Notes under the pieces: model-generated | Databases searched by the model: none | What the model saw: only the letters and a program-made list of their open reading frames with translations | Told to the model about the DNA's origin: nothing | Origin: Escherichia coli | Lineage (GTDB): Bacteria > Pseudomonadota > Gammaproteobacteria > Enterobacterales > Enterobacteriaceae | Strand: one strand, 5' to 3' | Length of the DNA: 64,000 nt | Assembly: GCF_003334355.1 (NCBI RefSeq) | Contig: NZ_QOWP01000013.1 | Position numbers and translations under genes: made by a program | Shown: one piece after another, positions 1 through 64,000 of the stretch | How positions within the stretch are numbered: position 1 is the stretch's first letter | Layout of the letters: every line of letters starts with the position of its first letter

Positions 1-13705: not shown

Positions 13706-14665
13706 TTAGCGCGCGTTACGCAGCTTTTGCAAACAACGCTTCAAACCTTCATCCATCGGAGCTTCGATACGCATCACCTCACCGGTCCCCGGATGAGTAA
13801 ACTTCAACGCTGCAGCGTGCAGGAACAGGCGATTTAATCCCGTGCCTGCTTCAGTGAGCTGCCTGTCAAATTCACGGTCACCGTAGCGATCGTCAAAGGC
13901 AATCGGATGACCCGCATATTGTGTATGCACACGGATCTGGTGAGTACGCCCTGTTACCGGGCTACAACGCACCAGGGTGGCAAATGCATAGCGTTCTTCC
14001 ACTTTAAAGCGTGTTTCCGACGGTTTGCCTTCCTGACTCACACGCACGATACGTTCGCCGCTTTGCAGAATATTTTTCAGTAACGGTGCTTGAACGCTCT
14101 TCACATGCGACTGCCACTGACCGCGCACCAGCGCCAGGTAATCTTTTTGCATCCCTTTTTCACGTAATTGCTCATGCAGAGAACGCAACGCCGAGCGTTT
14201 TTTCGCTACCAGCAAAACACCTGAGGTGTCCCGGTCAAGACGATGAACCAGTTCAAGGAACCGCGCTTCCGGGCGCAACGCCCGCAAACCTTCAATAACG
14301 CCGAAGCTTAAACCACTGCCGCCATGTACCGCCGTACCGGAAGGTTTATTCAGCACCAGGATGTGATCATCTTCATATAAGATGACGTCCGCCAGCGCCG
14401 CCACCTTTTGCAGATGTGGCGAAACCGCCTCTTCTTCCCGCTCAGCAACGCGAACCGGTGGAATACGCACCTCATCACCCGCTTCGAGTTTATATTCAGG
14501 CTTAATACGTTTTTTGTTCACCCGCACTTCGCCTTTACGCAAAATACGGTAAATCATACTTTTTGGTACGCCTTTCAATTGGGTACGCAAAAAGTTATCG
14601 ATACGTTGCCCCGCTTCGTCAGCGGTGATAGCAACAATTTTTACGGATGGAGTCTCTGTTTTCAT
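13706..14665 (-). CDS. rluC: 23S rRNA pseudouridine synthase (RluA family)
   Basis: 319-aa ORF with N-terminal S4 RNA-binding domain and catalytic motif HRLDRDTSG. Confidence 0.94.
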   Translation of the reverse strand: MKTETPSVKIVAITADEAGQRIDNFLRTQLKGVPKSMIYRILRKGEVRVNKKRIKPEYKLEAGDEVRIPPVRVAEREEEAVSPHLQKVAALADVILYEDDHILVLNKPSGTAVHGGSGLSFGVIEGLRALRPEARFLELVHRLDRDTSGVLLVAKKRSALRSLHEQLREKGMQKDYLALVRGQWQSHVKSVQAPLLKNILQSGERIVRVSQEGKPSETRFKVEERYAFATLVRCSPVTGRTHQIRVHTQYAGHPIAFDDRYGDREFDRQLTEAGTGLNRLFLHAAALKFTHPGTGEVMRIEAPMDEGLKRCLQKLRNAR

Positions 14666-14869
14666 GGTTGGCGATTCTAATTAGCCAACAGGATTCGCGC
14701 CACTCATTTTTCTATGCTTATATTTACTTTTGCACCTTATTACTTCACTGCGTGATCACTTTATTGATGGTTATTAAACCAATCACCAGCAAGAAGTGAA
14801 AAAACTGTGAGTAAGCGGGTGATAAATGGTAAAAGTCATCTTGCTATAACAAGGCTTGCAGTGGAATAA

Positions 14870-15237
14870 TGAGGCCGTTTCCGTGTCCATCCTTGTTAAA
14901 ACAAGAAATTTTACGGAATAACCCATTTTGCCCGACCGATCATCCACGCAGCAATGGCGTAAGACGTATTGATCTTTCAGGCAGTTAGCGGGCTGCGGGT
15001 TGCAGTCCTTACCGGTAGATGGAAATATTTCTGGAGAGTAATACCCAGTCTGTTTCTTTGATAATTGCGCTGTTTTTCCGCATGAAAAACGGGCAACCGA
15101 CACTCTGCGCCTCTTTGAGCTGACGATAACCGTGAGGTTGGCGACGCGACTAGACACGAGGCCATCGGTTCACACCCGGAAAGGCGTTACTTTGCCCGCA
15201 GCTTAGTCGTCAATGTAAGAATAATGAGTAAGTTACG
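14870..15237 (+). promoter_or_regulatory. rne promoter-proximal region and long 5' leader
   Basis: About 570 bp of non-coding sequence upstream of rne; rne is known to carry a ~360-nt autoregulatory leader; boundaries approximate. Confidence 0.5.
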
Positions 15238-18200
15238 ATGAAAAGAATGTTAATCAACGCAACTCAGCAGGAAGAGTTGCGCGTTGCCCTTGTAGATGGG
15301 CAGCGTCTGTATGACCTGGATATCGAAAGTCCAGGGCACGAGCAGAAAAAGGCAAACATCTACAAAGGTAAAATCACCCGCATTGAACCGAGTCTGGAAG
15401 CTGCTTTTGTTGATTACGGCGCTGAACGTCACGGTTTCCTCCCACTAAAAGAAATTGCCCGCGAATATTTCCCTGCTAACTACAGTGCTCATGGTCGTCC
15501 CAACATTAAAGATGTGTTGCGTGAAGGTCAGGAAGTCATTGTTCAGATCGATAAAGAAGAGCGCGGCAACAAAGGCGCGGCATTAACCACCTTTATCAGT
15601 CTGGCGGGTAGCTATCTGGTTCTGATGCCGAACAACCCGCGCGCGGGTGGCATTTCTCGCCGTATCGAAGGCGACGACCGTACCGAATTAAAAGAAGCAC
15701 TGGCAAGCCTTGAACTGCCGGAAGGCATGGGGCTTATCGTGCGCACCGCTGGCGTCGGCAAATCTGCTGAGGCGCTGCAATGGGATTTAAGCTTCCGTCT
15801 GAAACACTGGGAAGCCATCAAAAAAGCCGCTGAAAGCCGCCCGGCCCCGTTCCTGATTCATCAGGAGAGCAACGTAATCGTTCGCGCATTCCGCGATTAC
15901 TTACGTCAGGACATCGGCGAAATCCTTATCGATAACCCGAAAGTGCTCGAACTGGCACGTCAGCATATCGCTGCATTAGGTCGCCCGGATTTCAGCAGCA
16001 AAATCAAACTGTACACCGGCGAGATCCCGCTGTTCAGCCACTACCAGATCGAGTCACAGATCGAGTCCGCCTTCCAGCGTGAAGTTCGTCTGCCGTCTGG
16101 TGGTTCCATTGTTATCGACAGCACCGAAGCGTTAACGGCCATCGACATCAACTCCGCACGCGCGACCCGCGGCGGCGATATCGAAGAAACCGCGTTTAAC
16201 ACTAACCTCGAAGCTGCCGATGAGATTGCTCGTCAGCTGCGCCTGCGTGACCTCGGCGGCCTGATTGTTATCGACTTCATCGACATGACGCCAGTACGCC
16301 ACCAGCGTGCGGTAGAAAACCGTCTGCGTGAAGCGGTGCGTCAGGACCGTGCGCGTATTCAAATCAGCCATATTTCTCGCTTTGGCCTGCTGGAAATGTC
16401 CCGTCAGCGCCTGAGCCCATCACTGGGTGAATCCAGCCATCACGTCTGCCCGCGCTGCTCCGGTACCGGTACCGTGCGTGACAACGAATCGCTGTCGCTC
16501 TCTATTCTGCGTCTGATCGAAGAAGAAGCGCTGAAAGAGAACACCCAGGAAGTTCACGCCATTGTTCCTGTGCCAATCGCTTCTTATCTGCTGAATGAAA
16601 AACGTTCTGCGGTGAATGCCATTGAAACGCGTCAGGACGGTGTTCGCTGCGTGATTGTGCCAAACGATCAGATGGAAACCCCGCACTACCACGTGCTGCG
16701 CGTGCGTAAAGGGGAAGAAACGCCGACCTTAAGCTACATGCTGCCGAAGCTGCATGAAGAAGCGATGGCGCTGCCGTCTGAAGAAGAGTTCGCTGAACGT
16801 AAGCGTCCGGAACAACCTGCGCTGGCAACCTTTGCCATGCCGGATGTGCCGCCAGCGCCAACCCCAGCTGAACCTGCCGCGCCTGTCGTAGCCCCAGCAC
16901 CTAAATCTGCACCGGCAACACCAGCCGCTCCTGCCCAACCTGGGCTGTTGAGCCGCTTCTTCGGCGCACTGAAAGCGCTGTTCAGCGGTGGTGAAGAAAC
17001 CAAACCGTCCGAGCAACCAACACCGAAAGCAGAAGCGAAACCGGAACGTCAACAGGATCGTCGCAAGCCTCGTCAGAACAACCGCCGTGACCGTAATGAG
17101 CGCCGCGACACCCGTAGTGAACGTACTGAAGGCAGCGATAATCGCGAAGAAAACCGTCGTAATCGCCGCCAGGCACAGCAGCAGACTGCCGAGACGCGTG
17201 AGAGCCGTCAGCAGGCTGAGGTAACGGAAAAAGCGCGTACCACCGACGAGCAGCAAGCGCCGCGTCGTGAACGTAGCCGCCGCCGTAATGATGATAAACG
17301 TCAGGCGCAACAAGAAGCGAAGGCGCTGAATGTTGAAGAGCAATCTGTTCAGGAAACCGAACAGGAAGAACGTGTACGTCCGGTTCAGCCGCGTCGTAAA
17401 CAGCGTCAGCTCAATCAGAAAGTGCGTTACGAGCAAAGCGTAGCCGAAGAAGCGGTAGTCGCACCGGTGGTTGAAGAAACTGTCGCTGCCGAACCAATTG
17501 TTCAGGAAGCGCCAGCTCCACGCACAGAACTGGTGAAAGTCCCGCTGCCAGTCGTAGCGCAAACTGCACCAGAACAGCAAGAAGAGAACAATGCTGATAA
17601 CCGTGACAACGGTGGCATGCCGCGTCGTTCTCGCCGCTCGCCTCGTCACCTGCGCGTAAGTGGTCAGCGTCGTCGTCGCTATCGTGACGAGCGTTATCCA
17701 ACCCAGTCGCCAATGCCGTTGACCGTAGCGTGCGCGTCTCCGGAACTGGCCTCTGGCAAAGTCTGGATCCGCTATCCAATTGTACGTCCGCAAGATGTAC
17801 AGGTTGAAGAGCAGCGCGAACAGGAAGAAGTACATGTGCAGCCGATGGTGACTGAGGTCCCTGTCGCCGCCGCTATCGAACCGGTTGTTAGCGCGCCAGT
17901 TGTTGAAGAAGTGGCCGGTGTCGTAGAAGCCCCCGTTCAGGTTGCCGAACCGCAACCGGAAGTGGTTGAAACGACGCATCCTGAAGTGATTGCTGCCGCG
18001 GTAACTGAACAGCCGCAGGTGATTACCGAGTCTGATATTGCCGTAGCCCAGGAAGTTGCAGAACAAGCAGAACCGGTGGTTGAACCGCAGGAAGAGACGG
18101 CAGATATTGAAGAAGTTGTCGAAACTGCTGAGGTTGTAGTTGCTGAACCTGAAATTGTTGCTCAACCTGCCGCGCCAGTAGTCGCTGAAGTCGCAGCAGA

Positions 18201-18423
18201 AGTTGAAACGGTAGCTGCGGTCGAACCTGAGGTCACCGTTGAGCATAACCACGCTACCGCGCCAATGACGCGCGCTCCAGCACCGGAATATGTTCCGGAG
18301 GCACCGCGTCACAGTGACTGGCAGCGCCCTACTTTTGCCTTCGAAGGTAAAGGTGCCGCAGGTGGTCATACGGCAACACATCATGCCTCTGCCGCTCCTG
18401 CGCGTCCGCAACCTGTTGAGTAA
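15238..18423 (+). CDS. rne: Ribonuclease E
   Basis: 1061-aa ORF with N-terminal S1/catalytic domain, Arg-rich RNA-binding segment and acidic, Pro/Glu/Ala/Val-rich C-terminal scaffold. Confidence 0.97.
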
Positions 18424-18443
18424 TAATTAGCTCAAAGTAATCA

Positions 18444-18470
18444 AGCCCTGGTAACTGCCAGGGCTTTTTT
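18444..18470 (+). terminator. Rho-independent terminator of rne
   Basis: Hairpin agccctgg-taac-tgccagggct followed by tttttt directly after the rne stop. Confidence 0.75.
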
Positions 18471-18618
18471 ATTTCATCTTTGAATCAACATATTAAAATT
18501 CATCGAATGGCATCCTTGCTAACCAACAATGCAAAATAGGCAAAAAAATGCCCGCCCCAGCGATCCCAGAGCAGGCAGACAAAACATACCCAGTTTCATG
18601 ATATGTTTTAAAGCGAAA

Positions 18619-19572
18619 TTATTTGTTGAGCTGGAAGAGCGACAATCCCTGCATATCGGTAAATGCTTTATACGATGCCTGCAATGCCGTTTGCTGCATG
18701 ATGTAAGATGAAATAGTTGCATTCCAATCCACATCAACCAGATCGCTCATCTGCTGCGTTTGCCCTAAAGCGCGATCGCTACCTAATGAATCCAGCGACT
18801 CCAGTTCGTTCAGCTGCGTGCCTAATTCCGCGCGAACAGTCAGCACATTGTTCAGCGAGTTTTTCAGTCCGCGGTTGGTTTTATCTAACGCCGCAGCGGC
18901 GGTTTCTTTATCCGCTTCGCTATCCGCGACCGGCGTTTTCAGGGCTGCGATGGCACTATCCAGCATGGCAAAAAGATTGGTTTCAGAAGCGCTACCGTCT
19001 GGTTCCGCTACCGCGTTGCTGGTAATACTGTCGAAAATTTTGTCACCCGTGTGCCCTATCACCATCGAACGCGAAGCATCGACCTGTTGCTTAATACTTT
19101 CTGTTCCGCCGACATAATCACCGTTAGCCTCACTAAACGGCGCAGTTTCTGTTTTATAACCGGCAAAAATGTAACGCCCGTTACCGTCAGTGGTGTTCGC
19201 CAGATTCAGCAACTGGTCACGAAGCCCCTGAATATCCGTAGCCAGCGAGGCCCGGTCATCGTCACTCAAGGTGCCATTGCTGGCGTAGACAATTTTTTCC
19301 TGAGCATTCTGGATAGCAGTGGTGACCTGGCTAAGTACACTCTCTTCCAGTGACACTTTTTGAGTGGCGAAAGTACGTGCCAGCGTGTACTGGCTGTTTT
19401 GCGCCTGTGCCTGGGAGAGAACTACGGCTTGTGATGCTGCAATGGGATCGTCAGAAGGGTTAACGACTCGCTTACCTGTCGACATCTGCTCGCCGTACTT
19501 CATCCATTCTGCCTGAGAATTGGTGATGCCACGCATGTTTTGCTGGTACATCATCTGGGTACTGAAACGCAT
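18619..19572 (-). CDS. flgL: Flagellar hook-associated protein 3
   Basis: 317-aa flagellin-like ORF with conserved N- and C-terminal helical segments. Confidence 0.94.
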   Translation of the reverse strand: MRFSTQMMYQQNMRGITNSQAEWMKYGEQMSTGKRVVNPSDDPIAASQAVVLSQAQAQNSQYTLARTFATQKVSLEESVLSQVTTAIQNAQEKIVYASNGTLSDDDRASLATDIQGLRDQLLNLANTTDGNGRYIFAGYKTETAPFSEANGDYVGGTESIKQQVDASRSMVIGHTGDKIFDSITSNAVAEPDGSASETNLFAMLDSAIAALKTPVADSEADKETAAAALDKTNRGLKNSLNNVLTVRAELGTQLNELESLDSLGSDRALGQTQQMSDLVDVDWNATISSYIMQQTALQASYKAFTDMQGLSLFQLNK

Positions 19573-19583
19573 CTTATCTCCCC

Positions 19584-21227
19584 TTAGCGAATGTTAATCA
19601 GCGCATCAAAAATCGCGTTTGCCGTCTGCAGAACCTGCGCATTCGCCAGGTAATACTGCTGAAAACGTTGCAGATTTCCGTACTCCTCATCGAGATTGAC
19701 ACCGGAAATCGACTGCTGCTGATTGGAAAGCTGCGTCACCACATTACCTTGCGTGGTGCTACTGGTTTTCAACGTCGCGGTTTTATTACCGATATCACTC
19801 ACTAACGAGGCATAAGCGTCGTTAAAGGATTTCGCACCGCCCACCGTTTTACTGTTGCTTTGCAGATCCAGCAGGGCCTGACCGTTGCGGTTGTCGCTAT
19901 CACCCGCATCTTCTTCGCTCGCCATCGCGATTTTCGCTTCGTCGGTGATTAATACATCCATGTTGACGATGGCGTCACTTACTGGTTTCAGCGTGAAGCT
20001 GTCGTTAACGGCAGGCGTTCCTGTAAACGTCAACTCCAGACCATCAAATGCCACTTTACCGTTGGCATCCAGCGTCACCGTAAAAGTGGTATTGCTGGCA
20101 AGGCGGGTGACCTGCCACTGATTATTATCGAACGAGATTTTGTAATCTGTCGCCAGTACCGCGGAGGCATCAGTTACCGTGGCACCGATCGCAACGTCAC
20201 CTTTGTTTTTCGTGTTTTGCAGAACCGCGGGCTTACCGATAGCAAAGAAATCTTCACCGGCATCGCCGTTAGCATCAAATCCGGCTTTGTGTTGGGTGTT
20301 GAAAGCCTCGGCAAATGCCAGCGCCAGTTGTCCAAGCGTATTACGCGTCTGGTCCAGATCCTGAGAACGGAATGTCAGAATGCCGCCCAGCGACCCGGTA
20401 TTCAGTAATTTCTCCGGGATCTCAATATTGCCTGCCGTCCCATCAACATAAGCGACAGTCGTACGAGAAGGGTCAGCGCTGGAAGGAACTGCCGCCAGTT
20501 GCCGCGCCGTACTTCCCTGAACCAGTGAGTAACCATTGGCCATCGTGATGTTATAAGTGCCGCCATCCTGAACGCTGACTTCTACACCAACAATCTGGTT
20601 TAATTCGCTCACCAGTTGATCGCGTTGATCCAGCAGATTGTTAGGTGACGCCCCTGCCCCCACGCCTGTCAGGCGCGAGATTTGATCGTTCAGGCTGGCA
20701 ATTTGTTTAGCGTAGTTGTTGATCTGATCAACGCTGGCACCTATCGCGATATTGACCTGTTTGTCCTGGTCGCGCAGATATTGATCGGTGGTTTTAAACT
20801 GATTCACCAATCCTTCTGATTTCCCAATCAGCGCCTGGCGCGCTGCCGGGTCTTCCGCGTTACTCACCAGCGTTTGCAGGCTGGTGAAGAAATCCTGCAT
20901 CTGTGTTGCCAGCGAAGAGGTACTGGTGGAGAGCATATTGTCGATTTTCGACATCTGCTCATAGCGGGCAGTCAGACCGCTACTTTGCGTCTGCGCCGCA
21001 CGTAACTGGTTGGTAATAAACGCATCATACTCACGCTGCACACCAGAATCGTAGACACCATTGCCAACCCAGCCGCCAGCGCCCAACGTGCTATTGGCCT
21101 GCGCCATAATAGTGGTTTGGCGGGTATATCCGGCAACGTTATAGCTGGAGATATTATTACTTGCCGTATTTAACGCCGCCTGGGCCGCGTTCAGTCCGCT
21201 CATGGCGTTATTAATCAAGCTGGACAT
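19584..21227 (-). CDS. flgK: Flagellar hook-associated protein 1
   Basis: 547-aa ORF with flagellar rod/hook N-terminal consensus (MSSLINNAMSGLNAAQ...). Confidence 0.95.
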   Translation of the reverse strand: MSSLINNAMSGLNAAQAALNTASNNISSYNVAGYTRQTTIMAQANSTLGAGGWVGNGVYDSGVQREYDAFITNQLRAAQTQSSGLTARYEQMSKIDNMLSTSTSSLATQMQDFFTSLQTLVSNAEDPAARQALIGKSEGLVNQFKTTDQYLRDQDKQVNIAIGASVDQINNYAKQIASLNDQISRLTGVGAGASPNNLLDQRDQLVSELNQIVGVEVSVQDGGTYNITMANGYSLVQGSTARQLAAVPSSADPSRTTVAYVDGTAGNIEIPEKLLNTGSLGGILTFRSQDLDQTRNTLGQLALAFAEAFNTQHKAGFDANGDAGEDFFAIGKPAVLQNTKNKGDVAIGATVTDASAVLATDYKISFDNNQWQVTRLASNTTFTVTLDANGKVAFDGLELTFTGTPAVNDSFTLKPVSDAIVNMDVLITDEAKIAMASEEDAGDSDNRNGQALLDLQSNSKTVGGAKSFNDAYASLVSDIGNKTATLKTSSTTQGNVVTQLSNQQQSISGVNLDEEYGNLQRFQQYYLANAQVLQTANAIFDALINIR

Positions 21228-21260
21228 GGAGGTTCCTTATAAGCCTTCAATTACAGAGTA

Positions 21261-21288
21261 TTATCGGCAGCGACCCGCCGGACTTGAG
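21261..21288 (-). promoter_or_regulatory. Candidate sigma-28 promoter for flgKL
   Basis: Minus strand reads TCAAGTCC-N11-GCCGATAA; the -10 element matches the sigma-28 consensus exactly, the -35 partially. Confidence 0.55.
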
Positions 21289-21292
21289 TTAT

Positions 21293-22234
21293 TCAGAACA
21301 GATTATCAATGTTCATACTGTAGGTTTTGCTCACCTTGTCGCTTATCGATTTCATCTGCTGAATCATGTTGGTGAGTTTGCGGGCATAGTGAGGATCGGT
21401 GGCATAGCCCGCGTCCTGTAGGGCCTGCGCCCCCTGTTCCGCACTCGCGGCGGTCGTCACGGCGGCGTAGCGCGGGTTACGCGTTAACAGCCCAACGTAA
21501 TCCGACAAGGCTTCCAGATACGAGCTGTAGACGCGAAACTTCGCTTTTACTTTCTTCGCTTCGCCGTTTTCATATTCAGTCGTGGTGATTTCAGTAACTG
21601 GCCCTTTCCAGTTGCCAGAGGCTTTGACACCAAACAGGTTATAGCTCGGCTCGCCGTTTTCGCGGCGGATTTGCCGTTGCCCCCAACCAGATTCCAGTGC
21701 CGCCTGAGCGAGGATCAAATGATGTGGCACACCGCTTTGCTGGCTTGCCAGTTGGGCGGGCAGCGAGAGTTGCGCGAGGAATGCTTTACTGTCACCCGGC
21801 AGCGAATCATCGTAGTTACGTGGCACGGCCTTTTGCACCAGCTGCGAAAGCGCCTGATTTTGATAACGCACCACAGTTTCGAGCGGGAATTTCATCGGTG
21901 CTGCTGGCGTGGACTCCTCTGGCAATGGTTGTTCTGGCGTCATCTGTTTAACCATCATCTCTGCAAGCCCCAGACCTTTGCCCGCCGTCATCTGTTGGGC
22001 AATCTGCTGGTCATACATACTGGTATACAGGCGAGTGTGCTCGCTGCTGAACAGGCCATCTTTTGGTAAAGCGTCGCGCATGCTTTTCAACATCATCTGC
22101 ACGAACATCCCTTCCACCTGACGGGCCACCGGACGGATATTTGCCGCCGGATCTTCGCCCGCTTTCGCCTTTAGTTCGTTGAGTGATTGCGCATCCCAGG
22201 CCGCACTTGCCAGTAGTTTGCTGTCGCTGATCAT
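21293..22234 (-). CDS. flgJ: Flagellar rod-assembly protein / peptidoglycan hydrolase
   Basis: Start placed at internal Met ([16 protein letters not shown]...) to give 313 aa; C-terminal muramidase domain. Confidence 0.9.
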   Translation of the reverse strand: MISDSKLLASAAWDAQSLNELKAKAGEDPAANIRPVARQVEGMFVQMMLKSMRDALPKDGLFSSEHTRLYTSMYDQQIAQQMTAGKGLGLAEMMVKQMTPEQPLPEESTPAAPMKFPLETVVRYQNQALSQLVQKAVPRNYDDSLPGDSKAFLAQLSLPAQLASQQSGVPHHLILAQAALESGWGQRQIRRENGEPSYNLFGVKASGNWKGPVTEITTTEYENGEAKKVKAKFRVYSSYLEALSDYVGLLTRNPRYAAVTTAASAEQGAQALQDAGYATDPHYARKLTNMIQQMKSISDKVSKTYSMNIDNLF

Positions 22235-23331
22235 CAGATGATTTCCAGTTTTGCCCGCAGACATCCCGCACTTTGCATTGATTGCAGTATGGACATCAGA
22301 TCCATCGGCGTAGCGCCCAGCGCATTGAGCGCGCGCACCACGTTATTGAGGCTGGCGCTGGAACGTACGCTTTGCAGCGAACCGCCGCTCTGGCGTAAAT
22401 CGATCTGCGTTTGTGGAGTAACCACAGTCTGTCCACCACCAAACGGTGTATCTGGCTGGCTGACATTGGCCTGACGATTAACTGTTACTGAGAGATTCCC
22501 CTGCGCTACCGCGCAGCTGTCGAGGGTCACTTCGCGATTCATCACCACCGAACCGGTGCGCGAGTTAATCACTACTTTAGCGTCCTGCGGGGTGACATTA
22601 ACCTGCATATTCTGAATATCGGCAAGGAAGCGGACCTGGGAACTGTTGCCACTCGGTACGCGCACCTGAATAGTCCGCGCATCTAACGCGGTGGCGCTGC
22701 CATATCCACGCACGCGGTTGATGGTGTCAGCGATTTGCTGCGCCATGCTGAAATCTTCGTCGTTAAGTTGCAAATTAAGGGTATTCCCGACGCCAAACTG
22801 GCTGGGCAATTCACGTTCAATAACCGCACCATTGGTGATCCGTCCACCGTTCAGTTGGTTAACCTGAACACTGCTACCGCCAGCGGAGGCTCCTGCGCCG
22901 CCAACCAGAATATTGCCCTGCGCCAGCGCATACACCTGACTGTCAACGCCCTTAAGCGGTGTCATCAACAACGTACCTCCACGCAAGCTTTTGGCATTTC
23001 CCATGGAAGAAACCACCACATCGATGGTTTGCCCCTGACGTCCAAACGGAGGAAGTGACGCTGTCACCATTACCGCAGCGACGTTTTTTAGCTGCATATT
23101 GGTGCCCGTCGGAACGGTAATTCCCAGCTGTGAGAGCATGTTATTAAGCGTTTGTGTGGTAAACGGCGTCTGTGTTGTCTGGTCACCGGTGCCATCCAGC
23201 CCCACCACCAGACCATAGCCAATCAGTGAGTTTTGCCTTACCCCCTGAACACTGGTGAGATCGCGAATACGCTCAGCCTGAGCCGCCGTCGTGACCAGTA
23301 GAAGAATTAATGCAGAGAGAAATTTAATCAC
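22234..23331 (-). CDS. flgI: Flagellar P-ring protein
   Basis: ORF with signal peptide ([18 protein letters not shown]); start taken at the second GTG of the frame to give the expected 365 aa. Confidence 0.92.
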
Positions 23332-23342
23332 CACAGCCTCAC

Positions 23343-24041
23343 TTACATTGGCGACAGGTTAAGGAAGAAACGCTGCAACCAGCCCATATTTTGCGCTTCG
23401 TTAATGTAGCCATTGCCTACGTATTCAATGCGCGCATCCGCCACCTGAGTAGACGGTACGGTATTGCTGCCGCTGATAGTGCGTGGATTAACCACGCCAG
23501 AGAAGCGAATAAATTCGGTACCCTGATTAATGGCAATCTGTTTTTCACCCACCACATGCAGGTTGCCGTTGACCAGTACCTGGTCAACCGTCACCGTCAA
23601 CGTGCCGCTAAAGGTATTGCTGGCATTGGCCCCGCCCTTTCCGTTGAACGTGTTACCACCGGAGGCTTCGACATCGGCACGAGCGTTACCAAACAGCCCC
23701 TGCAAATAGCGCGGCACAGTATCAAAGCCAAAATTAGTTTTACCGTCACGGCTGGCATTCGCAGAGGAGCTTTTGCTGGCGCTGACGTTCTCCTGCAACA
23801 CGATGGTCAGCGTATCGCCAATATTGCGTGGTCGACGATCTTCAAACAGCGGTTGATAGCCATAGTTAATCGGCTGAGCAGACTGGAAAATAGAACCGTT
23901 GGCGACGGGCGTCGGACCGGGAACCGGTTGTGCACTGGTCGCCCCCTGCACCAGCGGCGTGGAGGGTATCCAGGCGCAGCCGGTTAGTGAAAGCACCAAC
24001 AAGCTGGAAATGGCATAAGTATGCGCAGCGTTTTTTTGCAT
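23343..24041 (-). CDS. flgH: Flagellar L-ring lipoprotein
   Basis: Start placed at internal Met to give 232 aa; lipobox LTGC in the signal peptide. Confidence 0.92.
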
Positions 24042-24093
24042 GGCTATCATCTTCAAAAATCAGTAAACCGGTGAACCTGCCACCGGTTAAGCC

Positions 24094-24894
<801 letters not shown>

Positions 24895-24920
24895 TTAGTG
24901 ACAAAGTGCATATGTCTTCT

Positions 24921-24956
<36 letters not shown>

Positions 24957-25047
24957 AGTGCTCGCAAAATCGATAAATTGCGATTGCCCCCATAGACCCG
25001 ATAAACTTGCGCATCGGGCAACTTATACTTGTCATGTATCCTTTCAA

Positions 25048-25803
25048 TTAACTCATCGACAGCAGTTGGTTGGCACGGCCTGCGTTATCATCGACGCTGC
25101 TGATCACCTTCATCTGCATTTCAAAACGCCGCGCGCTGGCAATCATGTCGCTCATTGCCGCAACGGCATTGACGTTACTGCCTTCCAGAACCCCCGACAT
25201 CACACGCAAGGTTGGATCTGCCTGCAGTACCGGCCCACGCGTGGCCTGGGTTTCTGCGCTTAAACGAAAAATGCCGTCGTCACCGCGCTGCACTTCGCTG
25301 CCCGTGGCTTTCACCAGTTTAAGACGCCCTACTGGCGCAACCGTATTTGCCGGATCGCCCGGATTGAGCGCCGAGATTGTGCCATCGGCAGCAATAGTGA
25401 TTTCCGCCCCTTCCGGCACAGCAATTGGCCCAGCCTCGCCTATCACCGGATGCCCCTGAATTGTCAGTTGCCCGGTGGGATCAACCTGAATGCTGCCATT
25501 ACGCGTATACCCTTCGCTGCCGTCAGCGGACTGCACGGCCAGCCAGCCATCCTGCTGCAACGCAACGTCCAGCGGGCGCGAGGTGTAATCCATCTTGCCG
25601 GGCGTCATGTCTGCACCCGGTGTTGACGCCGTTACCAGCGTGCGCGTGGGCAGTGAAAGCCCTTCCACCGGCACTGCACGCAAGGCGTTTAACTGCGCGC
25701 GAAAACCGGGCGTAGAGGCATTGGCCAGATTACTGGCGGTTACCGCCTGTTGATTCAGCGTCTGGCTGGCTGCTCCCATCGCGGTATAAATTGCGTGATC
25801 CAT
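25048..25803 (-). CDS. flgF: Flagellar proximal rod protein
   Basis: 251-aa rod-family ORF. Confidence 0.94.
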   Translation of the reverse strand: MDHAIYTAMGAASQTLNQQAVTASNLANASTPGFRAQLNALRAVPVEGLSLPTRTLVTASTPGADMTPGKMDYTSRPLDVALQQDGWLAVQSADGSEGYTRNGSIQVDPTGQLTIQGHPVIGEAGPIAVPEGAEITIAADGTISALNPGDPANTVAPVGRLKLVKATGSEVQRGDDGIFRLSAETQATRGPVLQADPTLRVMSGVLEGSNVNAVAAMSDMIASARRFEMQMKVISSVDDNAGRANQLLSMS

Positions 25804-25822
25804 TGAGCTATCCCGTCAGCGA

Positions 25823-39019: not shown

Positions 39020-40138
39020 ATGAAATACGATCTCATCATTATTGGCAGCGGTTCCATAGGCGCTGCCGCCGGGTATTATGCAACCCGCGCCGGTTTAAAC
39101 GTGCTAATGACCGACGCCCATATGCCACCGCATCAACACGGCAGCCACCACGGCGATACGCGATTAATTCGCCATGCTTATGGTGAAGGCGAAAAGTATG
39201 TCCCACTGGTACTCCGCGCGCAAACACTGTGGGATGAGCTCTCCCGCCACAACGAAGATGATCCCATTTTTGTACGCTCTGGTGTCATTAACCTCGGCCC
39301 GGCTGACTCCGCATTTCTCGCCAACGTCGCCCACAGCGCCGAACAGTGGCAACTCAACGTCGAAAAGCTCGACGCGCAAGGGATTATGGCCCGCTGGCCA
39401 GAAATACGCGTCCCGGACAACTACATCGGCTTATTTGAGACTGATTCCGGTTTTTTGCGCAGCGAACTGGCGATTAAAACCTGGATCCAACTGGCGAAGG
39501 AAGCGGGCTGTGCGCAGCTGTTCAACTGCCCGGTCACCGCAATTCGTCATGACGATGATGGCGTAACTATTGAAACGGCTGACGGAGAGTATCAGGCGAA
39601 AAAAGCGATTGTCTGCGCGGGAACATGGGTAAAAGACCTGCTCCCGGAGCTGCCTGTCCAGCCCGTACGCAAAGTATTTGCCTGGTATCAGGCCGATGGT
39701 CGCTATAGCGTGAAGAATAAATTCCCGGCGTTTACCGGTGAACTGCCCAATGGCGATCAATATTATGGTTTTCCGGCAGAAAACGACGCGTTGAAGATTG
39801 GCAAACATAACGGAGGCCAGGTTATCCATTCAGCGGATGAACGTGTTCCGTTTGCGGAAGTGGTCAGCGATGGTTCGGAAGCCTTCCAGTTCTTGCGCAA
39901 TGTCTTGCCGGGTATCGGTTGCTGCCTGTACGGCGCTGCCTGCACCTATGATAATTCGCCTGACGAAGATTTTATTATCGATACCCTACCCGGTCACGAT
40001 AATACACTGCTCATTACCGGCCTGAGCGGGCACGGTTTTAAATTTGCGTCTGTTTTAGGGGAAATAGCTGCCGATTTTGCGCAAGACAAAAAAAGCGATT
40101 TTGATTTAACGCCATTCAGGCTTTCCCGCTTCCAATAA
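39020..40138 (+). CDS. solA: N-methyl-L-tryptophan oxidase
   Basis: 372-aa FAD-dependent oxidase with dinucleotide-binding motif [13 protein letters not shown]. Confidence 0.95.
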
Positions 40139-40158
40139 TCATCATTACGGCCTCCAGA

Positions 40159-40299
40159 ATGAGGCCGTTTTTACAGGAGTATTTAATGCGTCGGCTGTTG
40201 CACTATCTCATCAATAATATTCGCGAGCATCTGATGCTTTATCTTTTTCTCTGGGGATTGTTGGCAATTATGGATCTGATCTATGTGTTTTATTTTTAG
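40159..40299 (+). CDS. yceO: Small hydrophobic protein (46 aa)
   Basis: Short [49 protein letters not shown]; below the ORF-track size cut-off; coding status not testable from sequence alone. Confidence 0.5.
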
Positions 40300-40559
40300 T
40301 TTTCCGCACTGACATAAACTGACAAATATTTAATCTCCCTTTCATTTAGTGTGAAAAATTGAATGAGATTATTCCTGCTTCTACAGCACTCACCAGACAT
40401 CTCTGATGCTGAACCCACTAAACTTATGAAGATTCTTTCATTATTAATTCAAAATTATTGAAATAAAAATAAATATCATTCAATTTGTTATTTTTGTGTT
40501 GCAATTCATTCTCCGACACGCCATTTTCTTTCTCTCGCAAATTCGTTTTGGATGCACTT

Positions 40560-41126
40560 ATGTCATTCACAAATACCCCTGAACGCTATGGTGTTATATC
40601 TGCGGCCTTCCATTGGCTAAGCGCAATTATTGTCTACGGCATGTTTGCTTTAGGTCTGTGGATGGTCACGCTCAGTTATTACGATGGCTGGTATCACAAA
40701 GCACCCGAACTGCATAAAAGCATCGGTATTTTGTTAATGATGGGGCTGGTTATTCGCGTTCTGTGGCGTGTCATATCTCCACCGCCGGGTCCGCTGCCGA
40801 GTTATTCGCCCATGACTCGTCTTGCCGCAAGAGCTGGACATCTCGCATTGTACCTATTGCTTTTCGCCATCGGCATCAGCGGCTATCTGATCTCAACTGC
40901 CGATGGTAAACCGATCAGCGTTTTTGGCTGGTTTGACGTCCCCGCGACCCTTGCCGACGCTGGCGCACAGGCAGACTTTGCCGGTGCCCTGCATTTTTGG
41001 CTCGCGTGGAGCGTCGTAGTACTGTCCGTTATGCACGGATTTATGGCCCTGAAGCATCATTTCATCGATAAAGACGACACTCTGAAGCGCATGCTGGGAA
41101 AGTCGTCATCTGACTATGGAGTATAA
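40560..41126 (+). CDS. yceJ: Cytochrome b561-family membrane protein
   Basis: Start placed at internal Met (MSFTNTPERYG...) to give 188 aa; four predicted TM helices with conserved His. Confidence 0.88.
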   Translation: MSFTNTPERYGVISAAFHWLSAIIVYGMFALGLWMVTLSYYDGWYHKAPELHKSIGILLMMGLVIRVLWRVISPPPGPLPSYSPMTRLAARAGHLALYLLLFAIGISGYLISTADGKPISVFGWFDVPATLADAGAQADFAGALHFWLAWSVVVLSVMHGFMALKHHFIDKDDTLKRMLGKSSSDYGV

Positions 41127-41129
41127 AAA

Positions 41130-41705
41130 ATGAAAAAAAGCCTGCTTGGTTTAACCTTCGCGTCCCTGATGTTCTCTGCCGGTTCAGCGGTTGCCGCCGA
41201 TTACAAAATTGACAAAGAAGGTCAGCACGCCTTTGTTAATTTCCGCATCCAGCACCTTGGCTATAGCTGGTTATACGGCACCTTTAAAGATTTCGACGGT
41301 ACTTTTACCTTTGACGAAAAAAATCCGGCTGCCGATAAAGTGAATGTGACAATTAACACCACCAGCGTCGATACTAATCACGCCGAACGCGATAAACATC
41401 TTCGCAGTGCAGATTTCCTCAATACCGCAAAATATCCACAGGCAACATTCACCTCCACCAGCGTGAAGAAAGACGGTGACGAACTGGATATTACCGGCGA
41501 TCTGACGCTGAATGGCGTAACCAAACCCGTCACGCTGGAAGCGAAATTAATTGGTCAGGGCGACGACCCATGGGGTGGTAAACGTGCAGGCTTCGAGGCC
41601 GAAGGCAAAATTAAGCTCAAGGACTTCAATATCAAGACAGATTTAGGTCCAGCTTCTCAGGAAGTGGATCTGATTATTTCAGTGGAAGGCGTACAGCAGA
41701 AGTAA
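41130..41705 (+). CDS. yceI: Periplasmic YceI-family polyisoprenoid-binding protein
   Basis: 191-aa ORF with signal peptide, 3 nt after the yceJ stop. Confidence 0.93.
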
Positions 41706-41715
41706 GCGTGAAATG

Positions 41716-41740
41716 TTGCCGGATGGCACGCATCCGGCAA
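41716..41740. terminator. REP-like palindrome / bidirectional terminator between yceI and yceA
   Basis: ttgccggatg-gcacg-catccggcaa inverted repeat. Confidence 0.6.
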
Positions 41741-41746
41741 TGATAT

Positions 41747-42799
41747 TTATTCTGTTGGATCAGGAATGCACAGTGTTGTATTCAGACGTCCACGAGACTT
41801 ATTAAAGATCTTATTGCCATTTTCACGTCCTGCCCGACGGCGTCGCTGTTCTTCTGGCGGTAACGCGCTTTCTTCGCAGCAAATCTCACTACAACAACCT
41901 TTGTATTTTTCCGCGCATACTGGACACTGAATAAACAGCAGGTGGCAGCCATCATTTTTACAGTTGGTATGGCTGTCGCACGGCGCGCCGCACTGGTGGC
42001 AATGCGCGATAATCTCATCCGATATACGTTCGCCCATCCGCTCGTCAAAAACAAAATTTTTGCCAATAAAACGCACCGGCAAGCCCTGCTCGCGCGCCTT
42101 ACGGGCGTATTCAATAATTCCGCCCTCGATATGCCAGACTTTGTTGAATCCGTTATGTTTCATCCAGGCACTGGCCTTTTCACAACGAATGCCGCCGGTG
42201 CAGTACATGACGATTTTTTTATCTTTATGTGCCTGCATCATCTCGACTGCTTTTGGCAGCTGCTCACGGAAGGTATCTGCCGGAATTTCGAGCGCGTTTT
42301 CAAAGTGCCCCACTTCATACTCATAGTGGTTACGCATGTCGATAAATAGTGCATCGGGATCGTCAAGCATGGCGTTCACTTCCGCCGCTTGCAGATACTC
42401 ACCAACATTGCTGGCATCAAAGTGAGGATCGTCAATACCGTCGGCAACAATGCGATCGCGTACCTTCATGCGCAGTACCCAGAAGGATTTCCCGTCATCA
42501 TCCAACGCGATATTCAGGCGTAAACCCTCTAAAGCCGGGTCGAAGGCATAGAGCTGCGCGCGAAATGTTTCAACATTGCTCGCAGGTACGCTGATTTGCG
42601 CGTTAATGCCCTCATGCGCCAGATACACTCGCCCAAAAACATTCAGCGCGGTAAACAGCTGATATAAAGCGTCACGGGTCGCCTTAGGATCGGCGATGTG
42701 GAAATACTTGTAAAACGAAATGGTGGTTCGCGGTTCGCTCTCAGCCAACATTTTGGCTTTTAGCGCGTCGTTGGAAATGCGGTTGTGTAACACTGGCAT
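41747..42799 (-). CDS. yceA: Rhodanese-domain tRNA uridine(34) hydroxylase
   Basis: Start placed at internal Met ([17 protein letters not shown]...) to give 350 aa; rhodanese active-site Cys ([10 protein letters not shown]) and C-terminal Cys cluster. Confidence 0.88.
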
Positions 42800-43023
42800 G
42801 GTGTACGGTTCCTGCGAGATGGGAAAGTAAAAATCCGCGGCATGATATAGCAATTATCGATAATTAACATCCACACATTTTACGCTACATTTGCGCATTA
42901 AAAATTATTTGTTATTTACAAGCGCGGCAATTTCGCCCAGTCTTCAGCCACAAATTTTGGTTGCGGGCGAAAAAATGCGACAATACATACAATTGCCCGA
43001 ATAGGTTGAAAAACAGGATTGAT

Positions 43024-43944
43024 ATGACGAATCTACCCAAGTTCTCCACCGCACTGCTTCATCCGCGTTATTGGTTAACCTGGTTGGGTATTGGCGTACT
43101 TTGGTTAGTCGTGCAATTGCCCTACCCGGTTATCTACCGCCTCGGTTGTGGATTAGGAAAACTGGCGTTACGTTTTATGAAACGACGCGCAAAAATTGTG
43201 CATCGCAACCTGGAACTGTGCTTCCCGGAAATGAGCGAACAAGAACGCCGTAAAATGGTGGTGAAGAATTTCGAATCCGTTGGCATGGGCCTGATGGAAA
43301 CCGGCATGGCGTGGTTCTGGCCGGACCGCCGAATCGCCCGCTGGACGGAAGTGATCGGCATGGAACACATTCGTGACGTGCAGGCGCAAAAACGCGGCAT
43401 CCTGTTAGTTGGCATCCATTTTCTGACACTGGAGCTGGGTGCGCGGCAGTTTGGTATGCAGGAACCGGGTATTGGCGTTTATCGCCCGAACGATAATCCA
43501 CTGATTGACTGGCTACAAACCTGGGGCCGTTTGCGCTCAAATAAATCGATGCTCGACCGCAAAGATTTAAAAGGCATGATTAAAGCCCTGAAAAAAGGCG
43601 AAGTGGTCTGGTACGCACCGGATCATGATTACGGCCCGCGCTCAAGCGTTTTCGTCCCGTTGTTTGCCGTTGAGCAGGCTGCGACCACGACCGGAACCTG
43701 GATGCTGGCACGGATGTCCGGCGCATGTCTGGTGCCCTTCGTTCCACGCCGTAAGCCAGATGGCAAAGGGTATCAATTGATTATGCTGCCGCCAGAGTGT
43801 TCTCCGCCACTGGATGATGCCGAAACTACCGCCGCGTGGATGAACAAAGTGGTCGAAAAATGCATCATGATGGCACCAGAGCAGTATATGTGGTTACACC
43901 GTCGCTTTAAAACACGCCCGGAAGGCGTTCCTTCACGCTATTAA
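43024..43944 (+). CDS. lpxL: Lipid A lauroyl acyltransferase
   Basis: Start placed at internal Met ([17 protein letters not shown]...) to give 306 aa; HtrB/MsbB-family acyltransferase. Confidence 0.92.
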
Positions 43945-43951
43945 ATCTCCC

Positions 43952-43982
43952 ATGCCGGATGCTTCAGAATGGCATCCGGCAT
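43952..43982 (+). terminator. Terminator hairpin downstream of lpxL
   Basis: Palindrome atgccggatgc-ttcagaatg-gcatccggcat. Confidence 0.6.
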
Positions 43983-44115
43983 TACCACAGCAAATCCCCC
44001 TGATTTAGCGATAAAAGCTCTCTGGATTGCGCCCCCTGGAAGTCGGGCGCATAATTAGTGTGCTTATCTTTTCTTCTTATGTTCACCGCGCCTGGCGCAC
44101 CAACAGCGGATTGCT

Positions 44116-45342
44116 ATGTCACCCTGTGAAAATGACACCCCTATAAACTGGAAACGAAACCTGATCGTCGCCTGGCTAGGCTGTTTTCTTACCGGTGCCG
44201 CCTTCAGTCTGGTAATGCCCTTCTTACCCCTCTACGTTGAGCAGCTTGGCGTTACCGGTCACTCCGCCCTGAATATGTGGTCCGGTATTGTCTTCAGCAT
44301 TACATTTTTATTTTCGGCCATCGCCTCACCGTTTTGGGGTGGACTCGCCGACCGTAAAGGCCGAAAACTCATGCTATTACGCTCTGCCCTCGGCATGGGC
44401 ATCGTGATGGTGTTGATGGGGCTGGCACAAAATATCTGGCAGTTTTTGATCCTGCGGGCGCTTCTTGGGTTACTTGGCGGATTTGTCCCCAACGCTAATG
44501 CTCTTATCGCCACACAAGTACCGCGTAATAAAAGCGGCTGGGCGCTGGGTACGCTCTCCACAGGCGGCGTTAGTGGTGCGTTGCTCGGCCCAATGGCTGG
44601 CGGCCTGCTCGCCGATAGCTACGGCTTACGTCCGGTATTCTTTATTACCGCCAGTGTGCTCATACTCTGCTTTTTCGTCACCCTGTTTTGCATCAGAGAA
44701 AAATTCCAGCCGGTCAGCAAAAAAGAGATGCTGCACATGCGGGAAGTGGTGACATCACTTAAAAACCCGAAACTGGTACTCAGCCTGTTTGTCACTACGT
44801 TAATCATCCAGGTGGCGACGGGCTCAATTGCCCCCATTCTGACGCTGTATGTCCGCGAACTGGCGGGTAACGTCAGTAACGTCGCCTTTATCAGTGGCAT
44901 GATCGCCTCGGTGCCAGGCGTGGCGGCTCTGCTAAGTGCACCACGACTCGGCAAACTTGGCGATCGAATCGGACCCGAAAAGATCCTGATTACAGCGCTG
45001 ATCTTTTCTGTACTGCTGTTGATCCCAATGTCTTACGTTCAGACGCCATTGCAACTTGGGATTTTACGTTTTTTGCTCGGTGCCGCCGATGGTGCACTAC
45101 TCCCCGCCGTACAGACACTGTTGGTTTACAACTCGAGCAACCAGATCGCCGGGCGTATCTTCAGCTATAACCAATCGTTTCGTGATATTGGCAACGTTAC
45201 CGGACCATTGATGGGAGCAGCGATTTCAGCGAACTACGGTTTCAGAGCGGTATTTCTCGTCACCGCTGGCGTAGTGTTATTCAACGCAGTCTATTCATGG
45301 AACAGTCTACGTCGTCGTCGAATACCCCAGGTATCGAACTGA
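44116..45342 (+). CDS. mdtG: MFS multidrug efflux transporter
   Basis: 408-aa 12-TM MFS ORF. Confidence 0.93.
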
Positions 45343-45424
45343 TTTTTCGCCTTTCATACTTGCAAAAGCGGAGAATCAGCTATCCTTTTCCCTGAAACCT
45401 CATCAACTCAAAGGGAGAATCGTG

Positions 45425-45799
45425 ATGACCATGTACGCAACGCTTGAAGAAGCCATTGACGCTGCACGCGAAGAATTTCTTGCAGACAACCCCGGCATCG
45501 ACGCCGAAGATGCGAATGTGCAACAGTTCAATGCCCAAAAATACGTTTTGCAGGACGGCGACATCATGTGGCAAGTTGAGTTTTTTGCCGACGAAGGGGA
45601 AGAAGGTGAATGTTTACCTATGCTTAGCGGTGAAGCCGCGCAAAGTGTTTTTGATGGCGACTATGATGAGATAGAGATACGCCAGGAGTGGCAGGAAGAG
45701 AATACATTACATGAATGGGACGAGGGGGAATTTCAGCTTGAGCCACCGCTGGATACCGAGGAAGGACGCGCAGCAGCTGATGAGTGGGATGAACGTTAA
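45425..45799 (+). CDS. msyB: Highly acidic protein (multicopy suppressor of secY)
   Basis: 124-aa ORF MTMYATLEEAIDAAREEF... with a very high Asp/Glu content. Confidence 0.9.
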   Translation: MTMYATLEEAIDAAREEFLADNPGIDAEDANVQQFNAQKYVLQDGDIMWQVEFFADEGEEGECLPMLSGEAAQSVFDGDYDEIEIRQEWQEENTLHEWDEGEFQLEPPLDTEEGRAAADEWDER

Positions 45800-46027
45800 T
45801 CACTCATACGGGCCATGATGAATGTCGATCGGCAGCAGTAAAGTATCAAAAACCAGAGAGAATGGCAGATCAAGGATCGTGACATAACGCCAGGCGGAGT
45901 CACGCACATCCCATTGCACACCGGGATAATATTGGTTGCCATGCCCCTGCCCCGGTATAGTGCGACTAATAATGCTGCCACAGCCACTCAGCAAGGTCAC
46001 CATGATGCTCACCACAATTAAACGCAT
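45800..46027 (-). CDS. yceK: Small lipoprotein
   Basis: 75-aa ORF with lipobox LLSGC. Confidence 0.85.
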   Translation of the reverse strand: MRLIVVSIMVTLLSGCGSIISRTIPGQGHGNQYYPGVQWDVRDSAWRYVTILDLPFSLVFDTLLLPIDIHHGPYE

Positions 46028-46043
46028 TTGATACCTCTTTCGT

Positions 46044-46077
46044 AAAAAAATACCGGCATAACGCCGGTATTTTTATT
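46044..46077 (-). terminator. Terminator hairpin downstream of opgH (minus strand)
   Basis: ataccggc-ataac-gccggtat flanked by A- and T-runs. Confidence 0.55.
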
Positions 46078-46090
46078 GGCTCGTTGTTTT

Positions 46091-46195
46091 TGCCGGATGC
46101 GGCGTGAACGCCTTATCCGACCCACAAAGTCTTGCAAAATCAATAAATTGCAGGAACGATGTAGGCCTGATAAGCGTAGCGCATCAGGCAACTAC
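46091..46195. repeat. BIME: two REP elements in opposite orientation
   Basis: tgccggatgcggcgtgaacgccttatccgacc and gtaggcctgataagcgtagcgcatcaggcaactac. Confidence 0.75.
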
Positions 46196-46199
46196 GTTT

Positions 46200-50664
<4,465 letters not shown>

Positions 50665-51822
50665 ATGAACCCAGTACCCGCGCAACGTGAATATTTCCTC
50701 GACTCCATCCGCGCCTGGCTGATGTTGTTAGGGATACCTTTTCATATTTCTTTAATCTATTCGAGCCATACATGGCATGTGAATAGCGCCGAACCATCAT
50801 TGTGGCTGACCCTTTTTAATGACTTCATCCACTCGTTCCGCATGCAGGTATTTTTCGTTATATCCGGCTACTTTTCCTACATGCTTTTTTTACGCTATCC
50901 CTTGAAAAAATGGTGGAAAGTACGTGTCGAACGTGTAGGTATCCCGATGTTAACAGCCATCCCCCTACTGACATTACCGCAATTTATTATGCTGCAATAT
51001 GTCAAAGGAAAAGCGGAAAGTTGGCCTGGGCTGTCATTGTATGACAAATATAATACGTTGGCCTGGGAATTAATATCACACCTGTGGTTTTTACTGGTGT
51101 TAGTGGTCATGACGACGCTGTGCGTATGGATATTTAAGCGCATCAGAAATAATTTAGAAAATTCTGATAAAACGAATAAAAAATTCTCGATGGTAAAACT
51201 ATCGGTGATTTTTTTATGCCTCGGCATCGGTTATGCGGTAATAAGAAGAACGATTTTTATTATGTATCCGCCCATTCTGAGTAATGGCATGTTCAATTTT
51301 ATTGTCATGCAAACGCTGTTTTATTTGCCGTTCTTTATCCTCGGCGCACTGGCTTTCATTTTCCCTCATCTTAAAGCCTTGTTTACCACGCCGTCTCGTG
51401 GCTGTACCCTTGCAGCAGCATTGGCGTTTGTCGCTTATTTACTCAACCAGCGCTATGGCAGTGGCGATGCCTGGATGTACGAAACCGAGTCGGTGATCAC
51501 CATGGTCCTCGGTCTGTGGATGGTGAATGTGGTCTTCTCCTTTGGCCACCGTTTGCTTAACTTCCAGTCAGCGCGGGTGACTTATTTTGTTAACGCATCG
51601 CTGTTTATCTATCTGGTTCACCACCCGTTAACGCTGTTTTTCGGCGCATACATTACACCGCACATCACCTCCAACTGGCTTGGTTTTCTCTGTGGCCTGA
51701 TATTTGTAGTAGGGATTGCGATAATTCTGTATGAAATTCATTTGCGCATCCCGTTACTGAAGTTTTTGTTCTCTGGTAAACCGGTTGTTAAGCGTGAGAA
51801 CGATAAAGCACCAGCCCGTTAA
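50665..51822 (+). CDS. opgC: OPG succinyltransferase (membrane acyltransferase-3 family)
   Basis: 385-aa polytopic membrane ORF. Confidence 0.92.
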
Positions 51823-51829
51823 GCCACAT

Positions 51830-53251
51830 TTACAATAACCATTCCACGGGCAATATCGACGCCAGTCTGACCATAACCCGCTTCCAGAAACTGGTGGCGG
51901 GTTCTTTTTTGAGAATAATCTCTTTCTTTGCATGACGATCAACCCAGTTGATCCGTCCCCACCTGTCCAGACGGAGCTGCCAGGCCGCATCATACTGGCT
52001 CTGAATAAAGCGTTTATCAATTAACTGTGCCAGCGTTTCGCTCTCTATCACGAAGCCCATTTCAGTATTGAGCAATGTTGAACGCGGATCGAAATTGAAA
52101 GAGCCGATAAACACCGTTTTACCATCGATGCTAAAGGTTTTAGCATGCAGGCTGGCTCCGGAATTACCGGTTATGCCGCGATCGTGTAACGTACTACTTT
52201 GTTCACGCGTCGGCTTGAGTTCATATAATTCCACGCCATAGCGGAGCAATTTTTTGCGCCAGCGCGCGTATCCGGCATGGACGACAGCAACATCGTTAGC
52301 GGCAAGAGAATTGGTTAGGATCGCAATCTTTACCCCTTTTCTCACCATCCGTAAGAGTTGCGCCACACCTGCGCGTGTCGGTACAAAATAGGAAGAGATA
52401 ATATCGATGCGTTCACTGGGTGAGCCCATGATATCGAACAGGCGCTGCGGTAACAGTGAATGCCGTTTTGCCTTGCCCTCCCCTTTCGCCGGATCATCAC
52501 TTAATAAACGTGTCTTCGCCCAGATAAGCGGCAATGTTCCATCAACCAGATGATTTATAAATGGACTGGATTCCATTTTGCGTAAATAACGATGCGTCAT
52601 GGCATCGTTATGCCAGGAGGCGGGTAACTCGATGCGATCCGCCATTTCACCCTCCGGGACATCCAGCACCTGCTGTAAGGGTGAAACCGATTTGCAATAC
52701 CAGTAGCGGGCGAAATCATCGGCAACGTCCTCTACCACGGGTCCTATTGCCATGACATCTAAATCCGAAAAAAGTGGCTCCTCCCCTGCTCCAAAATAGG
52801 CATCACCAATATTTCGTCCTCCCACCAGGGTCACCACGCCATCGACAGTGAAACTTTTATTGTGCATACGGCGATTAAGACGGGAAAAGTCGGTGATATA
52901 ACCAAGCGGACGCAGCAAGCGAAACGAGAAAGGATTAAAAAGCCGGACTTCAATGCGTGGATGACTGTCAAGCAAGCGTAAAATGTCGTCAAGTCCGGGC
53001 GTATTGTTGTCGTCCAGCAACAAACGGACGCGAACGCCACGCTTTGCTGCGGCTAACAGGGCGGAAAACAGTAACCGACCCGACATATCGTCCTGCCAGA
53101 TGTAATACTGAACATCGAGCGTATGCTCTGCCATTTCGGCCAGACGATACCGGGCGGCAAACGCATCCAGACTTTTCTCCAGAGGAAAAAGGCCACACTG
53201 ACCGGGATGTTGCGAACACAGTGGCAGCACCGCGCTCGCCAGCCGGGGCAA
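51830..53251 (-). CDS. clsC: Cardiolipin synthase C (PLD family, two HKD motifs)
   Basis: ORF track frame 51830..53320; expected 473-aa product implies a start near 53251, but the exact start codon is uncertain. Confidence 0.8.
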   Translation of the reverse strand: MPRLASAVLPLCSQHPGQCGLFPLEKSLDAFAARYRLAEMAEHTLDVQYYIWQDDMSGRLLFSALLAAAKRGVRVRLLLDDNNTPGLDDILRLLDSHPRIEVRLFNPFSFRLLRPLGYITDFSRLNRRMHNKSFTVDGVVTLVGGRNIGDAYFGAGEEPLFSDLDVMAIGPVVEDVADDFARYWYCKSVSPLQQVLDVPEGEMADRIELPASWHNDAMTHRYLRKMESSPFINHLVDGTLPLIWAKTRLLSDDPAKGEGKAKRHSLLPQRLFDIMGSPSERIDIISSYFVPTRAGVAQLLRMVRKGVKIAILTNSLAANDVAVVHAGYARWRKKLLRYGVELYELKPTREQSSTLHDRGITGNSGASLHAKTFSIDGKTVFIGSFNFDPRSTLLNTEMGFVIESETLAQLIDKRFIQSQYDAAWQLRLDRWGRINWVDRHAKKEIILKKEPATSFWKRVMVRLASILPVEWLL

Positions 53252-53252
53252 A

Positions 53253-53786
53253 TCATTCATCTCCTTGTTGGGTAAGGAGTCTTTCGTAGAGGTGGGCGTT
53301 TTCTTCATCATAACAGACAAAGTATACCTGTTCGGGTAAAGCGTGACGGGTAATAAATTCTGAAACGGTTTTTACTGCGATTTCAGCCGCTGCCGCACGA
53401 GGGTAACCATAAACCCCAGTACTGATTGCAGGAAAAGCCACTGACGTATAGCTGTTTGCCGCCACCAGTCGTAGGCTATTGAGATAGGCATCCTGCAAAA
53501 GCTGGTCTTCGTTTTGTTCACCACCACGCCAGACTGGCCCGACGGTGTGCACTACGGCTTTAGCGGGAAGATCGCCTGCAAGCGTAATAACGGCATGCCC
53601 CGTAGGGCAATCGCCCTGCTGTTGCCTGACTTTTAAACAGGCATCCAGTAGGGCCGGACCCGCTGCGCGATGAATGGCCCCATCGACGCCGCCACCTCCC
53701 ATTAATGAAGGATTAGCCGCATTCACAATCACATCAACGGCCAGTTTGGTAATATCACCCTGCACAACATGAATACGCGTTTTCAT
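53253..53786 (-). CDS. ymdB: Macrodomain O-acetyl-ADP-ribose deacetylase
   Basis: 177-aa macro-domain ORF ([25 protein letters not shown]...). Confidence 0.94.
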
Positions 53787-53880
53787 AACGCCTCCTTACA
53801 CCTTCTTGTTTCTTAAGTGTACAGCAGGCTTTTTGGTTAAATCGCATTTTTCTACTCAGCAACGTGAGTTGTTCAGAAAC

Positions 53881-54645
<765 letters not shown>

Positions 54646-54703
54646 ATTCTTCTCCCGAAAAAAAACAGGGCTTGCGCCCTGTTTCTGTAATACAAATGAT
54701 GTA

Positions 54704-55159
54704 TTAGTACTGATGAGCGGTCGCGTTGTTACCAAAGCCAACCTGAGTCACGTTGACGGAGGAGTTAGATGCAGTCTGGTCAACTGCAGCACCGTTGCCA
54801 CCACCGAACTGTTTAACCGTCATTTCAGAATTTTTGCCGTTCCACTGATCAAGAGTAGCGCTGTTACCGAAGCCACGTTGGGTCAGATCGATTGAGCTGT
54901 CATCTGAGCCCTGACCAACATCTGCACCATTACCGCCGCCATGCTGGGTAATAGTCAAGTCAGAGTTACGGGCATCAGTTTGCAGAGCAAGTGCAGAGTT
55001 ACCGCCACCGTACTGGTAAATGTTCAGCTCAGAATTTGGGCCGCTATTATTACCGCCACCACCGTGGTTACCGCCGCCGCCGTACTGAGGAACAACACCT
55101 GCCAGAGCGCTACCGGAGAATACGATTGCTGCAATTGCTGCTACTTTTAAAAGTTTCAT
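54704..55159 (-). CDS. csgA: Major curlin subunit
   Basis: 151-aa ORF with five imperfect Gln/Asn/Gly-rich repeats (S-x5-Q-x-G-x-G-N-x-A). Confidence 0.96.
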   Translation of the reverse strand: MKLLKVAAIAAIVFSGSALAGVVPQYGGGGNHGGGGNNSGPNSELNIYQYGGGNSALALQTDARNSDLTITQHGGGNGADVGQGSDDSSIDLTQRGFGNSATLDQWNGKNSEMTVKQFGGGNGAAVDQTASNSSVNVTQVGFGNNATAHQY

Positions 55160-55199
55160 GTAAAACCCCCATCGGATTGATTTAAAAGTCGAATGGAAA

Positions 55200-55655
55200 T
55201 TAACGTTGTGTCACGCGAATAGCCATTTGCGACTGTCTCTGCACTACAATTGCCGTTTTTTGAGTACCATACTGTGTAATATTTGCTTTATTACCAGAAC
55301 CTTTCTGGATAATCATCGCAGTATTACCATAAGCACCTTGCGAAATACTGGCATCGTTGGCACTGCCCGCCTGATCAATATATGCAAGGTTATAATCTCC
55401 TGTCTGGTCAATCTTTGCCCGGTTGCTACTACCTTCTTGCGCAACAACCGCCAAAAGTTTTGAGCCTCCCTGCCGTAACTGAGCACTATTATTAGTCCCA
55501 GCTTGACCAATTATGGCTGCCTGATTAAATGAAGACTTACTCAATTCATTTACCGCGAAGTTATATTCTGAATTAGCTAAATCATAACCTGCTGCGGCTG
55601 CAATCCCAGGCGCACCCAGTATTGTTAACATCATAAATAACAATTTGTTTTTCAT
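55200..55655 (-). CDS. csgB: Curlin nucleator subunit
   Basis: Start placed at MKNKLLFMMLTILGAPGIAAA to give 151 aa; curlin repeats. Confidence 0.93.
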   Translation of the reverse strand: MKNKLLFMMLTILGAPGIAAAAGYDLANSEYNFAVNELSKSSFNQAAIIGQAGTNNSAQLRQGGSKLLAVVAQEGSSNRAKIDQTGDYNLAYIDQAGSANDASISQGAYGNTAMIIQKGSGNKANITQYGTQKTAIVVQRQSQMAIRVTQR

Positions 55656-56409
55656 GTTGTCACCCTGGACCTGGTCGTACATTTAAGAAATTAAATCATT
55701 TCAACTTGGTTGTTAACGCAACCTGTATTTTGTTAACGCTGCGTTACGATGGAAAGTATGTCTGCGGAAATATTTTTAATAACTCACCCGCGCGTTGTAT
55801 TTTTCTTTTTTAGTTCATACCAAAGTATTAAAACCCACGTAAATACGCTGTTATCTACGCAAAAAAATATTTTGTTTTCTTTTAAATCTCCGTTTTCCGC
55901 TATCAAAAAGCACCAGACAGTCATTCTTCTTGCCCGTCGCTGATTGCTGCGATATGTCTTGCGCACAAGCCGTGACAAACCTCGTCTTTTTGCAGTAAAA
56001 AATTGTCCACGGAGGTGTGGAGAAAAAACAAGAACGTTTTACATGACGAAAGGACTACACCGAAATATTTTTTATATGCATTATTAGTAAGTTATCACCA
56101 TTTGTATGATTTTTTAAAATTGTGCAATAAAAACCAAATGTACAACTTTTCTATCATTTCTAAACTTAATAAAACCTTAAGGTTAACATTTTAATATAAC
56201 GAGTTACATTTAGTTACATGTTTAACACTTGATTTAAGATTTGTAATGGCTAGATTGAAATCAGATGTAATCCATTAGTTTTATATTTTACCCATTTAGG
56301 GCTGATTTATTACTACACACAGCAGTGCAACATCTGTCAGTACTTCTGGTGCTTCTATTTTAGAGGCAGCTGTCAGGTGTGCGATCAATAAAAAAAACGG
56401 GGTTTCATC
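55656..56409. promoter_or_regulatory. Divergent csgBAC / csgDEFG intergenic control region
   Basis: 754-bp AT-rich spacer between divergent csgB and csgD starts; known hub for OmpR/CpxR/IHF/H-NS/RpoS input and sRNA targeting of the csgD leader. Confidence 0.8.
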
Positions 56410-57060
<651 letters not shown>

Positions 57061-57064
57061 AGCC

Positions 57065-57454
57065 ATGAAACGTTATTTACGCTGGATTGTGGCGGCAGAA
57101 TTTCTGTTCGCCGCAGGGAATCTTCACGCCGTTGAGGTAGAAGTCCCGGGATTGCTAACTGACCATACTGTTTCATCTATTGGCCATGATTTTTACCGAG
57201 CCTTTAGTGATAAATGGGAAAGTGACTATACGGGTAACTTAACGATTAATGAAAGGCCCAGTGCACGATGGGGAAGCTGGATCACTATAACGGTCAATCA
57301 GGACGTTATTTTCCAGACTTTTTTATTTCCGTTGAAAAGAGACTTCGAGAAAACTGTCGTCTTTGCACTGATTCAAACTGAAGAAGCACTAAATCGTCGC
57401 CAGATAAATCAGGCGTTATTAAGTACGGGCGATTTGGCGCATGATGAATTCTAA
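57065..57454 (+). CDS. csgE: Curli secretion specificity factor
   Basis: 129-aa ORF with signal peptide. Confidence 0.94.
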
Positions 57455-57478
57455 ATAAAAAATTGTTCGGAGGCTGCA

Positions 57479-57895
57479 ATGCGTGTCAAACATGCAGTAG
57501 TTCTACTCATGCTTATTTCGCCATTAAGTTGGGCTGGAACCATGACTTTCCAGTTCCGTAATCCAAACTTTGGTGGTAACCCAAATAATGGCGCTTTTTT
57601 ATTAAATAGCGCTCAGGCCCAAAACTCTTATAAAGATCCGAGCTATAACGATGACTTTGGTATTGAAACACCCTCAGCGTTAGATAACTTTACTCAGGCC
57701 ATCCAGTCACAAATTTTAGGTGGGCTACTGTCGAATATTAATACCGGTAAACCGGGCCGCATGGTGACCAACGATTATATTGTCGATATTGCCAACCGCG
57801 ATGGTCAATTGCAGTTGAACGTGACAGATCGTAAAACCGGACAAACCTCGACCATCCAGGTTTCGGGTTTACAAAATAACTCAACCGATTTTTAA
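57479..57895 (+). CDS. csgF: Curli nucleation/assembly component
   Basis: 138-aa ORF with signal peptide. Confidence 0.94.
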
Positions 57896-57921
57896 GCCCC
57901 AGCTTCATAAGGAAAATAATC

Positions 57922-58755
57922 ATGCAGCGCTTATTTCTTTTGGTTGCCGTCATGTTACTGAGCGGATGCTTAACCGCCCCGCCTAAAGAAGCCGCCAGAC
58001 CGACATTAATGCCTCGTGCTCAGAGCTACAAAGATTTGACCCATCTGCCAGCGCCGACGGGTAAAATCTTTGTTTCGGTATACAACATTCAGGACGAAAC
58101 CGGGCAATTTAAACCCTACCCGGCAAGTAACTTCTCCACTGCTGTTCCGCAAAGCGCCACGGCAATGCTGGTCACGGCACTGAAAGATTTTCGCTGGTTT
58201 ATACCGCTGGAGCGCCAGGGCTTACAAAACCTGCTTAACGAGCGCAAGATTATTCGTGCGGCACAAGAAAACGGCACGGTTGCCATTAATAACCGAATCC
58301 CGCTGCAATCTTTAACGGCGGCAAATATCATGGTTGAAGGTTCGATTATCGGTTATGAAAGCAACGTCAAATCTGGCGGGGTTGGGGCAAGATATTTTGG
58401 CATCGGTGCCGACACGCAATACCAGCTCGATCAGATTGCCGTGAACCTGCGCGTCGTCAATGTGAGTACCGGCGAGATCCTTTCTTCGGTGAACACCAGT
58501 AAGACGATACTTTCCTATGAAGTTCAGGCCGGGGTTTTCCGCTTTATTGACTACCAGCGCTTGCTTGAAGGGGAAGTGGGTTACACCTCGAACGAACCTG
58601 TTATGCTGTGCCTGATGTCGGCTATCGAAACAGGGGTCATTTTCCTGATTAATGATGGTATCGACCGTGGTCTGTGGGATTTGCAAAATAAAGCAGAACG
58701 GCAGAATGACATTCTGGTGAAATACCGCCATATGTCGGTTCCACCGGAATCCTGA
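57922..58755 (+). CDS. csgG: Curli outer-membrane secretion channel lipoprotein
   Basis: 277-aa ORF with lipobox LLSGC. Confidence 0.96.
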   Translation: MQRLFLLVAVMLLSGCLTAPPKEAARPTLMPRAQSYKDLTHLPAPTGKIFVSVYNIQDETGQFKPYPASNFSTAVPQSATAMLVTALKDFRWFIPLERQGLQNLLNERKIIRAAQENGTVAINNRIPLQSLTAANIMVEGSIIGYESNVKSGGVGARYFGIGADTQYQLDQIAVNLRVVNVSTGEILSSVNTSKTILSYEVQAGVFRFIDYQRLLEGEVGYTSNEPVMLCLMSAIETGVIFLINDGIDRGLWDLQNKAERQNDILVKYRHMSVPPES

Positions 58756-58760
58756 CAGAT

Positions 58761-58790
58761 AAAAAAGCCGGAATTATCATCCGGCATTTT
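58761..58790. terminator. Bidirectional terminator between convergent csgG and ycdZ
   Basis: aaaaaagccgga-attatcat-ccggcatttt. Confidence 0.7.
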
Positions 58791-58818
58791 ACTGTTTAAG
58801 CGAAAGCGTGAGTGCCCC

Positions 58819-59310
58819 TCACGCTTTATTTTTGATTTCCTGCTCACGGTGCGCCGTCTTTGCACTACGCGCCGCCAGCCACAGGCCACTGTTTTTCATT
58901 GCGTAACCAAATATCAGCCCAAGCGCCAGCGAAGGTAACACCAGTTTCCAGTCACCCTGCCCGGCAAACGTCGCGCATGCGCCTATAAACGTCCCCGGAA
59001 CAAATGAAAGCAGCAGCTGTTTGGCCTGAATACACATCAGAAACGCGACAATACCGGTTATGACATAACCGAGAATTTCCAGATGTGGTGCCAGTGCACT
59101 ACCGTAAATAATGACCATCGCCCACACCACGCCACTAAGCAGGGTTGCAGCGGAGATCGCCAGCCCTTTCAGCCCACCTTGCGGGCAGGCAAAGTAGGCC
59201 GTACAGCCCAGGAAGCCCGCCCAGCTTAGTAAGCCCAGGGAAACAGCCACCCATCCCCAGATACCGGAGAGAATGCCTGTTGTGATTGCAATAGAGAGAA
59301 GTATGTTCAT
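58819..59310 (-). CDS. ycdZ: DUF1097 inner-membrane protein
   Basis: Start placed at internal Met (MNILLSIAITTGILS...) to give 163 aa. Confidence 0.85.
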   Translation of the reverse strand: MNILLSIAITTGILSGIWGWVAVSLGLLSWAGFLGCTAYFACPQGGLKGLAISAATLLSGVVWAMVIIYGSALAPHLEILGYVITGIVAFLMCIQAKQLLLSFVPGTFIGACATFAGQGDWKLVLPSLALGLIFGYAMKNSGLWLAARSAKTAHREQEIKNKA

Positions 59311-59411
59311 GCCGCGCATGATAGCAGAAAACGCGGCCATGAATGAGATCGAGCACACATTTTATGCAACAACAAATTATCCGTTGCAGTTATGAGTGAC
59401 GTAGATCACAC

Positions 59412-59966
59412 TTATTCTTCAGAATCTTCTTCCAGCTCGTCCCACATTGCACTAATGGCATCGCGGGTTAGCGGTGCCATGGTGCGCCAGAAAGGCGTGG
59501 TTGCATGGGCCTCCACTTTGCCAAGGAACGCACCACACCAGGGTAACAGATACTCACTGAACAGTGTTTCCAGTGCTTCGCTCTCATCTTCCGTTGACTG
59601 ATCTTCCAGCCAGGAAGCCGCAAGCAGCAATGTGCCGATGTGATCGGCTGGCGTATCCGCCAGTGGCATCCCTCGTTCGGAAAGAAAAGCGCGCACTTCC
59701 GCTTCCGTTGCGTCCTCAACCCATGCGCTACGATATGGCGGCACGGCACATTCATCGCCGATAAACAACGCATTGTAATCGGCAGAGACTTGCGCCATAT
59801 CACAGCTTTTCTGTAAACGCGTCAGTAACTCATCCTGCTCCAGTGGCCAGTTCGCAGCCAGTTTCCCCTCACGAATCAGGGTAAACAGCGGCACCAGTAA
59901 AGGATCTTGCGGTTGGCGGTAATAGAGCGAACCCAGCACACGACAGAGGATAGAAAACTCGTTCAT
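59412..59966 (-). CDS. ycdY: TorD-family redox-enzyme maturation chaperone
   Basis: 184-aa ORF. Confidence 0.9.
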   Translation of the reverse strand: MNEFSILCRVLGSLYYRQPQDPLLVPLFTLIREGKLAANWPLEQDELLTRLQKSCDMAQVSADYNALFIGDECAVPPYRSAWVEDATEAEVRAFLSERGMPLADTPADHIGTLLLAASWLEDQSTEDESEALETLFSEYLLPWCGAFLGKVEAHATTPFWRTMAPLTRDAISAMWDELEEDSEE

Positions 59967-59989
59967 TAATATATTTCCATTACTAGTAA

Positions 59990-60727
59990 TTAAAGGTCTG
60001 CAAATTCCGCAATCGGTGCCATACCGCGAGATTCAAGGAAGTTCAGTAAGCGGCGCGGAGAAACATTCAAAATGCGCTCTGGCGGAAAATCTACCGCGTC
60101 GAGGATTTTAAGACACTCTTCAAATTCCCCCATGGTAAACGCGGTGTGAGAATCCGAGCCTAATGCCACCCAACCTCCAGCATCACGTACCGCTGCGGCT
60201 ACCGCACGACAGTTGTCTTCACTGCCCTTACGTGAGTGTAAAAATGAAGAATTATTGATTTCCAGCGCCACCTGATGTTTCGCGGCTGCTTCAGCAACGG
60301 CTTTCACATCTATTTCATATTTGGGATTTCCGGGATGGCTTATTATATGCACATTGCCGCTGGCGATAGTGGCGATCATCGCTTGTGTATTGGTCGCTTT
60401 GTCATGTGGTGCAAAAACCGGCTCATGAAAACCGGCAATAATCAGATCCAGCGAGTCAAACATTTTACCGCTGCAATCAATTTCACCATCAACATTTTTA
60501 ATGTTAGCTTCGATGCCGCGCAGGATCCCTACCCCATCAACCACTCGCGGCCAGATACGCATGTTAATGAAGTGCCAGTGATGCGGAGCATCTTCCATAT
60601 CCGGGCCATGATCGGTGATCGCAAAAAGTTTAATGCCCTTTTGTTTGGCCTGGGCAATGTAATCACTCAATGTGCTATATGCATGTGTGCTGGCAACGGT
60701 ATGCATATGAAGGTCGACGGGATACAT
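59990..60727 (-). CDS. ycdX: PHP-family zinc phosphatase
   Basis: 245-aa ORF with N-terminal HxH metal-binding motif (DLHMHTVAS). Confidence 0.92.
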
Positions 60728-60781
60728 AACTCTCTCCTGTATTCAATTCCCGCCAAGGATAGCAGGAATCCTGATGCTTTA

Positions 60782-61759
<978 letters not shown>

Positions 61760-61953
61760 TTATCGTTATGATCTACAAAAGCCACCAGCATAACAAATCC
61801 GTGGTCGGTGGCAAAAAAAGCAGATTTCGCTTATTAAAACTGCATATTGATTGAAGTTTGAATAAACGCGCGATTTTTTAAAAAAGTTTGTTGACCTCAG
61901 GTCATGATTTCCCTAAATTAGCGCCCGTTCCAGCAAGACAGGAACGACAATTT

Positions 61954-62041
61954 GGTGAGGTGTCCGAGTGGCTGAAGGAGCACGCCTGGAAAGTGTGTAT
62001 ACGGCAACGTATCGGGGGTTCGAATCCCCCCCTCACCGCCA
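61954..62041 (+). tRNA. serX: tRNA-Ser (long variable arm, anticodon GGA)
   Basis: 88-nt sequence GGTGAGGTGTCCGAGTGGCTGAAGGAGCACGCCTGGAAAGTGTGTATACGGCAACGTATCGGGGGTTCGAATCCCCCCCTCACCGCCA with 7-bp acceptor stem, T-arm GGGGG-TTCGAATC-CCCCC and encoded CCA. Confidence 0.95.
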
Positions 62042-62465
62042 TATTTAAAAAAAAGCCCGTACGAAAGTACGGGCTTTTTTTTCGTATATTGCACACACCG
62101 GGGGGGATGAGAAGCCCCGACCGGGGGTCGACAACTGGCGACAGCCAGTTGGACAGACCGTGAACGCAGTGAGCGGGCTGCCCGCAGGGCGAGCGAAGCG
62201 AGTCAATCCCCCCCTCACCGCCATATTTAAAGAAGAGCTCGTACGAAAGTACGGGCTTTTTTTTCGTATATTGCACACACCGGGGGGATGAGAAGCCCCG
62301 ACCGGGGTTCGACAACTGGCGACAGCCAGTTGGACAGACCGTGAACGCAGTGAGCGGGCTGCCCGCAGGGCGAGCGAAGCGAGTCAATCCCCCCCTCACC
62401 GCCATATTTAAAGAAGAGCTCGTACGAAAGTACGGGCTTTTTTTTCGTATATTGCACACACCGGG
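62023..62465 (+). repeat. Tandem direct repeat (~181-182 bp period, about 2.4 copies), each copy beginning with the last 19 nt of tRNA-Ser
   Basis: aatccccccctcaccgcca occurs at 62023, 62205 and 62386; each is followed by a near-identical terminator hairpin and structured spacer; copies differ by a few substitutions and a 1-nt G-run length change. Confidence 0.9.
62047..62082 (+). terminator. Symmetric rho-independent terminator after serX
   Basis: aaaaaaaa-gcccgtac-gaaa-gtacgggc-tttttttt perfect hairpin with A/T runs on both sides. Confidence 0.85.
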
Positions 62466-62596
62466 TGCCCCCGCCCACGTCTGTTAGGGCGAGGGGAAAT
62501 CGTGCACATCAACTGTCTGGTTACTCAGTCAACAATCAAAATGCGCAAGAGAGTACAGAACATATATGTATTATCTGGTCACTTCCTATCACTTCC

Positions 62597-63583
62597 TCAC
62601 TTATTAAAATGCCCCCAACGGAAATACATGTCACATGCCATCATAAAATCGTTATGCCAGAGGAATCGACAATAGAAAAAATAGTAAATTAAGCACGGTA
62701 CATAGCAGAGTAAAAAATAGGCTTCAAACCAAATCCGCCATTCCACAAGCGTTGCCAATACCGACACCAGCGTAATCCACATCACTTCAATAACCAGCAA
62801 TATGAATAACCGAAGCCAAAGCGGCTTGGCAAAAAAGGTCGACAACGCATTTTCACTGGAGAAAAACAGATCGATTTCCTGCAAAAAAAGCCTGCCCAGA
62901 AAAGCGTACCGCTTGGAGAAGCGCAGAAAAAACAGATTAATCGCCAACACTACGCCACAAAGAATGAGCAATGCAATTATCGATTTAAACGTTAACCACT
63001 GCCCCTCTGTCACAAAAGAATCACTGTTACGCAACGGGCTGATAGTAAGCAGGTTAACAACCGTTGAGATGCACACCGAAAGCAGCACATAGCGAGTCAG
63101 ACTTTTATATTTTACTTTTTTCGCTACTGAAATAGCGACCTGCTTGACATAACTGGTGCGGATCATCCGAAACAGCAGAAAGATGACCAACGGCCCAAGT
63201 AACGAAATCAGGAACAGCGCATATAACGAGGGTAGAAGCTGGTATAGCCCCCAACTCATTGCACTCAACATGATTAACGACAGAAATCCTGCCACCAGAG
63301 GTTGTGTAAGAAATAATTCTATTTTGTGGTTCTGCTTTTTCTTAAACCACGAAAAATCGATATTCTTCGTGACGCATTTATAAGCCCAGTACGCCTTGAG
63401 ATCAAAAATAAAATTATACAGCACCAGAGCCAGAATCCCACTAACTACACCAATATCCTCTGATGGAAAAGTAAACCCTGCATTCTTCTAATAAAAGCCT
63501 ATCAGAATAAGTCCAATAGCATAAATGTATATCAGATTTCGTTTATCCTGAAAGCGAATAAAAGTTAAATAATCAGGAATCAT
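62597..63583 (-). pseudogene. ycdU: ycdU-like polytopic inner-membrane protein ORF, 329 codons, interrupted by an in-frame TAG at codon 32
   Basis: ATG at 63583 and stop at 62597 span 987 nt in one frame; the only interruption is TAG at 63488-63490; downstream 275-codon ORF (track 62597..63424) is in the same frame. Confidence 0.6.
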
Positions 63584-63923
63584 TTGAATACCTTTGCATC
63601 ACTAAATGCTTTACGACAATGCATAACTCGTTGCTGATCCACGCCAGCAAAATCATTTAACATATTCCCCAAATAGGGCTTATTACTTATTTCAAGGAAA
63701 GCTACCGGGGTTGGCATATTCAGAAATGTATCGAGAGATTCAGTCCATTTCACCGTATGAGTTAAGTGTAATGAGAGATTTTCTTTGATAATTGACGGAG
63801 CGACCTCGCTTTTTGCTGTTACGTTCATCAGAACCTGATGCTCTGGCGAAGCGATATCCAGTCCGGCAAGATAATCGCGCATTGCCTGAACGCCGTCTTC
63901 CATCAAACGCGTGTGCCAGGCAC
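63580..63923 (-). pseudogene. ymdE: C-terminal fragment of a FabD-like acyltransferase, 5' end truncated by the IS element
   Basis: Translated frame aligns with the C-terminal third of FabD in this window (e.g. VKWTESL vs VQWTKSV); frame runs up to the IS3 inverted repeat; stop TGA overlaps the ycdU ATG (ATGA). Confidence 0.6.
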
Positions 63924-64000
63924 TGATCTTACCCAGCAATAGTGGACACGCGGCTAAGTGAGTAAACTCTCAGTCAGAGGTGACTCACATGACAAAAACA
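63924..64000 (+). mobile_element. insE: Left end of an IS3-family insertion sequence (terminal inverted repeat and first 4 codons of orfA), continues beyond the window
   Basis: Begins TGATCTTACCCAGCAATAGTGGACACGCGGCTAAGTGAG, which I recognise as the IS3 left inverted repeat, followed by ATGACAAAAACA (MTKT) as in the IS3 orfA start. Confidence 0.7.

Follow-up and report, generated by a model that had tools for sequence, protein, structure and literature searches.

Comparative analysis of the intergenic region between rluC and rne of Escherichia coli indicated, with very little room for doubt, that it is the regulatory region of rne, consisting of the promoter P1 and the leader of the rne mRNA, and that the two frames antisense to it, one of 124 aa (the yceQ frame) and one of 62 aa, are not genes. 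The region lies within a window of 64,000 nucleotides, by which we mean the whole stretch of DNA that was analysed; the window is E. coli chromosome and differs by less than 1% from other E. coli genomes. Both the identity of the rne leader and the spurious nature of yceQ are already known from published work.

The reading that we favor runs as follows. Transcription would start at 14877 from a conserved sigma-70 promoter, P1, with a double DnaA box just upstream, and the resulting 361-nt leader is predicted to fold into the stem-loops hp1 and hp2 and the branched domain hp3, followed by a single-stranded segment that contains the ribosome-binding region. According to the literature, RNase E would act in cis on this leader and speed the decay of its own mRNA, and the faster decay of rne mRNA would in turn hold RNase E activity constant; this feedback control through the 5' UTR is summarised in PMC10989929 and PMC2532720. 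The antisense ORFs would be accidental stop-free frames, open in Escherichia and a few others, that happen to lie over the conserved promoter and leader.

Layout of the rluC–rne region and the rne promoter

The start codon of rluC was located at 14665 on the minus strand and rne begins at 15238 on the plus strand, leaving 572 bp between them, in agreement with the spacing of about 570 bp given in the first-pass annotation. Of 5426 complete E. coli genomes, about 5400 carry this intergenic region with 99% identity or more. For comparison with relatives, one genome per species was scanned with the first 200 residues of RNase E, which yielded 80 Enterobacterales loci, 79 of them testable in that they carried enough upstream sequence. 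In all 79 testable loci rluC was divergent from rne, with a gap of 528–718 bp. The features of the region are listed in Table 1.

Table 1. Features of the rluC–rne region, in coordinates of the window.
Feature	Position	Strand	Description
rluC	13706..14665	-	319-aa ORF; named rluC in MG1655 and PGAP genomes
rluC–rne intergenic region	14666..15237		572 bp
124-aa ORF, GTG start	14783..15157	-	yceQ frame extended to an upstream GTG
yceQ (b1085, 106 aa)	14783..15103	-	MG1655 annotation mapped onto the window
Double DnaA box, TTTATCACCCGCTTACTCACAG	14805..14826	-	Minus-strand reading, from sequence; just upstream of the P1 -35 element
rne main promoter P1	14841..14870	+	Sole sigma-70-like site found in 14500..15400
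rne 5' untranslated leader from P1	14877..15237	+	361 nt; Rfam RF00040 match
hp1 stem-loop	14879..14918	+	Rfam consensus mapping
hp2 stem-loop, core GCAGCAAUGGCGUAAGACGU	14928..14984	+	Helices 4–7; also recovered by RNAalifold
62-aa ORF, ATG start	14977..15165	-	Other minus-strand frame; overlaps the 124-aa ORF
hp3 branched domain	14990..15204	+	Closed by long-range helix 14990–15000 / 15194–15204
Single-stranded 3' end of the leader and ribosome-binding region	15205..15237	+	GAG at 15226–15228
rne (RNase E, 1061 aa)	15238..18423	+	ORF list and MG1655 annotation

P1, the main promoter of rne besides the upstream p2 and p3, consists of a -35 element TTGCTA (14841–14846) and a -10 element AATAAT (14865–14870) separated by an 18-nt spacer, with a TG extension at 14862–14863. 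Its position implies a transcription start at G14877, 361 nt ahead of the rne ATG, and the published length of the rne UTR is 361 nt (PMC10989929), which equals the difference between 15238 and 14877. The block around P1 (14826..14876) showed 72–82% identity to E. coli over 80 sequences.

A DnaA ChIP-seq site labelled "(yceQ) rne" has been reported at MG1655 coordinate 1,144,772 (PMC11317965), which matches the double DnaA box; on the basis of that published site, DnaA would bind just upstream of P1. The double box was kept in Enterobacteriaceae, namely in Escherichia, Citrobacter, Enterobacter, Kosakonia and Lelliottia-type loci, and was absent in Erwinia, Pantoea, Serratia and Yersinia-type loci, while the neighbouring P1 was conserved in all of them.

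Insertions of IS1 into the rluC–rne gap were also observed in natural E. coli strains, at two sites, with 9 bp of target sequence duplicated at each. IS1 lies in the gap of at least 10 genomes; in the one of these that was inspected (NZ_AP019189.1) the site is 14716..14724, approximately 50 bp ahead of the start codon of rluC. The other site, 14832..14840 (NZ_CP159750.1), falls between the DnaA boxes and the -35 element of P1.

The rne leader and its structure across Enterobacterales

The Rfam family RF00040 (rne5, RNase E 5' UTR element) matched 14877..15213 on the plus strand, the strand of rne, with 260.1 bits (E = 4.6e-82), exceeding the gathering score of 180 and spanning the full model (positions 1–333 of 333). 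The match begins 7 nt past the promoter-like site of P1, which ends at 14870, and itself ends 24 nt ahead of the ATG at 15238. Elsewhere in the window, the Rfam matches that exceeded the gathering score were SraB sRNA (12848..13016, minus strand), the PyrC leader (36946..36995, plus), ES036 (46126..46168, plus), ES056 (56263..56354, plus), a tRNA (61954..62038, plus) and RtT (62268..62404, plus), all known E. coli features. A mir-316 match on the minus strand reached 20 bits (E = 0.71), below its gathering score of 80, and was set aside as chance.

The rne5 element was found in all 79 testable loci, with scores of 130–333 bits; 71 loci were at or above the gathering score and eight were below it. 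The eight, from Tatumella, Rosenbergiella, Proteus, Morganella, Arsenophonus and one MAG, were nonetheless full-length matches with 130–170 bits and E values of at most 3e-38.

When the Rfam consensus structure was laid onto the E. coli leader, it gave 84 pairs, three of them non-canonical. For the covariation test, 63 leaders were aligned by MAFFT without the use of structure, and the Rfam pairs were then counted. In this alignment 89.2% of cells could pair, compared with 33–43% when the 3' partners were slid by one to three columns, and double (compensatory) changes occurred at 41 of the 84 pairs (322 cells); none of 500 shuffles matched the observed covariation. RNAalifold, applied to the same 63-leader alignment, returned 44 pairs, 17 of them with compensatory changes, and independently recovered hp2, the long-range closing helix of hp3 and three inner hairpins. 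These results, together with the full-length rne5 match, bear out the long structured leader that the first-pass annotation had placed between rluC and rne.

Support was distributed over the whole structure. In hp1 (helices 1–3), pairing was possible in 70–88% of cells and nine of 11 pairs showed double changes. The closing helix of hp3 (helix 8) was paired in 99% of cells, with double changes at four pairs, and was recovered by the MFE fold as well as by RNAalifold; the inner helices 9–15 of hp3 were likewise supported by pairing and covariation. In hp2, the core (14946..14965) was 98% identical over 80 sequences, and helices 6 and 7 were paired in 100% of cells. We take hp2 of this leader to be the sensor stem-loop to which RNase E would bind. 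The autoregulatory element in the RNase E 5' UTR was reportedly described by Jain and Belasco in 1995, by Diwa et al. in 2000 and by Schuck et al. in 2009, the latter two of whom are said to have identified hp2 as the RNase E-binding stem-loop.

Folding energies of the single sequence were uninformative, with z = -0.66 for the plus strand and z = -1.91 for the minus strand relative to shuffles. Thermodynamic stability was dropped as evidence for the leader, being no better than in shuffles and slightly better for the antisense strand; the structure rests instead on covariation and on published probing.

Conservation along the region peaked in the P1 block, in the hp2 core and in the 5' strand of the closing helix of hp3. 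The 3' end of the leader, AAUGUAAGAAUAAUGAGUAAGUUACG, was almost invariant over the 63 aligned leaders, with 80–92% identity in 20-nt bins. This unpaired segment is near-invariant from Escherichia to Xenorhabdus, which is far beyond what a Shine-Dalgarno sequence would need, and is A-rich with repeated A-R-N triplets; its sequence suggests an additional binding partner. The hp2 core also contains, at 14954..14962 on the plus strand, a near-invariant series of three codons, AUG GCG UAA, with no obvious ribosome-binding site, which probably reflects only the conserved RNase E recognition sequence.

Nine loci carried inserts of approximately 108–128 nt within the leader. Three sites are used, one following the position aligned to 15018 (seven loci), one following 14916 (one locus) and one following 15039 (one locus). 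The carriers belong to Citrobacter, Pseudocitrobacter, Pluralibacter, Kluyvera and Erwinia persicina, together with one MAG, and the insert is missing from sister Citrobacter species. The best-matching insert cores, from two Citrobacter loci, were ERIC-repeat-like, with five mismatches to each ERIC-PCR primer, and the remaining inserts matched more weakly (5–10 mismatches). All inserts were confined to variable junctions or loops, with none in hp2 or the closing helix, and the leaders that contain them still scored 170–218 bits with rne5.

Among the aligned pairs, G.U was found in 464 cells and A.C in 189, and this excess of G.U over A.C assigns the conserved structure to the transcript of the plus strand. 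The asymmetry bears on the alternative that survives best, although we judge it improbable: that minus-strand transcription, driven for instance by an rluC promoter far upstream or by an antisense promoter, crosses the leader and yields an excludon-type antisense partner that modulates rne mRNA, the ORFs being incidental. Some minus-strand transcription is conceivable, given that rne–yceQ is among the 16 divergent excludons called from MG1655 RNA-seq coverage by ExcludonFinder (PMC12288877), and the divergent rluC–rne arrangement and gap length, conserved in all 79 loci, would fit such a partner. However, that excludon was called on the annotated yceQ "gene" and might be no more than the overlap of this annotation with the rne UTR, the G.U and A.C counts place the structure on the other strand, and P1 and the leader account for the conservation of the gap. 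A consensus scan of 14500..15400, which misses weak or non-sigma-70 promoters, found no promoter-like site on the minus strand. It is less probable still that the antisense frame is a nascent gene, or that the minus strand is transcribed as an excludon partner under conditions outside those of the published ribosome-profiling and transposon experiments; if either were true, a second layer would be added to RNase E homeostasis.

The antisense reading frames

The 124-aa and 62-aa minus-strand frames are present, as the first-pass annotation had reported, roughly at the site of yceQ; yceQ itself corresponds to the 124-aa frame begun at a GTG inside it. As annotated, yceQ is antisense to the DnaA boxes, P1, hp1, hp2 and the 5' half of hp3. 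The frames had been described as lying inside the leader, and this holds for most of their extent, but the last 94 nt of the 124-aa ORF (14783..14876) are upstream of 14877, over the promoter and DnaA-box region and outside the 361-nt leader.

The probability that yceQ, or the 124-aa frame, is a real lineage-restricted gene antisense within the leader, perhaps young and specific to Escherichia, appears very low, although several observations could be read in its favor. The MG1655 record (NC_000913.3, 1144502..1144822) still names yceQ a "DUF2655 domain-containing protein", and yceQ is given as essential in the Keio and PEC lists (Goodall et al. 2018). An intact ORF is present in E. coli, E. 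albertii and a few further species. In length it ranks at the 99th percentile of shuffled sequence: when the 572 bp were shuffled 5000 times with dinucleotides preserved, the mean length of the longest minus-strand ORF was 57 aa (sd 19.5), and 0.68% of shuffles gave an ORF of at least 124 aa on the minus strand, 1.1% on either strand. The ORF is thus long for a single region, yet a genome should contain a few of this kind. For the 79 other species, the median of the longest minus-strand run without a stop in the gap was only 74.5 aa.

Annotation and database searches argued against a gene. Neither minus-strand ORF had a Pfam-A match even at E ≤ 10 or an NCBIfam match at E ≤ 1, and a sample of 40 E. 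coli genomes with PGAP annotation, taken from all parts of the ranking, had nothing annotated under 14783..15157. No copy of yceQ was found in phages or in genuine plasmids. The matches in the plasmid collection (H51 to H60) were records of 160 kb to 4.9 Mb, mostly non-mobilizable, that carry the rluC–rne region, and are probably chromosomal contigs mislabelled as plasmid.

Every comparative coding test failed for both frames, in keeping with the doubt of the first-pass annotation that they are genes. tblastn of both ORFs against the 80 Enterobacterales loci revealed stops and frame switches in most non-Escherichia species, including Citrobacter despite its 88–90% nucleotide identity over the yceQ span. 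The "peptide" blocks that persisted were the antisense reading of hp2; such scattered blocks look conserved only owing to the conservation of the underlying promoter and leader nucleotides. The ratio of diversity at codon position 3 to that at positions 1 and 2 was 1.11 for the yceQ frame in 26 Enterobacteriaceae and 1.04 in 63 species, and 0.96 for the 62-aa frame, compared with values of 15.6 and 7.3 that rne and rluC, respectively, gave in these species. Among codons with a single difference, the synonymous share was 0.27 in the yceQ frame, 0.38 in the 62-aa frame and 0.16 in the third minus-strand frame, values that are neutral for the yceQ frame, compared with 0.97 and 0.92 in the coding controls rne and rluC.

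Reading-frame integrity gave the same picture. The length of the aligned yceQ span, taken modulo 3, was 0, 1 and 2 in 28, 19 and 32 species, respectively, so that indels were not multiples of three. The span of yceQ and the 124-aa ORF was at least 90% open in one frame in seven of the 79 other species, three of which were frameshifted relative to E. coli; it was both open and unshifted from the E. coli frame in three of 79, and the 62-aa ORF in five of 79. The minus-strand frames lack conservation at the amino-acid level. Within E. coli, strain Z22-2 carries an IS1 with a 9-bp duplication of 14832–14840 that interrupts the yceQ frame and spares the P1 core and the leader.

Published functional genomics points in the same direction. 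YceQ had no ribosome-profiling reads under three conditions, some E. coli strains carry a broken copy of its ORF, and transposon insertions in yceQ were recovered only in the orientation able to drive rne (Price et al. 2016, bioRxiv 10.1101/038851); we take the absence of yceQ translation from that work. Of the two observations that would have overturned the view of the first-pass annotation, amino-acid conservation and a ribosome-profiling signal on the frames, neither is present. The apparent essentiality of yceQ has been explained by the rne promoter and leader, using TraDIS (Goodall et al. 2018) and CRISPRi (Rousset et al. 2018). The first-pass annotation had viewed the frames as more likely by-products of leader structure than genes, and its interpretation is supported with one refinement: the frames would not be made by RNA structure as such.

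That the gap is conserved through DNA-level functions only (promoters and sites for DnaA or other proteins), with no RNA structure, is scarcely credible: the P1 block and the DnaA boxes are indeed conserved and the folding z of the single sequence is not significant, so this account still holds for 14805..14876, but for 14877..15204 it is refuted by compensatory changes that include a helix with strands approximately 200 nt apart, by the collapse of pairing when partners are slid by one column and by the covariance-model scores in every testable locus.

Significance and comparison with known systems

The value of identifying this region as promoter and leader of rne, with spurious antisense frames, lies mainly in annotation quality, and it adds no new biology of the leader itself. 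yceQ recurs in essential-gene lists, in excludon lists (as rne–yceQ, PMC12288877) and in genome-recoding designs. Since yceQ mirrors the rne promoter and leader on the opposite strand, deleting, recoding or targeting it changes the sequence that controls an essential ribonuclease. The comparative figures given here provide a compact, independent confirmation of the conclusion on yceQ reached by functional genomics.

The E. coli leader is the type example of the Rfam family RF00040 (rne5) and differs from it in nothing of substance: the position upstream of rne, the length of 361 nt, the match to the full model, the hp1/hp2/hp3 arrangement and the invariant hp2 core are all the same. The yceQ ORF (b1085, the legacy "DUF2655" ORF) is identical in coordinates and sequence to the MG1655 annotation, and its behavior here is unlike that of a gene, in agreement with Price et al. 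(2016), Goodall et al. (2018) and Rousset et al. (2018). A similar misassigned essentiality has been described for psrO, upstream of pnp (Rousset et al. 2018). As with psrO and other spurious antisense ORFs, the apparent gene or its apparent essentiality arises from the promoter or leader of an essential neighbour; the case of yceQ differs from that of psrO in that the element overlapped is a long structured autoregulatory UTR and not an sRNA.

Follow-up and report, generated by a model that had tools for sequence, protein, structure and literature searches.

Long open reading frame antisense to the RNase E scaffold region of Escherichia coli is very probably a noncoding shadow of its host gene

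Introduction

The strand opposite the 3′ half of rne in Escherichia coli carries an open reading frame (ORF) of 560 codons, and the question raised by this locus is whether so long a frame is a gene in its own right or a reflection of the composition of the gene that it overlaps. Passages of Mir et al. 2012 (PMC3454372), citing Merino et al. 1994, ascribe long ORFs in the codon-aligned antisense frame ("frame −1") chiefly to codon usage. For embedded antisense genes, the parts of the literature drawn on here describe pop opposite ompA (PMC7103648), ano (PMC5960689), laoB (PMC5810103), and olg1/olg2 (PMC8850804), from E. coli and Pseudomonas, as supported by transcription, ribosome footprints, and phenotypes, with purifying selection as additional support for olg1/olg2 (PMC8850804). 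A preliminary description of the rne locus, made from the nucleotide sequence, had put the antisense frame down to biased and repetitive codon usage in the host gene and had held the segment to be prone to in-frame indels. Here, we follow up that description with tests of chance, conservation, and selection. Throughout, "the window" means the whole 64,000-nucleotide stretch of DNA that was analyzed.

Results

The antisense frame is in codon-for-codon register with rne

The actual gene at this locus is rne (15238..18423, plus strand), identified from the ORF list and an NCBIfam match, which encodes the 1,061-amino-acid ribonuclease E. The product matched the RNase E equivalog model NF008074 over its full length (residues 1 to 1061) with 2,007 bits, well above the curated cutoff of 908. 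The surroundings are those of an enterobacterial rne gene, with the rne5 5′ untranslated leader element (14877-15213; Rfam, 260 bits) preceding it and flgL and flgK, on the minus strand in the ORF list and RefSeq records, lying downstream. The region matched that of E. coli PSS-12 at 100% identity, and among 5,426 complete E. coli genomes, nearly all had an identity of at least 97%; the RefSeq annotation beneath the match was rne alone in every E. coli match inspected. The noncatalytic scaffold half spans codons 499 to 1061 (16732..18420, plus strand) and is rich in Glu, Ala, Val, Pro, Arg, and Gln. It contains the arginine-rich RNA-binding segment AR2 (codons 796 to 819) and the enolase-binding site (codons 823 to 850), together at 17623..17787 on the plus strand according to the residue ranges in PMC5758883. 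The plus-strand gene is a full-length E. coli RNase E, with no difference from the known C-terminal scaffold of the RNA degradosome in gammaproteobacteria.

The 560-codon antisense frame was present exactly as first described, at 16729..18411 on the minus strand of the ORF list, with a TTG start at 18411 and a TAA stop opposite the TTA codon of rne Leu498 (16729-16731). The stop-free stretch as a whole is slightly longer, 16732..18426 or 565 codons, and is closed on its upstream side by a TTA triplet (18427..18429 on the plus strand) just beyond the rne stop codon, which reads as a stop on the other strand. Antisense codons and rne codons coincide (18409 − 15238 = 3171 = 3 × 1057), and therefore an antisense stop is possible solely where rne uses TTA or CTA for Leu or TCA for Ser. 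All 11 antisense stops in this frame lie at such codons, and all of them fall within rne codons 1 to 498, the last being the Leu498 TTA at 16729; codons 499 to 1061 contain none. The hypothetical product has 85 Arg, 74 Phe, 69 Leu, 49 Thr, 22 Cys (4%), 18 Trp (3%), 6 Glu, and 2 Lys residues, a composition that is the mirror of the rne scaffold composition. The several shorter ORFs reported over the region were also all found in the ORF list, on both strands: a 122-amino-acid ORF in another antisense frame (17411..17779, minus) and others at 16734..17003, 16982..17176, and 16502..16900 (minus) and at 16988..17224 (plus).

Composition and codon usage bring the open frame within reach of chance

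The scaffold half contains 82 Glu, 80 Ala, 65 Val, 64 Pro, 56 Arg, and 46 Gln residues but only 22 Ser and 15 Leu, and Leu and Ser together make up 6.6% of its residues, compared to 16.7% in the genes of the window. These Leu and Ser residues are encoded by CTG, TTG, CTC, TCT, AGC, AGT, TCG, and TCC. Leu was encoded by CTG in 12 of 15 cases in the C-terminal half compared to 30 of 50 in the N-terminal half, and by TTA or CTA in 0 of 15 compared to 9 of 50; the hypergeometric p value for this contrast is 0.078, or 0.028 when combined with Ser. A check of composition by codon position, which had been proposed with the preliminary description, gave a T frequency of only 5% at position 1 of the scaffold half. 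Position-specific base composition was considered as the sole cause of the open frame and rejected because it still predicts about 13 stops, a hand estimate from the position frequencies (0.05 × 0.18 × 0.26 + 0.34 × 0.18 × 0.26 + 0.05 × 0.33 × 0.26); amino acid composition and the choice of Leu and Ser codons are needed as well.

How unexpected the open frame appears depends on the null. Against an average gene, in which TTA, CTA, and TCA together account for 2.3% of codons in the window genes, the probability of 563 free codons is 2 × 10⁻⁶. The null that we regard as fair holds the RNase E protein sequence fixed. With the codon usage of the window, about 4.5 stops are then expected and the probability of none, P(0), is 0.008; with the codon usage of the rne N-terminal half, P(0) is 0.013. 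Permuting synonymous Leu and Ser codons within rne gave a P of 0.03 to 0.04 and a median longest run of 296 codons. When the same permutation was applied across the window to the 45 nonshadow ORFs of at least 200 amino acids, rne ranked second, and 3 of the 45 genes (7%) reached p ≤ 0.05, which is the rate expected under the null. The rne frame is, in other words, a mild outlier (p of ~0.01 to 0.03) that fails correction for multiple testing. Its length is within ordinary chance for a host of this composition: on composition and codon usage alone, about 3 to 4.5 stops are expected (P(0) of 0.008 to 0.04), and arriving at zero also takes some luck. A second case in the window is a 374-amino-acid ORF opposite a 477-amino-acid gene at 303..1736, a gene that has a single TTA, CTA, or TCA codon.

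As an observation in its own right, zero stops had odds of some 30 to 100 to 1 against it for this protein sequence, and composition alone is not fully predictive.

The frame is broken in most relatives and in some E. coli strains

The comparison across species covered 80 Enterobacterales rne loci, one genome per species, 78 of them from species other than E. coli. Of these 78, 73 carry antisense-frame stops in the C-terminal half (median, 4) and 5 have none. The stops add up to 399 over the 78 species, compared to 234 expected from the N-terminal codon usage of each species. For instance, there are five in Escherichia albertii, three in Salmonella enterica arizonae, and one to five in Citrobacter; a divergent E. 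coli also has one. Among the other species, stops recur at codons 798, 824, 828, and 837, within the conserved AR2/enolase microdomain, which bears Leu and Ser. A good example is Leu828, encoded by TTA in E. albertii, Salmonella, and two Citrobacter loci and by TTG in E. coli. Column by column, antisense stops have been gained and lost through both synonymous and nonsynonymous changes, and this coming and going among relatives means that the fully open state is recent and lineage specific.

Within E. coli, 15 strains were chosen across the range of identity. Ten keep all 563 codons open, four are interrupted by CTA581, TCA594 (two strains), or CTA947, and one lacks 203 codons. EC-1639, FDAARGOS_1256, and FDAARGOS_1259 are natural strains with silent rne alleles that create antisense stops. 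The 10 open strains are 97.7 to 100% identical, so their openness reflects inheritance and is not independent evidence for maintenance. The open frame is thus neither conserved among orthologues nor maintained across strains and species in the way of a functional gene.

Selection acts on RNase E and not on the antisense frame

If the antisense frame were a real gene, rne might show synonymous constraint at the overlapping codons, a result that the preliminary description had named as one that would overturn its reading. No such constraint was found. The synonymous rate (dS) of the C-terminal half was at least that of the N-terminal half between species, with 0.60 compared to 0.41 for E. albertii; for the divergent E. 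coli, the values were 0.42 and 0.33. Among five informative pairs within E. coli, C-terminal dS was at least as high as N-terminal dS in two and slightly lower in three (0.051 to 0.061 compared to 0.064 to 0.080, resting on a few dozen differences). Codons with a conserved amino acid varied synonymously at a fraction of 0.44 in the C-terminal half and 0.37 in the N-terminal half within Escherichia, and at 0.89 and 0.78, respectively, over 17 taxa. There was no local dip in synonymous variability anywhere across rne codons 499 to 1061.

Substitutions point the same way. Between the window and the first nine E. coli loci, single-nucleotide polymorphisms (SNPs) in the C-terminal half lie mostly at third positions of the sense frame, where 172 are synonymous and 78 nonsynonymous; read in the antisense frame, the same SNPs are 58 synonymous and 192 nonsynonymous. 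The dN/dS ratio by the Nei-Gojobori method was 0.10 to 0.27 for the sense frame of the C-terminal half, a low ratio which means that RNase E is under purifying selection there. For the antisense frame, it was ~1.0 to 1.6 against other species, where inter-genus dS values above 1 are saturated and alignment of the disordered tail is imperfect, and 0.54 to 1.28 within E. coli, where substitutions are few. The antisense frame, then, is without purifying selection of its own and leaves no synonymous constraint on its host.

Gene signals in and around the antisense ORF

Scans of the antisense protein against Pfam and NCBIfam returned zero matches, an exact look-up of three ATG-start versions of it in a collection of 15 billion proteins found none of them, and the ORF is unannotated in all RefSeq records inspected. 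The TTG-start version was absent from that collection as well but is left out of the count, since its first residue may have been entered as Leu instead of Met. Rare Arg codons (CGG, AGG, AGA, and CGA) account for 54 of its 85 Arg codons (64%). A CAI-like index of codon adaptation was 0.62 for the antisense ORF, 0.77 for the rne C-terminal half, and 0.82 for the N-terminal half.

Reading along the minus strand, the ORF comes after two terminators. The flgL terminator-like hairpin, with 12 pairs and a T run (18577-18549, i.e., 18549..18577, minus strand; terminator scan), is predicted to end minus-strand transcription ahead of rne. The rne terminator hairpin follows, an inverted repeat at 18443..18466 that is terminator-like on both strands. 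A consensus scan between both terminators and the ORF found no promoter-like site, and the TTG start at 18411 lacks a usable Shine-Dalgarno sequence; an in-frame ATG at 18384 is preceded by AGGAG at a distance of 10 nt. Such consensus scans are weak evidence either way. No Rfam family was found inside the region of the antisense ORF in a scan of the whole window.

Repeats and length changes in the rne tail

The repetitiveness attributed to the region at the nucleotide level (recurring gaagaa and gttgaa and cgt-rich runs) was borne out. GAAGAA occurs 5.9 times per kb in the region and 0.35 times in the rest of the window, GTTGAA 4.2 and 0.24 times, and CGTCGT 3.6 and 0.19 times, an enrichment of 17- to 19-fold. 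Tandem repeats as the form that it takes were rejected: Tandem Repeats Finder detected no tandem array in 16600-18500, and the repeats are instead short, dispersed, imperfect motifs of 14 to 37 nt.

The related claim, of a proneness to in-frame indels, stood between genera but not within E. coli. Compared to the window, E. albertii differs by 4 indel events and Salmonella, Citrobacter, Enterobacter, and Klebsiella by 15 to 22. These indels are all in-frame and all located at codon 552 or beyond, and many of them copy a motif found nearby, as does RDNRDNRDNR at codon 622. RNase E length ranges from 997 to 1,251 amino acids among the Enterobacterales loci. By comparison, a check of C-terminal length among E. 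coli strains showed no change in 29 of 30 matches spread across the species. The one exception is the assembly of E. coli GN4738, where an in-frame deletion of 609 bp (17463..18071, codons 742 to 944), possibly an assembly artifact, falls exactly between two copies of the 13-bp direct repeat ACCGGTGGTTGAA on the plus strand, the left copy at 17463..17475, at the left deletion endpoint, and the right copy at 18072..18084. Judged from the residue ranges, AR2 and the enolase-binding site would be lost in this deletion.

Discussion

The antisense ORF is, with high probability, a noncoding shadow ORF of the RNase E scaffold region, and we infer that it makes no protein. The pattern is of a known kind, ordinary and already explained. 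Most residues of the disordered scaffold half are Glu, Ala, Val, Pro, Arg, Gln, or Thr, none of which has a codon that mirrors into a stop. Leu and Ser are few, and in this lineage they are encoded by CTG, TTG, TCT, and AGC. With Leu and Ser so scarce, some 3 to 4.5 antisense stops are expected in place of about 13, and the remaining drop to zero is put down to chance. Ordinary avoidance of TTA, CTA, and TCA, a low content of Leu and Ser, and modest luck jointly give the open frame. The preliminary reading, in which bias in the makeup and codon usage of the scaffold opens the frame, holds up in the data: the frame is broken in 73 of 78 species and in 4 of 15 E. coli strains, rne lacks synonymous constraint, and the antisense dN/dS is about 1.0 to 1.6 against other species.

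The alternatives can be weighed against the same evidence. An evolutionarily recent antisense gene that overlaps rne, is confined to E. coli, and encodes a basic, Phe/Arg/Leu-rich protein is in our judgment very unlikely. It would suit the unusual length, 565 stop-free codons at a p of ~0.01 to 0.03 given the RNase E sequence, and the in-frame ATG at 18384 with AGGAG upstream, and the literature reports embedded antisense genes from this species, ano and pop (on the strand opposite ompA) among them. However, such a gene would have its frame interrupted in E. albertii (five stops), in a divergent E. coli (one stop), and in 73 of 78 other species, would be split or truncated in 4 of 15 E. coli strains and lack 203 codons in a fifth, and would evolve at an antisense dN/dS of about 1 or above without imposing synonymous constraint on rne. 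Nor does the product resemble an established protein, with 64% rare Arg codons, 4% Cys, 3% Trp, and only 2 Lys, no family match, and no ATG-start version in the protein collection, and upstream of it stand two terminators and no predicted promoter. In addition, rne is absent from the supplements, as far as these were available to us, of a survey that covered antisense overlapping genes of E. coli (bioRxiv 10.1101/2020.11.18.388249). A variant of this idea escapes the tests of selection, namely, that complete opening of the frame came about only in the E. coli lineage, for instance when Leu828 changed from TTA to TTG, and that the frame has since yielded a very young, strain-variable de novo translated product too recent to carry a signature of selection; we regard it as equally improbable.

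The other two alternatives do without an antisense protein. Selection on rne itself might have removed rare, slowly decoded Leu and Ser codons from the scaffold half, for the sake of translation or mRNA stability, and left the open frame as a side effect. The shift of Leu toward CTG (12/15 compared to 30/50) and away from TTA and CTA (0/15 compared to 9/50) agrees with this (p of 0.078 for Leu and 0.028 with Ser), but the p value fails multiple testing, the 78 other species carry more such codons than their N-terminal usage predicts (399 compared to 234), CTA and TCA codons have been gained here in E. coli strains, and by the CAI-like index, the C-terminal half (0.77) does not exceed the N-terminal half (0.82). 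We consider such selection improbable, if somewhat less so than a young gene. Least probable of all is a noncoding antisense RNA from the minus strand that regulates rne and to which the open frame would be irrelevant. Antisense transcription is common in E. coli, and this general commonness is all that speaks for such an RNA, positive evidence for it at this locus having been sought without result. However, on the minus strand neither the region nor the sequence immediately preceding it shows a promoter-like site, the terminators belonging to flgL and rne intervene, and the region has neither an Rfam match nor excess nucleotide conservation.

Comparable frames are known. Like the "frame −1" ORFs in the passages of PMC3454372 cited above, the ORF here is codon aligned opposite an annotated gene, its stops mirror the rarely used codons TTA, CTA, and TCA, its length follows from the composition of the host, and it is neither conserved nor under selection. 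It differs from the account given there in that amino acid composition counts as much as codon preference. With pop/ompA (PMC7103648), ano (PMC5960689), laoB (PMC5810103), and olg1/olg2 (PMC8850804), as described in the parts of those papers drawn on here, it shares that it is long and wholly embedded on the opposite strand. Unlike them, it is broken in close relatives, its antisense dN/dS is about 1 or above, rne is without synonymous constraint, and no expression signals are predicted.

If this ORF were a true gene, no other embedded antisense gene of E. coli would match its length, and it would lie inside an essential gene; the evidence is strongly against this. The value of the finding is mainly that of a negative result, in that one of the longest unannotated ORFs flagged in a scan of an E. 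coli genome is the mirror of the RNase E scaffold. A small p value for a single gene, here ~0.01 to 0.03, was insufficient to settle the matter, and it was the comparison of orthologues together with the test of synonymous rates that decided the question. The antisense ORF opposite rne should accordingly be neither annotated nor pursued as a gene.

Length variation in the RNase E scaffold and its downstream flank

The most recurrent indel hotspot of the scaffold among the Enterobacterales rne loci (L001 to L080) was the Arg-rich segment at codon ∼622 (window ∼17101). RDN/RDT-type tripeptide repeats vary in number at this site, and Salmonella, Citrobacter, Enterobacter, and Klebsiella carry 8 to 12 residues more than E. 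coli. In E. coli GN4738 (L088, NZ_CM177114.1), rne has a natural 609-bp in-frame deletion, equivalent to window positions 17463 to 18071, which leaves an RNase E of 858 aa compared to 1061 aa. The deletion lies between two 13-bp direct repeats, ACCGGTGGTTGAA, and could be either genuine or an assembly collapse. Codons 742 to 944 would be lost, including the arginine-rich RNA-binding segment AR2 and the enolase-binding site. Downstream, some E. coli strains (L086, L090, and L094; locus positions 3528 to 4312) have an insertion between rne and flgL that encodes a TacA-family antitoxin (DUF1778) and a GNAT acetyltransferase toxin; the window lacks this pair at the corresponding site (∼18430 to 18618).

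Synonymous variability and RNA elements

A local dip in synonymous variability (0.15 compared to ∼0.4 in neighboring windows; nine Escherichia sequences) was seen at rne codons 341 to 380 (window 16258 to 16377), in the catalytic half and outside the 560-aa antisense ORF. This dip may be sampling noise. Variability among Escherichia was also low at codons 1 to 60 (0.12 to 0.25 compared to ∼0.4 elsewhere). The 5′ UTR of rne contains its autoregulatory element, rne5 (14877 to 15213, + strand; Rfam RF00040, 260 bits). Other Rfam matches in the window, taken at the gathering threshold, were the SraB sRNA (12848 to 13016, −) and, on the + strand, the PyrC leader (36946 to 36995), the sRNAs ES036 (CssrF; 46126 to 46168) and ES056 (56263 to 56354), a tRNA (61954 to 62038), and RtT RNA (62268 to 62404).

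A second long antisense ORF

The window holds a second long, codon-aligned antisense ORF, of 374 aa (306 to 1430, +), facing a 477-aa gene (303 to 1736, −) whose size and neighborhood suggest that it is ptsG. TTA, CTA, or TCA accounts for only 1 of the 477 codons of this gene, and the ORF is a shadow-ORF effect, as opposite rne.

Follow-up and report, generated by a model that had tools for sequence, protein, structure and literature searches.

In Escherichia coli, translation of the small-protein gene yceO most likely begins beyond the solA terminator hairpin

The 46-codon reading frame that opens inside the terminator hairpin of solA (positions 40159–40299, plus strand, in the ORF list of the window, by which we mean the whole 64,000-nucleotide stretch of Escherichia coli DNA analysed here) harbours a real, conserved small-protein gene, the translation of which most likely begins not at the ATG in the hairpin but at a second ATG, at 40186. 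An earlier note had called the frame yceO-like, and rightly so: its nucleotides are exactly those of K-12 yceO/b1058 (NP_415576.1), the product of which is named 'DUF2770 domain-containing protein YceO'. The gene order in the window is pyrC–dinI–bssS–solA–yceO–yceJ–yceI, and the K-12 gene has the same neighbours, solA, yceJ and yceI; K-12 yceO is, however, annotated with 46 aa from the hairpin ATG, whereas the conserved gene has 37 aa from 40186. The gene, its operon and the terminator were all known before. Our model as a whole, to which we assign a probability of about 0.8, joins a 37-aa start at 40186 to transcription from the solA promoter through a leaky terminator. Its features are the following.

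38997, plus strand: solA transcription start site (TSS), from SMRT-Cappable-seq (K-12 1120609, minus strand); no other TSS is reported for transcripts extending into yceO
39020–40138, plus strand: coding sequence of solA (N-methyl-L-tryptophan oxidase), stop codon TAA at 40136–40138; ORF list and RefSeq
40147–40173, plus strand: solA intrinsic terminator, proposed partial intra-operon attenuator; fold, covariation, presence in 53/53 loci and mapped 3' end
40159–40185, plus strand: nine-codon 'extension' of the MG1655 annotation (MRPFLQEYL), made up of the hairpin 3' arm, the U tract and the Shine–Dalgarno region; nonconserved and itself without a Shine–Dalgarno sequence
40175–40179, plus strand: Shine–Dalgarno sequence AGGAG, 6 nt before the conserved start at 40186; duplex with the 16S 3' end −6.9 kcal/mol
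40186–40299, plus strand: yceO coding sequence as conserved, 37 aa, stop codon TAG; homologue alignments, selection, RefSeq and Pfam

That the frame is a gene was judged from conservation and not from length, since 4 kb of this DNA holds 69 ORFs of 20 aa or more and ORF length alone is not significant. Our comparative set comprised 56 solA-anchored loci from species-representative genomes, analysed by tblastn and for ORFs. A YceO homologue of 37–38 aa directly follows solA in 53 of these 56 loci, all within the Enterobacteriaceae and drawn from Escherichia, Citrobacter, Salmonella arizonae/diarizonae, Kluyvera, Kosakonia, Enterobacter, Leclercia, Yokenella, Pseudescherichia, Siccibacter and others, with 51–76% identity across genera. 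For the 37-codon frame, pN/pS came to 0.277 for the family as a whole (52 distinct sequences) and to 0.064 for Escherichia alone; the two alternative frames gave 0.8–10.7, and third positions were variable in 36 of 36 cases. The frame is under purifying selection and is a real gene. Non-synonymous and synonymous rates near parity, which the earlier note had named as evidence against coding, were not found, and to its question of whether the ORF or only the hairpin is conserved, the answer is that both are, each in 53 loci.

The long form matched Pfam PF10968 (DUF2770) with E = 3e-22 in hmmscan, over model positions 1–36 of 36 and residues 10–45, the model start coinciding with the second Met (Met10 of the long form). 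In length class and in the motif NN[IV]REH ... D, the protein agrees with PF10968 and the RefSeq 'YceO family protein', as represented by 63 clusters; the sole difference lies in the nonconserved N-terminal nine residues of the long annotation, which are outside the model. The 63 clusters were recovered by an exhaustive profile search of representative protein clusters, used to establish the extent of the family, and all of them are short proteins carrying the motif or gene-calling fusions to the solA C-terminus; the YceO family is small and was found in enteric bacteria only. Sequence searches of NCBIfam, PADLOC and PDB gave no relatives of YceO, and an Rfam search returned merely chance matches, below gathering scores.

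In an alignment of 24 YceO proteins, M1, N11, R13, H15 and D30 were invariant, and R3, L8, N10, E14, M17, Y19, W23, L25, L26 and A27 were at least 90% conserved. The expectation of a hydrophobic micro-protein with a single transmembrane segment agrees with our own prediction of one helix of 22 residues (residues 16–37, mean Kyte–Doolittle value 2.05), within which the invariant Asp is situated. The N-terminal 15 residues are basic, with a net charge of +2, and by the positive-inside rule YceO would be a single-pass protein with its N terminus inside. We know of no partner protein or activity of YceO. A role as a subunit or partner of YceJ, the cytochrome b561 homologue encoded downstream, was considered and rejected as unsupported, because yceO adjoins solA without yceJ–yceI in Kluyvera, Yokenella, Pseudocitrobacter and Pluralibacter. 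Chromosomally encoded YceO-SPA has been seen by immunoblot at a very low level (PMC12529367). In the literature, YceO has been grouped with acid-stress small proteins; in an acid-stress Ribo-seq supplement, yceO (as the 46-aa model) showed log2 changes of about −0.75 to 1.07 with non-significant p-values.

A number of irregular yceO sequences were also observed. Frameshifted versions occur in the E. coli database clusters P0038, P0067, P0085, P0089, P0091, P0097 and P0098, most with breakpoints near T-rich runs of the ORF, and are either sequencing errors or sporadic pseudogenes. The gene has been lost from Enterobacter sp. BIGb0383, where yceJ and the solA hairpin persist, and from Shimwellia pseudoproteus; in Salmonella enterica subsp. 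arizonae it is interrupted by a premature stop, W23* (coordinates of loss or truncation: L034:3600–4030, L051:1590–2100 and L028:3660–3770). As it is lost or prematurely stopped in these lineages, yceO is dispensable in some lineages.

The second in-frame ATG, at 40186, lies 27 nt (nine codons) downstream of the hairpin ATG and 19 nt beyond the hairpin. Its duplex with the 16S 3' end compares with one of only −1.7 kcal/mol for the hairpin ATG, and a purine-rich element is found at the Shine–Dalgarno position in most of the 53 loci. Homologues align from the Met equivalent to 40186 (MRR[LI]..NN[IV]REH) in all 53. The same 37-aa start (40186–40299) is used in RefSeq PGAP E. coli genomes (WP_001253418.1) and in the curated O157 Sakai record NP_309463.2, while the 46-aa form is still used by MG1655, UniProt and the Storz-lab 2025 study. 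Upstream of 40186 the frame is poorly kept: E. whittamii and two further species of Escherichia have TTG as the codon at −27, the long frame is closed by in-frame stops in many other genera, and in 23 loci there is no in-frame ATG, GTG or TTG before the upstream stop, which is often only 6–27 nt away. The hairpin ATG is in frame in E. coli, E. albertii and Escherichia sp. MOD1. Of 5414 E. coli genomes, 4164 carry an exact match to a 65-nt region around it; the hairpin ATG was kept in five other E. coli strains aligned and invariant in the E. coli genomes sampled. In E. coli S87 (L067), a TAA within the extension directly precedes the second ATG, and the 37-aa ORF is intact; this strain has three changes in the part equivalent to 40159–40188, one in the U tract (GCCGCTTTT), one in the Shine–Dalgarno sequence (AGGGG) and the T-to-A substitution that creates the TAA. 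We found no direct evidence on the start of YceO, either from initiation-arrested ribosome profiling or from N-terminal proteomics, in Vellappan 2025, the text of the Weaver 2019 preprint or the supplements of TRAINSPOTTER and Stringer 2021.

We infer from this pattern that yceO translation most likely begins at 40186, in E. coli itself as elsewhere, and that the nine-codon extension is most likely untranslated; the hairpin ATG is probably a product of longest-ORF annotation in MG1655, which has placed the start nine codons too far upstream. The claim that translation would require unfolding of the terminator is not supported, since the conserved start lies 19 nt past the hairpin and has its own AGGAG Shine–Dalgarno sequence. 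Nor is this a case of translational gating by a sequestered start codon, which calls for a functional, conserved start in the hairpin; the conserved start is outside it, and in most species the hairpin ATG is missing or out of frame.

The hairpin itself consists of CGGCCTC (40148–40154), the loop CAGAAT and GAGGCCG (40161–40167), followed by TTTTT (40168–40172); it begins 9 nt after the solA stop and folds with −12.3 kcal/mol (7 bp) or, with an extra A–U pair, −14.1 kcal/mol. The upstream ATG, described earlier as lying within the stem, is indeed in the hairpin but straddles the boundary of loop and 3' arm, its A and T (40159–40160) being in the loop and its G (40161) the first base of the 3' arm, the remainder of which is made up of codons 2–3 (AGG CCG). 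The earlier identification of the hairpin as the solA terminator is upheld by the fold, the U tract and 3' ends mapped to about 40173: a GC stem-loop with a U tract lies downstream of the stop codon, and 3' ends fall at the U tract, as in an intrinsic terminator. A consensus terminator scan did not list the solA hairpin, probably because the A–U closing pair takes one T and leaves four in the scored tail.

In each of the 53 loci a stable stem-loop separates the solA stop from the yceO start (median ΔG −15 kcal/mol), with a median intergenic length of 50 nt and a median gap of 18 nt from hairpin to start; in most of these loci the solA stop lies 5–10 nt before the hairpin. The stem sequences vary by genus (GGCCTC, GGCCCCG, GGCTCCGG and AGGCACAT are examples). 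In an alignment of 43 sequences, both partners varied in nine of ten hairpin pairs, and pairing held in 86.5% of cells, against 28–48% with a slid partner. The covariation score of 0.313 was reached by none of 500 shuffles, the mean of which was 0.177, and compares with at most 0.083 for slid partners. The hairpin is independently conserved, as a structure rather than as a sequence. Within 8 nt past the predicted stem, 23 of the 53 loci have four U or more, and Kluyvera has about two; predicted stems often take up U's as A–U pairs.

Published long-read data were placed on the window by the verified relation K-12 coordinate = 1159606 − window position, which may be off by 1 nt. SMRT-Cappable-seq of K-12 in M9 gives 83 reads for the TSS at 1120609 (minus strand), 23 nt before the solA ATG (PMC6131387, Supplementary Data 1 and 2). 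Forty-six of these 83 reads end at 1119433, that is, at about 40172–40173 of the window, the end of the U run; five pass the terminator and four end within 50 bp, and the median read-through is 160 nt, reaching just beyond the yceO stop (PMC6131387). These counts put read-through of the solA terminator at roughly 10–15%, a figure that represents about 55 long reads and one condition. The operon table of the same study lists solA, solA–yceO (which is the RegulonDB operon) and solA–yceO–yceJ, all from TSS 1120609, and its tables contain no yceO-only transcription unit or internal TSS (PMC6131387). We found no sigma-70-like site on the plus strand between 38900 and 40700, and the last 60 codons of solA have normal third-position (synonymous) variability, with no dip, which argues against a conserved promoter embedded in the solA 3' end.

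Our working model for the expression of yceO is as follows. With no room for a promoter of its own, yceO would be transcribed from the solA promoter, and the minority of polymerases that read through the solA terminator would make yceO RNA, which would then be translated from its own Shine–Dalgarno sequence and AUG beyond the stem. The terminator would act as an intra-operon attenuator that holds YceO far below SolA, and the very low level of YceO is attributed to this minority read-through of a leaky terminator. We infer that read-through is the main route of yceO expression under all conditions.

Other observations were made in and around solA. The 3' end of solA is found neither in the Adams 2021 term-seq nor in the TERMITe supplements. 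A table from Adams et al. 2021 (PMC7815308), which we have taken as the list of bicyclomycin sensitivities, includes a site at about 39187 (K-12 1120419, minus strand); within that reading of the table, this site in the 5' part of solA suggests Rho-dependent premature termination in rich medium. A hairpin with a T run at 38928–38949 (AAAGGCACC TCAC CGGTGCCTTT), after the bssS stop and about 50 nt before the solA TSS, is presumably the bssS terminator.

Two other views of the frame itself may be weighed against this evidence. The earlier note had offered a choice between a small membrane protein and a non-coding artefact, with the terminator as the only functional element in the latter case. 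An ORF that is very short, homopolymer-rich and expressed at a very low level, that is frameshifted in some E. coli entries and that is missing or cut short in a small number of lineages (L034, L051 and L028) lends itself to such a view, but the frame-specific purifying selection (pN/pS), the conservation of position and length in 53 loci, the residues invariant across genera, the match to PF10968 and the detection of YceO-SPA refute it, and we consider an artefact extremely improbable. What stands is a real small protein, the membrane segment of which is a prediction. It is also very unlikely, if less so, that E. coli makes the 46-aa protein, alone or beside the 37-aa product, with ribosomes starting at the hairpin ATG while the stem is unfolded; the extra residues would then be a lineage-specific N-terminal extension gated by folding of the terminator. 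The MG1655 annotation of 46 aa agrees with this proposal, as does the in-frame hairpin ATG of E. coli, E. albertii and MOD1, kept in the E. coli genomes sampled, although the extension bases make up the stem, the U tract and the Shine–Dalgarno sequence, which suffices to account for their invariance within E. coli. An 11-residue peptide was detectable with the 46-aa ORF on pBAD, a construct that forces the upstream start, but was not detected in the wild type (PMC12529367). The hairpin ATG, moreover, has weak pairing to 16S rRNA in place of a Shine–Dalgarno sequence and is buried in a hairpin of −12 to −14 kcal/mol, the codon is TTG in three Escherichia species and the frame is closed in many genera and in S87. 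Some 84% of transcripts end 14 nt past this ATG in the published SMRT-Cappable-seq data, and initiation there would consequently be mostly futile, on non-stop RNA. The start at 40186 is the reading that we retain.

The distant members of the family have a different arrangement. They remain in the bssS–solA–yceO neighbourhood, with a GerE-family gene inserted: in L060–L063 (about 1720–2630), a gene for a 209-aa GerE/LuxR-type regulator lies between solA and yceO, and yceO is preceded not by the solA hairpin but by an upstream region of its own with a perfect TATAAT (L063, 2466–2471). Given this TATAAT-bearing region, solA read-through is not the sole expression route in the family, and the terminator-coupled arrangement is typical of the E. 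coli/Citrobacter/Kluyvera group and not universal.

These relatives bear on the proposal that a separate promoter within the 3' part of solA drives most of the transcription of yceO, the hairpin then serving as a 5'-UTR stabilizer or translational modulator. Besides the independent upstream region with its TATAAT, the proposal could draw on transcriptomes in which an acid-related response of yceO is reported without mention of solA, and on the fact that low-abundance TSSs can escape long-read methods. Against it, every transcription unit with yceO begins at the solA TSS (PMC6131387), no sigma-70-like match was found on the plus strand at 38900–40700 and third-position variability is normal in the last 60 solA codons; solA may contain a weak, nonconserved promoter, but we think it unlikely that such a promoter is the main source of yceO RNA in E. 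coli. A further possibility, to which we give slightly more credence while still doubting it, is that read-through is conditional and not a fixed leak: provided that it is in close coupling with RNA polymerase, a ribosome terminating at the solA stop could mask the 5' arm of the hairpin and suppress termination. If this were so, YceO synthesis would report on the translation of solA or respond to a stress such as acid. Read-through from the solA promoter into a frame starting at 40186 remains our preferred reading.

The region downstream of yceO has features of its own. The yceO–yceJ spacer (40300–40559) is about 259–264 nt long in Escherichia, Citrobacter, Salmonella, Leclercia and Kosakonia; blocks near yceJ, for example GTTGCAAT and CGCCATTTTC, are conserved, and the rest is divergent and AT-rich. 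A direct repeat, TGACATAAACTGACA, at 40310–40324, 11 nt past the yceO stop, has the arrangement TGACA-N5-TGACA, which occurs nowhere else in the window of 64 kb (0.11 expected). The TGACA repeat is kept in genera in which yceJ–yceI follow and is absent where the convergent gene trhO directly follows yceO; three TGACA copies are kept in a genome without yceO. It looks like a candidate binding site in the control region of yceJ–yceI.

The choice of start codon has practical consequences. Nine residues of the 46-aa YceO of MG1655 and UniProt are probably never made, and a wrong start affects synthetic peptides, expression constructs and mass-spectrometry targets for the protein; if the 37-aa start is right, the 11-residue peptide of PMC12529367 does not exist in wild-type cells. 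The case also illustrates that longest-ORF start calling can produce an apparent paradox, here a gene that seemed to begin within a terminator. On our model, the locus would be a textbook case of a small-protein gene kept at a low level through a leaky terminator.

Both halves of this model have known counterparts. AcrZ, MgtS, CydX and YohP belong to the Hemm/Storz set of small single-pass inner-membrane proteins of E. coli. YceO is like them in having fewer than 50 aa, one hydrophobic helix (predicted), low abundance and detection by SPA tag, but differs in that its gene is linked to solA and not to an operon for a transporter or an oxidase. Partial intrinsic terminators are likewise known from inside operons, an example being the internal attenuator of rpsU–dnaG–rpoD. 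The solA hairpin resembles an attenuator of this type in that a minority of transcripts pass it and the downstream gene is held at a low level, and is unlike such attenuators in that many genera keep the hairpin with a poor U tract after the predicted stem, or with none.

Follow-up and report, generated by a model that had tools for sequence, protein, structure and literature searches.

Is the intergenic region between csgB and csgD in this Escherichia coli genome simply the known curli control region, or does it hold a sequence difference with possible consequences for curli regulation? Here, we analysed a 64-kb stretch of DNA (the window) in which this region occupies positions 55656..56409 (unstranded). 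We are almost certain that it is the canonical divergent regulatory spacer of csgBAC and csgDEFG, K-12-like save for a G>A exchange at position −13 relative to the csgD start codon. This control region is thoroughly characterised and already known, and the allele found here is one base away from the reference. As it is a textbook regulatory hub, finding the region adds nothing new; its only value here is the genotype record of a rare −13A and a rare amino acid exchange in CsgD, N105I.

Identity and composition of the csgB–csgD spacer

The borders of the spacer are set by two divergent genes. On the minus strand, the coding sequence of the curli nucleator csgB (55200..55655) has its true start at MKNKLL, in line with the K-12 annotation, its start codon being the complement of 55653-55655. 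On the plus strand, the open reading frame of csgD (56410..57060) begins with the ATG at 56410. The gap between both genes therefore comprises 55656-56409, i.e. 754 bp. Beyond csgB, the open reading frames translate to CsgA and CsgC, followed by YmdA and YmdB, and beyond csgD to CsgE, CsgF and CsgG. In the annotations of K-12 MG1655 and of PSS-12 (NZ_AP027697.1; isolated from human faeces in Ecuador), csgB and csgD flank the equivalent position as well. Open reading frames and both annotations thus describe one and the same curli locus, a divergent csgB/csgD pair with csgAC and csgEFG outside, and no result spoke against this assignment.

Aligned to K-12 MG1655, the spacer has the equal length of 754 bp, a figure also stated in the literature for the csgB–csgD spacer (PMC12713406), and is identical at 753 of the 754 positions. 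The initial annotation had described a 754-bp divergent control region of the curli operons between csgB and csgD, and we can confirm both the exact extent, from the start codons, and the assignment, from the flanking genes and the K-12 identity. It had further pointed to small indels or substitutions relative to the reference as worth checking, and here the alignment gave a divided answer: there are no indels, and there is a single substitution, G>A at 56397. The view that an allele identical to the reference would be unremarkable is accordingly almost, but not fully, applicable, as one base differs. The K-12 region has the same flanking genes, and its promoter elements, transcription factor boxes and sRNA sites are unchanged with respect to the window; it differs at 56397 alone, where it carries G. 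Among 5426 complete E. coli genomes, the spacer is present in 5372, nearly always with at least 95% identity, and PSS-12 is the only one with a spacer identical at 754/754 positions. The window and PSS-12 also have CsgD N105I in common, and over the whole 64 kb they differ by about 20 substitutions.

Two further descriptions, that of the largest intergenic spacer in the window and that of a very AT-rich one, hold as well. In the annotation of PSS-12, a near-identical and collinear genome from which we read the ranking of gaps, the spacer is followed in size by rluC-rne (572 bp), mdoG-mdoC (393 bp) and tRNA-Ser-ycdU (374 bp). The GC content of the spacer is 34.4%, compared to 50.6% for the 64-kb window. 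Only 39 of 6325 stretches of 754 bp scanned in the window have an equal or lower GC content, the lowest of them (0.333, start at 55561) overlaps the spacer, and the local minimum of 0.23 is reached at 56100-56299. The claim of phased A/T tracts, by contrast, had to be given up. The spacer contains 26 runs of at least four A or T, and we compared its AA/TT periodicity with that of dinucleotide-preserving shuffles, which is a simple test. For the whole spacer, the AA/TT power at 10-11.25 bp was reached by 53% of the shuffles; in the two promoter-proximal parts, it was weakly raised, with about 11% of the shuffles reaching the observed value. As the periodicity does not exceed that of the shuffles, we dropped helical phasing of the A/T tracts as a demonstrated feature. 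Intrinsic curvature of the curli control region has been reported (PMC12713406).

Is the architecture of the spacer shared beyond E. coli? For this comparison, we used the csgD loci of 80 Enterobacteriaceae species, in 76 of which csgB could be located. Salmonella and other Enterobacteriaceae have the same divergent arrangement of csgD and csgB (agfD-agfB), and the spacer measures 733-802 bp in 74 of the 76 species. Conservation among them extends to the csgD promoter block, the sRNA site of the leader, its stem-loop, the Shine-Dalgarno (SD) sequence and the csgB promoter block, and in the 76-species profile the conserved blocks coincide with published promoter and sRNA sites.

Promoter elements upstream of csgD

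Upstream of csgD, the promoter block at 56096-56265 is conserved in the cross-species profile. On its plus strand, the −10 hexamer TAGATT (56251..56256) lies within the invariant block GCTAGATTG. The likewise conserved sequence GTTACATTTAGTTACATGTT (56203..56222, unstranded), centred at −49.5, is what we take to be the OmpR box, in line with the established position of this site. Further upstream, an unstranded MlrA-type palindrome, AAAATTGTGCA-N12-TGTACAACTTT (56116..56149), extends from −146 to −113 relative to the csgD transcription start, and its right half is invariant across species. This is presumably the MlrA site of the csgD promoter, which Ogasawara et al. are reported to have located there in 2010. 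The spacing between these elements is tightly kept: the OmpR box and the −10 hexamer are 35 bp apart in 58 of 59 species, and the MlrA half-site and the OmpR box 75 bp apart in 52 of 60.

The palindrome AACCTTAAGGTT (56173..56184, unstranded) is the MqsA site, described as lying 78 bp upstream of the csgD start (PMC4894380); this distance agrees with a csgD start at 56262. From the published MqsA and MlrA distances, together with the 5′ end of the ES056 transcript (PMC4676190), we infer a csgD transcription start at about 56262. Taken together, the distances of the −10, OmpR, MqsA and MlrA sites agree on a start at 56262 or 56263. All four sites lie at their published distances and are identical to K-12; the published elements are all present because the spacer equals K-12 at these sites. 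A generic sigma-70 scan of the spacer returned two matches, compared to a mean of 3.6 in shuffled sequences, and neither of them is the csgD promoter, which made the scan uninformative. That such a scan misses the csgD −10 hexamer is expected for a sigma-S- and activator-dependent promoter with a poor −35 element.

Regulation of this region by OmpR, MlrA, IHF, H-NS, CpxR, Hfq and sRNAs has been reported (PMC12713406, PMC6061853, PMC3535384), and the 754-bp region and its regulators have been described repeatedly (PMC12713406, PMC6061853, PMC3465796, PMC3985669, PMC3535384, PMC4894380). In the published model, transcription of csgD would be set by many transcription factors together with the nucleoid proteins H-NS and IHF, and translation of CsgD and decay of its mRNA would be governed by sRNAs; CsgD would then switch on csgBAC from the minus-strand csgB promoter.

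The csgB side and the central spacer

On the csgB side, the profile of 76 species reveals a conserved block at 55730..55830 (minus strand), proximal to the csgBAC promoter. From its position and established knowledge, the block would be the csgB promoter. Within it, at 55755..55760 on the minus strand and in a part conserved in at least 95% of the species, we find the hexamer CATACT, a candidate csgB −10 element. Slightly further upstream of csgB, the strongly conserved minus-strand sequence CGGGTGAGTTA (55780..55790) forms a putative CsgD box. Brombacher et al. are reported to have given the CsgD-box consensus as CGGGKGAKNKA in 2003, and CGGGTGAGTTA, read from 55790 to 55780, presumably fits this consensus. 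The SD sequence of csgB is also conserved in the cross-species profile. As a side observation in the csgB leader and promoter area, TTGTTAACGC occurs as a direct repeat within 55708-55739, once at 55710 and once at 55730. The copy at 55710 sits in a small palindrome, GGTTGTTAACGCAACC; strong cross-species conservation is confined to the copy at 55730.

Between the two promoter regions lies a poorly conserved central spacer (55830..56090, unstranded), into which IS1 has inserted in other strains. Over these roughly 260 bp, the mean identity to the window is only about 0.2-0.6 across species, and the sequence is barely alignable between genera. Small open reading frames of 47-64 amino acids within the spacer were rejected as genes because they are sited in this non-conserved middle. 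Is the length of this part nevertheless constrained? The CsgD box and the MlrA half-site are 355-368 bp apart in 69 of 75 species. Their distance spreads continuously over this range and shows no steps of about 10.5 bp, which gives no evidence for a phase constraint, and a helical-phase constraint on the spacer length was therefore rejected. The near-constant distance and the spacer length rather suggest a constraint on length than on helical phase. Alternatively, the constant length could simply reflect few indels.

The csgD leader and the ES056 match

With a transcription start placed by the 5′ end of ES056 and the MqsA and MlrA distances, the 5′ untranslated leader of csgD covers 56262..56409 on the plus strand, i.e. 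about 147-148 nt. This leader is an established target of sRNAs and Hfq (PMC6061853, PMC3465796, PMC3985669). Three features identify it in the window: a match to an Rfam family, complementarity to McaS and RprA, and covariation in 11 of the 18 base pairs of a stem-loop.

The Rfam family RF02752 ('ES056 sRNA') matches the plus strand at 56263..56354 over its full length (model positions 1-92 of 92) with 119.7 bits, compared to a gathering score of 43, and E = 1.6e-22. Could the spacer thus encode an independent small RNA gene, beyond a leader? The strength of the match and the RNA-seq data that define ES056 as a 92-nt transcript from the csgD start site (PMC4676190) would speak for such a gene. 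Its coordinates point elsewhere, as the match begins at the csgD transcription start and lies entirely within the csgD leader. Moreover, the source paper describes such transcripts as having no Rho-independent terminator (PMC4676190), and we predicted no terminator-like site of its own on the plus strand near 56354. According to the literature, truncated 5′ fragments of csgD arise when RNase E cleaves in response to sRNAs or when transcription terminates prematurely (PMC6061853, PMC3465796). We therefore consider a separate ES056 gene very unlikely. In our reading, the match covers the first 92 nt of the csgD mRNA leader: it resembles ES056 in its full-length agreement with the model and, unlike a separate gene, is part of the csgD leader here. 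A search of the spacer against Rfam at E<=1 returned no other structured RNA besides ES056.

Further downstream, the plus-strand sequence ACUACACACAGCAGUGC (56312..56328) is complementary to GCACUGCUGUGUGUA of McaS and UGCUGUGUGUAGU of RprA, as judged from the MG1655 sRNA sequences, and is conserved in at least 95% of the species. It corresponds to the distal leader site common to McaS, RprA and GcvB (PMC6061853). The leader segment 56316-56350 is conserved across species as well. It is followed by, and partly overlaps, a conserved stem-loop at 56330..56380 (plus strand), for which RNAalifold on 22 species gave 18 base pairs, 11 of them with compensatory double changes; this structure matches stem-loop II, the target helix of OmrA/B (PMC6061853).

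The 3′ end of the leader holds an A-tract and the SD sequence. On the plus strand, a run of eight A (56390..56397) takes the place of the seven A followed by G in K-12, and this single-stranded A-tract is described as the Hfq-binding Site II (PMC6061853). The SD core GGGGU follows at 56399..56403 (plus strand); it is predicted to pair with the 16S 3′ end and appears as GGGG or GGAG across species. Salmonella and Citrobacter have GUGGAG where the window has GCGGGG. At or near the csgD SD, pairing of RydC, RybB, RprA (site II) and McaS (site 2) has been reported (PMC6061853, PMC3985669, PMC3465796); according to the literature, the A-tract and SD region of the leader would be bound by Hfq, RydC and RybB.

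A single substitution beside the Shine-Dalgarno sequence

The only difference of the spacer from K-12 falls into this short segment. At 56397 (plus strand), 13 nucleotides upstream of the csgD ATG, the window carries A and K-12 carries G, so that AAAAAAAGCGGGG in K-12 reads AAAAAAAACGGGG in the window, and AAUAAAAAAAGCGGGGUUUCAUCAUG around this position becomes AAUAAAAAAAACGGGGUUUCAUCAUG. The exchanged base forms the 3′ edge of the A-tract, directly 5′ of the GGGG of the SD sequence. How frequent is this allele? Based on exact matches of a 57-nt probe centred on 56397, −13A is found in 3 of 5332 complete E. coli genomes, namely PSS-12, E21845/O/A and A21005-2. The latter two share another spacer haplotype with seven further differences from the window. 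With −13A on two haplotypes, the allele arose at least twice or was moved by recombination. Among the 80 species, 62 have G at −13, 16 have A, and C and T occur once each; A is the normal base in Buttiauxella, Leclercia and others.

As the 3′ ends of A-runs are error-prone, one may ask whether the difference at 56397 arose through faulty sequencing or assembly of a homopolymer. The exchange is, however, a substitution that preserves the length of 754 bp and no indel. The same allele is present in PSS-12, in the two other complete genomes and in independent read-based assemblies, and the assembly of SRR3823860 matches the window without a single difference over 6651 bp. An error is hardly credible in view of this recurrence across independent assemblies, and we rejected it.

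Does the exchange alter the expression of CsgD? Its effects calculated in silico are small and ambiguous, and −13 G>A would most likely be neutral or nearly so. The competing explanation is that −13A is functional and would alter how CsgD is translated, or how Hfq and sRNAs (RydC, RybB, RprA site II, McaS site 2) control this translation, and would thereby shift the threshold for curli and biofilm formation in this lineage. It could then act as an attenuating step in curli decay or compensate for CsgD N105I. Taking the points below together, we regard a functional −13A as somewhat unlikely.

The position itself would favour a function, since −13 sits at the junction of A-tract and SD, at the edge of the reported Hfq Site II and beside the SD at which sRNAs are reported to pair (PMC6061853, PMC3985669). 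On the other hand, the ARN pattern of the A-tract is kept, with AGC turned into AAC, and the length of the A-run is itself polymorphic in E. coli, being A7G in K-12 and A8G in FDAARGOS_497. The population data are similarly two-sided. In E. coli, G is maintained in all but the three genomes among 5332, and the rare A is found on two different spacer haplotypes. However, A at −13 is the natural state in 16 of the 80 species, and an exchange from G to A that extends a homopolymer plausibly marks a mutational hotspot; the recurrence of −13A would then not require selection.

The predicted energetics of the leader differ little between the alleles. The minimum free energy is −41.9 kcal/mol with A and −42.7 kcal/mol with G, with an essentially equal structure and SD pairing, and −13 falls into an unpaired linker of the consensus leader fold. 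The predicted energy for opening the SD is 8.97 with A and 9.17 with G, leaving its accessibility almost unchanged. Leader structure and SD accessibility thus speak against a functional effect. The strongest predicted difference, and a point in favour, concerns the duplex between the mRNA and the 16S 3′ end, which is weakened by 1.9 kcal/mol, from −9.5 (G) to −7.6 kcal/mol (A). This weaker anti-SD pairing with A arises because G at −13 extends a bulged AAG(C)GGGGU duplex, a pairing which may not form on the ribosome. We also compared both alleles with RNAduplex for RydC, RybB, RprA and McaS against the region from −35 to +15. The RydC duplex differs by just 0.3 kcal/mol (−21.4 for A, −21.7 for G), and the duplexes of RprA, RybB and McaS need implausibly long internal loops, which again does not support a functional exchange. 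As these long internal loops and pairing to terminator stems dominate the calculations, we discarded the RNAduplex comparison as evidence either way.

The genomic background of the carriers could also hint at a function. In two of the three, an insertion sequence disrupts a curli gene (csgA::IS1203 in PSS-12, csgD::IS1B in A21005-2), although three genomes are too few for an association with IS disruption. In addition, sublineages with I105 carry either −13A or another exchange upstream of csgD, G>A at 56108, which creates a TATAAT. Natural point mutations of the csgD promoter that alter the rdar and biofilm phenotype are known from Salmonella (PMC11278976, PMC6611641), and variation of this kind is why the initial annotation had flagged the region. 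They are likewise single-base changes in the csgD control region; however, they lie in the promoter and their effects were measured, whereas the exchange at 56397 lies in the leader beside the SD and its effect is predicted only. Overall, near-neutrality of −13A remains the reading that we prefer.

CsgD N105I and the lineage

The csgD gene at the right border of the spacer differs from K-12 in its coding sequence as well. Codon 105 (ATT at 56722-56724) encodes isoleucine in place of asparagine. Asparagine occupies this position in 75 of 80 Enterobacteriaceae species, the rest having H, T or S and none I, and N is also found at position 105 in the structure of the regulatory (receiver) domain of Salmonella CsgD (5XP0). 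In 5316 complete E. coli genomes, the I105 allele occurs once, in PSS-12, and the exact I105 protein is present on about 20 contigs of a larger assembly collection. Judged from this conservation, CsgD, the master biofilm regulator, may have lost or changed its function through N105I. We also considered a second protein change, S19P, and rejected it: at codon 19 (56464), K-12 has S and the window has P, a residue found in 80 of 80 species and exactly in 2084 genomes. P19 is the ancestral state, and it is K-12 that carries the derived allele S19.

Other assemblies with I105 have G at −13 and carry instead a G>A exchange at 56108, which converts GTATGAT to GTATAAT. The new sequence is a perfect −10 hexamer that sits roughly 154 bp ahead of the csgD start and shortly before the MlrA palindrome.

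Is this lineage losing its curli switch? One could speculate that it is remodelling or losing the switch stepwise, with N105I arising first, followed by differing mutations upstream of csgD and, in some members, by an insertion sequence in csgA; −13A would then measurably affect how CsgD is translated or how Hfq and sRNAs control this step, compensating for or adding to N105I. We hold this scenario to be unlikely. The pattern of variants is compatible with stepwise remodelling or decay, but the genomes concerned are far too few to establish it. At the sequence level, −13A and N105I are candidates for altered curli regulation, nothing more. If either of them is functional, it would help to predict the biofilm phenotype of the strain. 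The leader variant, if functional, would moreover offer a natural mutant for how ribosomes, Hfq and sRNAs read the junction of A-tract and SD in csgD.

Insertion sequences and neighbouring differences

The window is collinear with PSS-12 save for the IS1203 in csgA of PSS-12 and one copy of a repeat of about 182 bp. The csgA gene is interrupted in PSS-12 and intact in the window, where csgC, csgA and csgB are identical to K-12. The IS1203 of PSS-12 lies at the window equivalent of 54820-54830, and the assembly of SRR31599417 breaks at the same point in csgA, with IS sequence at the contig end. In A21005-2, csgD is truncated by IS1B after about codon 78.

Insertions also occur within the spacer itself, where at least nine complete genomes carry an IS1 between csgB and csgD. 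Two of these cases were examined (VTB97420v and EC2), and the elements are at different sites and in opposite orientations. In VTB97420v, IS1 has inserted at about 55890-55900 in the central spacer; in EC2, it is found at 56115-56122, splitting the left half of the MlrA palindrome.

The 6.7 kb around the curli locus hold 17 differences from K-12, of which 13 are concentrated in a 500-bp stretch outside the spacer, at 53640-54130 (ymdB-ymdA); this looks like a small recombination patch. The repeat mentioned above is located at 62205-62284 near tRNA-Ser; its copy number (about 182 bp per copy) in PSS-12 and in many further genomes deviates by one from that of the window.

Follow-up and report, generated by a model that had tools for sequence, protein, structure and literature searches.

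The tandem repeats behind serX in Escherichia coli: a known tRNA-linked repeat array with conserved terminators and a probable structured RNA

The DNA behind the serine tRNA gene serX of Escherichia coli repeats the end of that gene several times, and these repeats raise a plain question: are they traces of site-specific integration, signals for ending or processing the tRNA transcript, or parts of a structured RNA? The original prediction, made from the sequence, had listed these roles side by side. In this study, we examined the locus in a window of 64,000 nucleotides of E. coli DNA (the whole stretch analysed, from contig NZ_QOWP01000013.1). We believe, with good confidence, that the serX array is a tRNA-linked repeat (TLR) array of the RtT-like RNA family, in which a terminator is combined with a structured RNA that is made by read-through and matured in the manner of a tRNA, and whose size is changed by recombination.

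Layout of the serX array and its relatives

The tRNA-Ser(GGA) gene was found by ARAGORN and matched the Rfam tRNA model with 53.8 bits, and identical loci in RefSeq carry the same serX annotation. On its 3' side, Tandem Repeats Finder reported an array at 62023-62465, exactly where the original prediction had placed it, with a period of 181, 2.4 copies, 98% matches and a score of 849. The array consists of two full units of 182 and 181 bp and an 80-bp partial unit, each of which opens with the 19-nt tRNA 3' end. This 19-mer (AATCCCCCCCTCACCGCCA) lies at 62023, 62205 and 62386, spaced by 182 and 181 nt, and the window holds no further copy beyond these three. The array ends 80 nt past the start of the last 19-mer, at CACACACCGGG (62465), and the same 80-nt end closes the array in all E. 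coli alleles examined, including those with zero full units. The plan of the array is the tRNA, then n units of a 19-nt tRNA 3' end, an AU-rich spacer, an intrinsic terminator and a structured body of about 120 nt, and then a last 19-mer with its terminator (Table 1).

Table 1. Features of the serX locus, in positions of the window
Feature	Position	Strand	Remarks
Putative promoter-like site 5' of serX	61891..61919	+	TTGACC, 17-nt spacer, TAAATT; consensus scan alone, 9/12 matches
serX tRNA-Ser(GGA) gene	61954..62041	+	last 19 nt (62023-62041) are the first copy of the repeated 3' end
Unit 1 AU-rich spacer and intrinsic terminator T1	62042..62082	+	A8; hairpin 62055-62074; T8 62075-62082
Unit 1 TLR/RtT-like RNA body	62083..62223	+	ends in 19-mer copy 2 (62205-62223)
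Unit 1 body, P1	62100-62108		paired with 62206-62214
Unit 1 body, motif GATGAGAAG	62106-62114
Unit 1 body, P3	62132-62151
Unit 1 body, P4	62154-62180
Unit 1 body, P5	62181-62189
Unit 1 body, GCGAAGC	62193-62199
Unit 2 spacer and terminator T2	62224..62264	+	hairpin 62237-62256 with one G-U pair; T8 62257-62264
Unit 2 TLR/RtT-like RNA body	62265..62404	+	ends in 19-mer copy 3 (62386-62404)
Unit 2 body, P1 5' strand	62281-62289
Unit 2 body, P3	62313-62332
Unit 2 body, P4	62335-62361
Unit 2 body, GCGAAGC	62374-62380
Terminal partial unit	62405..62465	+	spacer; T3 hairpin 62418-62437; T8 62438-62445; direct-repeat family D2
Last 20 nt of the partial unit	62446-62465		up to CACACACCGGG, where repeat homology stops

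Rfam model RF00391 (RtT) matched unit 2 at 62268-62404 with 46.3 bits and unit 1 at 62086-62223 with 43.2 bits, the gathering score being 45, and the serX units of K-12 scored 46.3, 46.3 and 36.1 bits. Our search of 5,426 complete E. coli genomes showed that RefSeq annotates an 'RtT sRNA' at this locus, between ghrA and ycdU. TLRs are defined by 18-19 bp of identity to the 3' end of the upstream tRNA or rRNA (PMC8144298). The units studied here start at the serX 3' end on the same + strand, their 19-mers at 62205 and 62386 agree with the 18 or 19 nt found at all K-12 TLR loci, and the common core reads GCCCGCAGGGCGAGCGAAGCGAGTC in serX and GCCCGTAGGGCGAGCGAAGCGAGTC in lysW and lysY. Such repeats were first described at tyrT in 1978 (Egan and Landy 1978, as cited in PMC8144298). 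Those of serX are catalogued as rsX1-4 (EcoGene) among the 22 TLRs of K-12 in PMC8144298, where Rudd 1999 is cited; they are also among the 22 in its supplement, in which strain TSS107 has had all 22 TLRs removed, rsX1-4 included. The sole functional claim for an RtT RNA (rtT) was retracted (PMC8144298). The serX array is a real, conserved and already known TLR/RtT array with nothing categorically new in it, and since the locus had been catalogued, our finding is a rediscovery.

The units were compared with the K-12 loci tyrT/tyrV, the lysT operon, lysV, the arg operon, proK, serW and rrfB. In every tRNA-linked case, the identity to the tRNA end starts at a fixed point in the T loop, between TTCG and AATCC. 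The core common to the tRNA-linked units begins with the hairpin AACGTTGC-nnnn-GCAACG, or CAACTGGC-gaca-GCCAGTTG at serX, and continues with GCCCG.AGGGCG, AGCGAAGCGAGT, (A)ATCC and the tRNA end; the rrnB unit has the same core. The part GCCCG.AGGGCGAGCGAAGCGAGT joins the serX units with the Tyr, Lys, Arg and Pro repeats, and the motif GGATGAGAA is also found in Ser, Tyr and Pro units. Judged by sequence, the serX units have homologues in the RtT repeats of tyrT as well as in those that follow Lys, Arg and Pro tRNA genes and 5S rRNA. The resemblance to the 178-bp tyrT repeats, which had been noted at first sight, is thus true homology, as the Rfam matches and the common core indicate.

The tyrT-tyrV RtT repeats (rtT/RttR RNA, RF00391; Egan and Landy 1978 and Bosl and Kersten 1991, as cited in PMC8144298) follow a class II tRNA gene in tandem, as those of serX do, with units of about 180 bp, and in both each unit ends in the last 19 nt of its tRNA. 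Both have GGATGAGAA, a T-arm-like segment, a central hairpin, GCCCG.AGGGCG and a closing helix with a tRNA-derived strand. However, tyrT units score 133-138 bits against RF00391 and serX units 36-46 bits, each serX unit has its own intrinsic terminator whereas tyrT units have none, and serX units, whose RNA product is a prediction, preserve the long-range helix of the Rfam model poorly (marked non-canonical). The 5S-linked RrA, RrB and RrF (rrnA, rrnB, rrnD) follow the serX plan of a stable RNA gene, terminator 1, body and terminator 2, their body ends in an 18-nt copy of the gene 3' end, and they have the core AACGTTGC....GCAACGGCCCG.AGGG in common with serX. Unlike serX, they are single units behind 5S rRNA, and they bind Hfq and CsrA; as CsrA binders, tRNA-linked TLRs have scores below 0.01 (PMC8144298). 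Within the lysT-valT and argV-argQ operons, and also behind lysV and proK, lie TLRs (Rudd 1999, as cited in PMC8144298) that resemble the serX units in their 18-19 nt of tRNA identity, the common core and a tRNA-matched closing helix. The internal Lys and Arg units differ in being short (98-135 nt) and in lacking the GATGAGAA/T-arm-like module and a terminator, the last because they are co-transcribed spacers.

At lysQ, lysV and proK a TLR body stands between two copies of one terminator behind the tRNA, and rrfB has the order 5S, T1, body and T2, so that serX is the multi-copy version of a terminator-TLR-terminator design. At proK there is one full unit, a second copy of its terminator and a longer partial second unit (through GGAGGTTCGACTCGA), which makes it a 1.4-copy array like serX. 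The serW gene of K-12 has the same spacer and a related terminator (GCTCGTACGAAAGTGCGAGC) with no repeat body. Among the tRNAs of the K-12 tRNA operons, the T-arm GGTTCGAATCC was seen in every one that bears a TLR, and valT, valZ, valU, valX and valY in the same operons have GGTTCGATCCC and no repeat. Several other genera have units at more than one tRNA-Ser(GGA) locus. Enterobacter cloacae (L024) and Klebsiella spallanzanii (L045) carry two complete tRNA-Ser(GGA) genes on the same strand, 3.2-3.4 kb apart, each with its own unit.

Attachment sites and copy number

Genomic islands do use this tRNA end, and the array could accordingly be seen as a stack of attachment sites or of miniature integrase-mobilised elements (CIME-like accretion), in which each unit was left by site-specific integration into the serX 3' end and the copies are extra attB sites. 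The 14-bp core CCCCCTCACCGCCA in every copy is the published attB of serX/serW islands and the direct repeat that flanks OI-43/48 and SRL-PAI (PMC3064760). Islands lie at serX in many genomes, and their distal junction is the core followed by repeat units (loci L007 and L094). Identity begins in the T loop, as at many tRNA attachment sites; the P4-type integrase sites of SRL-PAI and OI-43/48 at serW and serX duplicate the same 14 bp and also show identity from the T loop.

In contrast to such P4-type sites, the repeat copies were not used for integration in the genomes examined, and neither phages nor plasmids carry the units. A synthetic junction of repeat body, 19-mer and island left end was searched in 5,426 E. 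coli genomes, and for the one island type tested the left end was joined to a repeat copy in none of them; it always abuts the tRNA itself. The repeat unit was absent from 50,697 phage genomes, and the plasmid matches proved to be mislabelled chromosomes or chromosome fragments, with no genuine plasmid among them. Moreover, homologous units are located inside tRNA operons and behind 5S rRNA, at places where islands do not integrate, and the compensatory changes described below point to selection on a fold. We consider it very unlikely that the array arose by integration, and neither the junction search for that island type nor the phage search supports the idea of a decayed array of attachment sites. 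Some loci that looked like islands inside arrays (L024, L045, L082, L089) were really second tRNA-Ser genes with their own units, or N scaffold gaps.

The number of units in E. coli was followed with a query for both unique flanks, which lay within reach of each other in 2,055 of the 5,426 genomes; the rest carry a deletion or an island at serX. Among 23 contiguous loci sampled systematically, the insert sizes corresponded to 0 full units in five loci, 1 in four, 2 in seven, 3 in one and 4 in six. The largest array seen, in strain 0H23 (NZ_CP081684.1, L093 3724-4900), has six full units and the terminal partial unit. One copy in this strain has a C8 run, not C7, and an IS5 element and a truncated pgaA lie beyond the array. 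The number of full units, which the original prediction had proposed to compare among genomes, thus ranges from 0 to 6 across E. coli, so it is not invariant.

Three full serX units and four 19-mers were found in the MG1655 reference (NC_000913.3 1095800-1098300), and four units and five 19-mers in a second MG1655 assembly (NZ_OZ465113.1); the locus spans of DHB4 and C600 fit four. Either the reference collapsed a unit, or laboratory stocks differ. In E. coli 1919D62 (L005 4455-4830), the array is cut in unit 2 after CAACTGGCGACAG and joined to a GGDEF gene beside pgaA, and ycdU and the neighbouring genes have been lost. The age and wide spread of the unit make deletion between two 80-bp repeats the best reading of the alleles with zero full units. 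Such alleles are common (five of the 23 sampled loci), so any function of the array must be dispensable, and the array is dispensable in many natural strains.

Terminators, fold and selection

A terminator-like hairpin after each 19-mer copy had been predicted, and all three copies are indeed followed by a hairpin and a T8 run (Table 1). A consensus terminator scan did not list these + strand terminators; folding reveals them clearly. The unit 1 hairpin, GCCCGTAC-GAAA-GTACGGGC, stands between A8 and T8 and is perfect (inverted repeat I6, 100% complementary), and the hairpin and T-run of units 2 and 3 are one sequence with a single G-U pair. Each terminator has eight GC-rich stem pairs and T8, and the predicted fold extends to 16 pairs through the flanking A/T tracts. 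T1 folds with -23.2 kcal/mol (z -6.5) and T2 with -20.4 kcal/mol (z -6.4), both far below shuffles. The GC-rich hairpin and U tract kept throughout the family are those of an intrinsic (Rho-independent) terminator, and termination itself is predicted. The perfect terminator of unit 1 and the change common to units 2 and 3 had also been pointed out, and both are present; however, the form AAAGAAGAGCTCGTAC of units 2 and 3, which had been called diverged, occurs in every K-12 unit and is also the consensus sequence across 67 units drawn from many genera. Since its 'mismatch' is a G-U wobble and the family consensus, the perfect first terminator is the unusual variant of this strain.

The conservation of the unit was examined in one genome per species. 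A scan for GAGTNAATCCCCCCCTCACCGCCA gave 79 loci, with Ser-type units in about 22 genera of Enterobacteriaceae and Erwiniaceae, at 1-4 copies per locus and a spacing of 174-186 nt. An alignment of 65 distinct units and the 2 from the window (67 Ser-type units) had a mean column identity of 80%. Pairs were counted on a structure that we specified, with a shuffle control that ignores phylogeny. Changes on both sides were seen in 18 pairs, compared with 8.4 in shuffles (0 of 500 shuffles were as high, phylogeny ignored), and when the 3' partners were slid by 1-3 columns only 3-9 pairs had both sides changed. Compensatory changes occur in 7 of the 8 pairs of P3, 5 of the 6 of P4 and 6 of the 8 of the terminator stem. 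RNAalifold independently recovered the terminator, P3 and P5, and the minimum free energy of the unit 1 body is -63.2 kcal/mol (z -2.66).

The hairpin caactggc-gaca-gccagttg, which had been seen in the sequence, is present twice as P3 and is kept by compensatory changes. The second proposed hairpin, gcggg-ctg-cccgc, is in the sequence as well but lacks conservation: across the 67 units, 60% of cells pair, no better than in shuffles, and the conserved pairings there are CAG.CCG/CGG.CTG and CCC/GGG instead. P1 and P2 showed no covariation within the Ser set; P1 is invariant there because the search pattern fixed the 3' end. RNAalifold also offered an alternative closing helix, GGATGAG:CTCACC, which is acceptor-stem-like and has only invariant columns. 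The element GCGAAGC (GCGNAGC across the family) is conserved in Ser, Lys, Arg and Pro units, and it matches a DNA sequence reported to form an unusually stable mini-hairpin. Compensatory changes in the terminator and two inner hairpins across about 22 genera indicate that selection acts on the fold of the transcribed strand. The suggestions of a structured RNA and of a terminator are thus borne out by covariation, for the terminator hairpin and the two inner hairpins.

These results bear on three other readings of the array. In the first, only the terminators matter, as a partly bidirectional stack that insulates serX from the convergent ycdU, and the bodies of about 120 nt are neutral passengers. 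In its favour, conservation and covariation are strongest in the terminator hairpin with its T-run, the A8-hairpin-T8 of unit 1 is perfect, and ycdU does converge on the array. However, covariation in the body hairpins P3 and P4 is as strong as in the terminator, the body is common to repeats in other genomic contexts, some of them in operons without a terminator, and the alleles with zero full units retain one terminator, which seems to suffice. We regard this explanation as quite unlikely.

In the second reading, to which we give hardly any credence, each unit encodes a small basic Tpr-like peptide from the conserved ATG of GGATGAGAA. The annotated tpr of K-12 (L002 1588-1677) does start at this ATG in a tyrT unit, and GGATGAGAA is nearly invariant, with GTG instead in 5 of 67 units. 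However, the frame that starts at the motif varies from 17 to 100 aa across the Ser units and is lost after about 11 codons, owing to 1-nt indels in the hairpin loops, so that the Ser units have no conserved reading frame of a tpr-like small protein. The variation is compensatory for stems and not synonymous, and there is no spacing for a ribosome-binding site. In the window, GGATGAGAA lies at 62106-62114 and 62287-62295, and the ATG at serX opens only an unconserved 18-codon ORF.

A recent neutral tandem duplication without any selected role is the third reading. Units within a strain are near identical (98%), and copy number varies freely, in K-12 stocks too, yet the unit occurs in about 22 genera, where its columns are on average 80% identical and its stems show compensatory changes. 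This wide conservation means that at least one unit is old and constrained, which refutes the reading for the unit itself, and that only the copy number looks neutral, so we find a purely neutral array extremely improbable. Mixed arrays were also observed: in Siccibacter colletis (L025 977-1518), P3/P4 of unit 3 are of the type seen in Franconibacter (L069), and in Intestinirhabdus alba (L087 953-1313), units 1 and 2 bear two different P4 types. Mixed sequence types inside one array show that arrays are not always simple local duplications.

The closing helix P1 is GGGGGGGAT:ATCCCCCCC in Ser units, and the Rfam RtT model (RF00391) already contains this helix. It pairs a 5' G-rich strand with a tRNA-derived 3' strand (ATCC with T-stem and acceptor bases), and the Rfam alignment has compensatory positions in P1 relative to the Tyr consensus. 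The helix reads GGGGGGGAT / ATCCCCCCC for Ser, GGGGAAGGAT / ATCCTTCCCC for Tyr, CGTGaAGGAT / ATCCTGCACG for Lys and CaGGGAGGAT / ATCCTCCCGG for Arg, and only GAGGAT / ATCCTC for Pro. Across these five tRNA types, with 5' strands that we picked at the homologous position, 87% of cells are paired, compared with 76% in shuffles (0 of 500 as high) and 40-57% when slid, and in a permutation test of the match between helix and tRNA 4 of 120 arrangements were as good. On this comparison of sequences, the 5' strand of the closing helix changes with the tRNA type (Lys, Arg, Ser, Tyr). In addition, the T-stem 5' strand and T-loop start of the cognate tRNA recur in Ser, Tyr and Pro units (GGGGTTCGA, AAGGTTCGA and GGAGGTTCGA, respectively) about 85 nt upstream of the 19-mer, at 62123-62132 and 62304-62313 in the window and also in the K-12 tyrT and proK units. 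Such a unit thus looks like the final third of the tRNA gene, its T loop interrupted by an insert of about 85 nt.

A read-through RNA and its meaning

How the structured RNA would be made can be outlined from its relatives. Transcripts that start at the serX promoter would reach the body only when they read through the terminator before it, as in the homologous rrnB T1-RrB-T2, where experiments show that RrB is expressed by T1 read-through and ends at RNase E-type sites (PMC8144298). The authors of that work proposed that the repeated 3' end directs RNase E-type cleavage. Each serX unit reproduces the tRNA 3' end together with its downstream cleavage context, which suggests that the tRNA 3'-end machinery releases the unit RNA: an RNase E cut after CCA and trimming by exonucleases would leave a discrete RNA that ends in CCA. 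Because a strong terminator (-20 to -23 kcal/mol) stands before each body, transcript levels may be very low; our literature search found no report of expression of the serX units. Slippage or unequal homologous recombination among the 181-bp units would alter the size of the array, and deletion between two 80-bp repeats would give the alleles with zero full units.

What such an RNA might do is a matter for speculation. We suppose, as an unlikely idea, that TLR RNAs are tRNA-specific mimics of the acceptor and T arm that act in trans as decoys or sensors for readers of the 3' half of the cognate tRNA, in a dose set by the copy number of the array. In such a mimic, the 5' strand could reproduce tRNA positions 5-7 and 49-53, and the T loop could be replaced or split by the conserved three-hairpin insert. 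The RNA could be made in proportion to terminator read-through, and its targets could be, for example, maturation RNases, the CCA enzyme, a synthetase or a toxin. If this were true, the copy number (0-6 at serX) would tune the dose.

For annotators, the serX array carries a caution: its repeated tRNA 3' ends are not scars of island integration. The TLR family has been known from the stable-RNA operons of E. coli for more than 40 years, with one claimed function retracted. Its wide conservation and compensatory changes indicate that selection keeps at least one unit at each locus as a folded RNA. The question of its role is sharpened by the closing helix that matches the tRNA type and by the generality of the terminator-body-terminator design, and the natural series of 0-6 copies at serX is ready material for dosage effects.

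Follow-up and report, generated by a model that had tools for sequence, protein, structure and literature searches.

The island OI-48/SpLE1 integrates at the tRNA gene serX by means of 14-bp direct repeats (TGGCGGTGAGGGGG) and a P4-family integrase, and its excision has been documented (PMC3064760). A second island of the O157:H7 lineage, OI-47, measures 31,727 bp and spans z1528-z1556 (PMC8565820). Goldstone et al. (2016) described pgaABCD-ycdT-insEF-ymdE-ycdU as an apparent genome island between phoH and ghrA, in which ymdE is foreshortened by IS3, remarked that attrition is lacking, and suggested a retained function (PMC4951805). Tandem units that close with a tRNA 3' end form the RtT family, whose function is still described as unknown (bioRxiv 10.1101/2024.07.17.603846); when we searched the literature for RtT in combination with serX, no paper on an array at serX came up. 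The locus analysed here is the K-12-type allele of this known hypervariable site, an IS3-truncated stump of OI-47 beside an RtT array.

The DNA examined, referred to as the window, is an Escherichia coli stretch of 64,000 nucleotides. The nearest complete genome is that of strain E41, which we used for comparison over 61700-64000 and which differs from the window there at one base (63489, T in the window and C in E41). By the E41 annotation, the first 61.7 kb run ptsG-fab-rne-flg-murJ-mdoGH-csg-ycdXYZ-ghrA, in agreement with a first-pass annotation that had described them as housekeeping, flagellar and curli genes. That annotation had read the last 2 kb as a decayed islet, possibly the residue of an integration event at a tRNA gene, and all the irregular features it listed were found again: reiterated tRNA ends, a gene broken by a nonsense codon, a truncated gene and an IS end. 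The single tRNA detected by ARAGORN in the entire window is serX, and the features from its upstream side to the window end are as follows.

61891-61919, + strand: promoter-like site TTGACC-17-TAAATT, just 5' of serX (by consensus scan alone)
61954-62041, + strand: serX, tRNA-Ser(GGA) (ARAGORN; Rfam tRNA, 53.8 bits)
62023-62465, + strand: RtT-type tandem array, 181-bp units, 2.4 copies, 98% identity (TRF, exact 19-mers)
62047-62082, + strand: intrinsic terminator hairpin A8-GCCCGTAC-GAAA-GTACGGGC-T8, immediately 3' of the tRNA (RNA fold)
62086-62223, + strand: RtT unit 1 (Rfam RF00391, 43.2 bits, E = 1.7e-6)
62268-62404, + strand: RtT unit 2 (Rfam RF00391, 46.3 bits)
62466-62596, no strand: spacer from the array to the ycdU stop codon, the serX-side border of island-derived DNA (locus comparison)
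62597-63583, - strand: ycdU, membrane protein gene, 328-329 codons (translation)
63580-63923, - strand: ymdE', fragment of a FabD-like ACP S-malonyltransferase gene, residues 201-313 of 313, 113 codons (FabD alignment)
63924-64000, + strand: left end of IS3, IS3D in K-12 (inverted-repeat match)

The position of the TTGACC-17-TAAATT site is compatible with a putative serX promoter. The last 19 nt of serX (AATCCCCCCCTCACCGCCA) occur in three exact copies, at 62023, 62205 and 62386, while the chance expectation was 0 in 100 shuffles. Within them, the last 14 nt of the gene (62028-62041) are the att core of the OI-48/SRL-type integrase. Each RtT unit repeats this 14-bp core, which P4-type island integrases use. 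The whole repeating unit is made up of the tRNA's last 19 nt, a terminator and a structured body. The terminator hairpin next to the tRNA recurs at 62229-62264 and 62410-62445; these + strand hairpins were missed by the consensus scan and are clear on folding (-23.6 and -20.8 kcal/mol; z = -6.4 and -5.6). For the body, unit 1 is predicted to fold into a closing stem with three arms (z = -3.4). Against the RF00391 gathering score of 45, unit 2 passes and unit 1 lies slightly under, and PGAP annotates an 'RtT sRNA' at unit 2 in strain E41. With the tRNA's own copy counted, the 14-bp tRNA-end core occurs 1 to 8 times per strain and 3 times here, and the copy number of the units probably shifts through unequal recombination.

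RtT units follow serX in most of the sampled genera (roughly 20), among them Escherichia, Citrobacter, Salmonella, Enterobacter, Klebsiella, Leclercia and Kluyvera, in 0.5 to 4 copies, and they are present also where the next gene is phoH. We aligned 51 units from ~35 species. Their consensus fold consists of a closing stem and arms, with the NCCA tail left free; 97.3% of the cells in the alignment are paired, and double (compensatory) changes occur at 16 of the 34 pairs, a count that came to 4.9 +/- 1.4 in shuffles (16 was reached in 0 of 500) and to 3-7 with slid partners. The array therefore shows both tandem units ending in the 3' end of the upstream tRNA and the conserved secondary structure that characterize RF00391. 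Given this family-wide occurrence and the covariation, the array is an old, selected, structure-conserved feature of the tRNA-Ser(GGA) locus in Enterobacteriaceae and not a residue of integration.

A close likeness is with tyrT-tyrV-rttR of K-12, which likewise holds a tandem array, of 178-bp units in 3.1 copies, each closing with the last 19 nt of tRNA-Tyr. The bodies of the two kinds of unit have the motifs GATGAGAAGC...GGTTCGA...GGGCGA in common, and in both arrays the closing helix uses the T-stem/acceptor 3' strand of the tRNA and covaries with the tRNA: the partner of the tRNA-derived 3' strand is a G-rich 5' strand, GGGGAAGGAU pairing with AUCCUUCCCC in the Tyr array and GGGGGGGAU with AUCCCCCCC in the Ser array. 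They differ in that the tyrT unit has no evident terminator, whereas in the serX unit a strong intrinsic terminator comes right after each CCA. With a predicted terminator at that place, caution is due before the serX units are regarded as transcribed RNA, or as a stable RNA that, as in the RtT family, is processed out of a tRNA operon transcript.

Beyond the array, the window matches one end of a much larger block. In O157:H7 strain Z910, a block of ~33 kb that abuts dgcT has ycdU and a full 313-aa FabD-like gene at its opposite end. This block contains a 16-gene lipid/polyketide-like cluster, with a LolA-like protein, a MacB-type ABC exporter, three ketosynthase domains, an ACP and FabZ-, SDR- and AcpS-type genes, and further a two-partner-secretion adhesin, a fimbrial operon, a winged-helix (wHTH) regulator and an EAL protein, followed by dgcT; it matches OI-47. 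When compared with the serX-side end of OI-47 of EHEC O157:H7, ycdU and the 344-bp ymdE' fragment of the window show 98.5-98.7% identity, which rises to 100% over the 120 bp adjoining IS3 (positions 1643-1762 of the O157 locus L005). The 31,741 bp missing from the window come close to the published length of the island. What is left is its last 1.3 kb of coding DNA; the cluster and the adhesin, fimbrial and regulator genes are gone. The surviving ymdE' starts at residue 201 and lacks GHSVGE, the catalytic motif found at residues 95-100 in the full-length protein; judged from its sequence, it is the predicted catalytically dead C-terminal third of the FabD-like gene.

YcdU and three neighbouring hypothetical proteins matched no NCBIfam family, and Pfam has no domain on record for YcdU homologues, which are restricted to Enterobacterales. 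In Mixta and Klebsiella oxytoca, the homologues close the same cluster at unrelated chromosomal sites; the cluster is thus a mobile unit, of which ycdU and ymdE' are the tail. On the other side, the spacer at 62466-62596 is confined to E. coli loci that bear ycdU (K-12, E41, O157:H7 and Ecol_224) and was not found in LF82, in other ycdU-negative strains or in 80 outgroup loci. The stretch 62466-63923 has 41.9% G+C, compared with 50.8 +/- 3.8% in 1-kb windows of the remainder, and just 3 of 122 1-kb windows are at or below 42%. The atypical composition that the first-pass annotation proposed to look for is there in overall G+C; the GC3 of ycdU is 0.48, which is not atypical, so part of the shift is due to a hydrophobic, AT-rich membrane protein. 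Low G+C was observed in dgcT and pga as well, in agreement with Goldstone et al. (PMC4951805).

We surveyed 5,426 complete E. coli genomes for the states of this site. ycdU is present in 2,663 of them (49%), and ymdE' adjoins IS3 in about 2,195, comprising a shorter allele A and a longer allele B (727 genomes). An intact FabD-like gene with its next gene was found in 390 genomes, and in 1,398 serX is joined to dgcT, as in LF82. In yet another state, pga is missing, and serX with eight tRNA-end core copies (counting its own) is followed by DUF2726 and phoH. K-12 MG1655 has the same order as the window, serX-ycdU-ymdE'-IS3D-dgcT (b1032, b1029, b1028, b1026/27 and b1025), with the same left and right IS3 junctions and the same ymdE' fragment, ymdE being annotated as a pseudogene; it differs in having 3.4 RtT units instead of 2.4 and in lacking the nonsense codon in ycdU that is private to the window. 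We take K-12, O157:H7 and LF82 to belong to phylogroups A, E and B2, respectively. The outgroups were scanned with GhrA, one genome per species, giving 80 loci. The ghrA-serX order is conserved in all 76 loci whose DNA reaches the site, and phoH-efeB lie beyond in about half, but neither ycdU nor the FabD-like gene nor any other OI-47 marker was found within 10 kb of ghrA-serX. The adjacency of serX, ycdU and ymdE, which if universal in the genus would have marked ancestral core sequence, is thus not universal: in other Escherichia species and in other genera, the place at serX is taken by phoH or by different cargo.

These states bear on the idea that ycdU and OI-47 are ancestral E. coli core and that the LF82-type absence is a secondary deletion. 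The LF82 junction, with its truncated RtT unit and its different dgcT 3' end, did look like a scar at first. This reading as a deletion scar was rejected when the divergent Escherichia lineage L011 was found to have the same breakpoint: L011 carries pga-dgcT, with a DgcT 77% identical, and the nucleotide at which its dgcT joins the truncated RtT unit is the one found in LF82. The DgcT C-terminus of L011 (...KDDD*) is also of the LF82 type (...KDDE*), as against ...NFCESP* in K-12, O157 and the window. The breakpoint and C-terminal type common to L011 and LF82 make the serX-dgcT junction the unoccupied state, ancestral to the arrival of the island. Since, in addition, E. albertii, E. whittamii and the other Escherichia species sampled have no ycdU near serX, and Klebsiella and Mixta carry the cluster at unrelated loci, an ancestral core origin has very little probability. 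An insertion by an integrase at the serX 3' end, with the tRNA ends as attL/attR remnants, is likewise very improbable and is largely refuted, even though serX is a proven attachment site (PMC3064760), a CP4-like island directly follows it in strain A4, and in Z910 a 74-kb island lies between serX and ycdU, with an integrase and the 14-bp repeat at its far end. The Z910 island is of the OI-48/SpLE1 type and separate from OI-47, and the integrase next to ycdU is its own. Like the serX islands of the OI-48/SpLE1 and SRL-PAI type, the islet lies 3' of serX (it starts 425 bp after the gene, past the RtT array), varies between strains and is lower in G+C; it differs from them in having no integrase and no bounding att repeats, and in borders that lie outside the 14-bp core. 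Compared with the unoccupied allele, these borders fall inside the RtT body and inside dgcT. Even the intact O157 block has the 14-bp core at its serX side only, with no second copy at the dgcT border, no further 19-mer copy within 3 mismatches, and no tyrosine or serine recombinase or other integrase between ycdU and dgcT. As the first-pass annotation had stated, no integrase is visible in the window, and none was found in the 12 kb past it in E41. The repeats themselves form a tandem of complete 181-bp units with 98% identity, which match the Rfam RtT family and recur with compensatory base changes in genera where phoH is the neighbour, and the analogous 178-bp array at tyrT has no island beside it.

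The truncation itself is instead explained by IS3. The left inverted repeat of the element begins at 63924 and the element continues to the window end; thousands of records contain IS3 copies that match these 77 nt at 100% identity. The full copy, present in E41 and K-12, is 1,258 bp long, has the same junctions and reaches to 10 bp past the stop codon of dgcT, with dgcT, pgaABCD, phoH and efeB beyond it. The flanking triplets, CAC and AAA, do not match, so there is no target duplication. When placed on the O157 locus L005, the IS3 flanks fall at position 1762 (left) and position 33504 (right), so that IS3 replaces 31,741 bp in allele A, the allele of the window and K-12. In Ecol_224, which carries allele B, the right junction and the IS3 orientation are identical and the left junction is at position 1947, with 31,556 bp deleted. 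The two alleles therefore have left junctions 185 bp apart and one common right junction, and such nested endpoints at one fixed IS end, together with the absence of a target duplication, are the classical signature of IS-mediated adjacent deletion; it was probably by this route that the island was reduced. The presumed parent, an intact island with IS3 at its dgcT side, was found in 0 of the 5,426 genomes, so that the order of insertion and then deletion is one we infer. Had the deletion come about by homologous recombination, with one IS3 copy lying in the FabD-like gene and a second beside dgcT, a single IS3 without a target duplication would remain as well, and E. coli genomes do hold several copies (the IS3 end matches at a median of 3 places). 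This alternative is nevertheless unlikely, because it needs two independent insertions in the same orientation, 185 bp apart in one gene, and neither parental insertion was seen in any of the 5,426 genomes.

Taken together, the observed structures, junctions, population frequencies and outgroup states very probably reflect two layers that differ in age, a serX/RtT locus and, beside it, an IS3-truncated stump of an OI-47-type island. The first layer (61954-62465) would be serX proper, that is, the tRNA gene, its terminator and the RtT-type tandem array, and the second (62466-63923) the serX-proximal stump of the accessory island. In part of E. coli, the island would have come in with the RtT array on one side and dgcT on the other, replacing ~110 bp, including the last dgcT codons. 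IS3 would then have inserted 10 bp 3' of the dgcT stop codon, and its left end would have removed the neighbouring part of the island in a single step or in two, presumably by a transposition-type mechanism, so that ycdU and the C-terminal third of the FabD-like gene survived and the lipid/polyketide-like pathway was lost. The last step, in this strain, would be a single TGG-to-TAG change that knocked out ycdU. Of the earlier view of the islet as a remnant, the part that stands is that it is an accessory stump of a larger piece of DNA; the tRNA-directed integration that was proposed to have brought it there is not supported for this block.

The nonsense codon is codon 32 of ycdU (TAG, 63488-63490), which is TGG in E41. 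None of the 2,595 genomes that carry the surrounding 61-mer has the TAG allele, and elsewhere in the population ycdU is annotated as an intact ORF. The TAG is a private, recent single-base change or a sequencing error, and ycdU is decaying in the window's strain only. A comparison of alleles A and B gave a dN/dS of ~0.14, calculated from just 9 differences in a set of four alleles, too few to tell constraint from recency; in the truncated strains, ycdU may be constrained rather than decaying. This value agrees with the missing attrition reported by Goldstone et al. (PMC4951805).

The essentials of this locus were already annotated or published: the K-12 ymdE pseudogene and IS3D, the PGAP RtT call, and the catalogued islands OI-47 and OI-48, as well as the accessory nature of pga-dgcT-ymdE-ycdU. 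The present analysis adds two nested IS3 deletion alleles with one common junction, outgroup evidence for serX-dgcT as the unoccupied state, and the identification of the repeated tRNA ends as a conserved structured element and not att debris. We consider it a slim possibility that the RtT array, with its cloverleaf-like modules, serves as a landing pad or buffer in several copies and thereby shapes the gain and loss of islands at serX, or that it acts as a tRNA-mimic RNA with a role of its own. That repeated tRNA 3' ends can be a conserved structured element calls for caution in automated island-callers, which take such ends for scars of integration.

The tRNA-Ser(GGA) gene serX is followed by tandem RtT units, each carrying the last 19 nt of the tRNA, and the two sequences vary together. 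When the T-stem of the tRNA carries a species-specific variant (CCCCGCC, CCCTCCC, or CCCTCTC), the identical variant is found in every RtT copy behind that tRNA, and the 5' strand of the RtT has a change matching the T-stem variant (units of loci L013, L012, L066, L056, and L062, in our alignment of 51 serX-linked units from about 35 species). This sequence pattern implies that the tRNA and its array evolve in concert.

In a handful of E. coli strains, the 14-bp tRNA-end core downstream of serX is present in anything from 1 to 8 copies, a spread that suggests frequent unequal recombination at the array. The comparison covered the following loci.

L009 12329-13614: strain LD22-1
L007: K-12
L003: Ecol_224
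The window

In LD22-1, pga-dgcT is also gone, and a DUF2726 gene adjoins phoH.

Each full serX RtT unit also contains an 18-codon ORF (MRSPDRGSTTGDSQLDRP).

Window 62107-62163, + strand: 18-codon ORF
Window 62288-62344, + strand: 18-codon ORF

Its start is the conserved GATGAGAAGC motif, at which tpr (MRSFDQGST...) of the tyrT units also begins. Some of the aligned species have GTG, GCG, or ATA in place of the ATG, which makes this ORF a probable by-product of the RNA motif.

Two full tRNA-Ser(GGA) copies, spaced 2 to 5 kb apart and often each with RtT units of its own, occur in many genera (Enterobacter, Klebsiella, Leclercia, Lelliottia, Kluyvera, and Trabulsiella).

L033, L036, L048, L050, L051, L055, L060, L066, L070, L085-L087, and others, ghrA-upstream side: duplicated tRNA-Ser(GGA)
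L036 6595-9771: Enterobacter hormaechei pair, with isochorismatase-like, pirin-like, and LysR-type genes between the copies

Arrival of the OI-47 block, the accessory island next to serX, altered the last ~10 to 13 codons of the diguanylate cyclase DgcT, so that E. coli has two C-terminal forms of the protein, linked to island history: ...RDVVNFCESP* in E41 versus ...KEAEILINRKDDE* in LF82.

L001 15493-15526 (E41) versus L002 15447-15489 (LF82), outside the window: dgcT 3' end
L001 17345-18042 (E41), outside the window: IS1A copy between dgcT and pgaA

No IS1A is present at the same spot in LF82, Ecol_224, or K-12, and the E41 copy is a further sign of IS activity in this interval. Positions 1-241, at the window's left end, belong to fhuE by homology to E41 (L094), in which this gene is annotated as frameshifted.

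In the intact island, YcdU is the last member of a conserved orphan cluster.

L005 436-15229: cluster in O157:H7
L090-L093: cluster in Mixta and K. oxytoca

It encodes AcpS, an SDR, FabZ, an ACP, an aminomethyltransferase-family protein, a double-KS protein, a KS, an ABC/MacB-type exporter, a LolA-like PF17131 protein, a FabD-like protein, and YcdU. This AcpS-to-YcdU cluster has no known product; it resembles a pathway for an exported lipid or polyketide and seems to pass from one member of the Enterobacterales to another.

Follow-up and report, generated by a model that had tools for sequence, protein, structure and literature searches.

The ycdU gene carried by the stretch of Escherichia coli DNA analysed here (64,000 nucleotides; hereafter the window) is interrupted, at codon 32, by a single amber codon that sits within an otherwise intact reading frame. 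Taking the evidence together, we think it highly probable that this is the product of a recent and spontaneous G:C to A:T transition, with termination by RF1 after just 31 residues, which would leave a null allele of an orphaned accessory gene that is private to one isolate, or to a very small clone.

We envisage the following series of events. In one natural-isolate lineage (that of assembly GCA_003334355.1) a spontaneous G:C to A:T change at position 63489 would have turned the TGG codon for Trp32 into an amber codon, such that translation begun at the ATG at 63583 would be ended by RF1 once 31 residues had been joined. The 296 sense codons that follow would offer no efficient site for restart, and it is for this reason that we take the W32-stop allele to be, most likely, null. 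We suggest that the mutation was probably tolerated because ycdU is already an orphan in this lineage: its product is normally the last encoded by a conserved biosynthesis/export cluster of ~10-15 genes (specifying ACP, ketosynthases, an ABC/MacB-type transporter, a LolA-like protein, YmdE and then YcdU), from which, in K-12-like phylogroup-A strains, IS3 has removed everything upstream of codon ~200 of ymdE. Amber codons produced by a TGG to TAG change lead to RF1-dependent termination, and in mechanistic terms nothing sets the present case apart from a classical amber mutation of this type, which arises in the same way, from a G:C to A:T transition affecting the middle base of a Trp codon. 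The observation holds up, but is an ordinary one; it is a known kind of event, and one that matters little beyond annotation.

Read on the minus strand, codons 1-329 of the frame run from the ATG at 63583 to the TGA at 62597 (by translation of 62597-63583), and are made up of the initiating Met and 30 sense codons, the stop at codon 32, 296 further sense codons and the terminal stop (Table 1). The original prediction, made from sequence alone, of a 329-codon frame between these two positions with one TAG was right in both its coordinates and its counts, as judged by translation and by direct reading. It had also divided the gene into pieces of 31 and 275 codons; these do share a frame, but the open frame that follows the TAG is 296 sense codons long, with 275 being the count from GTG codon 54, the first in-frame start after the TAG. 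The gene had been called ‘ycdU-like’ and can now be named as E. coli ycdU itself, with 99.9% identity and one mismatch over 987 bases; a match of this length and closeness to an annotated ycdU also means that the frame is not open by chance. Its GC content is 40.5%, as against 50.6% for the window. An uninterrupted frame of ~328-333 codons is expected of the YcdU family and is broken here by the TAG at codon 32, so that, on the strength of its sequence, this ycdU is a pseudogene allele of the family and not a functional member of it.

Table 1. Coordinates of features at the ycdU locus (positions are those of the window)
Feature	Position	Strand	Basis
Premature amber TAG at ycdU codon 32 (Trp32 to stop)	63490..63488	-	Direct reading and translation
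ycdU full-length frame, 329 codons including terminal stop; read as a single-lesion pseudogene	62597..63583	-	99.9% identity to the gene for WP_000611859.1
N-terminal residual ORF, 31 codons plus TAG; most of predicted helix 1	63488..63583	-	ORF list, translation
Downstream 275-codon ORF, from GTG (codon 54) to stop	62597..63424	-	ORF list
ymdE 3' remnant (ACP S-malonyltransferase, ~last 114 codons)	63580..63923	-	RefSeq annotation in relatives: ‘incomplete; missing N-terminus’
IS3 left end, truncating ymdE	63924..64000	+	E41 colinearity up to start of IS3 transposase; break in O157 homology
serX tRNA-Ser(GGA), island-integration tRNA bounding the ycdU side of the locus; not a suppressor	61954..62041	+	

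Comparison with other alleles narrows the lesion to one base. When set against ycdU of NZ_CP025851.1 (strain 510016; product WP_000611859.1), 987 of 987 bases align, with no indels and a sole difference at gene position 95, which is A in the window and G in the reference; this is position 63489, where the plus strand has T and its relatives have C, with TGG becoming TAG on the coding strand. In comparison with a K-12-type genome, the window ycdU has, besides the codon-32 change, a single synonymous one at position 840. The K-12 gene (b1029; a putative inner-membrane protein, again WP_000611859.1) begins at the same ATG and differs at 1-2 of its 987 bases, but with TGG at codon 32 it has a predicted product of 328 amino acids, as opposed to 31 here. 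The ycdU of O157:H7 EC4115 is more distant, differing at 14 positions (98.6% DNA identity) and again having TGG at codon 32; the comparison gives nine synonymous and four non-synonymous differences, a balance consistent with past purifying selection on ycdU.

A sense codon, such as TGG or CAG, had been expected at this position in other strains, and TGG is indeed what is found in strain 510016, in the K-12-type genome, in O157 EC4115 and in E41; the contrary case, in which reference alleles would themselves carry TAG and be annotated with a shorter protein, is not what RefSeq holds, since in these same four genomes YcdU is annotated as 328 amino acids from the identical ATG. The gene has one disabling change, and that change is absent from its relatives and from the wider population. 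Because the TAG is the sole lesion, and is found in none of the complete genomes, we consider the mutation to be recent; the original reading of a recent nonsense mutation, as opposed to an old pseudogene, is borne out by there being just one difference over 987 bp, and no second lesion.

The breadth of the comparison matters here. Of the 5426 complete RefSeq E. coli genomes, 2663 gave a match to ycdU (identity being 97.9-99.9% among the full-length matches listed), and in 2608 of these 2663 it extends over 80% or more of the gene. A 31-mer with the TAG at its centre, which is able to seed a megablast match only if its central base agrees, returned none of the 5426 genomes at E values of up to 10; under identical settings the equivalent TGG 31-mer matched 1527 genomes, and it is this control that makes the negative result meaningful. 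A longer, TAG-centred 61-mer matched 2595 genomes but none at 100% identity, and the TAG 31-mer had no exact match in JGI metagenome contigs. The codon-32 TAG was seen in GCA_003334355.1 alone, on contig QOWP01000013.1, which is 100% identical to the window over 7219 bp (56782-64000), the comparison being one of the final 7.2 kb of the window alone. The contig (104,167 bp) stops at the same point as the window, which is thus probably a stretch of this public draft assembly. This contig is listed for two samples and, when a 1.9-kb flank was included, one further place was grouped as similar to it, sharing most of the neighbouring gene calls. The GhrA allele of the window is itself rare (11 contigs; it is shared by SRR3823860, SRR25039421/23/24 and GCA_014464935.1), and two of the four long contigs that carry it stop in the 181-bp repeats described below, short of ycdU.

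The remainder of the window has the character of a natural isolate. Over positions 39001-64000 the best identity is 99.9%, to natural phylogroup-A-like isolates, and colinearity with strain E41 extends over the entire window (134 mismatches, 10 gap openings, 99.77% identity), with the source strain lying ~0.2% from the nearest complete genome. The last 25 kb contain 35 SNPs with respect to E41, and the final 5.8 kb only two, at 61065 and 63489. With the E41 annotation mapped onto the window, a premature stop is found in one of 69 CDS, that of ycdU, and the other 68 contain no in-frame stop of any kind. We also considered, and rejected, a mutagenised or laboratory strain as the source, as the 134 differences from the nearest complete genome lie in recombination-like clusters, just as they do in natural isolates.

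The residue lost to the stop codon is a conserved one. In an alignment of 38 full-length homologues, with identities as low as 35%, 34 have Trp at position 32, three have Val and one has Gly. Trp32 sits within the motif GFYWKN, of which N34 is invariant in all 38 sequences, as are P3, Y5, R10 and Q12 nearer to the N-terminus. In the AlphaFold model of YcdU (pLDDT 88.2, pTM 0.85) the first long helix spans residues 5-34, and the peptide of 31 residues left by the stop would, on this model, correspond to most of helix 1. By the same token, a product restarted at GTG 54 is predicted to be without helix 1, part of helix 2 and the invariant N-terminal residues; direct reading finds no in-frame ATG earlier than ycdU codon 104, and nothing ahead of GTG 54 that clearly resembles a Shine-Dalgarno sequence.

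YcdU has been described as an uncharacterised 8-TM inner-membrane protein (Goldstone et al., PMC4951805), and we found for it no NCBIfam model, no real Pfam family and no solved structural relative. Homologues occur in Escherichia, Mixta, Enterobacter, Kosakonia, Klebsiella, Pantoea and Izhakiella, and all of the 114 homologue clusters that have a source name belong to Enterobacterales, with the exception of one labelled Vagococcus; that cluster aside, YcdU is, as far as its homologues indicate, an uncharacterised family restricted to Enterobacterales. One ycdU-like sequence, P0024 (from a Logan assembly; 224 amino acids, 83% identical), has many L-to-F, S-to-F and A-to-V replacements, a pattern that suggests C-to-T hypermutation or a low-quality assembly.

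Turning to the genomic context, the operon around ycdU is, to judge from what is left of it, one that decayed long ago, through truncation of ymdE by IS3 and loss of the upstream cluster. The match to an intact O157 ymdE begins at 63923, equivalent to codon ~200 of 313, and the ymdE TGA overlaps the ycdU ATG as ATGA, an overlap which suggests that ycdU is translationally coupled to ymdE, itself now a fragment. The IS3/ymdE' arrangement is common to the window, K-12, 510016 and E41, and both the window and contig QOWP01000013.1 end inside IS3. The order of the K-12 locus (dgcT - IS3 - ymdE' - ycdU - rtT repeats - serX - ghrA) is the order found here, with the same ATGA overlap, and the position of ycdU is accordingly conserved: downstream of, and overlapping, ymdE and close to serX and ghrA. 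The segment 61954-62465 (plus strand) holds serX and, after it, a 181-bp unit repeated in tandem 2.4 times (98% match), and the Rfam family RtT (RF00391) is matched at 62268-62404; these tandem repeats are responsible for the repetitive ORF translations of the serX region. The spacing between ycdU and ghrA is 876 bp in both the window and 510016 and 1060 bp in the K-12-type genome, and the number of repeat copies varies from strain to strain.

A fuller version of the locus is seen in O157:H7 EC4115, where ycdU ends a run of genes on the same strand (positions 19744-34537 of the segment compared): acpS, an SDR, a FabZ-like dehydratase, an ACP, an aminomethyltransferase-family protein, a double ketosynthase, a ketosynthase, a hypothetical protein, an ABC ATPase, another hypothetical protein, an ABC permease, a LolA-like lipoprotein-sorting protein, a 462-aa hypothetical protein, the ACP S-malonyltransferase ymdE and, finally, ycdU. 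Named matches within the cluster are to an ABC/MacB-type transporter, the LolA-like TP_0789 protein and the Acyl_transf_1 malonyltransferase. The run matches the biosynthetic portion of O-island 47, an island of 31.7 kb covering z1528-z1556 (PMC8565820). From the double ketosynthase to ycdU, which always comes last, the order is identical in contigs of Klebsiella and Kosakonia (compared over 10 kb of upstream flank; positions 1-11000), whose YcdU proteins are 40-47% identical at the protein level, and the keeping of this order across O157, Klebsiella and Kosakonia points to YcdU being a dedicated component of the cluster. No description of the cluster product, or of a named YcdU family, was found in the literature and databases searched. 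In these fatty-acid/polyketide-like clusters of the OI-47 type, the orthologous YcdU is encoded directly downstream of the malonyltransferase gene, exactly as in the window; however, whilst O157, Klebsiella and Kosakonia have the whole cluster and an intact ycdU, all that remains here is the tail of ymdE and a nonsense-mutated ycdU.

Disruption of ycdU is by no means confined to this strain. In a public collection, the gene caller applied to QOWP01000013.1 called a 163-aa C-terminal ycdU ORF alone; across the collection, 262 indexed blocks contain this exact 163-aa product and 137 the 275-aa remnant. A sample of 10 loci with the 163-aa product contained 1-bp deletions at gene positions 332 and 463, 1-bp insertions at 470 and 477, a 38-bp duplication (458-495), a 5' deletion reaching to 309 and IS1-associated truncations at 151 and 484; a further 10 loci, with the 275-aa product, contained an IS3-family insertion at 96-100, IS1 insertions at ~102, 73-79 and 11, a 1-bp insertion at 44, a Y5 to stop change (TAT to TAA) in two contigs and several contig-end truncations. 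The 20 sampled loci thus hold ~15 distinct lesions in addition to the codon-32 TAG, which was itself found at none of the 20. The homologue search also returned the frameshifted YcdU clusters P0011, P0013 and P0014, with frameshifted clusters having 89-171 member sequences. Some of the 1-bp indels, those located in A-runs, may be errors of long-read assembly, an explanation that does not extend to the IS insertions and deletions found in complete genomes. Evidently, and as far as these sampled alleles allow us to judge, ycdU has been lost repeatedly and independently, with null alleles being frequent in E. coli.

These other natural nulls (Y5 to stop, A-run frameshifts, IS1/IS3 insertions and 5' deletions) affect the same orphan gene, in near-identical sequence, but differ from the W32-stop allele in both position and mechanism; the nearest to it is the IS3-family insertion at 96-100 in OZ039695.1. 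The element in question has a 5-bp target duplication that lies one to five bases downstream of the window's mutated position, a proximity that is probably coincidental.

It could be argued that a strain gains from inactivating an orphan ycdU, for instance because it no longer pays for a polytopic membrane protein that has no use, such that the many null alleles, W32-stop amongst them, would be adaptive and convergent; this is a refinement of our main explanation and not an alternative to it, and we rate it as unlikely. The number of distinct lesions amongst the 20 sampled loci, together with the abundance of the two remnant ORFs across the collection, speaks in its favour, but most of the complete genomes with ycdU (the 2608 of 2663 noted above) retain a full-length match, the possible assembly errors in A-runs may inflate the tally, and in one niche it is retention that has been reported and not loss. 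In mastitis-associated phylogroup-A genomes, ymdE-ycdU was found in 98.5%, as compared with ~80-82% of phylogroup A overall; the pair was seen as robustly retained in these strains and as perhaps still functioning (Goldstone et al., PMC4951805), which argues against complete neutrality of the genes in at least some niches. The narrower idea, that ycdU is a selected hotspot of inactivation specifically in lineages without the rest of the OI-47-type lipid/polyketide cluster, is likewise one that we would put forward only as a tentative and rather improbable suggestion. Whether the repeated losses reflect selection or neutrality is the only mildly novel angle offered by the locus, and our working assumption is that loss from an already orphaned position would have been close to neutral. 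The repeated knock-out of orphan ycdU in K-12-like strains tempers proposals that ymdE-ycdU is a maintained determinant of fitness.

A sequencing or assembly artefact, with the true genome having TGG and the A being an error in a draft consensus, is more doubtful still. It would account for the TAG allele having been directly seen in one public assembly alone whilst being absent from all complete genomes. Consensus substitution errors are, however, very rare in short-read assemblies, and the breaking of this contig at IS3, and of its sister contigs at the 181-bp repeats, is the pattern of a short-read assembly. Moreover, 63489 lies outside any homopolymer, Dam motif or Dcm motif, the undisrupted state of the 68 other CDS indicates that the assembly is not error-prone in general, and two samples are listed as having this identical contig. 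We would therefore expect the base change to be a true mutation.

Given a true amber mutation, full-length YcdU might still be produced with the help of an amber-suppressor tRNA or by efficient read-through, but we attach next to no likelihood to this. The fully intact state of the remaining frame, as if the gene were in use, is equally to be expected of a very recent mutation, and the absence of a stop at codon 32 from every homologue and other E. coli allele checked argues against programmed recoding. The only tRNA within the 64-kb window is Ser(GGA), in-frame ambers are absent from all of its other genes, and the source strain, at ~0.2% divergence from wild strains, resembles a natural isolate and not a laboratory supE/supF strain. 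A recoded or suppressor strain with widespread ambers was separately considered and rejected, on the basis of that sole tRNA and of the lack of in-frame stops in the 68 other CDS of the window.

Just as implausible is the notion that the locus represents normal gene structure, encoding a functional, shorter protein of 275 amino acids that starts at GTG codon 54 and for which the first 31 codons are dispensable: the 275-aa ORF is present, and its exact product is called by gene finders on many contigs, but every sampled contig of this kind has an upstream lesion (an IS, a frameshift, the Y5 to stop change or a contig end in the 5' part) and these ORFs are therefore remnants, all intact alleles are annotated in RefSeq as 328 amino acids from the same ATG, the N-terminal 34 residues hold five invariant positions as well as predicted helix 1, and GTG 54 is without a Shine-Dalgarno-like sequence. 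With the references all having TGG and a 328-aa annotation, a normal structure with a downstream start was rejected, and the 275-codon ORF is a mechanical one that probably goes untranslated.

In practical terms, the locus should be annotated as a pseudogene of ycdU with an internal stop (W32 to stop), and ought not to be divided, in the manner of one gene caller, into an ORF of 31 amino acids and a ‘hypothetical protein’ of 275 or 163. Pseudogenes of this kind are common nearby as well: E41 has a frameshift in fhuE, and O157 has one in a fimbrial usher.

Elsewhere in the window, two regions stand out in the comparison with E41. In flgF-flgE (25048-27028, minus strand) there are 42 mismatches, along with in-frame indels, in flgE and 18 mismatches in flgF, as compared with 0-7 mismatches in the genes from ptsG to flgG, 1-3 in flgD, flgC and flgB, and nine in flgA; this looks like a recombination tract imported into the flagellar hook genes. 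Positions 40787-42538, covering yceJ, yceI and trhO, contain 17 SNPs against a level elsewhere of ~1 SNP per kb or fewer, and this cluster is probably another such tract.

Follow-up and report, generated by a model that had tools for sequence, protein, structure and literature searches.

An IS3-associated remnant of a FabD-like acyltransferase gene beside ycdU in Escherichia coli

The window, a 64,000-nucleotide stretch of Escherichia coli DNA, exhibits in its last part a ghrA - serX - ycdU - IS3 region that is 99.9% identical to K-12 and to other phylogroup-A-like genomes. Upstream of ycdU, positions 63580-63921 (minus strand) translate into a stop-free frame of 113 aa (AWHTRLMEDGV...DAKVFK) followed by a TGA codon. 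A mechanically called ORF extends over 63580-63939, its TTG start being gained solely by running 16 nt into IS3. We refer to the fragment as ymdE'. Its stop codon had been reported in a first-pass annotation to overlap the start of ycdU as ATGA, and this overlap is indeed seen at 63583-63580 (minus strand); the same 4-nt overlap is annotated at the intact E. coli acyltransferase-ycdU loci. The features of the locus, with the related loci described below, are listed in Table 1.

Table 1. Features at the ymdE'-ycdU locus of the window and at related loci in other genomes
Feature	Position	Strand	Description
ymdE' pseudogene remnant	63580..63923	-	codons 201-313 and TGA stop of a 313-aa FabD-like malonyl-CoA:ACP acyltransferase
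ATGA overlap	63580..63583	-	ymdE stop TGA 63582-63580; ycdU start ATG 63583-63581
ycdU	62597..63583	-	328 codons; polytopic inner-membrane protein; last gene of the cluster; TAG at codon 32
IS3 left end	63924..64000	+	inverted repeat from 63924; orfA start ATG at 63989
FAS/PKS-like cluster	L001 20118-34911; L008, L009, L011 1-11002; L014 1-11020		includes three family-less proteins
IS-bounded truncation	L005 6001-7787		529-nt remnant
IS-bounded truncation	L004 7101-8887		putA-side deletion
IS-bounded truncation	L017 7660-8871		half IS3
IS-bounded truncation	L016 5001-5797		44-nt remnant

The boundary of the fragment is sharp. The IS3 inverted repeat (TGATCTTACCCAGC...) begins at 63924 of the window, where the plus strand reads TGATCTTACCCAGCAATAGTGGACAC..., the left inverted repeat of IS3; in genomes free of the IS, homology to the window ends exactly at 63923. 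The window contains the first 77 bp of the element and ends inside it. Those 77 bp are identical to the IS3 of K-12 BW2952, which is 1258 bp long with matching inverted-repeat ends and a transposase annotated with 'programmed frameshift' (j2). The element thus exhibits the features of IS3, namely terminal repeats TG...CA, a length of about 1258 bp and orfA/orfB with a programmed frameshift. In RefSeq, the pseudogene feature (L002 7101-7457, corresponding to 63580-63936 of the window) runs 13 nt into the inverted repeat, so that its annotated 5' end is not gene sequence.

A scan against Rfam detected a tRNA-Ser and an RtT repeat only, with nothing overlapping the ymdE' fragment. Those two lie at 61954-62468, where the tRNA-Ser gene (serX, 61954-62038) precedes an array of tandem 181-nt repeats, each of them reproducing the tRNA 3' end together with a hairpin and a T-run. 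One of the copies (62268-62404) attains the Rfam gathering score for RtT. The RtT copy number varies with the strain, three features being annotated in K-12 BW2952 and one in strain 510016.

The fragment had been described as the C-terminal part of a malonyl-CoA:ACP transacylase-like protein, alignable with the FabD encoded at 8948-9877 (minus strand) of the window. A direct BLASTP comparison of the two yields 23% identity over 71 residues with an E-value of 1.9, which is not significant alone, and we set this alignment aside as evidence for homology. The likeness to FabD holds by way of a profile and an intact homologue. The fragment matches the NCBIfam fabD profile TIGR00128 (E-value = 2.3e-9, 37.1 bits, profile positions 197-264 of 290), and it is identical at 111 of 113 positions (98%) to residues 201-313 of WP_115801845.1, an intact protein of 313 aa annotated as "ACP S-malonyltransferase". 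Both matches bear out the C-terminal assignment. The intact protein exhibits 28% identity to E. coli FabD (E-value = 8e-25) and matches Pfam Acyl_transf_1 (PF00698, E-value = 1.8e-24) as well as TIGR00128 (E-value = 1.8e-52). Its nearest solved structures are PksC (5dz6, 1e-32) and DisD (4.6e-32), then FabDs including that of E. coli (1mla, 1.3e-22), all of which supports an acyltransferase fold. Its TIGR00128 score of 178.7 bits lies below the curated fabD equivalog cut-off of 260.9 bits, which makes it a paralogue and not the housekeeping FabD. Judged by these profiles, the intact protein is a member of the Acyl_transf_1 superfamily and not a FabD equivalog.

In FabD, S92 is the nucleophilic serine, R117 the arginine binding the malonyl carboxylate and H201 the catalytic histidine. 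These residues pair with GHSVGE, R122 and H203 in the alignment of the intact protein. The fragment has kept the histidine: its third residue (AWHTRLM) pairs with H201 of FabD (PSHCALM). It starts at residue 201 and lacks the serine of the GHSxG motif, which the intact proteins of O157 and Enterobacter have as GHSVGE. The malonyl-binding arginine (R122 of the intact homologue) also belongs to the deleted part, and so do the oxyanion-hole region and the N-terminal 200 residues, amounting to two thirds of the fold. Having lost its nucleophilic serine and its malonyl-binding arginine, the remnant, as far as its sequence tells, cannot act as an acyltransferase. As to the intact protein, we infer its malonyl specificity from the conserved arginine alone.

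Genomes without the IS, which the first-pass annotation had proposed as the place to look for the whole gene, do contain it. Of 5426 complete E. coli genomes, 390 have an uninterrupted gene of 942 bp at this locus. Most of these belong to O157:H7, and the others include MEI003; the gene of ERL06-2503 is 100% identical to that of named O157:H7 strains. At the intact loci of ERL06-2503 and MEI003 it belongs to a cluster, the genes of which all share one strand and are either separated by small gaps or overlap by 4 nt. The cluster begins with a two-partner secretion adhesin and its TpsB, followed by AcpS, an SDR reductase, a FabZ-family dehydratase and an ACP. It continues with a GcvT-family aminomethyltransferase-like protein, an 852-aa double ketosynthase, a 407-aa ketosynthase, a hypothetical protein and a LolD-like ATPase. 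Another hypothetical protein, a LolC/E-like permease, a LolA-like (TP_0789-like) protein, a 462-aa hypothetical protein, the acyltransferase and YcdU complete the series, the acyltransferase being the penultimate gene and YcdU the last. Beyond the adhesin, toward dgcT, lie a fimbrial operon, an SDR gene, a winged-helix regulator and an EAL-domain gene. The FAS/PKS-like cluster is common to E. coli O157:H7, three Enterobacter species and one more distant genome.

The fragment had also been taken as a hint of a lost lipid or polyketide-type modification module. The presence of AcpS, SDR, FabZ-like, ACP and two ketosynthase genes upstream of the intact gene on the same strand bears this prediction out. 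The intact gene product would be a discrete malonyl-CoA:ACP acyltransferase, presumably loading the cluster's own ACP. The loaded ACP would then serve the two ketosynthases, the SDR ketoreductase and the FabZ-like dehydratase, and the product, perhaps an exported lipid, would probably be passed to the LolCDE/LolA-like exporter. A search of the literature on the product of the cluster, including the FAS-like genes of the island by locus tag, returned no experimental work. The label given to the island in the original O157 genome paper was reportedly "adhesin, polyketide or fatty-acid biosynthesis".

The fragment and ycdU had been proposed to derive from an acyltransferase-membrane protein operon, and the pair is kept in Enterobacter and in more distant bacteria. 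Relatives of YcdU are rare, with 47 representatives in 1.84 billion proteins. Where the contig extends far enough, the gene directly upstream of the YcdU relative always encodes a YmdE-like acyltransferase. In Enterobacter cloacae, E. mori and E. sichuanensis the whole cluster from the ketosynthases to the acyltransferase-YcdU pair is syntenic, with 50-52% identity for YcdU, 70-73% identity for the acyltransferase and a 10-nt spacer between the two. GCA_000770305.1 has a YcdU of 27% identity (phmmer) with the full cluster and a TPS-domain gene. On two metagenomic contigs the acyltransferase gene adjoins that of the YcdU relative, one of them with the ATGA overlap. A YcdU homologue of 34% identity, at locus L013, has this overlap. 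By this conservation of gene order the acyltransferase-YcdU coupling is real. Copies of ycdU 99% identical to that of E. coli were also found on two tiny contigs, L007 (1615 bp) and L010 (458 bp), from assemblies labelled Flavobacterium psychrophilum (MAG) and Roseibium aggregatum; these are most likely E. coli contamination.

YcdU belongs to no NCBIfam or Pfam family; its sole hit, to Pfam PSII_Ycf12, was judged spurious. Its predicted structure (model m21e208736fda) is a confident all-helical membrane fold for which no relative was found among solved structures. Its neighbours in AFDB are uncharacterised proteobacterial proteins only, one being labelled DUF975. In the window, ycdU has a T at 63489 in place of the C of K-12 BW2952 and strain 510016, changing codon 32 (63488-63490, minus strand) from TGG to TAG (W32*). 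This amber codon divides the gene into ORFs of 31 and 275 aa. A T at this position occurs in none of the 2595 complete E. coli genomes having the stretch, so that the amber codon is peculiar to this strain or arose as an error of sequencing. If the base call is correct, neither of the two genes remaining from the operon is intact in the source genome, and both count as pseudogenes. One further difference between the window and BW2952 in ycdU, at 62744, is silent.

The fate of the missing part of ymdE is seen by comparing K-12 BW2952 with an O157-type contig. The homology stops at ymdE nt 344 and resumes beside dgcT, 10 bp past this gene. In place of the intervening 33,053 bp, K-12-type genomes have the 1258-bp IS3, one end of which is separated from the dgcT stop codon by 10 bp. 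The element is flanked by cac on one side and aaa on the other (cac/IS3/aaa), which is not the 3-bp target-site duplication expected of a simple insertion. From the 33,053 missing bp and the lack of a target-site duplication it follows that a deletion removed the gene and that no insertion split it. The far IS3/dgcT junction and the 33-kb loss are here read from genomes that are 99.9% identical to the window over the stretch and identical to it at the near junction. The earlier statement that the 5' part of the gene was cut off by an IS element is thus exact for the boundary at 63924 and too simple for the event, 33 kb being missing in these near-identical genomes. The FAS/PKS-like, adhesin, fimbrial and grvA/EAL genes are absent from the K-12-type genomes having the junction.

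We conclude with high confidence that the fragment is the known pseudogene ymdE (b1028), in which an IS3-associated deletion has left the last 344 nt (3' end) of a gene that stood next to last in a type II FAS/PKS-like operon. In the lineage of the window, an IS3 copy located 10 bp past the dgcT stop would have become joined directly to ymdE nt 344. The lost interval would comprise two thirds of ymdE, the remaining operon, the two-partner secretion adhesin, the fimbrial operon, grvA and the EAL gene.

The truncated states of the gene form a series across the species. With the whole 942-bp gene as query, some part of it was found in 2625 of the 5426 complete E. coli genomes. Besides those with the full-length gene, about 727 genomes carry a 3' remnant of 529 nt (1117 genomes having nt 345-529, minus the 390 full-length) and about 1500 carry the 344-nt remnant of the window type; about 2800 genomes have no part of the gene. 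The endpoint shared by the window and K-12 is thus 185 bp further into the gene than that of the 529-nt state. In strain J-8 the 529-nt remnant is accompanied by the flanks gcc/IS3/aaa, with an IS3/dgcT junction identical to the K-12 type and 32,868 bp missing; the IS3 of J-8 differs from the K-12-type element at 3 of 1258 positions. Strain 13E0780 exhibits the 529-nt junction on one side of IS3 and a deletion to the putA region on the other. In E110019 the 529-nt remnant adjoins half an IS3, and in strain 600 44 nt of ymdE adjoin an IS1 fused to a truncated pgaB'. ycdU is annotated as intact in each of the inspected truncation loci (L005, L004, L017 and L016).

The simplest history would be that of one IS3 resident beside dgcT, from which successive IS-associated deletions eroded the island. 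The deletion itself may have occurred by IS3-mediated adjacent deletion or by recombination between two IS3 copies. Queries with chimeric junctions retrieved, from the 5426 genomes, neither an intact island with IS3 at the dgcT site nor a simple IS3 insertion at ymdE nt 344 or nt 529. As such intermediates are missing among these genomes, we infer the order and the mechanism of the events.

Recombination between two copies is a variant of this reading in mechanism only: an IS3 near dgcT and one or more IS3 copies inside ymdE would have undergone homologous recombination and excised the island. Its end product would be the same, a single IS3 with non-matching flanks. IS3 is a multicopy element, occupying a median of 3 places per genome, and the deletion in 13E0780 reaches out from the other end of IS3 too. 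However, this route requires that IS3 entered ymdE at least twice, independently and in the same orientation (at nt 344 and at nt 529), and that each of these insertions was resolved with one and the same copy on the dgcT side, and the presumed two-copy intermediates occur in none of the 5426 genomes searched. We therefore consider it possible, leaning to the doubtful side.

A different proposal is that the remnant is a functional unit under selection, for example as a small C-terminal polypeptide or as a leader required for the translation or transcription of ycdU. Goldstone et al. 2016 reported the enrichment of ymdE-ycdU in mastitis isolates and speculated on a residual function, no further decay being seen (PMC4951805). 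Besides this published suggestion, the frame is stop-free and differs from intact genes by 0-2 aa, the ribosome-binding region of ycdU is inside ymdE', and ymdE and ycdU are retained together in about 2600 genomes. The divergence is nevertheless too low for this argument: with merely 0-5 substitutions in 342 nt relative to intact genes, the absence of decay is uninformative. The counts of synonymous and non-synonymous changes are of the same kind, the pN/pS of ycdU resting on a dozen changes, too few for a test of selection after the deletion. Against a function stand also the loss of over half of the fold, and with it of the nucleophilic serine, the arginine and the oxyanion-hole region, as well as the lack of an ATG or GTG start of its own outside IS3. 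A simple scan of the minus strand upstream of ymdE'/ycdU gave no candidate promoter-like site, the overall count being not above that of shuffled sequences. Other lineages have trimmed ymdE to 44 bp, and in the window ycdU itself has a nonsense codon. A function of the remnant thus appears very improbable.

That IS3 simply split a complete gene, with the 5' part of ymdE and the operon continuing past the element, agrees with the literal sense of "cut by an IS element" and with a window that ends inside IS3, but is hardly credible, as dgcT follows beyond IS3 in every inspected genome with exactly this junction, the flanks (cac and aaa) show no 3-bp duplication, and a query joining the right end of IS3 to ymdE nt 342-541 retrieved no genuine junction from the 5426 genomes. 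Two apparent matches to the chimeric junctions were rejected, corresponding to the 529-bp remnant beside half an IS3.

A broader interpretation of the locus would take the conserved acyltransferase-YcdU pair as a marker for the end of an uncharacterised pathway by which a lipid or polyketide is made and exported, with YcdU as a new-fold membrane component having an independent role. The pathway would combine the type II KS/ACP/KR/DH enzymes, the GcvT-like folate-type enzyme and the LolCDE/LolA-like exporter. Roughly 2200 E. coli genomes have lost the rest of the cluster and keep ycdU. An independent role of YcdU, if true, would explain why every class of IS-mediated deletion seen stops short of ycdU. 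We regard this combined proposal as unlikely.

The feature itself is already known: RefSeq annotates it as a pseudogene, it bears the name ymdE in K-12, and it has been treated in the literature. In MG1655, ymdE has been described as a pseudogene foreshortened by IS3, with longer homologues of 945 bp outside phylogroup A (PMC4951805). It thus carries little weight as a discovery and serves better as a worked example, in which a 344-nt scar and a start/stop overlap correctly predict a lost island of 33 kb. The locus also points to an apparently unstudied biosynthetic cluster in O157:H7 and Enterobacter, as regards its product, the GcvT-like enzyme and YcdU. The nested series of IS3, half-IS3 and IS1 deletions documents the stepwise erosion of an island by insertion sequences.

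The closest known counterpart is the ymdE (b1028)/ycdU (b1029)/IS3 arrangement of K-12. The window exhibits no difference from BW2952 over 63580-63923, with the same IS3 junction and the same ATGA overlap, and shares the RefSeq annotation given to BW2952, 'ACP S-malonyltransferase, incomplete, missing N-terminus'. It differs from K-12 by the TAG at codon 32 of ycdU, which is absent from K-12 and from 2595 other genomes. The counterpart of the missing DNA is O-island 47 of EDL933, an island of 31,727 bp (z1528-z1556) that includes the ToxR-family regulator GrvA (PMC8565820); the dgcT-ycdU interval of the intact loci agrees with it in location and in gene content. ymdE' is 98.5% identical in DNA sequence to the 3' end of the acyltransferase gene in the dgcT-ycdU interval of the O157:H7 type. 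The DNA missing from the K-12 type (33,053 bp relative to ERL06-2503, which has an extra copy of the IS1203 family there) matches this island in position and approximate size. In contrast to O-island 47, the window keeps 344 nt of the acyltransferase gene and ycdU, the biosynthetic, export, adhesin, fimbrial and regulatory genes being gone.

At the protein level, the intact homologue resembles FabD (1MLA) in its Acyl_transf_1 signature, in the GHSxG serine, arginine and histidine at aligned positions, and in its length (313 versus 309 aa). Unlike FabD, to which it is 28% identical, it is slightly closer to PksC and DisD, and its gene belongs to an accessory cluster that also encodes a separate ACP and AcpS, whereas the copy in the window is the non-catalytic third of such a protein. 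The acyltransferases of trans-AT PKSs, such as PksC of bacillaene and DisD of disorazole, would be similar to the intact protein as free-standing ATs serving a dedicated carrier protein. In contrast to the trans-AT PKSs, the E. coli cluster has stand-alone KS, ACP, DH and KR of the type II style and no modular megasynthase.

Follow-up and report, generated by a model that had tools for sequence, protein, structure and literature searches.

The 64,000-nucleotide stretch of Escherichia coli DNA analysed here (the window) stops 77 bases inside an IS3 element that is equivalent to IS3D of K-12 MG1655 and lies between ymdE and the diguanylate cyclase gene dgcT. We consider it very probable (roughly 0.9) that this locus is a genomic island trimmed by a deletion that extended from an anchored IS3. 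The identity of the IS, its boundary, the truncation of the gene beside it, the lack of a target duplication, the size of the missing DNA and a second, nested junction are all direct observations.

The IS3 left end at the window edge

Bases 63924-63962 of the window read TGATCTTACCCAGCAATAGTGGACACGCGGCTAAGTGAG and match the IS3 left inverted repeat (IRL) at 39 of 39 positions, both by direct reading and by sequence matching. The window contains this 39-mer once. Since none of 100 shuffled sequences matched the IRL, we rejected the possibility that the match at its edge is a coincidence. All 77 bases from 63924 to 64000 are identical to the first 77 bases of IS3D in K-12 MG1655. The junction around 63923/63924 reads directly as ...GTGTGCCAGGCAC followed by TGATCTTACCCAGCAATAGTGGACACGCGGCTAAGTGAGTAAACTCTCAGTCAGAGGTGACTCACATGACAAAAACA. 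A sequence search of the 64-kb window found no right repeat or second IS3 end, the IRL alone being present. The features of the region, with the evidence for each, are as follows.

62023-62465, plus strand: 181-bp tandem repeats, 2.4 copies, with the serX 3' end and an RtT-like element (TRF; Rfam tRNA and RtT matches)
62597-63583, minus strand: ycdU, last gene of the island operon, with an ATGA overlap with ymdE (translation compared with L001, a complete genome with the window-type junction)
63580-63923, minus strand: ymdE, C-terminal remnant (residues 201-313 and stop) of a FabD-like ACP S-malonyltransferase paralogue (alignment to the intact O157 protein)
63923-63924, no strand: deletion/IS junction, equal to 2063/2064 in O157:H7 strain 2159 (L005), without target duplication (BLAST breakpoints and junction strings)
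63924-63962, plus strand: IS3 left terminal inverted repeat, 39 nt, starting 5'-TG (39/39 match, 0 expected by chance)
63924-64000, plus strand: first 77 nt of the 1,258-bp IS3, IS3D-equivalent (identity to MG1655 IS3D)
63989-64000, plus strand: start of IS3 orfA (insE), ATG ACA AAA ACA = MTKT (direct read)

The orfA start corresponds to the start of the annotated transposase CDS at position 7390 of L001, and the share of orfA inside the window amounts to its first four codons. A terminal inverted repeat at 63924 and an orfA beginning MTKT at 63989-64000 had both been proposed in the original prediction; both are exact, and the IS3-family element that it had recognized is IS3 itself. It had further placed the insertion point inside a coding frame, with the IS beginning where the FabD-like frame ends. 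The frame is indeed cut at 63923/63924 and the boundary at 63924 holds, with the qualification that the frame lies on the minus strand and that it is its truncated 5' side that stops there. The underlying observation and its coordinates were thus correct. As a mechanically called open reading frame, the FabD-like frame includes 16 nt of IS sequence and reaches a TTG at 63939.

When the junction and the IS were scanned for promoters and terminators, nothing exceeded the shuffled expectation and no outward promoter-like site faced ymdE and ycdU; the scan therefore makes no case for IS-driven expression of these genes.

The gene cut by IS3 and its neighbours

The ymdE remnant is identical at 111 of 113 residues to the intact 313-residue protein of O157:H7. 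The catalytic GHSVG motif, with the active-site serine, occupies residues 95-99 of that intact protein and lies in the part deleted from the window. Against the NCBIfam fabD model (TIGR00128, an equivalog), the remnant aligns to profile positions 197-264 only and scores 37 bits, with a cut-off of 260.9. The intact O157 protein, at 178.7 bits, also stays under this cut-off, which makes it a paralogue resembling FabD rather than the housekeeping enzyme itself. The MG1655 annotation lists the remnant as pseudogene ymdE, and RefSeq marks it "missing N-terminus".

Upstream of the junction, the open reading frames of the window follow the order csgG, ycdZ, ycdY, ycdX, ghrA, tRNA-Ser (serX) and ycdU. 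When the last 1,401 bases of the window were compared with complete genomes, the best full-length matches were many complete E. coli chromosomes with one mismatch each, and none of the best 30 was 100% identical. These best matches are annotated with ycdU, an incomplete ACP S-malonyltransferase lacking its N-terminus, and an IS3-like element IS3 family transposase. The single difference from them lies at window position 63489, where a T replaces the C found in L001 and MG1655 and turns minus-strand codon 32 of ycdU from TGG to TAG (W32*). This amber codon could be a private mutation of the source genome or a sequencing error. A second single-base difference from MG1655, at 62744 inside ycdU, is C in the window and T in MG1655, and others lie further upstream; judged from these differences, the window comes from a close relative of K-12 MG1655 and not from MG1655 itself.

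A complete IS3 in genomes sharing the junction

Everything to the right of position 64000 is taken here from genomes that share the window junction and not from the window's own genome. In L001, IS3 occupies positions 7325-8582 (1,258 bp) and is identical to MG1655 IS3D at all 1,258 positions. The same length of 1,258 bp is found in MG1655 and in an O104:H4 genome (L003), and falls within the ~1.2-1.55 kb of the IS3 family. The two arms of the L001 copy are 39 nt each, 72% complementary and 1,180 nt apart, a pairing seen in the matching genomes and not in the window. The L001 copy starts with TG and its right inverted repeat (IRR) ends ...GGATCA, in agreement with the TG...CA termini and ~20-40 bp repeats by which such elements are recognized.

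By translation, the L001 copy encodes an OrfA of 99 residues and an OrfB of 288 residues that overlap at ATGA. An A4G motif is found at IS position 328, in the orfA/orfB overlap region and upstream of the overlap itself. IS3 frameshifting is said, by Sekine and Ohtsubo, to take place at A4G. The RefSeq annotation of L001 has a joined transposase CDS with the remark "programmed frameshift". OrfB scores 339 bits against NCBIfam NF033516 (transpos_IS3, cut-off 160) and matches the Pfam domains rve (1.3e-27), rve_2 (2.2e-20) and HTH_21, which assign it at the level of the family match. By these predicted features the element is a normal IS3, with 39-nt imperfect repeats, orfA and orfB, a -1 frameshift and a DDE (rve) transposase.

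We infer that the window's genome has the same continuation as the 1,479 genomes with an identical junction. From these, the right end of IS3 is predicted at window-equivalent position 65181: beyond 64000, we would expect the IS3 body to reach about 65181 and close with ...GGTAGGATCA, after which AAATGCCGCTTTATGG should lead into the dgcT 3' end. The expectation that the other IS end should lie about 1.2 kb on, outside the window, is borne out by the 1,258 bp seen in genomes with the identical junction. A transposase ORF and a right inverted repeat, the two features whose absence was to count against the original prediction, are both present in the extension provided by L001.

IS3 flanks and the missing segment

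In genomes with the window-type junction, the flanks read ...GCCAGGCAC-IS3-AAATGCCGC..., and the three bases outside the IS3 ends in the K-12 type are CAC on the left versus AAA on the right. The 3-bp target-site duplication that had been anticipated is therefore not supported; it is absent around IS3 in both the K-12 type (CAC/AAA) and an O104 type (GCC/AAA). A target duplication belongs to the insertion event, so its absence points to a later rearrangement and is no argument against the identity of the element as IS3. To the right of IS3 in L001 and MG1655 lies the 3' end of dgcT, with 10 bp between its stop codon and the IS. Neither genome has the first 200 codons of the FabD-like gene on the far side of IS3.

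What these 200 codons are attached to elsewhere can be seen in O157:H7 strain 2159 (L005), in which an intact 942-bp FabD-like gene is followed by ~31 kb up to dgcT. By BLAST, the breakpoints in L005 fall at 2063/2064 on the left and 33804/33805 on the right, a span of 31,740 bp; the right breakpoint is ambiguous by one base, since the A that closes the IS is shared with the O157 sequence. The cluster headed by the intact gene comprises ABC transporter and LolA-like genes; two ketosynthases, an ACP, FabZ-like, SDR and holo-ACP synthase genes; a two-partner-secretion haemagglutinin pair and a chaperone-usher fimbrial operon; and regulators, with an EAL-domain gene adjoining dgcT.

O-island 47 (OI-47) of O157:H7 EDL933 has been described as 31,727 bp carrying z1528-z1556 (PMC8565820). 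It spans exactly the interval that IS3 replaces here, from codon 200 of the FabD-like gene to 10 bp past dgcT, and all that the window retains of it is the final 344 nt of the FabD-like gene. Although our mapping was done on strain 2159 and not on EDL933, the mapped 31,740 bp and the published 31,727 bp are 13 bp apart, and this agreement identifies the missing DNA as the equivalent of O-island 47. Unrelated flanks, the lack of the rest of the gene and the 31,740 missing bp together mark the locus as an IS-bordered deletion scar and not a simple insertion. Of the original prediction, IS3, its boundary, the interrupted frame and a far end ~1.26 kb away thus survive, whereas the target duplication does not, and a simple insertion gives way to a deletion scar.

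A second left junction and its distribution among genomes

The O104:H4 genome (L003) carries a 1,258-bp IS3 at the same locus, differing from the K-12-type copies at 2 of 1,258 positions. Its right junction, GGATCA followed by AAATGCCGC, is identical to that of the K-12 type. Its left junction, at L005 position 2248/2249, lies 185 bp further into the FabD-like gene than that of the window and leaves a gene remnant of 528 bp, with GCC to the left of IS3 and AAA to the right. One fixed and one variable junction argue that the IS is anchored beside dgcT and that DNA was deleted on the side of its left end.

The distribution of these arrangements was counted in 5,426 complete RefSeq E. coli genomes.

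K-12/window-type contiguous left junction: 1,479 of 5,426
O104-type left junction: 716 of 5,426
Shared IS3-dgcT right junction: 2,298 of 5,426
Uninterrupted gene across both breakpoints: ~401 (1,117 minus 716) of 5,426
Uninterrupted (empty) right site: 389 of 5,426

The K-12-type count of 1,479 was obtained at E <= 1e-25, which forces a contiguous match; a looser count of 2,195 also takes in the O104 type, since pieces up to ~540 bp apart are then joined. About 103 genomes (2,298 minus 2,195) combine the right junction with a left flank of neither type and imply that more junction types, or rearrangements mediated by IS3, exist at the site. About 2,800 genomes have no trace of the FabD-like gene. 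The competing models of the deletion predict three intermediates: one in which the IRL adjoins the right edge of the island, and two in which the gene continues directly after the IRR, at the K-12 or at the O104 position. Each was found in 0 of the 5,426 genomes.

Two assemblies named after the same laboratory strain fall into different types. NZ_CM135829.1 (H148; 4.83 Mb), labelled "DH5alpha", has a 225-bp match of the O104 type and not the K-12-type junction, whereas another DH5α assembly (4.58 Mb) matches the K-12 remnant; the label of NZ_CM135829.1 is probably wrong.

Borders of the serX-linked island

In two genomes that lack the island (NZ_CP173438 and NZ_CP069549; L007 and L008), serX lies ~105 bp from dgcT (8853-8958 in L007), and ycdU, ymdE and IS3 are all missing. 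The alignment of the window to such genomes ends at position 62144. The extra DNA starts at about 62145, inside the 181-bp repeat, and its other border would fall within the dgcT 3' end, 44 bp past the right end of IS3. These borders place ycdU, ymdE and the IS all within the remains of a serX-linked island of ~33 kb. In the island-less genomes examined, dgcT is 1,368 bp long versus 1,359 bp and its last ~35 bp differ, which puts the right border of the island inside the dgcT 3' end, with a changed C-terminus of the protein.

Copies of the 181-bp repeat unit match one another at 98% and contain a terminator-like hairpin, with the Rfam RtT match at 62268-62404; L001 has fewer copies than the window. 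Since a tyrosine integrase gene lies between serX and ycdU in both O157:H7 and O104:H4, the repeats look like duplicated attachment sites of serX-targeting islands.

A further rearrangement is seen in NZ_CM167659 (L004, 6000-6800), in which 40 bp of ymdE are left, the ymdE-IS3-dgcT-pgaA segment is lost and an IS1 directly abuts a truncated pgaB. IS-associated deletions have struck this locus repeatedly.

Origin of the deletion

We propose that an ancestral IS3 inserted 10 bp downstream of dgcT, where the ~33-kb serX-linked island has its inner edge; this island would consist of ycdU plus O-island 47 of O157:H7. This first insertion likely produced an AAA duplication, the O157 site reading GCTAAAATGCC. 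The DNA beside the left end of IS3 would then have been deleted up to codon 200 of the FabD-like gene, a loss of ~31.7 kb that would also have taken the left copy of the target duplication. The deletion or deletions may have been made by the IS3 transposase itself, acting from the fixed IS (adjacent deletion). Both this order of events and the part given to the transposase are read from end-states, the only states found among the 5,426 genomes.

Adjacent deletions by IS3 have been reported to be transposase-dependent and of various lengths, with 6 bp or less of homology at their end points (PMC8860574). In the experiments of Kanai et al. 2022, and in those of Sekine et al. 1994 cited there (PMC8860574), the IS stays intact, one junction is fixed and the other varies, and the end points show neither homology nor a duplication, as at the present locus. 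The pattern here is the same: the IS is intact, the right junction conserved, the left junction variable (by 185 bp) and no duplication present. The experimental system differs in scale, in that it used plasmids and ~1 day of growth (PMC8860574), while the deletions considered here are ancient, lineage-fixed and 31.6-31.7 kb in size for the two junction types, and their mechanism is deduced from what they left behind.

The same anchored IS3 could also have lost its neighbouring DNA through homologous recombination with a second IS3, inserted in the same orientation in the FabD-like gene, a route that we regard as possible but unlikely. RecA-type recombination between two such copies would drop 31.7 kb and leave one hybrid IS between unrelated flanks, and so predicts exactly the end-state observed, a complete 1,258-bp IS flanked by CAC and AAA with no duplication. 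These genomes moreover carry IS3 in several copies, at a median of 3 places each. IS3-family elements transpose by a copy-out-paste-in route that readily gives nearby second copies. Against recombination stands its demand for two same-orientation insertions within 185 bp of one gene, or for a second local hop. Joins of the IRR to the gene continuation at either position, or of the IRL to the right edge of the island, occur in 0 of 5,426 genomes, and transposase-dependent adjacent deletion has been demonstrated experimentally for IS3 (PMC8860574). Because the two left junctions are only 185 bp apart and recombination would need two separate insertions to account for them, we favour adjacent deletion made by the transposase as the more plausible origin.

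That the arrangement of K-12 and the window could instead be ancestral, with O-island 47 inserted later in the O157 lineage, is suggested by the definition of O-islands as O157 DNA absent from K-12 (PMC8565820), and they are often called acquired. This is most improbable given the structure of the locus. The window keeps residues 201-313 alone, without the catalytic motif, of a gene that is whole in O157; ycdU overlaps the FabD-like gene as an operon partner; and the island-less genomes have none of ycdU, ymdE and IS3, with serX next to dgcT. The truncated gene and the bare sites in those genomes indicate that the window represents a decayed island and not an empty site.

A simple insertion of IS3, with a 3-bp duplication and the rest of the FabD-like gene ~1.26 kb further on, as first supposed, fits a left boundary that lies inside a coding frame, the left side being all that the window shows, but it predicts an IRR followed by CAC and CGCTCACACCGAG... 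(CAC+CGCTCACACC...), and is hardly credible when L001 and K-12 MG1655 both continue from IS3 into dgcT with CAC against AAA at the flanks and when, with 1,479 genomes sharing the exact junction, none has the right end of IS3 followed by the remainder of the gene at this position.

Relation to known annotation and significance

The element, its position and the truncated gene are already part of the K-12 reference annotation and the literature. In MG1655, IS3D (insE4/insF4, b1027/b1026; 1,094,245-1,095,502) and the pseudogene ymdE (b1028) form the same junction as in the window, and the neighbours ycdU, serX, ghrA and ycdXYZ-csg are also the same. MG1655 differs from the window by two substitutions between 62500 and 64000, at 62744 and at 63489 (the ycdU amber codon), and the body of the window's IS lies beyond its edge. 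A 2016 paper noted that ymdE "appears to be a 388 bp gene foreshortened by an IS3 element" and reported a 945-bp homologue in other phylogroups (PMC4951805). The nested second junction and the population counts were not found described in a limited comparison with the literature, and are a product of routine comparative genomics.

A study of mastitis E. coli suggested that selection, rather than chance, may keep the surviving stub (PMC4951805). Each of the two left junctions, which are separated by 185 bp, has become fixed in hundreds to thousands of genomes, and one could imagine that IS3, anchored beside dgcT, trimmed the island at least twice and that the ymdE-ycdU stub may be kept by selection, an idea that we regard as quite speculative and improbable as it stands. 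On selection the evidence is neutral: the remnant is identical to the O157 protein at 111 of 113 residues, but it has no catalytic motif and ycdU carries an amber codon here, and together these neither exclude nor support it. If the idea were true, the locus would be a natural, datable series of IS3 adjacent deletions.

Beyond correct annotation, the finding has little significance in itself. It does illustrate that, where an IS end falls within a coding frame, a simple insertion with a target duplication should not be taken for granted. In genomes of this type, ymdE and ycdU to the left of IS3 are best read as the last remains of a serX-linked island, with IS3 marking a loss of ~31.7 kb, and the two nested junctions would be a clear case, provided by nature, of an IS that stays anchored while the deletions adjacent to it vary.
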